The position numbers and the translations under genes are program-made. From the NCBI GenBank assembly GCA_051439505.1, contig JBFRWI010000195.1:1-40230 (forward strand): 40,230 nucleotides of DNA, given 5' to 3'. This document shows, piece after piece, positions 1 through 40,230 of this stretch; the first letter of the stretch is position 1; every line of letters starts with the position of its first letter. Below the pieces are notes generated by a model. That model searched no databases. It worked only from the letters and a program-made list of their open reading frames with translations, and was not told where the DNA came from. This DNA is from Hormoscilla sp. (GTDB lineage: Bacteria; Cyanobacteriota; Cyanobacteriia; Cyanobacteriales; Desertifilaceae).

Positions 1-171
1 GTGGTCCCTTGTGAGTCAGATGTAAAAAGCCCCTTTAACATGACCGAGGCAAACTTTACCCCTTTTTAGGGAGAGCCGAAAGGCAGCAAAATAGTCACTG
101 GCCACGCAGAAGAGTGGCTTTTTTGCGCCGCGTCAACCGCCTAGAGGACGGTATTTTCCGGAAATTACCAG
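1..171 (-). ncRNA. ssaA: probable 6S RNA (3' end outside window)
   Basis: Long interrupted self-complementary rod: GTCC/GGAC, AAAAAGCC/GGCTTTTT, TGAC/GTCA, and an inner ATTTTGCT/GGTAAAGT helix that pairs via G-U only on the minus strand. Resembles cyanobacterial 6Sa as recalled. A CATACT -10-like box lies at 178-183 on minus. Strand and ends are inferred. Confidence 0.6.
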
Positions 172-310
172 TTTTTTAGTATGCTGATACTCTGGCATTT
201 GGCGCTCGTCCCACTATAGCACTTAACAGAAGCGATATGTTCCCCCTGACCATGTGCTACTATACAACGCAAAGGTTTTGGGCCTCTTGCTTACGGCTCA
301 AAGTATAGAT

Positions 311-850
311 ATGTTTTTTATCTTGTTGGCTTCTTTTTGGACTAACTTTCTCAAGGGACCAGCATCATCTGAGAAATCGAAAGGGAAATCTCTCTCGATT
401 AGTTGGGTGATTCCTGGTAAGCTAGCTGTCGGACCCTTGCCCCAACCGGGTGACTCGGCCCAACTGGCAGCAGCTGATATTCAGGTTGTACTCTCTCTAT
501 GTGCGGAAGCAGAAGGTGCCTTACCTGATGATGTCAGGGAAAATTTTCAGTGTTTGCACTGGTTTTTACCGGACAGTCATTACGATCTGGAACTCAATGT
601 TTCCGATCTGGTTTGGGCGGTGGAACTGGTCCATCAGACGATCTCTAACGAGTTGCCCATTTATGTCCATTGTTTGGCAGGGATGCAGCGATCGCCCACT
701 GTCTGTATCGCTTACCTGATGCGCTATCATAAACTGGAACTCTGGGAAGCTGTTAACTGGCTCAAGCAAGTACGCCCCGCTTCTTCCCCGACTGAATATC
801 AACTGCGGGTGGTGCGGGAATTTATTTCACAGGAGGCTGACTCACCATGA
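311..850 (+). CDS. dual-specificity protein phosphatase family protein
   Basis: HCLAGMQRS catalytic P-loop (HCxxGxxRS). ORF track starts at GTG 254; the in-frame ATG at 311 is preferred but the start is uncertain. Confidence 0.85.
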   Translation: MFFILLASFWTNFLKGPASSEKSKGKSLSISWVIPGKLAVGPLPQPGDSAQLAAADIQVVLSLCAEAEGALPDDVRENFQCLHWFLPDSHYDLELNVSDLVWAVELVHQTISNELPIYVHCLAGMQRSPTVCIAYLMRYHKLELWEAVNWLKQVRPASSPTEYQLRVVREFISQEADSP

Positions 851-1341
851 TACGCGATCGCATTATACCAGGTCCGGGTCAAGAATCTGTTTGGGATTAC
901 CCGCGCCCTCCCCGCCTGGAAGATTCTGACAAGCATATCCAAGTGATCTTCAATGGGGTGACTATTGCCGATACCCGCAAGGCTAAACGGGTATTGGAAA
1001 CTAGCCATCCTCCAACATACTACATTCCACCGGAAGATGTCAAGCTGGAGTATCTAACCTCGACGCCCAAGACATCATTTTGCGAGTGGAAAGGACGTGC
1101 CCGTTACTACACGATCGCTGTAGGGGAGAAACAGGCGGCCAATGGGGCCTGGGATTATCCTAACCCGACTCCCTCTTTTGAAGGAATCAAGGATTATTTG
1201 GCTTTTTACGCGCAAATGATGGACGCTTGCTATGTTGATGGGGAACTGGTGCAGGCCCAAGCTGGTGATTTCTACGGGGGTTGGCGCACTAGCGATATTG
1301 TCGGTCCCTTTAAGGGCGGTCCCGGCACTTGGGGATGGTAG
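847..1341 (+). CDS. DUF427 domain-containing protein
   Basis: ESVWDYPRPP, LETSHPPTYYIP, CEWKG and GDFYGGW motifs; ATGA overlap with the phosphatase gene. Confidence 0.9.
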   Translation: MIRDRIIPGPGQESVWDYPRPPRLEDSDKHIQVIFNGVTIADTRKAKRVLETSHPPTYYIPPEDVKLEYLTSTPKTSFCEWKGRARYYTIAVGEKQAANGAWDYPNPTPSFEGIKDYLAFYAQMMDACYVDGELVQAQAGDFYGGWRTSDIVGPFKGGPGTWGW

Positions 1342-1385
1342 TCGGGCGATCGTTTTTTTCATCCATTACTTGCTTTCAAAATTCC

Positions 1386-1586
1386 ATGGTAAGTTCCATT
1401 CAAATTGACGAAAAACTACTCGAAGAAGCCCTGGCTTTGAGCAACCATTCAACAGTTAATCTATTAATAGAAGAGGCTTTGCGCGAATACATTCAACGTC
1501 GCAAACAACTGAAACTGTTGGACTTGTTTGGGACTATCGACTATGAAGAAGATTATGATTATAAGCAACAAAGACAAGTAAGATGA
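1386..1586 (+). CDS. VapB-family antitoxin
   Basis: IDEKLLEEAL...IEEALREYIQRRKQLKLLDLFGTIDYEEDYDYK pattern; ATG at 1386; stop overlaps the ATG of a toxin stub. Confidence 0.8.
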   Translation: MVSSIQIDEKLLEEALALSNHSTVNLLIEEALREYIQRRKQLKLLDLFGTIDYEEDYDYKQQRQVR

Positions 1587-1740
1587 AGGTCATTTTTGGG
1601 GTGCATCTCACTTGCGTAGGGGCGAAGCATTTGGATAGGAAATATGTCTATATATGACTTTAATTGTCGCCCAAATGCTTCGCCCCTACAGATACATCTG
1701 CAAATATGAGAGACAACCCTATTTTTGACCAGAATATTCT
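1583..1740 (+). pseudogene. vapC (PIN toxin) N-terminal stub, MITE-interrupted
   Basis: ATGA-coupled to vapB. Removing the MITE and one target duplication gives MKVIFDQNIL, matching the PIN start pattern MKhhhDTxh; the rest of the gene is absent. Confidence 0.6.
1599..1719. mobile_element. MITE with GGGTGCATCTCA-type terminal inverted repeats and an internal GTAG-type REP palindrome
   Basis: Ends GGGTGCATCTCA / TGAGAGACAACCC; flanks CATTTTTG / TATTTTTG (7 of 8 match, target duplication); internal GTAGGGGCGAAGCATTTG...CAAATGCTTCGCCCCTAC. Confidence 0.75.
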
Positions 1741-1743
1741 GAA

Positions 1744-1812
1744 TTATTTCAATTGGGCATCAATAATTTTAAGCAAATATTTTTCAAAGTTTTTTCTCAA
1801 GTCAAGGTTCAT
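1744..1812 (-). pseudogene. RelE/StbE-family toxin N-terminal stub
   Basis: ATG overlaps the antitoxin stop; MNLDLRKNFEKYLLKIIDAQLK* resembles RelE starts of the type MNVEFRKSFEKDLLKI. Confidence 0.65.
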
Positions 1813-2018
1813 GGTTGTCTATTAAGAATTTGGAAGATCTGATCGCGGCTGACGGTTTCGGTATTTTCACCTTCTGCGATCGCATTTTTCATCCCTATAT
1901 CTTCTAGGGTTTCTGCTAAAACTTCGGAAAACAGTTCTTTTTGTTCTTGCAGTAATTCAAGAATTGCCGTATTGAGCAATTCTTTGAGTTTGGTTTCATC
2001 TAGAGTAATTTCAGCCAT
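1809..2018 (-). CDS. putative antitoxin of a RelE-type TA pair
   Basis: Small acidic protein with LAETLEDIGMKNAIAEGENTETVSRDQIF tail, typical of cyanobacterial RelE partners; coupled to a RelE stub. Confidence 0.65.
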   Translation of the reverse strand: MAEITLDETKLKELLNTAILELLQEQKELFSEVLAETLEDIGMKNAIAEGENTETVSRDQIFQILNRQP

Positions 2019-2151
2019 CGCTTGTTTGCTTTAATTGATTACCTAAATTATAACGCCAACTGTGGATTTAGGGCAGTGGTGTTTTTTGACGAGTTGCCCA
2101 TAGATGCGGGTAGTAGGACGATTTGTCTCAAGAAAGCGGCCCTCGATGAGG

Positions 2152-2181
2152 TTGACGGTTGCAGCGAGAACGTGCCATAAT
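2152..2181 (+). promoter_or_regulatory. putative sigma70 promoter for the two downstream antitoxins
   Basis: TTGACG-18 nt-CATAAT with extended -10 TG. Confidence 0.4.
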
Positions 2182-2206
2182 TAGATAATTTAATTAACTA
2201 TTGACT

Positions 2207-2407
2207 ATGACAACTAATGTTGAACTTAATGAAGAATTGGTGCAAGAAGGATTGCGCTTAACCAAATTAAAGACAGAAAAAGAATTGATTGAATTTGCTT
2301 TGCAAGAACTGATACGCACCCGCAAAAAGCGGAATCTACTGGATTTAAGCGGACAAATTAAATTTGCCAGCAACTACGATTACAAATCTTTGCGGTATAA
2401 TCAATAG
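2207..2407 (+). CDS. VapB-family antitoxin (no toxin follows)
   Basis: TNVELNEELVQEGLRLT..KTEKELIEFALQELIR..KKRNLLDLSGQIKF..YDYK; ATG 2207 preferred over TTG 2201. Confidence 0.8.
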   Translation: MTTNVELNEELVQEGLRLTKLKTEKELIEFALQELIRTRKKRNLLDLSGQIKFASNYDYKSLRYNQ

Positions 2408-2418
2408 GAGGCTCGATC

Positions 2419-2646
2419 GTGCAACAGGTTGACATCACTGAGGCTCAAGTCCAAATTAGTCAGCTTCTTCAATTTGCTCTGAGGGGTGAGGAAATTATCA
2501 TCACCCGTGACAATCAACCGATCCTTAAACTGATTCAATTCGGGTCTCCTGCCAAACGGCGGCAACGAGGAAGTGCCAAAGGACAGATCCAGATGGCTCC
2601 CGACTTTGATGAGCCACTAGAATATTTTCGAGAATATATGGAATGA
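2419..2646 (+). CDS. Phd/YefM-like (DUF2281-type C-terminus) antitoxin
   Basis: ALRGEEIIITRDNQPILKL and RQRGSAKGQIQMAPDFDEPLE motifs; AGGAGG RBS. Confidence 0.8.
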   Translation: MQQVDITEAQVQISQLLQFALRGEEIIITRDNQPILKLIQFGSPAKRRQRGSAKGQIQMAPDFDEPLEYFREYME

Positions 2647-2709
2647 AAATACTCATCGATACCCATACTTTTCTATTACATTAGTGCAGATCGGAAATTT
2701 GATAGTTAG
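2643..2709 (+). pseudogene. vapC toxin with large internal deletion
   Basis: MKILIDTHTFL (PIN N-terminus, 2643-2675) joined out of frame to ISADRKFDS (PIN C-terminal motif, 2680-2706). Confidence 0.8.
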
Positions 2710-2711
2710 CA

Positions 2712-3132
2712 AAAGAAACCGGGTTTCTGAACACATCTTGAGGTTCTGATGCCAATTTTATTAGAGAAACCCGGTTTCTGGCCTTGGGGCGATCAGGCAG
2801 GTTGGGCGATCGGGCAGCTAAAGAAACCGGGTTTCTGCACAAATCTTGCGGTTCTGATGCCAATTTTATTAGAGAAACCCGGTTTCTGACCTTGGGGCGA
2901 GACCTTGGGGCGATCGGGCAGCTAAAGAAACCGGGTTTCTGCACAAATCTTTTGCTTGTGATGCCAAAGTTATTAGAGAAACCCGGTTTCTGACCTTGGG
3001 GCGATCGCGCAGGTGGGGCGAGACCTTGGGGCGATCGCGCATTGATAAAGAAACCGGGTTTCTGCACAAATCTTGCGGTTCTGATGCCAAAGTTATTAGA
3101 GAAACCCGGTTTCTGACCTTGGGGCGATCGCG
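2712..3132. repeat. four tandem 69-bp AGAAACCGGGTTTCT...AGAAACCCGGTTTCT units with HIP1-bearing linkers
   Basis: Units at 2712-2780, 2820-2888, 2924-2992 and 3047-3115; linkers built from CCTTGGGGCGATCG. A related short copy lies at ~30271-30316. Confidence 0.9.
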
Positions 3133-3140
3133 CGGGTGGA

Positions 3141-3221
3141 TCCCGTCAAGATATTGAAGAAATAATCAATTTAGAAACTTATCTCCAAGAACAAGGCTAC
3201 ATGGAATCAACAAAATTATAG
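3141..3221 (+). pseudogene. 3' gene remnant of unknown family
   Basis: Protein-like open frame SRQDIEEIINLETYLQEQGYMESTKL* with no start; begins right after the repeat array. Confidence 0.3.
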
Positions 3222-3276
3222 CATTGAAGTAGACTATGTCAGTCATCGAAACCCTAAACCGCAATATTGAACTTCG

Positions 3277-3350
3277 TCAATTAGTCTCCTGGCCAGCAGT
3301 GGGTTTTAACCCACTGCTAATAGCTAAAGTCGGTTTTAACCCACTGAAAA
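3277..3350 (-). repeat. double-hairpin REP-like element (GGGTTTTAACCC)
   Basis: Reverse-complement homolog of the units at 7561-7763. Confidence 0.8.
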
Positions 3351-3355
3351 TTGTA

Positions 3356-4690
3356 TTATTTAGCATCGCAATATTGCTTCTGTACGATGCTGTTAGGTTC
3401 AATACTATCTAGTAACCATTGATTTCGATTGCGATCTAAAATTATATTAAAGATTAAGCTTTCACAATTATTTAGACCATTTTTCATATAATACTTTAAC
3501 CAAACTTTAATCTTTGCTTTACTGCTATTCTGGGCAAAAGTTTGAAAAGCATATACTTCGACTTTTTTGACAGAATTCCACCAACTATCATTATAATTAA
3601 GTCTTTTGGCTTCTCGTGGTATCCAGTTATCACTGAGTAACTGGATGGCTGAGTTTCTATTCCTTGTTGCTAACTGATAATATCGAACAATGGTTTTTTT
3701 AGGAGCCGAGATTTGCGCGTTAGAATCAGATGCAAAATTAGCGTGCGATCCTGGTTGCGATCCTGCTAATATCCACCAAGATGCAAACCCTGCTAAAATT
3801 ATGCTAAATATAAACGTTAATGCTAGATTAAATTCACTACTATTGCTGTTATCAGTAATTCCATTGGTGTTTAATTGTCTTTTTGCTGAGGATGAAGTTA
3901 TGAACAAACCTATCCTAAAATATACAATACTTGCAAGTATGTTAATAGGGAAAGCCAAAATCCATTGCCAAATTCCAGAAAACCTAAAACCTAAAACAGA
4001 AGCTCTTAGCGAATAAAACCAGTAACTGAAAAAGTTATTAATTATAACTCGATCGTCTTTTATCCAATCTATAAAATCAGATACATAAGCTAGATTTTTA
4101 ATCTTTTTATGTGCTAGATCGGTAAAAATATCAAAATAAACATTGCTTGTCGCTCCTGATGTTATTATATTTAGAAAGTTATGATAATCTAAAATTGTGT
4201 TGAAAAAACATAAAAAAATCACAAATGGACATATCAAAATCAACAATGCTTGAGGACCTAATACATAAAGTAGTGGAGCAAAACTCCAGCCTAAACACGT
4301 AAAAGCCGCCAATAAAATACGCCAAACTCCTTGGTAAGGTAAATTAGATATATTAAATAAATTAGATATATCTATCCCTTGTTCTTCTTTGATAGCATCT
4401 TTGATAGCCTCTTTGATAGCAGTCCAGACAAACAAGAGAAATACGACAAAAACACCAATAATTACAACAAGTAATTTATCTAGCCATTCTGTGCCTGTGT
4501 TCTGGGTAATATTGATCAAAAAACTATTCAACAAATACTCCCTGAATTGATTAAACCATATCATTACAGGTCTAACAATAAAAATCAACAGAAAACGAGC
4601 GATTAATGTGATTAAAATAGAAAGCCCTAAGCCTAAAATCGGTAAAAAGAGATGGTATAACTCAAATTTAAAGCTTTTACTGCTTGTCAT
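3356..4690 (-). CDS. AT-rich multi-pass membrane protein with C-terminal extracytoplasmic domain
   Basis: Several hydrophobic segments. C-terminus (IVRYYQL...LLSDNW...WWNSVKKVEV...LKYYMKNG...QWLLD) resembles domains at the C-termini of cyanobacterial Ser/Thr kinases. AGGAGG precedes ATG 4690; the frame is open to 4735. Confidence 0.7.
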   Translation of the reverse strand: MTSSKSFKFELYHLFLPILGLGLSILITLIARFLLIFIVRPVMIWFNQFREYLLNSFLINITQNTGTEWLDKLLVVIIGVFVVFLLFVWTAIKEAIKDAIKEEQGIDISNLFNISNLPYQGVWRILLAAFTCLGWSFAPLLYVLGPQALLILICPFVIFLCFFNTILDYHNFLNIITSGATSNVYFDIFTDLAHKKIKNLAYVSDFIDWIKDDRVIINNFFSYWFYSLRASVLGFRFSGIWQWILAFPINILASIVYFRIGLFITSSSAKRQLNTNGITDNSNSSEFNLALTFIFSIILAGFASWWILAGSQPGSHANFASDSNAQISAPKKTIVRYYQLATRNRNSAIQLLSDNWIPREAKRLNYNDSWWNSVKKVEVYAFQTFAQNSSKAKIKVWLKYYMKNGLNNCESLIFNIILDRNRNQWLLDSIEPNSIVQKQYCDAK

Positions 4691-4736
4691 AAGACCTCCT
4701 GAGCGAGTTTCCGAAATCTCAACTTGTCTTAACATA

Positions 4737-4896
4737 CTGGAGAGTGCGAAGTTCTCCTAAAAAACGAATTACGCTAAAAGCTGAAAGCTTTGGACACCTT
4801 ACAGGATATTGAAGCCCCCGAGTTATGTTCTATCGCCTTTAGATCGTTGAAAGCCTAAGCAGACAAAAGTTCTTCAAAGAACTTCGCACTGTCTAG
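4737..4896. mobile_element. MITE-like element with 19-bp terminal inverted repeats
   Basis: CTGGAGAGTGCGAAGTTCT / AGAACTTCGCACTGTCTAG (17 of 19 match); no clear target duplication. Confidence 0.7.
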
Positions 4897-5086
4897 GCAT
4901 CAAGAGCGTTAGCCATATTTCCAGCAGCCAGATTACCTAAGACTGTCGCTAAAATGGCCATCCGGTCACTCATCCTCTTTACTACTTCCTACTTACTCTT
5001 GAGGATGCTTTCAACACTATGTCCGAAGCTATACGTATGTGCTTGCGGACTTTTCTATCGTAATTTGGTCGCCTCAATATCGACAA

Positions 5087-5324
5087 GTCGGAAAAAGACG
5101 GATAAAGACGGGGAAAAACGGGACTTTTCTTAAGAAAATGTGAAAAGGGTGGATAAGGACGGATTATAGGAGGGCTATAACTATAAATTTTGGAAGTCCC
5201 TTGCAGGGGGAATAGGCGAAAGACGGATAAAGACGGATAAAGACGGAAACTTTCTTAAAAAATGTCAAAAGGACGGATGATGACGGATAATGGCGGATAA
5301 GTAAATTTTTCGGAGGAGTCCGGA
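5087..5324 (+). repeat. 10-bp-phased GACGGA direct-repeat array (putative operator)
   Basis: Motif copies or variants at 5087, 5097, 5107, 5117, 5148, 5158, 5222, 5232, 5242, 5272, 5282 and 5292. Confidence 0.8.
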
Positions 5325-5330
5325 GCGAGG

Positions 5331-5861
5331 ATGGACTGGCAAGCGGTGTTAAAGTCGATCGATGATTTGGTCTTCCAGCAAACCGGGAAGCACCTGAATA
5401 ACCTGCAACTGGAAATTGTGAAGGGATTACTCAACGATCATAATTACGCAGAAATCGCAGATACGTATAAATGCACCACTGGTCATGCGAAAGATAAAGG
5501 ATACGAACTATTGCAACTTTTGTCAGATATTTTAGGCGAAGATTTAAATAAATATAATTTTCGTGCTGCTGTTGAACGTTTAGGATTCTCTAATTCTCAA
5601 CATCAGAGCATTGGTAATCTTCATATGGGCAATATCCATATTTCTCCTAATCCCGAAACGGCCAAATTAGAAAACCGAGATGCGGCGAATACTGAATCAA
5701 ATCTACAAAAGACAATAGATCCCAATGCAACGGTGGAGAATGTTTTGCACGCAACTAAATTAAATACTGTATCTAAGTTAACCAAACACGGCTTAACAGC
5801 AGAACAAATTGCCGAAGCTGTTGATTTACCTTTACATGAAGTCCTGGAAGCGATGAAATAG
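5331..5861 (+). CDS. HTH protein (N-terminal HTH of the type found on cyanobacterial NB-ARC/AAA proteins) with short C-terminal HTH-like tail
   Basis: LVFQQTGKHLNNLQLEIVKGLL...YAEIADTYKCTTGHAKDKGYELLQLLSDILGE; tail GLTAEQIAEAVDLPL. Confidence 0.75.
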   Translation: MDWQAVLKSIDDLVFQQTGKHLNNLQLEIVKGLLNDHNYAEIADTYKCTTGHAKDKGYELLQLLSDILGEDLNKYNFRAAVERLGFSNSQHQSIGNLHMGNIHISPNPETAKLENRDAANTESNLQKTIDPNATVENVLHATKLNTVSKLTKHGLTAEQIAEAVDLPLHEVLEAMK

Positions 5862-5976
5862 ATTAACTTTATCCGATCGCCCCAAGTTCTAGCGTAAAAT
5901 TATATGGGCGATCGCACGGCAAGGAATTAAGTTGCCATGAGCGATCGCAGCACCATGACCAAAGGGCGATCGGATC

Positions 5977-6744
5977 CTAATTTAATTCATCTGGATCTAT
6001 CCCACGTTCTTGTAGCTGACTGCGCAACCTTTCATATTTTGCCTCTGCTGCATCAGCCCGTTGGCGTTCTGCATCAGCCCGTCGGCGTTCTGCTTCTTTC
6101 TGTAGCATTTCTTGGATAGATGATTCTGTGGGATCTGGAACCAACTCCCCCGTTGCCGTCAAAAACCTCAGCTTTTCTTCTACTATTCCCAAATACAATT
6201 CCAGCTGTTCGCTCCACATCCAGCCCCGATCGTTCCGTGGTATTTCCACATATTCTCCCTGTTGAGAAAGGCGTAATCCTTGGAACTCCAAGCTATAGGG
6301 ATCGAACCAAAAATATTCAGGCGTTCTGAATACATTCTGGTATAGTTCTCTCTTAGTAACCCTATCAGTTTCCGCAGTCGAGTCTGATAGCATTTCTACA
6401 ATCACATTTGGATACTTGTCATCTTCTTCCCACACTACCCAACTTGTACGTTCTCTGTACTCCGTGTCCAATACTACAAAAAAATCTGGACCCCGGAAGT
6501 TCTCGTTCCGGCGCTGACGCGGACTGTAATATATCGTCAAATTTCCGGCTGCAAAGAAATTGTTGCGTCGTTCTGGCGGTGCATCCGGGCGATCGCGCCA
6601 CCACCAGTTCAGGCACCACATTAACATCATGATTTGATTGAGATGGCGATATGTTTCCAAGGGCGGTTCATCACTCAAAAGTTTACTAGGCCGATATTTT
6701 AGCACATCGGGTTTGCTACTTGCAACCATAGCTCTATACTCCAT
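5977..6744 (-). CDS. Uma2 (DUF820) family putative endonuclease
   Basis: SDEPPLET, GPDFFVV, WVVWEE..KYPNVIVEMLS.ST, PEYFWFDP; AERQRAD coiled-coil tail. Confidence 0.9.
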   Translation of the reverse strand: MEYRAMVASSKPDVLKYRPSKLLSDEPPLETYRHLNQIMMLMWCLNWWWRDRPDAPPERRNNFFAAGNLTIYYSPRQRRNENFRGPDFFVVLDTEYRERTSWVVWEEDDKYPNVIVEMLSDSTAETDRVTKRELYQNVFRTPEYFWFDPYSLEFQGLRLSQQGEYVEIPRNDRGWMWSEQLELYLGIVEEKLRFLTATGELVPDPTESSIQEMLQKEAERRRADAERQRADAAEAKYERLRSQLQERGIDPDELN

Positions 6745-6810
6745 ACTCCTATCTCTAGTCTAGCACAAGATTGACGGCAATGGTCATATTCTCGAAAGCG
6801 ATCGCAGACC

Positions 6811-7020
6811 TCATACGTTGTCATCATCAATTCCCTCCCACAGTCGGGCAACTGGAATTGTTTGACCGGTCATTGCTTCGTGCCATGCTTGCCGAAAATC
6901 CTCCAGAATTTGCCTTTTGGGTTCGTCATCATCGCCCTGGTTTGTATCTATTGACAAATGCTCATCTAACGCCAGTTTTCCCCGATCGTCAATCTTTTCC
7001 ATAACTTTGATAGCTTTCAT
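6811..7020 (-). CDS. putative antitoxin, possibly internally shortened
   Basis: MKAIKV...GKLALDE and ILEDFRQAWHEAMTGQTIPVARLWEGID, typical of cyanobacterial proteins upstream of RelE/HigB toxins; ATG at 7020. Confidence 0.6.
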   Translation of the reverse strand: MKAIKVMEKIDDRGKLALDEHLSIDTNQGDDDEPKRQILEDFRQAWHEAMTGQTIPVARLWEGIDDDNV

Positions 7021-7069
7021 AATATCTCCAATGGCCCCCACCTGCCCCCAAACTAGCCCTATATGCAGC

Positions 7070-7100
7070 GGTTGGGTTTCGTACCTCAACCCAACCTACG
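7070..7100 (-). repeat. GTAG-type REP hairpin
   Basis: Minus strand reads GTAGGTTGGGTTGAGGTACGAAACCCAAC. Confidence 0.6.
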
Positions 7101-7113
7101 GCTTCGATCGAAC

Positions 7114-7226
7114 GGGTGCATCTCACTTGGGCACGGGCGAAGCATTTCGATAGTCAATTTTTCAATTTATGACATAAATTGTCGCCGAAATGCTTCGCCC
7201 CTACAAATATAATATGATATGCACCC
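7114..7226. mobile_element. MITE, same family as 1599-1719
   Basis: Terminal repeats GGGTGCATCTCA / TGATATGCACCC; perfect 8-bp target duplication GATCGAAC (7106-7113 and 7227-7234). Confidence 0.85.
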
Positions 7227-7254
7227 GATCGAACAAATAATCCTCCATTGATTT

Positions 7255-7440
7255 TTATAACTTGTCTTTTTTATAGCGGTTAATGGCAGTTTTCAGCGCC
7301 GAATTGAGTTCTGGAGGATCGTTAATTGCAGAAGTGACAATTTCCCAGTCTTTTTCAGAGAGAGTAATAGATTCAGTTTGCACCAGGTCTTTCCCCACAA
7401 AATCGGTAGCAATTTTTAGGATATCTTCGCTTAAACTCAT
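7255..7440 (-). CDS. DUF1778 (TacA-like) antitoxin, probably N-terminally truncated
   Basis: GMSLSE..L...ITLSEKDWEIVTSAINDPPELNSALKTAI pattern. Confidence 0.65.
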   Translation of the reverse strand: MSLSEDILKIATDFVGKDLVQTESITLSEKDWEIVTSAINDPPELNSALKTAINRYKKDKL

Positions 7441-7491
7441 ACCTTTTTGGAAAAAAATGCGGTTTACATTTATATTATTCTTCGGTTAAAA

Positions 7492-7790
7492 CTCATATCT
7501 TGCACCATTCTAAACTAGAGGCGGAGCCTCGATAGCCCGTTCCCCGGCGGAGCCAGGGAACGAGGGGAAAACGCTTTCTCGATAATGTTTCCAGTGGGTT
7601 TTAACCCACTTTAGCTATTAGCCGGGGGTTTTAACCCCCGGCGGACCAGGAGACTAATTGAGCGAGGGGAAAACGCTTTCTCGATAATGTTTCCAGTGGG
7701 TTTTAACCCACTTGAGCTATTAGCCGGGGGTTTTAACCCCCGGCGGGCCAGGAGACTAATTGACTAATTGAAAATGGTGCAATATTTCAG
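7492..7790. mobile_element. composite MITE-like element containing a ~102-bp tandem duplication of REP hairpins
   Basis: Imperfect 16-bp terminal repeats CTCATATCTTGCACCA / TGGTGCAATATTTCAG; tandem units 7561-7662 and 7663-7763. Confidence 0.7.
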
Positions 7791-7796
7791 TTTCAA

Positions 7797-8735
7797 TTAA
7801 CCGTAGATTGCTGCTTCTAGACGATTTGCTAAATCGATAATATCATCTTTTCTCGCAATTTCTTCCATCCATTCTGTCGGAATGTTTTCTACCCCGTAGT
7901 AAATTCCTGCTAAACCACCCGTTACAGCACCCGTCGTATCGGTATCGCCTCCCAAATTCACTGCTTTCAGGACTGCTTCTGCATAAGAACCTGTTGTTAA
8001 AAAACACCATAACGCTGCTTCGAGAGTATCTATTACATAGCCACCTGACTTAATTTCATCCATTGATAAACTATCGATCGCGCCACTGCCTACTCGTTCA
8101 AACCGATACATTTCTATAGCATACTTTCTTGGTGAATATATTTCTTTTACCGTTTCAATCCCTTGGAGATACGCTGCTTTTGCTTCTAACCCTTGCAGCA
8201 AACAAACGGCTATGCTAATATAAATACCGCAGGCGATTTGCGATCGGGCGTGACCGTGAGTAATGCAAGAACAGTCATGCACCCGCTGCATTAATTCTGG
8301 AAAATCGAGGGTTTGGTGATAGAAAGCAAGGGGCAAAATTCGCATCAGGGAACCATTGCCATTACTTCTTTCATCAGTCCCCCCCGCTTTCACAGGATCG
8401 ACTCCCTTTAGCAGACTTTCAATAGCATTGCGGGTTGTACCGCCAATGTCGAAGACCTTGCCGTGGGGAGTCCAATATGCCTCATTGTACCAGCGACAAA
8501 AGGATTGAGCGATCGCCCTTAAATCGAACCCCTGACAGAGAGAGTCTGCCAAGCACAAAGTCAGGGAACTATCATCCGACCAAGTGCCCGGAGGTTGGTT
8601 ATAAGTACCATAACCGATCATCCTTGTCACGGGTGCCTGTAGTCGTGCCGCCCGACTGGTAAATTCCACTGGCACCCCTAAGGCATCCCCGACACAGACA
8701 CCCATCAAACCAGACAATACTTTTGAATTTCTCAT
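7797..8735 (-). CDS. ADP-ribosylglycohydrolase (DraG family)
   Basis: VGDALGVP, WSDDS, GNGSLMR, THGH and GGDTDTTGAVTG motifs. Confidence 0.95.
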   Translation of the reverse strand: MRNSKVLSGLMGVCVGDALGVPVEFTSRAARLQAPVTRMIGYGTYNQPPGTWSDDSSLTLCLADSLCQGFDLRAIAQSFCRWYNEAYWTPHGKVFDIGGTTRNAIESLLKGVDPVKAGGTDERSNGNGSLMRILPLAFYHQTLDFPELMQRVHDCSCITHGHARSQIACGIYISIAVCLLQGLEAKAAYLQGIETVKEIYSPRKYAIEMYRFERVGSGAIDSLSMDEIKSGGYVIDTLEAALWCFLTTGSYAEAVLKAVNLGGDTDTTGAVTGGLAGIYYGVENIPTEWMEEIARKDDIIDLANRLEAAIYG

Positions 8736-8739
8736 GTGA

Positions 8740-9813
8740 TTAACTTAAAGCTTCCGAGAGATAATCAGCAGTAGCTTCAACTACCGCGATCGCATTTTCA
8801 TAAACCATCCGAGTTGGTCCTAAAACCCCTACACTTCCCACAGGTACTGCACCTTTACAGTAGCGAGAGGCAATCAAAGTACAGCTGCGCATCGGTTCCA
8901 AGGGATTCTCAGAACCAATCCATACATTCACTCCTCTGCCCGTGCCTTCCACATCCGGGTCTTCAAAAATTAACGGCCATAGCTGTAATGGTTCTTTTTC
9001 TAACAGTTCCAGTATAGTCTGAACTTGTTGCAGTTGAGCAAATTCTGGCTGCCGCAACACCTCCGCGACACCATATATCCACAATTGGGTAGCAGATGGA
9101 GACTGACTGCGACGGCTTAACTCTGTCAGCAATGACCGCAAAAACTCCGCATACTTTTCAAATTCTAGGTCTAACTCACCCCAGTCTAACTTCGCTAATT
9201 CTCCCAGCGATCGCCCCCGCAACTGGCTATTCAAAAAGTTAGATAAAATCTGCAATTCTCGTTCTACTATTTCCCCATCTGGTTCCTCCTCATCCCCTGC
9301 TGGAGATAATTCCATCAAGGATGACTGAGTTTCGTAGGTATCCGTCACCACAATCAACATTACCCTTTTCGGGTCTACCTGCACCAACTGCACGTGATGT
9401 ACTCGCGTCGTACTTGTCTGGGGCATCGTAATCAGGGTAATATACCCACTCAAGTGAGACAGAATTTGAGCCGCACCTCTGAGCAATGCTTCAAAACTCC
9501 AGTCATCCCCTAAAAATCGATCGCGTAGTAATTTCTCTACCTCTCTCCCCGTAGCTTCATTAGGCGTCATCAACTGGTTCACATAAATGCGATAACCAGA
9601 ATCAGAAGGCACCCGCCCCGCCGAGGTATAAGGTTGATAGAGTAGCCCCGCCTTTTCTAAAAAGCCCAGGCACGATCGAATGGTCGCCGGGCTAACTGCA
9701 AAATCGTATTCTTTTACTAGAGATTTCGAGCCCACGGGTTCAGCGGTGGCAATGTACTGACGCACTGTTGCCTTCAGAACCCGTTGCTGCCTGCTATTGA
9801 GGTTATATTCCAT
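8740..9813 (-). CDS. hrcA: heat-inducible transcription repressor HrcA
   Basis: [34 protein letters not shown] and GVLGPTRM motifs. Confidence 0.97.
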
Positions 9814-9941
9814 TTGAGTCTGTTGCCCTATTTTCTTGCGCTATTGTCCAGCCCTTCTCCTGCTTCTGTGGCGAGCATTTGTGGCTCAACCAGAATTATT
9901 TACTCAATATAGCAGCTATTCTCTTCCTTGCGGCACCCGCC

Positions 9942-10301
9942 TTAATAGCGAGGAACCGTCCGATCGACCAGTATCGAGTAAGCATCGATCCCGCCCGCCA
10001 GGTTTTTGACCTTGGTAAAACCTTGCTCTCTCAGCCACCGACACATTTGGGCCGAACGGATCCCGTGATGACACATGACTATCGTTTCGGCGTCCTTGTC
10101 GAAGCGAGAGTGAATATCAGCAGACCATTCCTCAAACCGACTCAAAGGGAGAACTTCAAAGCCTGCAATGGAGGCCATCTGCACTTCCAAAGGTTCTCGC
10201 ACATCCAGCAACTGTAAATTTTCGGTGGATGTCGCTATACACTGTCCCAGTTCTTGGACAGTTATTTCTTGAATAGGTTGACTGCTATCTTTAAAAGACA
10301 T
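9942..10301 (-). CDS. rhodanese-like domain protein
   Basis: LLDVREPLE, CHHGIRS and NLAGGIDAY motifs. Confidence 0.93.
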   Translation of the reverse strand: MSFKDSSQPIQEITVQELGQCIATSTENLQLLDVREPLEVQMASIAGFEVLPLSRFEEWSADIHSRFDKDAETIVMCHHGIRSAQMCRWLREQGFTKVKNLAGGIDAYSILVDRTVPRY

Positions 10302-10406
10302 CTCTTTTGAATGGGTAATGATAGTTTTGGGTATCTATTATACCATTTGCCTCTACTAACTTTGGGCCTTACTAATGGTATCATCAATCTGCAAATTCTG
10401 GGCAGC

Positions 10407-10841
10407 TTACGAGCGATAGTAACGCTTCAGCGGCGGTAATTCCCTATCCAAAAATTCCGAGAATAAAGAAATTCGATCCTCTGTCTCCTGTGAAGCAGCG
10501 CTAGCTTCTTCCGACCCCGCTTCCTGTTCAAAAGCCACTGACTGGAAAGGTGACTGCCGGCGTGGTGCTGTCTCCCTTGAGGATTTAGAGTTGGCCTGGT
10601 TTTGCTGGCGCTGCTGGCGTTCTTGCATATACTTCTGAAATATCTCCTGACGGTGAGCCATATACTTCGACCAAAAACCAGGATCTAACTCATCCATTGT
10701 ACTGGCAAGGGATGAAAATTCGATCGACATTATGTTATGTAATCTCCGATCGGCCTTGTGCAATGCTTCAATCAGCGGTGCCATATCGCGGCCTAAATCC
10801 AGCAGCCGGTCTTCCATATCTTTTCTGTGGCTAGATCCCAT
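10407..10841 (-). CDS. hypothetical protein
   Basis: 144-aa ORF with GGGAGG RBS and protein-like composition. Confidence 0.7.
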   Translation of the reverse strand: MGSSHRKDMEDRLLDLGRDMAPLIEALHKADRRLHNIMSIEFSSLASTMDELDPGFWSKYMAHRQEIFQKYMQERQQRQQNQANSKSSRETAPRRQSPFQSVAFEQEAGSEEASAASQETEDRISLFSEFLDRELPPLKRYYRS

Positions 10842-10862
10842 TAGAGATGCCTCCCTTATACT

Positions 10863-11542
10863 TCAGCCTTTTCCCCGGAACCAAGAATTAACATTTGCCA
10901 GATGTGGATCTATACCTAGGATTGCCAAATCTGCTGCTGCTGGTCTATAAGGTTCTCCACAATGCTAACAAACCCGACGCACTAACCGCTGGGCGACAAT
11001 ACCTAACAGGGCGTCACTGATTAACCCCGGATCTGGACCGATATCTTTCAAGCGGGGAATGGCCCCGACAGCATCGTTAGTGTGCAGGGTAGTAAATACT
11101 AGGTGACCAGTAAGTGCCGCCCGCACCGCTGTCTCTGCCGTTTCGCTGTCTCTAATTTCCCCTACCATGATTATATCCGGGTCTTGGCGGAGGATCGATC
11201 GCAAGCCCGCAGCAAAGGTCATGCCTGCTCGTTCATGTACCTGGGTTTGGGTAATACCAGATAGGACATACTCCACTGGATCTTCTACTGTTACCACATT
11301 TACCTGCTCGGTGGCAACAGCTTGCAGGCTAGTATAGAGGGTACTGGTTTTACCCGAACCTGTCGGACCTGTGAGGATGATCGTTCGAGTGAGTACCCTG
11401 CCCTGCGTGGGCGGCGAAAAAGCCGTAATTCGCTTACTGCCTCGGAAAAACCCCTTTACTCGGATCGAAGACCTGGGGTTCACTCCCGAAACACTGCCCA
11501 TCTACAAAAGCTAGTTAGAACAACCCCAAGGAATGATCATCC
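10863..11542 (-). pseudogene. GspE/PilB-family ATPase pseudogene with internal inversion
   Basis: Minus strand: [29 protein letters not shown], then VC*HC and RGKG*. The upstream part [18 protein letters not shown]...KS*LEQPQGMII lies on the plus strand at 11383-11542. Confidence 0.9.
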
Positions 11543-12093
11543 GTTATATAAGACTTACCCAAAAGTACCCACACTGTCCCACGTATATATTTTATCCCAT
11601 CAATAATTATCTCACAAAAACCTGCTAGATCTCAAGTTGAAAAATATCTAGTATAGCCTGTTCGCCCTTAGCAAAAAAGTAAAATCCTGATTCTTGCACA
11701 TTTTTACCGATGATCGCAGCCAATTTTTCAACTTTGCTAATGGTTAATTGCTAATTGAAAAGAGTAAAGCTATCTATTCATTACTACAAATGACGTTCTC
11801 AATTAACCATTAACAATAGCGCTCCTGCGTCGCGCACTTCGTCCTCTGCAATTAGCAGCCAGAATCATCCCGGAGTTGTGCAACGCCCCTGATTAAATAA
11901 AACGAGTATTGCTTGCTTCAGAAAGCGATCGCAGATCTGGGATATAGAATATAATCAGTTGTCGGTTGGATTTGCGAAACCAAACTCGCGAGATGTGATT
12001 GTGGCGATCGCACCTGCAATCAAAAATCATACCGACCTCAAGCGGGACAGCATGCTGTCTCGGCTGAAGTTGGCACAGATATAAACTTAAAAT

Positions 12094-13362
12094 TCAGTTA
12101 ACACTATCGGGATAATTATGGTCTGGGTTAACCAGCTGCAGAAGTTTTTGCTTCACTTGCATGTCGTAAACGCTCCACTTGAGCTTAGCGTATTCCGAGT
12201 TATCATTAGAGCCAGAGAGGAAGCCTAAAGGAATCTCAAACCCGCCAGCGCCAGTCCGTCCGCCGCCGAAGAACCGTCCTTGACCATCTTGACCAAAAGC
12301 TTCTTTAATAAATTCATCCGGGTCGAGGGTAATCTTAGTCGTGCGCAGGGACCCAATTACCACTTCGATATTTTCGCTATCATCGCGGACAATTCCGTAA
12401 ACAACCGCACTGTGGACATTTTCCTCAGTCACCAGAAAATCAGCCGCTTGGGGAATAGCATCTCGGTCTTCGTAGCGCAAATAGCCTACCCCAGCAATGG
12501 AAAAATTATTCTGCACCTGGCGATTTCTCAGCGATCGCTCGATCACTTCCATGACCCGCTTAGAACGAGAAGTCTGTAACACCACATCCAGTAACTTAGA
12601 GTCATAGAAGCGACTCAAATAGGCAGCAGCCAGAAAATCATCTTCCAACGCTTGCCGGAGATTATTAGTATCCGAGCGAATGCCATGCATCAAAGCCGTG
12701 GCACAATTAACATGTTGGCTAATGCTCGTATCCAAATTAAGTAACCCAGCTTGCAGGTACTGAGTCACGATCGTCGCCGTAGCGCGAAAGTCAGGACGCA
12801 AGTCAGCAAACTCCGCTTGTAAGTCTGTTTGCGCCGAATGATGGTCGATCGCCACCACCACGGGAATGCCAGCTTGCCGTACCAAAGCCGTCAATTGGCT
12901 AGTAGTTCCCTGATTATCGATGAAGACGCAGCCCTGATAGATAGATAAATCTTTATTTTTAGCAGTTTGGAGGGTCCAGCGCTGCACTGGCAAATTAGTC
13001 AGTTTCACCAGAGCCACATTTTCCTGATGGCTGAGAGTGCCAGCATAGACAATATCACTTTGGATATCGTACTCTTGAGCAATCAATTTGTAAGCCCAGG
13101 CACAGGAAAGGGCGTCTGGGTCGGGAAAATCTTGGATCACGATCAAGTGGCGATCGCCCCGATGTTTTTCCAAGGTCTGGCGCAAAGCCTCCACCTGCTT
13201 ACTAACAGAACTAGGAGATTGTACGACAGCATTATCTGGATCTAATGAACAGGCTAGATCTCGTCTGAGGTCAGCAGCTTGCTCCTGGGATAGAGACTCG
13301 GGTGTTGTCGGTGGCATAAACTTTTCTGGTTCAAACAGCCTTGACTGACTTACCATCGGCAA
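12094..13362 (-). CDS. DHH-family phosphoesterase (NrnA-like)
   Basis: DFPDPDA, IDN, IDHH, GIRSDT and GGGR..AGG motifs; start uncertain. Confidence 0.92.
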   Translation of the reverse strand: MPMVSQSRLFEPEKFMPPTTPESLSQEQAADLRRDLACSLDPDNAVVQSPSSVSKQVEALRQTLEKHRGDRHLIVIQDFPDPDALSCAWAYKLIAQEYDIQSDIVYAGTLSHQENVALVKLTNLPVQRWTLQTAKNKDLSIYQGCVFIDNQGTTSQLTALVRQAGIPVVVAIDHHSAQTDLQAEFADLRPDFRATATIVTQYLQAGLLNLDTSISQHVNCATALMHGIRSDTNNLRQALEDDFLAAAYLSRFYDSKLLDVVLQTSRSKRVMEVIERSLRNRQVQNNFSIAGVGYLRYEDRDAIPQAADFLVTEENVHSAVVYGIVRDDSENIEVVIGSLRTTKITLDPDEFIKEAFGQDGQGRFFGGGRTGAGGFEIPLGFLSGSNDNSEYAKLKWSVYDMQVKQKLLQLVNPDHNYPDSVN

Positions 13363-13444
13363 GCCAAAGTCACCGAAAAGCCAGCGCTGCCGTAATTTTA
13401 GCCTTCAACACCCAATTTGGCAAAAACCTCCCTTTTCTCCCAGC

Positions 13445-13472
13445 AAAAACCCCCTGAAAATCTCAGGGGGTT
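13445..13472 (-). terminator. intrinsic terminator after the HNH gene
   Basis: AACCCCCTGA/TCAGGGGGTT stem with a T-run on the minus strand. Confidence 0.6.
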
Positions 13473-13968
13473 AAAAGCCGATCACATATTTTCTCCATTC
13501 GCTGTGGGTGCCACTCTTGATATACTTGGTCACCTCAAAATAGAGACTGCTGTAAGGTCGGCCTGGGGGGTTACGTAGTTTCATGTTAGCTTCTTCTGGT
13601 GTACGGTTTCCTTTTTTGATGTTACAGCGGACACAAGCAGTGACAATATTTTGCCAACTCTCCCCGCCGCCACGCGATCGGGGGAAGACATGGTCCAAAG
13701 TCAAATCATCTCCAGAATATCCACAGTATTGACAAGAGTGACCGTCACGATGCAAGATATTCCGACGAGTGAGAGCGATTTCCTTATAGGGAACCCGGAT
13801 ATAGTGACGCAGTCGAATAACCGTTGGTAGGGGAAACTCTGCATACAGGTATTTACTGGTATGTTCTACCTGTTCTGCTTTGCCCTTGATCAATAAGACA
13901 ACCGCCCGCCGCCAGCTGGTGATGTTGAGCGGTTCATAGGAGGCATTCAACACCAGAACCTTGCTCAT
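13471..13968 (-). CDS. HNH endonuclease family protein
   Basis: MSKVLVLNASYEPL, RDGHSCQYCG, TLDHVFPRSRGG and ACVRCNIKKG; start ATG 13968. Confidence 0.93.
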   Translation of the reverse strand: MSKVLVLNASYEPLNITSWRRAVVLLIKGKAEQVEHTSKYLYAEFPLPTVIRLRHYIRVPYKEIALTRRNILHRDGHSCQYCGYSGDDLTLDHVFPRSRGGGESWQNIVTACVRCNIKKGNRTPEEANMKLRNPPGRPYSSLYFEVTKYIKSGTHSEWRKYVIGF

Positions 13969-14222
13969 TGATTTTAGCCTACGAATTTCTTTTAGCTTAA
14001 CACAGCCAGTAGGGTGGGCACCTACCACCAGCTGCCACCACCAGCGACAGATCGCGTTTATCCAAAAACATGCTACAATTAATATCTCTATCTTATGAAC
14101 CTCCTTTTACTGCTTTACCTGGTAATTTTGGGATGATAACCACATAATAAATAAATATAACTGTAGCAATACTTTTTATAATCCTCATAACAGCTGCGCA
14201 GATATCACCAAGTTAGCCATCC

Positions 14223-15419
14223 ATGAAGAGCCCGAAGTCAACCCCCCTGAGAACATCCAGTCCCAGTCTGACATCCCGGCAGTGCGATCGCGCAGCTTTC
14301 AGCAGGAATCGCGCCTGGGTGGAAATTGACTTAACTGCATTAGCACATAATACGCGAAAAGTCAAGCAAATTTTAGCGCCAGGGACAGATCTGATGGCGG
14401 TAGTCAAGGCAGATGCCTACGGTCACGGAGCCGTTACCGTTGCCGAGACCGTGCTAGCAGCCGGTGCTAGCTGGCTGGGAGTGGCAACTATTCCCGAAGG
14501 GATAGAACTGCGAGAAGCAGGCATTAAGGCCCCAATTCTGATATTAGGGGCAGTCAACGCTCCCGAAGAAATCCAGGCGATCGCCCATTGGCAGCTGCAA
14601 CCAACCCTGTGCAACCCCAAGCAAGCTTTAGTATTTTCCGAGACCTTGGCATCTGTGGGTAAAAGTCTACCGGTACATCTGACACTGGATACGGGAATGT
14701 CCCGACTGGGTACAGCTTGGACCGAAGCCGCAGAGTTTGCCAGACTGGTAGAGCGATCGCCCCATTTAGAAATAGCCAGCATCTATTCCCATCTGGCCAC
14801 AGCAGACAGTCGGGATCCCAGGATAATCAACCAGCAGCATCAGCGGTTTCGCCAGGCGATCGGGCAGATAAGTGCCGCTGGCATAACCCCACCCAAACTA
14901 CATATTGCCAACTCAGCCGCTACCTTAAGGGACCCCAGCTTGCATTACGATCTAGTACGAGTCGGATTAGCGCTCTATGGTTTACATCCAGCAGCAGATC
15001 TGGAGCGAGTGGTCTCACTCAAACCAGTCATGGAAGTAAAAGCGCGAGTAACGCAAATAAAAAAGATTGCTGCCGGAACCGGTGTCAGCTACGGTTATCA
15101 ATATATCGCCCCAGGGGATATGAAGCTAGCAGTAGTGGGCATTGGCTATGCAGACGGCGTCCCCCGTAACCTTTCTAACCAGATGCAAGCAAGTATCCGA
15201 GGTCAACTGGTACCGCAAGTGGGAGCAATTACAATGGATCAGCTGATGCTAGACGTGAGTGCTATTGACGACTTACAGATAGGAGAAGCAGTCACCCTCT
15301 TAGGGCAAGATGGAGATATAGAAATTTCCGCAGATGATTGGGCTACCATGCTAGGGACTATTTCCTGGGAAATTCTCTGTAGCTTCAGACATCGGCTGCC
15401 CCGGGTCGCCCGACGGTGA
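14223..15419 (+). CDS. alr: alanine racemase
   Basis: AVVKADAYGHG PLP-lysine motif, DTGMSRLG, GVSYG and GYADG. Confidence 0.97.
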   Translation: MKSPKSTPLRTSSPSLTSRQCDRAAFSRNRAWVEIDLTALAHNTRKVKQILAPGTDLMAVVKADAYGHGAVTVAETVLAAGASWLGVATIPEGIELREAGIKAPILILGAVNAPEEIQAIAHWQLQPTLCNPKQALVFSETLASVGKSLPVHLTLDTGMSRLGTAWTEAAEFARLVERSPHLEIASIYSHLATADSRDPRIINQQHQRFRQAIGQISAAGITPPKLHIANSAATLRDPSLHYDLVRVGLALYGLHPAADLERVVSLKPVMEVKARVTQIKKIAAGTGVSYGYQYIAPGDMKLAVVGIGYADGVPRNLSNQMQASIRGQLVPQVGAITMDQLMLDVSAIDDLQIGEAVTLLGQDGDIEISADDWATMLGTISWEILCSFRHRLPRVARR

Positions 15420-15449
15420 CCGGAGACCAGTAGCTAAAACGGCGCTACC

Positions 15450-16601
15450 ATGACGTATATTAATCCCACATTGCTAGACGAAGTCAGAGGTTTAAGACTG
15501 ACTGACGAGGAGAAACAGCATATTCTCAGCAAAATGCATCCAGCAGCCCCAGACGGTTACAGATATGCCGATGCCGTGTTTGAAGGGGGGGGCATCAAAG
15601 GCATAGCCCTATTAGGGGCCCTGCGCTGCTGCGACGATCTCGGTCTGCGCTGGCAGAAGCTAGCAGGCAGTTCTTCGGGTTCCCTCACCGCTGCCCTGCT
15701 AGCAGCCAACTTTCCCATCGATCGGTTAGAACAGGAACTGGGTGAGTTGGACTACATGCAGTTTCTCAAACAGAAAACCAGTCCTTTGATTTTCAGTGGC
15801 GACCCCCGAGATGACATGCAGTTTCCCTTCTGGATGCTGTTTTTCCTCTTAGTCACCAGACGTTTGGGACAATATTCCTCAGAACCCCTGCACCGTTGGG
15901 TAGCCTCAACCCTAAAGTCCCGTAATATCGAAACCTTTACAGACCTCATTAAGGGAGAAAAGCAACTCAAGGTAGTGGCTTCCGATATCAGCCGGCGGGA
16001 GATGCTGCTGCTACCCGACGACCTCAACCCCGCAGTGCCAAACTTAGACGACCAAGACCGGGCCGTGCGGGAAAAGCTCCTGAGTATTTGCGGCTTGGAA
16101 AATTATCTTGACTTTACCGTCGCTGAAGCAGTACGACTGTCGCTGAGCATACCCCTGTTTTTTGAACCGGGAAGACTCGGTGACTATCTAATTCTGGATG
16201 GAGGGCTGTTGAGCAATTTCCCCTTATGGATATATGATGTCGAACAACAGCCAGAGCAACCGGCAGTTGGACCCCGCTGGCCGACCTTTGGTTTCCGTTT
16301 GCTGGACAGGTCAACTGGACGACAATCCCAGATTAAGGGGGTGTTTGACATTTTGGGAGCCTCCTTGAGAACCATGGCTGAAGCTAGAGACAGATATCAC
16401 CTGCGAAAGAGCGATCGGGGCCGGACGATTGAGATAGATGTCACCGATGCTGGGGTGACCACCACCCAGTTCAACGTTAAGCCAGCAGAGAAAGTCAAAC
16501 TCTACCGACTGGGATATGAGTATACGAAAAAATTTTTTCTCTCGAAGTGGAATTGGTCAGAACACTTGATACAGCGTGGTTTCAGCCGTCCCCAACCCTA
16601 G
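15450..16601 (+). CDS. patatin-like phospholipase
   Basis: EGGGIKG, GSSSG and DGGLLSNFP motifs. Confidence 0.92.
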   Translation: MTYINPTLLDEVRGLRLTDEEKQHILSKMHPAAPDGYRYADAVFEGGGIKGIALLGALRCCDDLGLRWQKLAGSSSGSLTAALLAANFPIDRLEQELGELDYMQFLKQKTSPLIFSGDPRDDMQFPFWMLFFLLVTRRLGQYSSEPLHRWVASTLKSRNIETFTDLIKGEKQLKVVASDISRREMLLLPDDLNPAVPNLDDQDRAVREKLLSICGLENYLDFTVAEAVRLSLSIPLFFEPGRLGDYLILDGGLLSNFPLWIYDVEQQPEQPAVGPRWPTFGFRLLDRSTGRQSQIKGVFDILGASLRTMAEARDRYHLRKSDRGRTIEIDVTDAGVTTTQFNVKPAEKVKLYRLGYEYTKKFFLSKWNWSEHLIQRGFSRPQP

Positions 16602-16694
16602 GGGATCGCAGTCATGAAAAAAAATTTTTGGCGCAGACCTTCCCAATTGACGATCTCTGAGCTAGAATCTGTTATAGTAGTAATCAATAGACCA

Positions 16695-16784
16695 GGAGAG
16701 GTGGCTGAGTGGTCGAAAGCGGCAGATTGCTAATCTGTTGACGGAACTAGATTCCGTCCGAGGGTTCAAATCCCTCTCTCTCCG
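16695..16784 (+). tRNA. tRNA-Ser(GCT)
   Basis: Acceptor GGAGAGG/TCTCTCC, anticodon arm GCAGA-TTGCTAA-TCTGT, long variable arm, GGTTCAAATCC T-arm. Confidence 0.97.
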
Positions 16785-16804
16785 TTCCAATCCTCAGCAA
16801 ACTG

Positions 16805-16851
16805 AAGTCAGGGCGATCGCATTTACCACCGGCAGGCGATCGCCCTGACTT
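16805..16851 (+). terminator. HIP1-based hairpin after the tRNA
   Basis: AAGTCAGGGCGATCGC / GCGATCGCCCTGACTT perfect 16-bp stem. Confidence 0.6.
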
Positions 16852-16966
16852 GACGTGCTGTGCTCTTGAGGCACAACGAGTGCGGTTTTTACAAGTTTAT
16901 GTAAAATTGTATTATACAAATCAGCAATGATATCCATGTCGAGCGAGGCGGAGAGCTTATACAAGC

Positions 16967-19276
16967 ATGGGCAGAGGCAATGAACAGCTGCGATACTTGT
17001 TAGAAGGCGTATCGGACTTATTTGGGATTATCGATCTCGATGGCAAACTGATCTATAGCAATCAGGCATGGCGAGAGGTTCTCGGCAGCTGCGAAGCAGA
17101 ACAGTCGGGAATTTGCTTTTTTGACCTAGTGCATTGCGAAAGTCGCCCAGGTTTCCTCGAAGCATTCCAGGGAGTGCAAGCTAGTTCGGGGATTCATCAG
17201 CTGGAGGTGACGCTGATGGCCCCCGATGGAAATCAGATTTTAGTAGAAGGAAGGTTAACTTATCAACTCGCTGCTGGTGAGAAACCGGAAATCTGGAGTC
17301 TCTGGCGCCAGGTAACTGACCGCAACGATCCCAGAGTTAATCAGGTAGAGAGTAACCGGTCAAATACAGAAAACAAGGATCTGCAACAGCCTTCCCAGCA
17401 GATGATGTGGTCCCAGAGATTTTTGCATAATATTCTGAATACCATTGCCGATCCCATGTTTGTCAAGGATTCTCAACATCGGTTGGTGATTGTCAACAAT
17501 GCCTTGTGTCGGTTGTTGAGGTACAGCAGGGAGGAATTAATTGGTAAATCGGATTATGAATTGTTCCCGAAGGAGGAAGCCGATGTATTCTGTGCCAAAG
17601 ATGAACTGGTTTTTTCTACTGGCAGGGAAAATGAAAATGAGGAATACTTGACAGACGCTCAAGGTAACAGACATATAATTTCTACAAAAAAATCTCTGTT
17701 TTCTGATGGGGGGGGGAATAAAATATTGGTGGGGGTAATCAGAGACCTCACCTTACGCCACCAGGCAGAAGAGGCATTACGGAAAAGTGAAGCCCGCTAT
17801 CGGTTGTTGGCGGAGAACTCAACGGACATGATTTCCAGGCACTCGCCAGATATGGAATTTCTGTATGTCTCCCCCGCGTGCAAGAATTTACTAGGATACG
17901 ATCCATCCGAACTGATGGGACGCTCTGCTTATGAGTTTTTCCACCCTAAAGATCTGGCGGGACTGAAAAAACATTATGCTACAATCTCAGAGGCAGCCAA
18001 AAGTTCTAGTTTAACCTATCGGATGCGCTGCCTTGATGGCAGTTATATCTGGTTTGAAACCACCAGCAAGGTTGTCGAACACCCAGAAACAGGTGCAGTC
18101 CTCGAAATTGTGGCAGTTTCTCGGGACGTTACCTCACGCAAGCAGGTAGAAGCGGCATTGCTCTCCAGCGAGGAAAGATTCCGTCTGGTGTTTTCAGATG
18201 CAGCGATCGGGATAGCCCTCTACGATCGCTCTGGCAGGTTTATCGAAGTGAATCCAGCTTTTTCGGAGATTTTGGGATATACAGAGTCCCAACTGAGGCA
18301 ACTGACCGTTAAAGATATCACCCATCCAGAAGATATGGAAAAAGAAATTCCCTTAATGGAACAAGGGCGATCGGGTGAAATCAGTAGCTATCGTATCGAA
18401 AAGCGTTACATCAAGAGTGATGGTGAAATTGCCTGGGTGAATCTGACGGTAAGTATGCTGCGAGACACCGAGGGGAAGTTACTATACAGATTGGGAACGA
18501 TCGAGGAGATCGGCGAGCGCAAGCGGGCGGAAGCAGAAATACTCAAAGCCTTAGGGAGAGAAAAAGAACTGAGCGAAATGAAGTCGCGTTTTGTTTCCAT
18601 AGTCTCCCATGAATTTCGCACGCCCCTGACCACCATCCAGTCCGCTGCTGATATCCTCGAAGAATTCCCCTGCACGGAAACAGAAAAACTCGAATTGTTC
18701 GGTCAGATCAAAGACGCCATTACTCAGATGATCCGATTGTTAGAGGACGTGTTATTTATTGGGCGTGCGGAAGCGCTCAAAATTCCCTTTAATCAGACTT
18801 GGTTTGATTTAGTAGCATTCTGCCGGGCCCTGGTGATGGAGTTAGAAATCAGCACGGGGAAAACCCACTCTGTGGTATTTAGCTATCAAGGGGATTACTG
18901 GGTGCGCCTAGATGAAAAACTGCTGCGGCAAATCCTCAGCAATTTGATCTCAAATGCGATCAAATATTCTCCCCCAGGGAGTAGGATAAATTTAGAGCTG
19001 ATGCGGCGGTCCGGGGAAATCAATTTTCAGATAAAAGACAGCGGGTTAGGGATAGCGCCAGAGGACAAACCACACCTATTTGAATTCTTTCACCGGGGGT
19101 GCAATGTGGGGACAATCCCCGGCACGGGACTGGGGTTGGCGATTGTCAAAAAATGCGTAGATATGCATGGAGGCGCGATCGCCGTAGAAAGTCAAGTTGG
19201 TAAGGGGACCACGTTCTCTGTGACATTGCCGTTGAGCCAAGAGGAATCGGACAGTGAAAATAATACTGGTAATTGA
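16967..19276 (+). CDS. multi-PAS sensor histidine kinase
   Basis: About four PAS/PAC repeats; SHEFRTPL H-box, NLISNAIKY, DSGLGI and GTGLGL. Confidence 0.95.
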   Translation: MGRGNEQLRYLLEGVSDLFGIIDLDGKLIYSNQAWREVLGSCEAEQSGICFFDLVHCESRPGFLEAFQGVQASSGIHQLEVTLMAPDGNQILVEGRLTYQLAAGEKPEIWSLWRQVTDRNDPRVNQVESNRSNTENKDLQQPSQQMMWSQRFLHNILNTIADPMFVKDSQHRLVIVNNALCRLLRYSREELIGKSDYELFPKEEADVFCAKDELVFSTGRENENEEYLTDAQGNRHIISTKKSLFSDGGGNKILVGVIRDLTLRHQAEEALRKSEARYRLLAENSTDMISRHSPDMEFLYVSPACKNLLGYDPSELMGRSAYEFFHPKDLAGLKKHYATISEAAKSSSLTYRMRCLDGSYIWFETTSKVVEHPETGAVLEIVAVSRDVTSRKQVEAALLSSEERFRLVFSDAAIGIALYDRSGRFIEVNPAFSEILGYTESQLRQLTVKDITHPEDMEKEIPLMEQGRSGEISSYRIEKRYIKSDGEIAWVNLTVSMLRDTEGKLLYRLGTIEEIGERKRAEAEILKALGREKELSEMKSRFVSIVSHEFRTPLTTIQSAADILEEFPCTETEKLELFGQIKDAITQMIRLLEDVLFIGRAEALKIPFNQTWFDLVAFCRALVMELEISTGKTHSVVFSYQGDYWVRLDEKLLRQILSNLISNAIKYSPPGSRINLELMRRSGEINFQIKDSGLGIAPEDKPHLFEFFHRGCNVGTIPGTGLGLAIVKKCVDMHGGAIAVESQVGKGTTFSVTLPLSQEESDSENNTGN

Positions 19277-20996
19277 AGACGAGCACCCAATTAGAGCCAA
19301 TATTATCAAGATTCTCAAATTTAAGGGATATCAAGGGATTGGTGCTGCCGACGGCAAAACTGGGGTGAAAATGGCAAAAGCCTACAAGCCCGATCTAATC
19401 CTGTGCGACATTATGATGCCGGGGCTGGATGGTTATGAGGTGTTGAACATTCTATCGAAAGACCCAGACACGGTCGGGATTCCGTTTATATTCTTGACGG
19501 CCAAAAGCGATCGGTCAGATATGCGGCAGGGCATGAATCTAGGTGCCGATGATTATATCACGAAACCCTTTACCAGCAAGGAATTAATCGAGGCCATCTC
19601 AGCAAGACTGGAAAAACAGGCGACAACTATCCAGCCTTATCTGGATGAGATGAAGCAAGTAGCGGAATCCTTGAGTAAAGTCGCTTACTATGACCAGTTG
19701 ACTAACCTTCCCAACCGAATTTGGCTGCGTCACCAACTGCAAGAAGCTATCAAGCAGGCAAAGGAAAAACAAGGGCTTGTAGCGATTGTCTGTCTGAATA
19801 TAGACCGGTTCCGAGAGATAAATGTTAGCTTGGGCTATGCCACTGGGGATTTGGCGATCCAGGCCGTAGCAGAACGCCTAGGCCAATGTGTGGGCCCCCA
19901 AGATACTGTGGCCCGGCTGAGTGGGGATGAATTTAGCATCCTGCTGACACAAATGACCTTCAAGGAAAATGTGGCGGCCTTGGCGGAGGTAATTCTGGAG
20001 ACCTTAGCGGAACCCTACGAATTGAGCGATCGCAAGGTTTCTATCCAGACGAGCATCGGTATTTCCCTCTATCCCGACCATAGCAGCAACCCAGATCAAC
20101 TGTTGGTTCATGCGGACACGGCCAGACGTTGGTGCCGGCAGCTTGGGGGTGGCAGCTATGAGTTCTATCATCGGAAGATGGATGCCCAGAAGGAAGAACG
20201 GCGGTTGCTGGAAATAGATCTGGGGACTGCACTGGAAAAGTCAGAATTTGAACTTTACTATCAGCCCCAATGCGATATAACGACTGGACAGATATTGGGC
20301 ATGGAAGCGCTTCTACGTTGGTGTCATCCCCAACGGGGGAGGGTTTCTCCCGAACAGTTTATTCCGGTGGCAGAAGAGACCGGATTAATTATCAGCATTG
20401 GAGAGTGGGTGCTACAGACGGCTTGTGCTCAAGCTCAAACTTGGTATGAATTGAATGAACGGCCACTGCAAGTTTCGGTTAATCTGTCGGCCCGTCAGTT
20501 CCAGCAGGAAAATCTGGCGGAAACCGTGGCTTTGGTATTGTCAGAAACTGGTCTGGACCCGCAACTTCTGGCCCTGGAATTGACCGAAACTAGCGTGATG
20601 TCCGATGTTAATGCTAGTATTGGTATCCTGCAAGAATTGAAAGGAATGGGAATTGAGATCTCGATCGATGATTTCGGTACGGGGTATTCCTCCCTCAATT
20701 ATCTGAAATCTTTCCCGATCGATACCTTAAAAATAGACCGGTCTTTTATCTCCCAAGTTACCTCCAATAACCACGATGCGGCGATCGCCAAAGCCATCAT
20801 TGCCATGGCGCATAGTTTGCAGATGAAAGTAATTGCCGAAGGAGTAGAAACAGCAGCACAACTTGCTTTTCTCTGTGAGGAAGGTTGTCACGTATTTCAG
20901 GGTTATTTCTACAGTCCGCCCCTGCCAGCAGTAGAATTTGCGCAATTTTTAGGGGCCAACAAGCCATTACCGCCAATACTTAAAGATGAAGAATGA
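19254..20996 (+). CDS. response regulator with REC, GGDEF and EAL domains
   Basis: ILVIED, CDIMMP and KPF in REC; SGDEF; EALLRW, DDFGTGYSS and AEGVET. Confidence 0.95.
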   Translation: MKIILVIEDEHPIRANIIKILKFKGYQGIGAADGKTGVKMAKAYKPDLILCDIMMPGLDGYEVLNILSKDPDTVGIPFIFLTAKSDRSDMRQGMNLGADDYITKPFTSKELIEAISARLEKQATTIQPYLDEMKQVAESLSKVAYYDQLTNLPNRIWLRHQLQEAIKQAKEKQGLVAIVCLNIDRFREINVSLGYATGDLAIQAVAERLGQCVGPQDTVARLSGDEFSILLTQMTFKENVAALAEVILETLAEPYELSDRKVSIQTSIGISLYPDHSSNPDQLLVHADTARRWCRQLGGGSYEFYHRKMDAQKEERRLLEIDLGTALEKSEFELYYQPQCDITTGQILGMEALLRWCHPQRGRVSPEQFIPVAEETGLIISIGEWVLQTACAQAQTWYELNERPLQVSVNLSARQFQQENLAETVALVLSETGLDPQLLALELTETSVMSDVNASIGILQELKGMGIEISIDDFGTGYSSLNYLKSFPIDTLKIDRSFISQVTSNNHDAAIAKAIIAMAHSLQMKVIAEGVETAAQLAFLCEEGCHVFQGYFYSPPLPAVEFAQFLGANKPLPPILKDEE

Positions 20997-21119
20997 AGTG
21001 ATTGAAAAATATAACCGGTGAGACTTTAATTTGATTTGTAAGTCCATGGTAGAAGTGTTTTTTACACTTCATACTTCATCTTGATTATGGGTAATTGAAC
21101 AGTCGGACCTGTCTTAATA

Positions 21120-21815
21120 TTAGCGGTTAATTAAGGCAGGGAAGTTGTAAGCAATGCCTAAGATAATTCCGACATCGGTTGTCTCTTCCTGGATGAAAGC
21201 GACATTAATTCTGGCGGTGGCAGTCAACTCCTTGGAGACAGGATAATCAACACCACCAGAGATCATGGGACCGCTGTTGCCCTCATCAAGTTCAAAGGCG
21301 ACACCACCGCCAATAAAGGGGGCTAACACCACTGGTTCAAATGGTTCCCGATCGATGGGAAAGTCATAGGCGACAGAAAGCATTAAAACTACGCCATCGC
21401 CAATTGAACTAGCGGTGCGCAAAGAAAGGTTGTCGGTAAATCCAAGTTTGCCGACTGTAGCAAAGCCACTTTCCCCTAAAGCTGTGTCGCCACCTAAACC
21501 GATATCGGCACCAATTCCCAGGTACGTGTCAGCAAGGGTGCGATCGGTTTGAGTCGATCGACGCCGTTGAGCGAGAACCGCATTATTTTCTGATATATTT
21601 TCAGAACTGGTTTGCTGACTGTAGCTAGTTTGGGGTCGAGCCATTAGCGCCTCAGCAGTAGTTAAAGCGGTACCTGGAAAGGAAACATTTGTACTCAATG
21701 GTGGTAAGGACTCGGAAGTCTGAGCTTGAGCTGATAAGCTACTAGCAGCAGTGGCGATCGCCATGCAGCTGAGTAGAGAAGCTGCACAGGCTACGCTATA
21801 GGTTAACTTATTCAC
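21120..21815 (-). CDS. outer-membrane beta-barrel-like exported protein
   Basis: Signal peptide, YLGIGADIG, APFIGGGV, GGVDYP and terminal GIAYNF strand. Confidence 0.75.
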   Translation of the reverse strand: MNKLTYSVACAASLLSCMAIATAASSLSAQAQTSESLPPLSTNVSFPGTALTTAEALMARPQTSYSQQTSSENISENNAVLAQRRRSTQTDRTLADTYLGIGADIGLGGDTALGESGFATVGKLGFTDNLSLRTASSIGDGVVLMLSVAYDFPIDREPFEPVVLAPFIGGGVAFELDEGNSGPMISGGVDYPVSKELTATARINVAFIQEETTDVGIILGIAYNFPALINR

Positions 21816-21832
21816 AATTCACTCCTCGATGA

Positions 21833-22789
21833 TTAATTTAGGATACCCAATGCTTCTACCACCTGCCCAGAGATAAAAGGCAGGATGGCGGATGATTGAC
21901 TTTGAGTCCCCTCTGTAAACACTACCAATAAATAGGGTTGTTTGTCTGGAATTTCTATGTAGGCGCAGTCATGGCGGACTTGGCTGGCTCCGCTGGCTTT
22001 TGGCACCATGCTGCTGGATAATGACCACAGCCGGGAATCGGTGGGGAGTCCGCCCGCGAGGAAGCTGCGGTATGAATGGTTGGGGTCTGTGTCTAAATCA
22101 TCTGGGTTGAGAGTCCGCTTCATTAGATCCATCATCTCCTGGCTGGCCTGGGAGGATACGGCAACACCGCCTACTATACTATGGAGCAGGCGGGCGGTGG
22201 CATTGGTGGTGAGCATATTGCGATTTTCCATCATCTCCCCTAGAAAAGCCCGATCGCGTCCGTAGGCACCGTCAGTCCAGGTTTTTTGATTGATGTTGAT
22301 GCTCTCAAATTCTGGCCAACCGAGGGATTGGAAGTAACGGTTGACGATATTGCGCTGGAACTTCCAGGTTTCAAAGGGTCCAGGGGGCAGTTCTGGGCCA
22401 CTGGTGGTGCCAGTGAGGACATCTACTATGAGACTGGTGGCATCGTTGCTGTCTCGAACAATCATGTCACGAATGGCTCGTTCCAATTCAGTGCCCGATT
22501 GGATCATGTTTTTGTCTAGCCACTCATAGACAGCTACCAGGTAAAACAGCTTGACTAGATGGGCGGGGTAAATGCGTTCCACGCCACGATAGCTGAAACC
22601 TCGGACTTGGTGTTTCCAGAATTCTGCGGCAGATAGGGCCCCGCCAGTGTTGACGGGGAAGGGCGGATCGTAGAGGATCCAGGTCAGGGCAATTTGGTTG
22701 TGAGCTAGTGCTGGGAATTGTGCCCAGGTGGTCTCTAGGATGCGATCGCCCAATTTTTCTAGTTGTTCGTCTTTGCGGAAAAAAGTCAT
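21833..22789 (-). CDS. class A beta-lactamase-like serine hydrolase with degenerate active site
   Basis: IYPAHLVKLFY, SNDAT, RNMLTTNATARLL and VRHDCAYIE. Confidence 0.85.
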   Translation of the reverse strand: MTFFRKDEQLEKLGDRILETTWAQFPALAHNQIALTWILYDPPFPVNTGGALSAAEFWKHQVRGFSYRGVERIYPAHLVKLFYLVAVYEWLDKNMIQSGTELERAIRDMIVRDSNDATSLIVDVLTGTTSGPELPPGPFETWKFQRNIVNRYFQSLGWPEFESININQKTWTDGAYGRDRAFLGEMMENRNMLTTNATARLLHSIVGGVAVSSQASQEMMDLMKRTLNPDDLDTDPNHSYRSFLAGGLPTDSRLWSLSSSMVPKASGASQVRHDCAYIEIPDKQPYLLVVFTEGTQSQSSAILPFISGQVVEALGILN

Positions 22790-23507
22790 GGTTGAATTAC
22801 CACAAGTACTCCGAGGATCTGCTCAATCTACCACTATTGAGTACAGTTGTCGCGTCAATCTGGATCTGTATGAGGGGCCTGAATGTGCCAGTTTAGCAAC
22901 CCAGGCCGCTGCCGGACGCCAATTGCGGGTGCTTTCTGTGCCAGCAGACTCCCAAGCTGTGGAAGTCTGCTTGTGCGAGGATGATTATCGCTGCTGGCTA
23001 TCTGGGCATGATTCGGAGAAGTTGGAGTATGCAGAAATGCCTTATCGGGCGATCGCCCTTTCGGAAGTTGAGATTAAACAACGCTTGCCAGGGGCGATCG
23101 CCTTTGCGAAAGATGCCATGAAGCCGGCTAATTATTACCTTTGGGGAGGTACAGTTGGACCCAACTACGACTGTTCTGGTTTGATCCAGGCAGCTTTTAC
23201 CTCAGTAGGTATTTGGTTGCCTAGAGATTCTTATCAGCAGGAGGCATTTGTGCAGGAAATCCCCATAGGAGAATTACAACCAGGGGACCTAATTTTCTTT
23301 GGTTCGGCAGAAATTGCCAAGCATGTGGGACTATATTTAGGTGAGGGCAAGTACATTCACAGTTCCGGCAATGATATAGGCAGAAATGGCATCGGGATTG
23401 ACATATTATCCGACCAAGGGGATGCTATTAGTCAAGCTTATTATCAGCAGTTGCGAGGTGCGGGGCGGGTGGTTGCCAGTTATCTCCCAGGTGATGGTAA
23501 TTGGTAA
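22788..23507 (+). CDS. NlpC/P60 (C40) peptidase
   Basis: YLWGG, YDCSGL, LPRDS, QPGDLIFFG, HVGLY and IHSS; ATG 22788 preferred. Confidence 0.92.
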   Translation: MVELPQVLRGSAQSTTIEYSCRVNLDLYEGPECASLATQAAAGRQLRVLSVPADSQAVEVCLCEDDYRCWLSGHDSEKLEYAEMPYRAIALSEVEIKQRLPGAIAFAKDAMKPANYYLWGGTVGPNYDCSGLIQAAFTSVGIWLPRDSYQQEAFVQEIPIGELQPGDLIFFGSAEIAKHVGLYLGEGKYIHSSGNDIGRNGIGIDILSDQGDAISQAYYQQLRGAGRVVASYLPGDGNW

Positions 23508-23680
23508 GAGTCATCTCAGTTTTGCTTCTTGAGAATCGAGCAATTGTTAATCGAGAATTGAGCAATTGTTAATTTCCAATTTAAAATGGAGCTATTTTTC
23601 ATTTTAAATTCGCCATTCGCCATTCGCTATTCGCAATATTTTTAATTTTACATTTTTAATTTTGAATTGCTTAAGATGCC

Positions 23681-24214
23681 ATGTCAAGGTCAAAGAAAGC
23701 CAGGAAAAAGGAAGAAATCAACGATCTGTTACGCGGTATTTTGTCGAAAAAAATCAATCCCGACTATCAGCGCCGGGATCTAATTATCTTTGGAGAGGAG
23801 TCAGATCGATCGCAGTATGTATTTCATCGAAAATTTCAGGGTTTGACCATAGAAAAATTAGAACAGTTGTTGGCAGAGGATTTTGCCGATCCAGAATATT
23901 ATGTGGGAGAATCTCCAACAATCCAGGAAATTTATGACTTTGCAAAAAACTGTGCCCAAAAGGGATTCAATACCCAATTTATGGGGTTTGTCACCTATCT
24001 AACTTATAATTATCGGGTATATATAGATGGTTTTGAGGTAGCAGACTTGGAATTAACGGAGGATATAGTAGCGGAGTTTAAGCAACTGACCGAGAAAGCT
24101 AGCTACCTATACACGACGGATATCCAGCTATATGCTTGGTGGAAAGAAGACGAATCCTTCGATATGGACAGGACTATGATTTTTACCCCTCACCGACAGG
24201 AATCTCAGGAATAA
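23681..24214 (+). CDS. hypothetical protein
   Basis: 177-aa ORF ending in LYAWW-like motif; protein-like composition. Confidence 0.7.
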   Translation: MSRSKKARKKEEINDLLRGILSKKINPDYQRRDLIIFGEESDRSQYVFHRKFQGLTIEKLEQLLAEDFADPEYYVGESPTIQEIYDFAKNCAQKGFNTQFMGFVTYLTYNYRVYIDGFEVADLELTEDIVAEFKQLTEKASYLYTTDIQLYAWWKEDESFDMDRTMIFTPHRQESQE

Positions 24215-24322
24215 GGAAAGTGCTAGATTGAAGATCGCAATTTGAAGATTAATAAACGCTCGCTTAAAGGTGCGATCGCCCTTCCGTGACAGGCGATCGC
24301 ACCCGCAAGCGTGACAGGAAAT

Positions 24323-25441
24323 TCATAAAAGAAAGGTGAGCAGAAACAGCACGCCAGCTAAAGCGAATAGTAGGCGCATCGCAGGGCGGATAGATTTCTG
24401 CTTGGAGAGGAAACCAATTGCTGATGGCACTACTAAGGCACCTCCAGTTCCGAAGAGCGACAGGAACCCGTAAACCCTGCTATAGTCCGATGGGGGAAAC
24501 TTGGCAAAAGTCAGTGCCACAGTGGTAGGGAGAATCGGGCCCAAAGACAAACCCATTCCCACAACAGCGATCGCACTGACATAGCGTTTACTTTTCAAGA
24601 TCATTAGTCCGACGATGACCGTGGCCAATAGAGCCATTACTTGGATAGCCAGCCGGGTGTTGTCGGGAGTAATAAAGCGGGCAGCCACGAATCTTCCTAC
24701 CATCAAAGCCAACCAAAATAATGAAAGCAGTATCTCGGCCAGCTTCTCATTCCAGCCGACATCCTGCAAATAAGTCGTTGTCCAATTTGCGAGGGAATGC
24801 TCCAGCCCCAGAGCGCAGAACAAAACGAAAGCAGCGATCCAGATTACCCCGTTCTTTTTCAGTTCCCAAACCGTGGATGGATCTACATCACTCTGGATCT
24901 GAGGGTAGGAAGAGAGCAGAACTGGAACGAGAAAGACCGCCATAGCCATAGCCAATAGCTTCAAAGCGCCTCGGAAGCTGAGCAATTCAAACAGGTAGGC
25001 GAGCCCGAAAGGCAAAAGAAAAGCGCCTATTCCAAAAAAGGCTCCGCCCAGATTGCCTGCGGATGCTAGGTTATCAGGATTGACTGCTGCTAATAGGGTA
25101 TAGCCGCCGATATTGAGGCAACAACCGCTCAGACCTAGCCCGCAAGATGCTATCTTTGCGGTGAAGAAATTATGCGCCCGAGCAAACAGCCATATAGCAG
25201 CAAGCAAAATCAAAAACCCCGCAGTCAGCACCAGTTGGTAACCGAAACGATCTTGAAGGTAGTATCCTACCAAGATTGTTCCCAGTATTCTGCTAGCTTG
25301 CAATAGAGCGATTAGCTGACCGATGCGGGCGTCATCCAGCATCATTTTTTGTGCCAGACGCAGCTTGAACGTACCCATAAACGCCGAGATAATGCCAAAG
25401 GTAAATAATGCCAATAAGGCGACTATTGATACTGGATTCAA
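24323..25441 (-). CDS. MFS transporter (copy A)
   Basis: 372 aa, highly hydrophobic, DRFG motif-A variant; TTG start after AGGAG. Confidence 0.9.
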   Translation of the reverse strand: MNPVSIVALLALFTFGIISAFMGTFKLRLAQKMMLDDARIGQLIALLQASRILGTILVGYYLQDRFGYQLVLTAGFLILLAAIWLFARAHNFFTAKIASCGLGLSGCCLNIGGYTLLAAVNPDNLASAGNLGGAFFGIGAFLLPFGLAYLFELLSFRGALKLLAMAMAVFLVPVLLSSYPQIQSDVDPSTVWELKKNGVIWIAAFVLFCALGLEHSLANWTTTYLQDVGWNEKLAEILLSLFWLALMVGRFVAARFITPDNTRLAIQVMALLATVIVGLMILKSKRYVSAIAVVGMGLSLGPILPTTVALTFAKFPPSDYSRVYGFLSLFGTGGALVVPSAIGFLSKQKSIRPAMRLLFALAGVLFLLTFLL

Positions 25442-25493
25442 GATTTGATTTCTCCTGATTTATTTGGGATATTTTTTGACTGATGCCTATTAT

Positions 25494-25521
25494 ATGGTAA
25501 CAGATATCGGGAGCATGTCAA
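25494..25521 (-). promoter_or_regulatory. putative promoter of MFS copy A (duplicated at 26732-26759 for copy B)
   Basis: TTGACA-16 nt-TACCAT with extended -10 TG; identical in both intergenic regions. Confidence 0.5.
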
Positions 25522-25558
25522 GATGGCATTCCCAGGCGGGAGTCTCTTGAGGATCTCT

Positions 25559-26677
25559 TCATAAAAGAAAGGTGAGCATAAATAGGACCAAGGCTAAAGC
25601 GAATAGCAGGCCCATCGCAGGGCGGATAGATTTCTGCTTGGAGAGGAAACCAATTGCTGATGGCACTACTAAGGCACCGAGAGTTCCGAAGAGCGCCAGG
25701 AACCCGTAAACGCTGCTATAGTCTGATGGGGGGAACTTGGCAAAAGTCAGTCCTACAGTGGTAGGGGAGATGGGCGCCAAGGACAAACCTATTCCCACAA
25801 CAGCGATCGCACCGAGAAGGCGTTTGCTGTTGAGGATCATTAGTCCGACGATCGCCGCCGTCACTAGAACCATTGCTTGCATAGCGATCCGGGTGTTTTC
25901 GGGAGTAATAAAGCGGGCAGCCACTAACCTTCCTACCATAAATGCTAACCAAAACAATGAAAACAGAATAGAAGCCCGTTTCTCATTCCAGCCGACATCC
26001 TGTAAATAAGTCGTTGTCCAATTTGCCATGGAAAACTCCAGCGCCACAGCACAGAAAAAGACCAAAGCAGCGATCCAGATTGCCCCGTTCTTTATCAGTT
26101 CCAAAACCTTGGATGGATCTACATCACTCTGGATCTGAGGGTAGGAAGAGAGCAGGACTGGAACGAGAAAGACCGCCATAGGTATAGCCAATAGCTTCAA
26201 AGCACGCCGGAAGCTGAGCAATTCAAACAGGTAGGCGAGCCCGAAAGGCAAAAGTAAAGCGCCTATGCCATAAATAGCACCGCCTAGATTGATAACGGAA
26301 GTTTGGTTGTCAGGATTGACTGCTGCTAACAGGGTATTGCCGCTGATATTGAGGCAACAACCGCTTAGACCTAGGCCACAAGATGCTATCTTTGCGGTGA
26401 ATAAATTCTGCGCCCGAGCAAACAGCCATATAGCAGCAAGCAAAATAAAAAACCCCGCAGTCAGCACGAGTTTGTAACCGAAACGATCTTGAACGTAGTA
26501 TCCCACAAAGATAGTTCCCAGTACGTTACCAGCTTGCAGTATAGCGATTAGCTGACCGATGCGGGCGTCATCGAGCATCAGTTTTTGCGCCAGACGCAGC
26601 TTGATCGTACCCATAAACGCCGATATGATGCCAAAGGTAAATACTGCCAATAAGGCGACTAATGATGCTCGATTCAA
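25559..26677 (-). CDS. MFS transporter (copy B)
   Basis: 372-aa paralog, colinear with copies A and C. Confidence 0.9.
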   Translation of the reverse strand: MNRASLVALLAVFTFGIISAFMGTIKLRLAQKLMLDDARIGQLIAILQAGNVLGTIFVGYYVQDRFGYKLVLTAGFFILLAAIWLFARAQNLFTAKIASCGLGLSGCCLNISGNTLLAAVNPDNQTSVINLGGAIYGIGALLLPFGLAYLFELLSFRRALKLLAIPMAVFLVPVLLSSYPQIQSDVDPSKVLELIKNGAIWIAALVFFCAVALEFSMANWTTTYLQDVGWNEKRASILFSLFWLAFMVGRLVAARFITPENTRIAMQAMVLVTAAIVGLMILNSKRLLGAIAVVGIGLSLAPISPTTVGLTFAKFPPSDYSSVYGFLALFGTLGALVVPSAIGFLSKQKSIRPAMGLLFALALVLFMLTFLL

Positions 26678-26843
26678 GATTTTATTTCTCCTGATTTCTT
26701 TGGGATATTTTTTTTTACTGATGCCTGTTATATGGTAACAGATATCGGGAGCATGTCAAGATGGCATTCCCGGGAGCCTCTTAAGGAGAAGAATGTCTTC
26801 TGAATTTTTAAATTACAGGCGGGACAGACTAGGTAGGATCTCT

Positions 26844-27962
26844 TCATAAAAGAAAGGTGAGCAGAAACAGCACGCCAGCTAAAGCGAATAGCAGGCCCAT
26901 CGCGGGGCGGATAGATTTATGCTTGGAGAGGATACCAATTGCTGATGGCACTACTAAGGCACCGAGAGTTCCGAAGATCCCCAGGAATCCGTAAACGCGG
27001 CTATATTCCGATGGGGGAAACTTGGCAAAAGTTATTCCTATAGTGGTAGGGGCGATCGGGCCCAAGGACAAACCCATTCCCAGAACAGCGATCGCACCGA
27101 CAGCGCGTTTGCTGTTGAGGATCATTAGTCCGACGATCGCCGCCACCACTAGAACCATTGCTTGCATAGCGATCCGGGTGTTTTCGGGAGTAATAAAGCG
27201 GGCAGCCACCAAGCTTCCTACCATAAAAGCCAACCAAAATAATGAAAACAGAATAGAAGCTCGTTTCTCATTCCAACCGACATCCTGCAAATATGTAGTT
27301 GTCCAATTTGCCATAGACAACTCCAGCGCCACAGCACAGAAGAAGACCAAAGCAGAGATCCAGATTTCCCCGTTCTTTATCAGTTCCAAAACAGTGGATG
27401 GATCTACATTACTCTGGATCTGAGGGTAGGAAGAGAGTAGAACTGGAACGACAAAGACCGCCATAACCATAGCCAATAGCTTCAAAGCGCCCCGGAAGCT
27501 GAGCAATTCAAACAGGTAGGCGAGTAGAAAAGGCAAAAGAAAAGCGCCTATACCAAAAAAGGCTCCGCCCAGATTGCTTGCGGATGCTGGGTTGTCAGGA
27601 TTGACTGCTGCTAATAGGGTATGGCCGCCGATATTGAGGCAACTACCGCTCAGACCTAGCCAACAAGATGCTATCTTTGCGGTGGAAAAATGCTTTGCCT
27701 GAGCAAACAGCCAGATAGCAGCAAGCAAAATCAAAAATCCCGCAGTCAGCACCAGTTGGTAACCGAAACGATCTTGAACGTAGTATCCGACCAAGATTGT
27801 CGAGAGTACCTTACTAGCTTGCAGTATAGCGATTAGCTGACCGATGTGGGCATCATCCAGCATCAGTTTTTGCGCCAGACGCAGCTTGATCGTACCCATA
27901 AACGCCGAGATGATGCCAAAGGTAAATATTGCCAATAAGGCGACATTAGATGCTGGATTCAA
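26844..27962 (-). CDS. MFS transporter (copy C)
   Basis: 372-aa paralog; TTG start after GGAGG. Confidence 0.9.
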   Translation of the reverse strand: MNPASNVALLAIFTFGIISAFMGTIKLRLAQKLMLDDAHIGQLIAILQASKVLSTILVGYYVQDRFGYQLVLTAGFLILLAAIWLFAQAKHFSTAKIASCWLGLSGSCLNIGGHTLLAAVNPDNPASASNLGGAFFGIGAFLLPFLLAYLFELLSFRGALKLLAMVMAVFVVPVLLSSYPQIQSNVDPSTVLELIKNGEIWISALVFFCAVALELSMANWTTTYLQDVGWNEKRASILFSLFWLAFMVGSLVAARFITPENTRIAMQAMVLVVAAIVGLMILNSKRAVGAIAVLGMGLSLGPIAPTTIGITFAKFPPSEYSRVYGFLGIFGTLGALVVPSAIGILSKHKSIRPAMGLLFALAGVLFLLTFLL

Positions 27963-28220
27963 TATTTTATTTCCTCCCGTTCGTAGTCAGCACGAAGATT
28001 GTTTTTCCCAAATCTAGGACTTGCATTAACACTTCTGCCTTCACCCTTAGCCCAGGAAATCATATTCTGGTCTTTCATGAAGATGTATTCGATTTGAATA
28101 CTACTCCTTTAACAGCAGCAAATTTCACTATCGTCTAAGATATTCCACAGAAAAAATTGGAGGCGATCGCCCTTCATATCCAGAAGTGCGATCGCCAGAT
28201 TTTTTCTGTATGACTTGCGA

Positions 28221-29381
28221 TCAACGCTTGGGTTTCTTCACCTCGATCGGTTTAATCGGCTCTTTGGGCTTAAACCCGTAACCGAGATTTAATTTCGCGA
28301 TCGAGGCATTTGCAGATTTTCTCACATTACCCACCGCATCTTTTAAGGCACGTTGCAGAAATGGAAGCACCTTGTCAGACTTAATCATCCCCAAAGCTTC
28401 CACAGCAGCTTGACGAACTTCTGGTTTGGGATCTTGACTTAACTTGCCCAAAGTCGGAATTAGTCGCTCAATTTCTGTTCTCATGCTATTAGATGCCGCA
28501 ATCTTACCCAATCCTGACGCCACTAATCTCCGCACATCCGCATTCTGATGATTAGTATATCTGGTTAACTGCCCGATCGATTTAGTTTTACCTGACTCTC
28601 CCCAGGCTGTTACATTCTGAGATAAATCTTCCGTAGCTGGGCTAGTTGGAGTCACCTCCTCTACAGGCGATCGGGTCTCTTTTTCCTCATCACTTTGCGC
28701 CAGTTCAGCTAACTGGGCTTGTTTCCACATAATCTCATATTGCTGTCCCAGATATTTAGTGATTTCTTGGCTCCATTCTTCTTGCCTCCTTTCTAAAGAG
28801 GCAATTTGCTGCCGACATGCTTCTAACTCCCTTTCATATTCAGCCAGCATTGATTTGCTTGTTGCGTCCCTTTCTTCCAAAGAGCTAATTTGCTGCCGAC
28901 TTGACTCTAACTCCCCCTCATATTCAGCCAGCATTGATTTGCTTGTTGTGTCCCTTTCTTCCAAAGAGCTAATTTGCTGCCGAATTGACTCTAACTCCCC
29001 CTCATATTCAGCCAGCATTGATTTGCTTGCTGCTTCCTTTTTTTCCAAAGAGGCCATTTGCTGCCGACATGCTTCTAACTCCCTCTCATATTGACTTTGC
29101 AAAGACCGACTGGTTGCATTAGTTCCTTCTAATTGAGCAATCATCTGGCGACTTTCCTGCAACTGACTCTCATAGTCCGATCGCAGAGATCCAATTGTTT
29201 GTTGCATCCGAGACTCATGATTTCTCTCTGCTTGCTCAATTGCCTGACGAGCTTGCTTATCCTGTTCGAGCATTTGCTTAGCCAGTCTTTTTTGCACTAA
29301 CCAGTAGGATATTGCTATTCCGGTAGCCAAACTGACAACCGCCGTCACAATTAAAATCCCTTCCATAAGCAATCCCTCCAT
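28221..29381 (-). CDS. membrane-anchored coiled-coil protein with C-terminal HEAT repeats
   Basis: N-terminal TM helix, 28-aa repeats, and DVRRLVASGLGKI, EVRQAAVEALG and NVRKSA HEAT-like units. Confidence 0.85.
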   Translation of the reverse strand: MEGLLMEGILIVTAVVSLATGIAISYWLVQKRLAKQMLEQDKQARQAIEQAERNHESRMQQTIGSLRSDYESQLQESRQMIAQLEGTNATSRSLQSQYERELEACRQQMASLEKKEAASKSMLAEYEGELESIRQQISSLEERDTTSKSMLAEYEGELESSRQQISSLEERDATSKSMLAEYERELEACRQQIASLERRQEEWSQEITKYLGQQYEIMWKQAQLAELAQSDEEKETRSPVEEVTPTSPATEDLSQNVTAWGESGKTKSIGQLTRYTNHQNADVRRLVASGLGKIAASNSMRTEIERLIPTLGKLSQDPKPEVRQAAVEALGMIKSDKVLPFLQRALKDAVGNVRKSANASIAKLNLGYGFKPKEPIKPIEVKKPKR

Positions 29382-29767
29382 ATTTACTTCAGATTACACC
29401 ACCACTCACATGCTTGACTCATAATGCAAAATTATTAATTTGATTTCGGCAATTGTCTAATTACGCAGTTGGAGACGTGATGTTCCGGGGAGTTCTCTTC
29501 CTCAGAAGCTCTGGTTTATCTGACATTTTCAATTTTGAACTCAAATGTGCCGGCGGTAATCCACGAGCCTGTATCCAACTCTTCTGCTTAACAAAACTTA
29601 ACCTATCGGCGTCGGGAGTCTGTCAGAGACCAGAGCCGATCTCCAGAGCCCCAAAAATAAAGATTTATAAAGGTCTGGTCTAATTTTGTAACTAACGACC
29701 CATCTTTGCTTAAAATATGAGTTTAAGTTCGCAGAGCGTATTTTAACCACAAACAGGAGAAGCGATT

Positions 29768-30250
29768 ATGGCCGATGCCAAAGATCTGGAGATGATTAAA
29801 CCTTATAACGGCGATCCCTTTGTGGGTCATCTGTCCACCCCGATCAGCGATTCTGAGTTTACCAAGGCTTTCATCGGTAATCTACCAGCCTACCGGCAAG
29901 GACTCTCTCCCATCCTGCGCGGACTGGAAATTGGCATGGCTCATGGCTATTTCCTCATTGGCCCTTGGACTAAGCTTGGTCCCCTGCGGGATTCAGAGTT
30001 CGCCAGCCTGGGGGGACTAATTTCAGCGATCGCTTTGATTCTGATCGCGACGGCCTGTATGTCCGCTTATGGCATAGTCTCTTTCCAAGGAGATAGTTCC
30101 TCCGAAACCGAACCGCTGCAAACCTCTGAAGGCTGGAGCCAGTTGGCGGGTGGTTTCTTTGTTGGTGCTATGGGCGGAGCCTTCGTGGCATTTTTCCTGC
30201 TGCAAAATCTTAGCGTCGTCGATGGCATCATGCGTGGGCTGTTCAACTAA
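29768..30250 (+). CDS. psaL: photosystem I subunit XI
   Basis: [22 protein letters not shown] and LGPLR; C-terminal GLFN. Confidence 0.98.
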
Positions 30251-30532
30251 CTAGAGCGTCGGCTCATTTTACCGGGTTTCTTTTCGGGAAAATCAAGCTC
30301 AGAAACCCGGTTTCTGGTTTTCTGCTCGGATGTTCTAGACCCTGCTCTCAGTGTAATGCCAGACTTGGCTAAAACACTCATCTGTAGGTGCCTGATGGAG
30401 CGCGAACCTACCCAGCTGTGTGAAACGCTTCTCTTTTTTTGTTAAGACTTGTTATGACAGAAAAATAAGGGTACAAATTTCAAGTAAAATTCATTTTGAG
30501 ACGATGTAAATCTTGAGATAGGAAAACTTAAC

Positions 30533-30649
30533 ATGACAGGTTCATACGCAGCTTCATTTTTGCCCTGGATTCTGATCCCTGTAGTCACCTGGCTCCTGCC
30601 TGCTGTATGCATGGGTCTGTTATTTATCTACATTGAAAGCGACGCCTAA
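30533..30649 (+). CDS. psaI: photosystem I subunit VIII (below the ORF-track size cutoff)
   Basis: [38 protein letters not shown]. Confidence 0.95.
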
Positions 30650-30761
30650 TCCCAGTAGGCCCTGCGTCACCTAGACGATCGCGCCAATTCCCTGCCTTTG
30701 GGTGGGGAATTGTCTATTTCATAGTCTCATAGGCTCACCCCAAGAGCCGCAGATATCAATC

Positions 30762-30797
30762 AAAAAATCCCCCACCGTCAGGTGAGGGATTTTTTTT
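30762..30797. terminator. bidirectional terminator between psaI and psaB
   Basis: AAAAAATCCCCCACC-GTCA-GGTGAGGGATTTTTTTT. Confidence 0.8.
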
Positions 30798-30823
30798 AGT
30801 TACCTACAACACTAGGAGCCGGA

Positions 30824-33043
30824 TTAACCGAACTTCCCAGCCGTCGAGGCAATTAGAAATGCCGCGTAGGTGAGGACGTTGCCCACAGTGAAGTGAACCA
30901 GACCCACCAAGCGAGCTTGGACGATGGACAGAGCAACTGGCTTGTCCTTCCAGCGAACCAGGTTCGCCAGAGGAGTGCGCTCATGTGCCCAGACCAGAGT
31001 TTCGATCAACTCTTGCCAGTAACCACGCCAGCTGATCAGGAACATGAAGCTAGTTGCCCATACCAGGTGTCCCAACAGGAACATCCAGGCCCAGACAGAC
31101 AGATTGTTCGTTTCATAGGGGTTGTACCCGTTAATCAGCTGAGAGGAATTCAGCCAGAGGTAATCGCGGAACCAGCCCATCAGGTAGGTAGAAGACTCAT
31201 TGAACTGAGCCACATTACCTTCCCAGACCGCCAGATGCTTCCAGTGCCAGTAGAAGGTTAACCAAGCTACCGTGTTCAGCATCCAGAACATCGCCAGGTA
31301 GAAGGCATCCCAAGCAGAGATGTCGCAGGTGCCGCCCCGGCCAGGACCGTCGCAAGGGAAGCTGTAACCGAAGTCCTTCTTATCGGGCATCAGCTTGGAG
31401 CCGCGAGCATCCAGCGCACCCTTGACCAAGATCAGGGTGGTGGTGTGCAGACCCAGGGCGATCGCGTGGTGAACCAAGAAATCACCAGGGCCGATCGTTA
31501 AGAACAGAGAGTTGGTACCGCTGTTGATCGCGTCGAGCCACCCTGGTAGCCAGATGCCGTTGGCAGCTGAAGTCGCTATCCCGTCAGGATTAGACAACAG
31601 CACATCAAAGCCATACAGAGCTTTACCGGAAGCCGCTTGAATCCACTGAGCAAACACCGGCTCAATCAGGATTTGCTTCTCTGGAGTACCGAAAGCTACG
31701 ACCACATCGTTGTGAACGTACAGACCGAGAGTGTGGAAGCCCAAGAACAAGGAAACCCAGCTCAAGTGAGAGATCAACGCCTCCTTGTGCTCTAGCATCC
31801 GGGCCAACACGTTATTCTTGTTAGCTTCGGGATCGTAATCCCGCACAAAGAATATCGCACCGTGAGCAAAGGCCCCCACCATAATGAAGCACGCAATGTA
31901 CTGGTGGTGAGTGTACAGCGCCGCCATCGTGGTTTGGTCCTGAGCCAGGAAGGCGTAGGGCGGCAGGGCATACATATGCTGCGCCACCAAGGAGGTGACC
32001 ACACCCAGGGAAGCCAGTGCTAGACCCAACTGGAAGTGCAGGGAATTGTTGATCGTGTCGTACAGCCCCTTGTGACCTTCACCCAAAATCCCGCCAAAAG
32101 GCGTGCCCTTAGGGGGATTGTGGGCGCTCAGGATCTCCTTGATGCTGTGACCAATGCCCCAGTTGGTGCGGTACATGTGACCCGCCACGATGAAGATCAC
32201 TGCGATCGCCAGGTGGTGATGGGCCATATCCGTCAACCACAGGGACTCCGTTTGGGGATGGAAACCACCCAAGAAGGTCAGAATCGCCGTACCGGAGCCT
32301 TCGGCTGTCCCGAACAGGTGAGCTGCCGTATCTGGATTCTGGGCATAAACTCCCCAGTTTCCCGTAAAGAACGGAGCCAACCCAGCTGGGTGCGGCAGGG
32401 TACTCAGGAAGTTATCCCAACCCACATGCTGTCCCCGAGATTCAGGAATCGCCACGTGTACCAGGTGACCGGTCCAAGCCAAAGAACTGACACCGAACAG
32501 ACCAGCCAGGTGGTGGTTCAGACGAGACTCAGCATTCTTGAACCAGGACAAGCTGGGACGGAACTTCGGCTGCAAGTGCAGCCAGCCTGCGAACAGCATC
32601 ACCGACGCCAGCACCAAGAGGAAGATTGCCCCTTGATACAAATCGCCATTCGTCCGCATGCCGATGGTGTACCACCAGTGGTATACACCCGAGTAACAAA
32701 TATCTACCGGATTAGAAGCACCAGCTTGAGTGAACGCATCCACCGCTGGCTGCCCAAATTGAGGGTCCCAAATCGCGTGGGCGATCGGACGTATATTTAA
32801 CGGATCTTTAATCCACTGCTCAAAGTTACCTTGCCAGGCTACATGGAACAGGTTGCCCGAGGTCCACAGGAAAATGATCGCCAGGTGGCCGAAGTGGGAG
32901 GCAAAAATCTTTTGGTAAAGATTTTCCTCCGTCATGCCATCGTGGGTTTCGAAATCGTGAGCCGTCGCTATCCCGTACCAAATCCGACGAGTTGTCGGGT
33001 CCTGAGCGAGGTCTTGGCTAAACTTCGGAAATTTTGTTGCCAT
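30824..33043 (-). CDS. psaB: photosystem I P700 apoprotein A2
   Basis: [20 protein letters not shown] and [13 protein letters not shown]. Confidence 0.99.
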
Positions 33044-33062
33044 GTTTAAGTCCTTCTCGCTC

Positions 33063-35357
33063 TCATCCTACAGATATGATTCGAGCCAGGAAGAATGCCC
33101 ATGTCGTGACAATTCCTCCCAGGAGGTAGTGAGCTACCCCTACAGCCCGACCCTGAGTGATACTCAATGCCCGGGGCTGAATCGCTGGAGCTACCTTTAG
33201 TTTATTATGAGCCCACACAATCGACTCAATCAATTCTTGCCAGTAGCCACGGCCACTGAACAGGAACATCAGGCTAAAGGCAAAAACGAAGTGACCTGCT
33301 AGGAACATGATGCCGTAAGCCGACAACGCTGAACCGTAAGAGTTGATCACCTGGGACGCCTGAGCCCAAAGGAAGTCGCGCAACCAGCCATTGATGGTGA
33401 TGGCACTCTCAGCAAAGTTGCCATCAGTAATATGAGACACTGTACCATCTGGATCCAACGTACCCCATACATCTGACTGCATTTTCCAGCTGAAGTGGAA
33501 AATCACCACTGAGATACAATTGTACATCCAGAACAGACCTAAGAACACGTGGTCCCAAGCCGATACTTGGCAGGTGCCCCCACGTCCAGGTCCATCACAG
33601 GGGAACCGGAAGCCCAGGTTTGCCTTATCCGGAATCAGGCGAGAACTGCGGGCATAAAGCACGCCCTTGAGTAAAATCAACACCGTCACGTGAATCGTGA
33701 AGGCATGGATATGGTGAACCATGAAGTCTGCCGTACCCAGGGTAATTGGCATCATTGCGATCTTTTCGCCTACAGCCACCACATCACCGCCAAAAGCTGG
33801 GCTTACACTTGCTAGTGCATTTGGTGCTGTGTTACCCGGAGCTAATGTATGCAGGTTTTGCACCCACTGGGCAAAGATTGGCTGCAACTGAATCCCCGTA
33901 TCCGAGAACATATCTTGAGGACGACCGAAGGCACGCATCGTGTCGTTGTGGACGTACAGGCCAAAGCTATGGAAGCCCAACCATATGCAGACCCAGTTCA
34001 GGTGTGAGATGATCGCATCCCGGTGCCGGAGCACCCGATCTAGTAGGTTGTTCACATTTTTGGCTGGATCGTAATCGCGCACCATGAAGATCGCGCCGTG
34101 GGCCCCAGCTCCCACTACCAAGAATCCCCCGATCCACATGTGATGAGTGAACAGGGATAGCTGAGTTGGGTAGTCCGTAGCTATGTATGGATAGGGTGGC
34201 ATCGCATACATGTGATGGGCCACTATGATGGTCAGAGAACCCAACATTGCCAAGTTAACTGCCAACTGAGCGTGCCAAGATGTGGTCAGGATTTCGTACA
34301 GACCCTTGTGACCTTCACCTGTGAACGGTCCTTTGTGAGTCTCCAGAATTTCCTTCATGCTGTGGCCAATGCCCCAGTTCGTCCGGTACATGTGGCCTGC
34401 TATGATGAACAGCACCGCCAATGCCAAGTGATGGTGCGCTGTATCAGACAACCACAGGCCGCCTGTAGTAGGGTTCAGCCCACCATTGAATGTCAGGAAG
34501 TCTGAGTACACTCCCCAGTTCAAGGTAAAGAATGGGGTTAGGCCCTTGGCAAAACTCGGATACAAATCTGCCATCAAGCTAGTGTTGAAAAGCCACTCGT
34601 GAGGTAAAGGAATATCACCCACTGTCGAGATCACCTTCCCACCTATTGTCAGCGGCTTGCCCGCATCGATCGCATCCATGCAAGCGTTAATTGGCAGAGA
34701 AACATGTATCTGGTGACCTGCCCAGGACAGACAACCCAGACCCAGTAAGCCAGCCAAGTGGTGGTTCATCATCGACTCCACATTCTGGAACCATTCCAGT
34801 TTGGGAGCTGCTTTGTGATAGTGGAACCAACCCGCAAACAGCATCAGACCGGCCATCACTAGACCACCTATTGCTGTGGCCAGTAGCTGGGTCGAATTTG
34901 TAAAGCCTGAGGCACGCCATAGCTGGAATAGACCCGATGTGATCTGAATACCGTGGAAGCCACCGCCTACATCAGCATTCAAAATCCCTTGACCTACCAC
35001 CGGCCACACTACCTGCGCACTGGGCTTGATGCCCGTGGGGTCAGTCAACCAGGCTTCGTAATTGGAAAACTTAGCGCCGTGGAAATAAGCGCCACTTAGC
35101 CAGACAAAAATCACGGCTAGGTGACCGAAGTGAGCGCTAAATATTTTGCGAGATACATCTTCTAAGTCACTGGTGTGACTGTCAAAATCGTGAGCGTCGG
35201 CATGTAGGTTCCAAATCCAGGTTGTGGTTTTCGGACCCCGAGCTAAGGAGCGGTCAAAGTGTCCTGGTTTTCCCCACTTCTCAAATGAAGTTGGCACCGG
35301 ATCCTTATCGACTGCAACCCTTACCTTTGCCTCTTGCCCTTTTTGGGTTGTCGTCAT
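33063..35357 (-). CDS. psaA: photosystem I P700 apoprotein A1
   Basis: [12 protein letters not shown] and [13 protein letters not shown]. Confidence 0.99.
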
Positions 35358-36310
35358 TGAGACTCTCCTCTCGTTCGACAGGCTTCGACAAGCAACGTTT
35401 TTTCCGTGAGAAAGAACGAGAACTTCTTATTCCCTCGGTTATTTACTGATGTTATCACTGCATCAGCTCTCAAGTAGCTTTTCGGGCTTTTTCCCGCGGC
35501 TTCTCCTGGGAGCGAGAACCTCCCGGACCCAAGATACACCGCGCAGACATTTTTTCTCACATCCTCAGTGCGATCGTCACACCTACAGATGGTATGGTAC
35601 TGCATTGCTTGCTTCCCACCACATGTCTGTTGACTCCGAAAGCCATCTGTACCACATGAGGGCTGTTAAGGGCCCTAGCATGAACCAGAGATTGAGTCTA
35701 CCCAGCCCTGGTGAATGGGCGAAGGTAACTCTTTCCATCATCTCATGCTATCAAACCAAGGCAAAAATATCAACAATTTCCCAAAATTACAGGTAATCTC
35801 AGAAAATCTTAAGGTTTTTGACCTCTGTATAGCCCAAGCGATACCAACACCCTTCGCCTCAGCGTGCGTATGAGCCAGTTGCAGTAACCCTTTGCTTGTC
35901 TAGTTTATATGACTTTCGCCAGACTGAGCGTTACTGCTAACTCTCTCGGTGTATGATTTTCGGTGCTTGTCAAGCATCATACCATATCGACAAAGGAACT
36001 TTGCGAACTCTTTCCATATTTTTTCTTATACACAATATAAATCTAGGTCTATCGAAGATTGCCGATGTTGCCGGGGGCTTATGGCTATACCATAAATCTC
36101 GACATCAAGTTACTGCACTGTGTTAAGAAATGTAAATTCTCCCCAATTTACACAGCTGATGTGGCAAGGAAAACTTCCATCTCACCAATTAGGGACTCAG
36201 GATTGAGAAAAAAGTCAAGACAGTAAAGTAACGGTTCTCTGAAGCTCCCTTACCTGGGAAAATGATTTGGTGAAGTCAAGGTTTGGAAGTCGGCAAAGGA
36301 GTATAAAGGA

Positions 36311-38173
36311 GTGTTTGGCATAAATTGGCGGTGGACTACGATACTCAGATTGTTTAGGTCCGGTATGGCAGTAATTCTGGTCTTGGGGGCTACCAGCTGT
36401 GGCGTTCGCCCAGAAATTCCCCCTAGTTATAGTAGTAGATATCCCGTCTGGCAGACCCAGCCAACAAAGATCGAGGAGGTTGCTCCTCCTCGGGTGATTC
36501 AAGAACTGCGACAGATATTGGAGGTCTACCAGCCCCAGGTAACCATTTTGAGTCCCCAACTGGATGAACTGTTCAATGACAGTACCGTTACAGTCGATCT
36601 AGCAGTAGAGGATCTGCCGTTGTTCAAAGATCCGCAGCTAGGACTGGGACCCCATCTGGAAGTCATCCTCGATAATCAGCCCCTAACCAGAATTTACGAT
36701 CTTAAAGTTCCAACTGTGTTGACAGATTTATCTCCGGGAACCCATACCCTGCGGGTTTTTGCGGACCGCCCCTGGGACGAGAGCTTCAAAAATGAGGGCT
36801 CCTACGCCCAAACTACCTTTCACATCTTTACTAAAACGGAGGACAACAACCCCGATCGGGCATTACCTCTGTTAACTTACAACAGTCCCAATGGCAGCTA
36901 TGGAGCGGAACCTATTCTGCTGGACTTCTATCTGAGTGGTGCCCCTCTACATCTGGTAGCTCAGGAATATCCCGACGACGATATCCTAGATTGGCGGATT
37001 CGCTGCACTATCAACGGTGAAAGCTTCTATCTAGACCAGTGGCAGCCTATCTATCTCAAAGGCTTTAAGCCTGGACAAAACTGGGTGCAACTAGAATTTA
37101 TTGATGAATTGGGTAGGAGCATCAAGAACGAATTCAATAATACAGTGAGGCTAATTACCTACCTCCCTGATGGCCAAGACACTCAATCCCGGTTGCTACG
37201 GGGAGAACTGACAGCAGCGGGATCGCAAGCTATTGTAGACCCTAGCTATACCCCCTCTTCTACCCCGGAAGAAGTAGCAGTTCCACCAGTAGATCCCACT
37301 GCACCGGCTGAATCAGAAAGCTCATCAGAGGTTGAAACTATTGCAGTCCCAGAGTCCCAACCAAAAGAGGCCGAACAACCAGAAAGCTCATCAGAGGCTG
37401 AAACTATTGCAGTCCCAGAGTCCCAACCAAAAGAGGCCGAACAACCAGAAAGTGTCTTCCCAGAGTCGTCGATAGAGACCTCAGCTACACAATCTCAATC
37501 CCAGAATATCTCTGAAGAAACTACCGCCTCAACTGAGGTAACACCATTAGTCGAGCCAGAATCTCCACTTGAGCCAGTATCGGAAACCCCTAAATCTAGC
37601 TTGTTGGAAGGATTATTGAGCCGCTTCCGGCGGACAGCACCGTCAGAAGTCACTGCGGCCCCCACTATCTCCGATGAAGCATCCCGAGAAGCAATTTCAC
37701 CATCAGTCTCAGAACCGGCATCTGAAGTCAGGCCAACATCAGAAACACCCTTATCTGGTGGATTCTTGCAAGGATTGTTGAACCTTTTCCGGCGGACAGC
37801 ACCGTCGGAAGTCACTTCCGCCCCTACCGTTTCCGATGATGCATCCCCAAAAGTAATTTCACCATCGTTGGTTGAAGAACAGATAACTGCTTCTGAAGAG
37901 ACACCGGCTATAGAAGAACAGATAACTGCTTCTGAAGAGACACTGGCTATAGAAGAACAGATAACTGCTTCTGAAGAGACACCGGCTATAGAGGTGACCC
38001 CATCAATGGATTCTGAGCAGACACCAGTTCGAGAGCAAACGTTGCAGGAGACCGAAAAGATCGCACCGCCTGCTTCTGTGACGGACGTCACAGAAGTGAA
38101 ACCATCGTTAGATCCCGGGTCGGCGCCAGTGAATGAACAGATATCCTCTCAGTCTCAAACAAATGCCGAGTAA
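36311..38173 (+). CDS. putative lipoprotein with acidic repeat-rich C-terminus
   Basis: Lipobox-like LGATSC; conserved-looking N-domain (GLGPHL, PGTHTLRVFA.RPW.ESFKN); E/S/P/T-rich tail with internal repeats. Confidence 0.8.
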   Translation: MFGINWRWTTILRLFRSGMAVILVLGATSCGVRPEIPPSYSSRYPVWQTQPTKIEEVAPPRVIQELRQILEVYQPQVTILSPQLDELFNDSTVTVDLAVEDLPLFKDPQLGLGPHLEVILDNQPLTRIYDLKVPTVLTDLSPGTHTLRVFADRPWDESFKNEGSYAQTTFHIFTKTEDNNPDRALPLLTYNSPNGSYGAEPILLDFYLSGAPLHLVAQEYPDDDILDWRIRCTINGESFYLDQWQPIYLKGFKPGQNWVQLEFIDELGRSIKNEFNNTVRLITYLPDGQDTQSRLLRGELTAAGSQAIVDPSYTPSSTPEEVAVPPVDPTAPAESESSSEVETIAVPESQPKEAEQPESSSEAETIAVPESQPKEAEQPESVFPESSIETSATQSQSQNISEETTASTEVTPLVEPESPLEPVSETPKSSLLEGLLSRFRRTAPSEVTAAPTISDEASREAISPSVSEPASEVRPTSETPLSGGFLQGLLNLFRRTAPSEVTSAPTVSDDASPKVISPSLVEEQITASEETPAIEEQITASEETLAIEEQITASEETPAIEVTPSMDSEQTPVREQTLQETEKIAPPASVTDVTEVKPSLDPGSAPVNEQISSQSQTNAE

Positions 38174-38277
38174 AAGCAAAGCCATTGGAAGTTGTTGTCC
38201 AAAGCTTCTAGAGGATCGTCCGAACTCACGTTATCGTCGGTCGCCGATCATCAGTGTCGTTGTGCAACGCCCATACG

Positions 38278-39000
38278 TTATACTTCTAAACCACTCAGCA
38301 CTTGTAGTAATTTGTCTACATTATCCAAATCACCTACAATTCTACGTATTGGTCGGGGCCATACTTTGACGAGGGTGGGTGTGGCTGAAACCTGATCTGC
38401 CTCTGCTCGATCTGGATGCTTGACAACATCGATCACTTTCAGGGTGTAAGGATGTCTCAAAGATCGCTCTAAAATTTGATGTAAACTCTTGAGTGTACTC
38501 TCGGTGGCAGCATTGTTACCAGAAACAAACAGCCGCATTACATATCCTGGCGTTTCTAGTCTCTTGTCTGATGCTGTCTTTTCCCAGTGAGTACCTGTCT
38601 TTTCCCAATGCACTATTAAGTCATGATCTTCCCAAAGTTGGGGAAACTCTGTCCGATAGGTTGCTAATACTCTCGGATCGCACAACCCCTCTTGCCACTG
38701 GGCCGCCTGCCACTCTATTTTACTTGTCTGAAAAACTGCATTCAGCAATGCTTGATACCGTAAAACTGGGGGATATGCTTCCGCAACAGATATCACTTGC
38801 TGTGTTTGGGGGTCTAACCATCGATCGATCGTGGCCGTGTATCCTGGCACCAAAAAGTGGGGGGGTTCTGGCAAACCTAGCATTTCTTGCAGTGCGGCAC
38901 AGAGATCTAAATGCCATCGACTTTGCTTGTTTTTGTCGATGCAATAAATTAAATCCCCCCCTGGTGTAAATAGGGCAATTCCTTTGAATATTTCTGCCAA
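38278..39000 (-). CDS. KaiB-domain protein with N-terminal extension (not canonical KaiB)
   Basis: FKGIALFTPGGDL N-domain; YVMRLFVSG, LKVIDV.K.P..AE and ATPTLVKVWPRPIRRIVGDL. Confidence 0.9.
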   Translation of the reverse strand: MAEIFKGIALFTPGGDLIYCIDKNKQSRWHLDLCAALQEMLGLPEPPHFLVPGYTATIDRWLDPQTQQVISVAEAYPPVLRYQALLNAVFQTSKIEWQAAQWQEGLCDPRVLATYRTEFPQLWEDHDLIVHWEKTGTHWEKTASDKRLETPGYVMRLFVSGNNAATESTLKSLHQILERSLRHPYTLKVIDVVKHPDRAEADQVSATPTLVKVWPRPIRRIVGDLDNVDKLLQVLSGLEV

Positions 39001-39088
39001 TTTTGATGCCTTTTTACTTGGTGTTAATTGCTTTGAAAATTGAGCAATTGTTATAGCAGTTATAAAATTACTGTGATATGCTGTTGGG

Positions 39089-39159
39089 GAGATTGCTTCG
39101 GGGGGGATTAACTCTATTTCCCCTAAGTTTATCGCTACGTACCCCCCCTCGCAATGACA
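39089..39159. repeat. REP-like element
   Basis: GAGATTGCTTCGGGGGG...CCCCCCTCGCAATGACA imperfect palindrome. Confidence 0.55.
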
Positions 39160-39217
39160 AATCGGCTATTGTGCTATACCACATCAATTTGAGAAATGCT
39201 ATAATTGCCCCATTCCC

Positions 39218-39262
39218 CCCATTAGCCATTTTCTCTTTGCTATTAGCCATTAGCCATTAGCT
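39218..39262. repeat. STRR-like heptamer repeats (CCATTAG)
   Basis: Tandem heptamers; similar tracts at ~11737-11760, ~11800-11820 and ~23530-23635. Confidence 0.6.
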
Positions 39263-39267
39263 ATTTT

Positions 39268-40230
39268 CTAGACCCGGCCTCGGAGGAACTGTGCCATTTC
39301 ATTGGGAGTTGGGGATTTTTCTAGGGCTATTTCTTCGGTGATCCGACCTTCGTGATAAAGGCCTAACAATGCTTTGTTCATGGTCGTCATGCCGTCAAAC
39401 TCCGATCGCAGCATGACTGCCTCAATTGATTCTAAATCACCCTTGAGAACGTATTCTTTAATCGCATCAGTTGCGATCATGATGTCGTGGAAGGCTGCAC
39501 GCTTGCCGTCTGTGGTCTTGCACAAACCTTGGGCTATGATCGCTACTAAGGATTCTGATAGAGCAACTCGGAAAGATGGCTGTTCTTCTGGTTTGAACAT
39601 CCCCAGAATCCGCTCGATGGTTTTTACGGCGCTGTTGGTGTGCAGGGTTCCCATCACCAAGTGACCTGTGGAGGCTGCTTTCAGAGCGATATTCATGCTC
39701 TCTTGGTCCCGAATTTCCCCGACTAGCATCAGATCCGGGTCTTCCCGCAAGGCGGCTTTGAGAGCGTTCTTAAATTCTAAGGTGTGCCTGCCGACTTCCC
39801 GGTGCTTGATGAGGGATTTTTGACTCTTATGGACGAATTCTACCGGATCCTCAATGGTGATGATGTGATGGGCCATGTTCCGGTTAATGTAATCAATCAG
39901 CGCCGCCATTGTGGTGGACTTACCAGAACCCGTCGGTCCCGTGACCAAAACTAGCCCTTTGTGGTAATGGCAGATGTCTTTGAAGACTGCTGGTGACTTG
40001 AGCTGTTCTAGGGTGAGGATCGTGGATGGGATCAGTCGCAACACCATCGCTGGACCGGCGAGGGAATCGAACACGTTGATCCGAATGCGCACAAAGCCAA
40101 AGTCAAAGACTCCGTCAAAGTCTAGGTGGTTCTGAAATTGCCGGATTTCCTCGTCGGTCATGCATTCGTGCATCCAACTGAGGAAGGTATCTAGGTCTGT
40201 GACTGGAAACTCTAGGGTGGTGATGTCACC
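39268..40230 (-). CDS. pilT: type IV pilus retraction ATPase PilT family (5' end outside window)
   Basis: GPTGSGKSTT, IEDPVEF, ALREDPD and GHLVMGTLHT; the frame stays open to the window edge. Confidence 0.93.
   Translation of the reverse strand, partial: GDITTLEFPVTDLDTFLSWMHECMTDEEIRQFQNHLDFDGVFDFGFVRIRINVFDSLAGPAMVLRLIPSTILTLEQLKSPAVFKDICHYHKGLVLVTGPTGSGKSTTMAALIDYINRNMAHHIITIEDPVEFVHKSQKSLIKHREVGRHTLEFKNALKAALREDPDLMLVGEIRDQESMNIALKAASTGHLVMGTLHTNSAVKTIERILGMFKPEEQPSFRVALSESLVAIIAQGLCKTTDGKRAAFHDIMIATDAIKEYVLKGDLESIEAVMLRSEFDGMTTMNKALLGLYHEGRITEEIALEKSPTPNEMAQFLRGRV

What the first reader, a model, noticed from the sequence alone, without database searches (positions are those of the whole stretch)
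1386..2709. Array of four intact antitoxins from different families with every toxin ablated
Seen: four antitoxin-like ORFs in 1.3 kb (two VapB, one RelE partner, one Phd/DUF2281), all with open frames. Three are ATGA-coupled to toxin stubs (MKVIFD, MNLDLRKNFEK..., MKILIDTHTFL). The fourth runs straight into the next antitoxin's RBS, making an antitoxin-antitoxin operon behind a plausible promoter. Established: toxins must be lost before antitoxins, and orphan chromosomal antitoxins can act as anti-addiction modules. Inference: this is either a maintained antitoxin library that protects against incoming or trans-encoded toxins, or a TA graveyard caught mid-decay. This is the best candidate for an undescribed system in the window.
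Basis: partly seen in the sequence, partly recalled or inferred. Interest (0 to 1): 0.75.

Follow-up and report, generated by a model that had tools for sequence, protein, structure and literature searches.

The report
Decaying toxin-antitoxin cluster, toxins lost first
Four antidote (antitoxin) genes in a cyanobacterium sit beside scraps of their deleted poison (toxin) genes; relatives carry the same cluster at every stage from complete to fully broken, so this is most likely ordinary toxin-first decay, not a purpose-kept antidote library.

Summary
In detail: four open antitoxin frames (VapB x2, RelB-like, Phd/DUF2281), three coupled to toxin stubs. The library reading is weak. All 4 congeneric genomes carry this cluster at the same site. 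Of 31 module copies in the five genomes, 8 are complete pairs, 15 lack only the toxin, 8 have both broken, and none keeps a toxin alone. The losses are not four separate targeted events: one tail-to-tail deletion took two toxins, and a third loss is older, shared with 3 of 4 congeners. A fifth antitoxin (MNT, 3236) is itself a stub. Orphans are this genome's norm (12 of 20 other loci). A related strain sharing the two-toxin deletion has a stop codon in the first antitoxin. Against pure decay: changes private to this genome look purified (7 synonymous, 6 nonsynonymous; p about 0.01), and orphan relatives of one antitoxin show no relaxation; both tests are confounded by timing. This matches published stepwise erosion of toxin-antitoxin clusters (PMC13617665). 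No earlier scan note described it.

The parts
847..1341 (+). DUF427 gene, left anchor of the cluster in all five genomes of the genus
   Evidence: PF04248; synteny
1386..1586 (+). A1: VapB antitoxin, open frame, 66 aa
   Evidence: PF09957 44.9 bits; precedes a 132-aa PIN toxin in G003 and G004
1583..1598 (+). T1 stub: first five codons of a VapC/PIN toxin, ATGA-coupled to A1
   Evidence: matches the start of the intact toxin in G004
1599..1720 (.). 122-bp MITE-like repeat with inverted ends and a 7-bp ATTTTTG duplication; inserted after the toxins were deleted
   Evidence: 65 blastn hits in the genome, 12 near full length, several with 6-7-bp flanking duplications; empty site in run X4
1733..1812 (-). 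T2 remnant: about the first 28 codons of a RelE/ParE toxin, with a 4-nt deletion that gives a stop after 22 residues; joined tail-to-tail to the T1 stub
   Evidence: 80-nt alignment to the intact 88-aa toxin of G004; that toxin is PF05016
1809..2018 (-). A2: RelB-like antitoxin, open frame, 69 aa
   Evidence: PF25734 60.2 bits; paired with an intact toxin in G001, G003, G004
2152..2181 (+). sigma-70-like site ahead of A3 (function not shown)
   Evidence: 10 of 12 consensus match, count not above shuffles; kept in G001 and G002
2207..2407 (+). A3: second VapB antitoxin, 66 aa; its toxin and last few codons were removed by an older deletion that joined it to A4
   Evidence: PF09957 51.6 bits; paired relatives are 70 aa and precede a 134-aa PIN toxin; same junction in G001, G002, G004
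2419..2646 (+). A4: Phd/DUF2281 antitoxin, open frame, 75 aa
   Evidence: PF10047 over cut-off, PF02604 under cut-off; paired with an intact 127-aa PIN toxin in G001
2643..2706 (+). T4 remnant: VapC codons 1-10 joined to about codons 111-120; about 300 bp missing inside, second deletion at the 3' end
   Evidence: alignment to G001 toxin; same internal deletion in run X9
2707..3133 (.). block of short dispersed repeats
   Evidence: about 20-65 blastn hits per position in the genome
3236..3277 (+). MNT antitoxin stub (14 codons); its HepT toxin is absent
   Evidence: full MNT-HepT pair at this position in G004

Best explanation
This stretch is what remains of a type II toxin-antitoxin cluster shared across the genus, in which the toxin genes are deleted and the antitoxins likely persist mainly because the toxin has to be lost first. 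Shown: the same site in four congeners holds up to eight modules in mixed states. Shown: in this lineage one tail-to-tail deletion removed the two convergent toxins T1 and T2, with a small repeat landing in the scar afterwards. Shown: an older deletion removed T3 and joined A3 to the A4 operon, internal deletions removed T4, and the MNT-HepT module is already lost on both sides. Inferred from established TA biology: losing an antitoxin while its toxin is active kills the cell, so decay passes through antitoxin-only states. Inferred: with no toxin left the four antitoxins are under weak or no selection and will follow.
For: 31 module copies in five genomes: 8 complete, 15 antitoxin-only, 8 both broken, 0 toxin-only (tallied by me). 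Independent toxin lesions in T4: deletion (G000), insertion (G002), nonsense (G004). The same antitoxins are broken elsewhere: A3 at this position has 4 stops in G002 and a frameshift in G004; A2 is truncated in G002; the second A1 copy is broken in G001, G003 and G004. Run X19 shares the T1/T2 join and has a stop at A1 codon 26, with pN/pS 1.10 against 0.26 for DUF427 (Fisher p 0.08). Genome background: 12 of 20 other antitoxin loci are orphans, 5 paired, 3 both broken. Family background: 27 of 57 A3 relatives outside the genus lack an intact toxin. No near-cognate toxin in trans. The same pattern is published for Photorhabdus: clustering, with toxin-only 185, both 186, antitoxin-only 8 pseudogenised (PMC13617665).
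Against: Changes private to G000 in the four antitoxins: 7 synonymous, 6 nonsynonymous, ratio 0.23, binomial p about 0.01 against neutral; A3+A4 alone 3 and 0. For A1, A2 and A4 this may date from before toxin loss, but A3 has long lacked its toxin. Orphan A3 relatives have pN/pS 0.14-0.19 against 0.15 for paired ones. In five species sharing one toxin frameshift, the antitoxin stays conserved (78 synonymous, 20 nonsynonymous, summed by hand over 10 non-independent pairs) while the broken toxin drifts more (78, 61). Listed contigs of X4, X9 and X19 show no frame-breaking gap that I could place inside the antitoxins, though tables were cut. Stubs are short (about 18 of 399, 84 of 267, 30 of 384 nt), as if deletions stop near the antitoxin. 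G002 also has stops in DUF427 and another neighbour, so its broken antitoxins may reflect genome-wide decay or sequence error.
Confidence: 0.75

Rival explanations
1. Decayed cluster in which some antitoxins (A3, A4, perhaps A2) are still kept by selection, individually, as anti-addiction shields against returning copies of the modules or as DNA-binding regulators.
For: Private-change ratio 0.23, p about 0.01. A4 is identical in protein between G000 and G002, which lost T4 separately. No relaxation in orphan A3 relatives. Intact cognate toxins circulate in congeners; relatives occur on cyanobacterial plasmids (T1 76%, T3 63%, T4 52% identity).
Against: The pairwise test cannot date toxin loss: even the frameshifted toxin shows an excess of synonymous change. 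The search favours intact antitoxins. A1 has a stop in a strain with the same deletion. A3 at this position is broken in 2 of 4 genomes that have it. Only 3 plasmid records of 72,556 match T1 and 1 matches T2, at 41%.
Confidence: 0.19
2. A maintained, purpose-built antitoxin library: a multi-family array assembled and kept as one defence unit against incoming or trans-encoded toxins.
For: Four open frames from three families in 1.3 kb. The A3-A4 junction is shared by 4 of 5 genomes. The toxin-less A1/A2 join occurs in three other related strains from three studies.
Against: The content differs in each congener. A fifth antitoxin is a stub. The four lie in three transcription directions. No trans target in the genome. 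The A3-A4 junction pattern matched 0 stretches in the JGI metagenome collection.
Confidence: 0.05
3. Assembly artefact: toxins dropped at repeats during assembly.
For: Two stubs lie next to multi-copy repeats.
Against: Contigs of X1, X2 and X3 bridge the junctions; X4, X9 and X19 (other studies) show the same T1/T2 join without the repeat, and X9 the same T4 deletion.
Confidence: 0.01

Closest known systems
Clustered, eroding chromosomal type II TA systems of Photorhabdus (Belot et al. 2026, PMC13617665; abstract, two Results sections and first part of Discussion read)
   Same: TA modules clustered in a small interval between conserved genes; patchy among congeners; toxin-only and both-broken copies common and toxin-alone copies rare; two-step decay.
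   Different: Here a cyanobacterium; in this genome every toxin of the cluster is gone; one deletion removed two convergent toxins; small repeats rather than transposase genes mark the scars; nothing tested at the bench.
Orphan antitoxins of Klebsiella pneumoniae (PMC7192599; passages read)
   Same: Orphans are abundant (2,253 occurrences, median nine per strain); proposed to be degrading pairs, regulators or anti-addiction modules.
   Different: That survey counts dispersed orphans; here four are adjacent and each can be traced to a full pair at the same site in relatives.
Anti-addiction modules, e.g. chromosomal CcdA of Erwinia chrysanthemi neutralising F-plasmid CcdB (as summarised in review PMC7354431; passages read)
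   Same: Chromosomal antitoxin with related toxins on plasmids (closest 76%, T1 relative on a Nostoc plasmid).
   Different: Cross-neutralisation, expression and retention are not shown here; the review itself says this use of orphans remains to be demonstrated as common.
VapBC (PF09957 or Phd/DUF2281 + PIN), RelB-like + RelE/ParE (PF25734 + PF05016) and MNT-HepT modules
   Same: Antitoxin families, gene order and ATGA coupling; intact partners in congeners carry the expected toxin domains.
   Different: No toxin is encoded here, so none of these is a complete module in this genome.

Membership tests
Type II antitoxin families (VapB, RelB-like, Phd/DUF2281) | Profile score over the curated cut-off | tested here: met
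   A1 and A3 PF09957, A2 PF25734, A4 PF10047; A4's PF02604 is under cut-off; no NCBIfam model over cut-off
Type II antitoxin families (VapB, RelB-like, Phd/DUF2281) | Orthologues lie directly upstream of a full-length toxin | tested here: met
Type II antitoxin families (VapB, RelB-like, Phd/DUF2281) | Binds and neutralises the toxin | not testable with these tools
   needs co-expression; no complex prediction was run
Complete type II TA module | Intact toxin gene beside the antitoxin | tested here: not met
   0 of 4
Eroding chromosomal TA cluster (PMC13617665) | Modules clustered in a small interval between conserved genes, varying among congeners | tested here: met
   4 of 4 congeners; 4 to 8 modules each
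Eroding chromosomal TA cluster (PMC13617665) | Toxin lost before antitoxin; antitoxins later lost too | tested here: met
   8 complete, 15 antitoxin-only, 8 both broken, 0 toxin-only of 31
Eroding chromosomal TA cluster (PMC13617665) | Relaxed selection on the leftover antitoxins | tested here: inconclusive
   A1 neutral with a stop in X19; G000-private changes and A3 family look purified
Anti-addiction module | Chromosomal antitoxin | tested here: met
   the contig carries photosystem I core genes (ORFs, names recalled)
Anti-addiction module | Near-cognate toxin on mobile elements or in trans | tested here: inconclusive
   none in the genome; plasmids best 76, 41, 63, 52% for T1-T4; phages not searched
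Anti-addiction module | Expressed | tested here: inconclusive
   only RNA-library contigs of related strains cover part of the locus, which cannot show transcription
Anti-addiction module | Cross-neutralises the incoming toxin | not testable with these tools
   bench test

The most novel reading that the evidence does not exclude
After the cluster lost its toxins, this lineage kept several antitoxins under selection as a multi-family shield against re-invasion by the same modules, which still circulate intact in congeners: a graveyard recycled into immunity. More broadly, orphan VapB genes of the A3 family stay functional across filamentous cyanobacteria.
Probability: 0.15. Interest if true: 0.55.

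Novelty: new member of a known kind. Interest (0 to 1): 0.2.

Why it matters
As an eroding TA cluster it is a clear cyanobacterial example of a published process and changes little. Its value is practical: intact cognate toxins for three of the four orphans exist at the same site in congeners, and for the fourth in other cyanobacteria. That makes this a ready test set for an open question, whether orphan antitoxins still protect or are just waiting to decay.

Tried and rejected
Toxin in trans: tblastn of congener toxins against the genome gave no hit for T1 or T3, 31% for T2, and 52% for T4 with its own antitoxin; the genome is 93% complete, so absence is not proven. Repeat-caused deletion of T1/T2: rejected, because the empty site in X4 already lacks both toxins. 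Hidden toxin on the other strand or in spacers: six-frame reading and Pfam of both longer stubs and the 2051-2185 frame gave nothing. More strains from JGI metagenomes: 0 matches to the A3-A4 junction pattern and 1 distant A2 locus. Expression: X19 and X20 are RNA-library contigs of other strains (about 2-11% divergent over the longer pieces); they cannot show transcription. Branch-by-branch selection on a tree of A3 relatives could not be computed, so only pairwise counts exist and timing stays open; one search dropped duplicate pairs and 3, 6 and 1 pairs over 25 differences. Census rows dropped: 3 of 23 other loci (C160:62185, C50, C193; probably not antitoxins), and 8 of 65 rows (5 same genus, 3 loci from another call). 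That census covers only Phd, DUF2281 and B-type antitoxins. Literature: two full-text searches for orphan or solitary antitoxin arrays and one for truncated toxins in cyanobacterial clusters listed no title or abstract describing a maintained chromosomal orphan array; listings only, and subscription journals are largely missing. A genus genomics paper had no passage on pseudogenes or TA systems (PMC6520454, word search). Earlier scan notes: none relevant. Supplements of PMC13617665 were not read.

Full report
Observation. The window is contig C195 of a 6.47-Mb, 93% complete genome. The closest named records are Hormoscilla, a cyanobacterial genus. Four open frames lie at 1386-1586(+), 1809-2018(-), 2207-2407(+) and 2419-2646(+). 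Pfam calls them VapB (A1, A3), RelB-like (A2) and DUF2281 with a sub-threshold Phd match (A4); no NCBIfam model passes its cut-off. A1, A2 and A4 overlap short stubs by ATGA, and A3's stop runs into the AGGAGG before A4. Contigs of three runs from one study reproduce the junctions with 0-1 differences.

The locus in relatives. All 4 congeners hold the cluster behind the same DUF427 gene; in G001 it is split across two contigs. Mapping the modules gives up to eight: A1-T1 (PIN), a first A3 copy with its PIN stub, an unnamed gene B with a PIN toxin (B has no Pfam match and is called an antitoxin by position), a second A1 copy, A2-T2 (RelE/ParE), the A3 copy before A4, A4-T4 (PIN), and MNT-HepT. 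I tallied 31 copies over five genomes: 8 with both frames open, 15 with only the antitoxin open, 8 with both broken, 0 with only the toxin. One of the 8 open toxins (T1 of G003) has Tyr in place of the first PIN Asp and may be inactive (role of that Asp recalled). T4 was lost three different ways: deletion in G000, insertion in G002, nonsense in G004.

How the window's state arose. T1 and T2 faced each other. The window keeps about 18 nt of T1 and 80 nt of T2, the latter with a 4-nt deletion; relative to G004 about 1.57 kb is missing. Runs X4, X9 and X19, from three other studies, show this same join without the 122-bp repeat. The repeat has inverted ends, a 7-bp duplication and 65 hits in the genome, so it landed in an existing scar. 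The A3-A4 join is older: G001, G002 and G004 share it, and paired A3 relatives are four residues longer and precede a 134-aa PIN toxin. T4 lost about 300 bp internally, as in X9, and then its 3' end. So 'every toxin ablated' comes down to three events, and the 'antitoxin-antitoxin operon' is a deletion product. The MNT antitoxin 600 bp further on is a 14-codon stub and its toxin is gone.

Is four in a row unusual? Among 20 other Phd, DUF2281 or B-type antitoxin loci in this genome, 12 have an open antitoxin with a broken or missing toxin, 5 are pairs and 3 are broken on both sides (3 doubtful rows dropped; two toxin calls rest on sequence resemblance without a Pfam match). Two other loci put antitoxin-type families side by side (C47: DUF2281-like then UPF0175; C100: DUF2283 then Phd). 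Outside the genus, 27 of 57 A3 relatives have an open antitoxin without an intact toxin, 25 are pairs, 2 near-intact, and 3 have a broken or partly matched antitoxin; several counted as open have altered ends. At such rates, three loss events in one cluster need no special cause (inference).

Selection, for and against. For decay: A3 at this position has four stops in G002 and a frameshift in G004, A2 is cut in G002, and the second A1 copy is dead in three genomes. In X19, which shares the T1/T2 join, A1 codons 1-47 differ by 13.5 nonsynonymous and 3.5 synonymous changes including a stop at codon 26 (pN/pS 1.10), against 0.26 for DUF427 (Fisher p 0.08; the source table was cut at 40 rows, so A2-A4 were not seen). 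Against: changes private to G000 are 7 synonymous and 6 nonsynonymous (ratio 0.23, p about 0.01), and orphan A3 relatives show pN/pS 0.14-0.19 against 0.15 for paired ones. Five species sharing one toxin frameshift keep a conserved antitoxin (78 to 20) while the toxin drifts more (78 to 61; intact toxins 76 to 32), summed by hand over non-independent pairs. That the dead toxin still shows a synonymous excess means pairwise counts mostly record time before the loss, or recombination. The question is open for A2-A4.

Targets. The genome has no match to T1 or T3, a 31% match to T2 and a 52% match to T4 that has its own antitoxin; A1, A3 and A2 are the only members of their Pfam families found in it. 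On plasmids the closest relatives are 76% (T1, Nostoc), 63% (T3), 52% (T4) and 41% (T2) identical. Intact cognates do exist in congeners, so a shield role is possible. Expression could not be tested.

Comparison with what is known. PMC13617665 (abstract, Results sections on clustering and on pseudogenisation, first part of the Discussion) reports TA clustering in small intervals and two-step decay in Photorhabdus, with 185 toxin-only, 186 double and 8 antitoxin-only pseudogenised copies. PMC7192599 (passages) finds orphans abundant in Klebsiella. PMC7354431 (passages) describes anti-addiction and says it is not yet shown to be a common use of orphans. The locus works like the first and meets its structural features; the anti-addiction features are untested or inconclusive.

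Verdict. Real, ordinary in kind: an eroding TA cluster in which this genome happens to have lost every toxin (0.75). Residual selection on some antitoxins 0.19; a purpose-built library 0.05; artefact 0.01. Interest 0.2.

Noticed in passing
L059, L065, L073, L077, L079 (toxin nt 252): Five Microcoleus/Tychonema-type species share the same +1 frameshift in the PIN toxin after an A3-family antitoxin, while the antitoxin stays conserved. A better test case for orphan retention than the window.
   Followed up: partly
G000 C47 (L121) and C100 (L115): Two more places with antitoxin-type families side by side and no toxin found: DUF2281-like then UPF0175; DUF2283 then Phd then an unnamed 79-aa ORF.
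   Followed up: partly
window 1599-1720; L027 after the second A1 copy; run X8 at window 2676: The same repeat family turns up at toxin scars in three strains; whether it targets such sites or just survives there is unknown.
   Followed up: partly
window 2396-2401: A perfect TATAAT begins exactly where A3 homology ends, just ahead of A4's ribosome-binding site; possibly A4's original -10 box (not flagged).
   Followed up: no
P0005: An A2 variant from another assembly ends in the last residues of the T2 stub, which suggests a further deletion eating into A2.
   Followed up: no
L027 (G003) T1: Open PIN toxin frame with Tyr at the first conserved Asp position.
   Followed up: no
window 3356-4735(-): 459-aa ORF, hydrophobic by eye, without a Pfam match and with no tblastn hit in the five congener stretches searched (output partly cut); sits where G004 has the MNT-HepT pair.
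   Followed up: no
window 6811-7089(-): A further RelN-family antitoxin over its NCBIfam cut-off; partner not checked.
   Followed up: no
window 24323-27962(-): Three tandem, closely similar 372-aa transporter-like ORFs.
   Followed up: no
window 2707-3133 and about 3275-3350: Two further dispersed repeat families, with up to about 65 and about 240 blastn hits in the genome.
   Followed up: no
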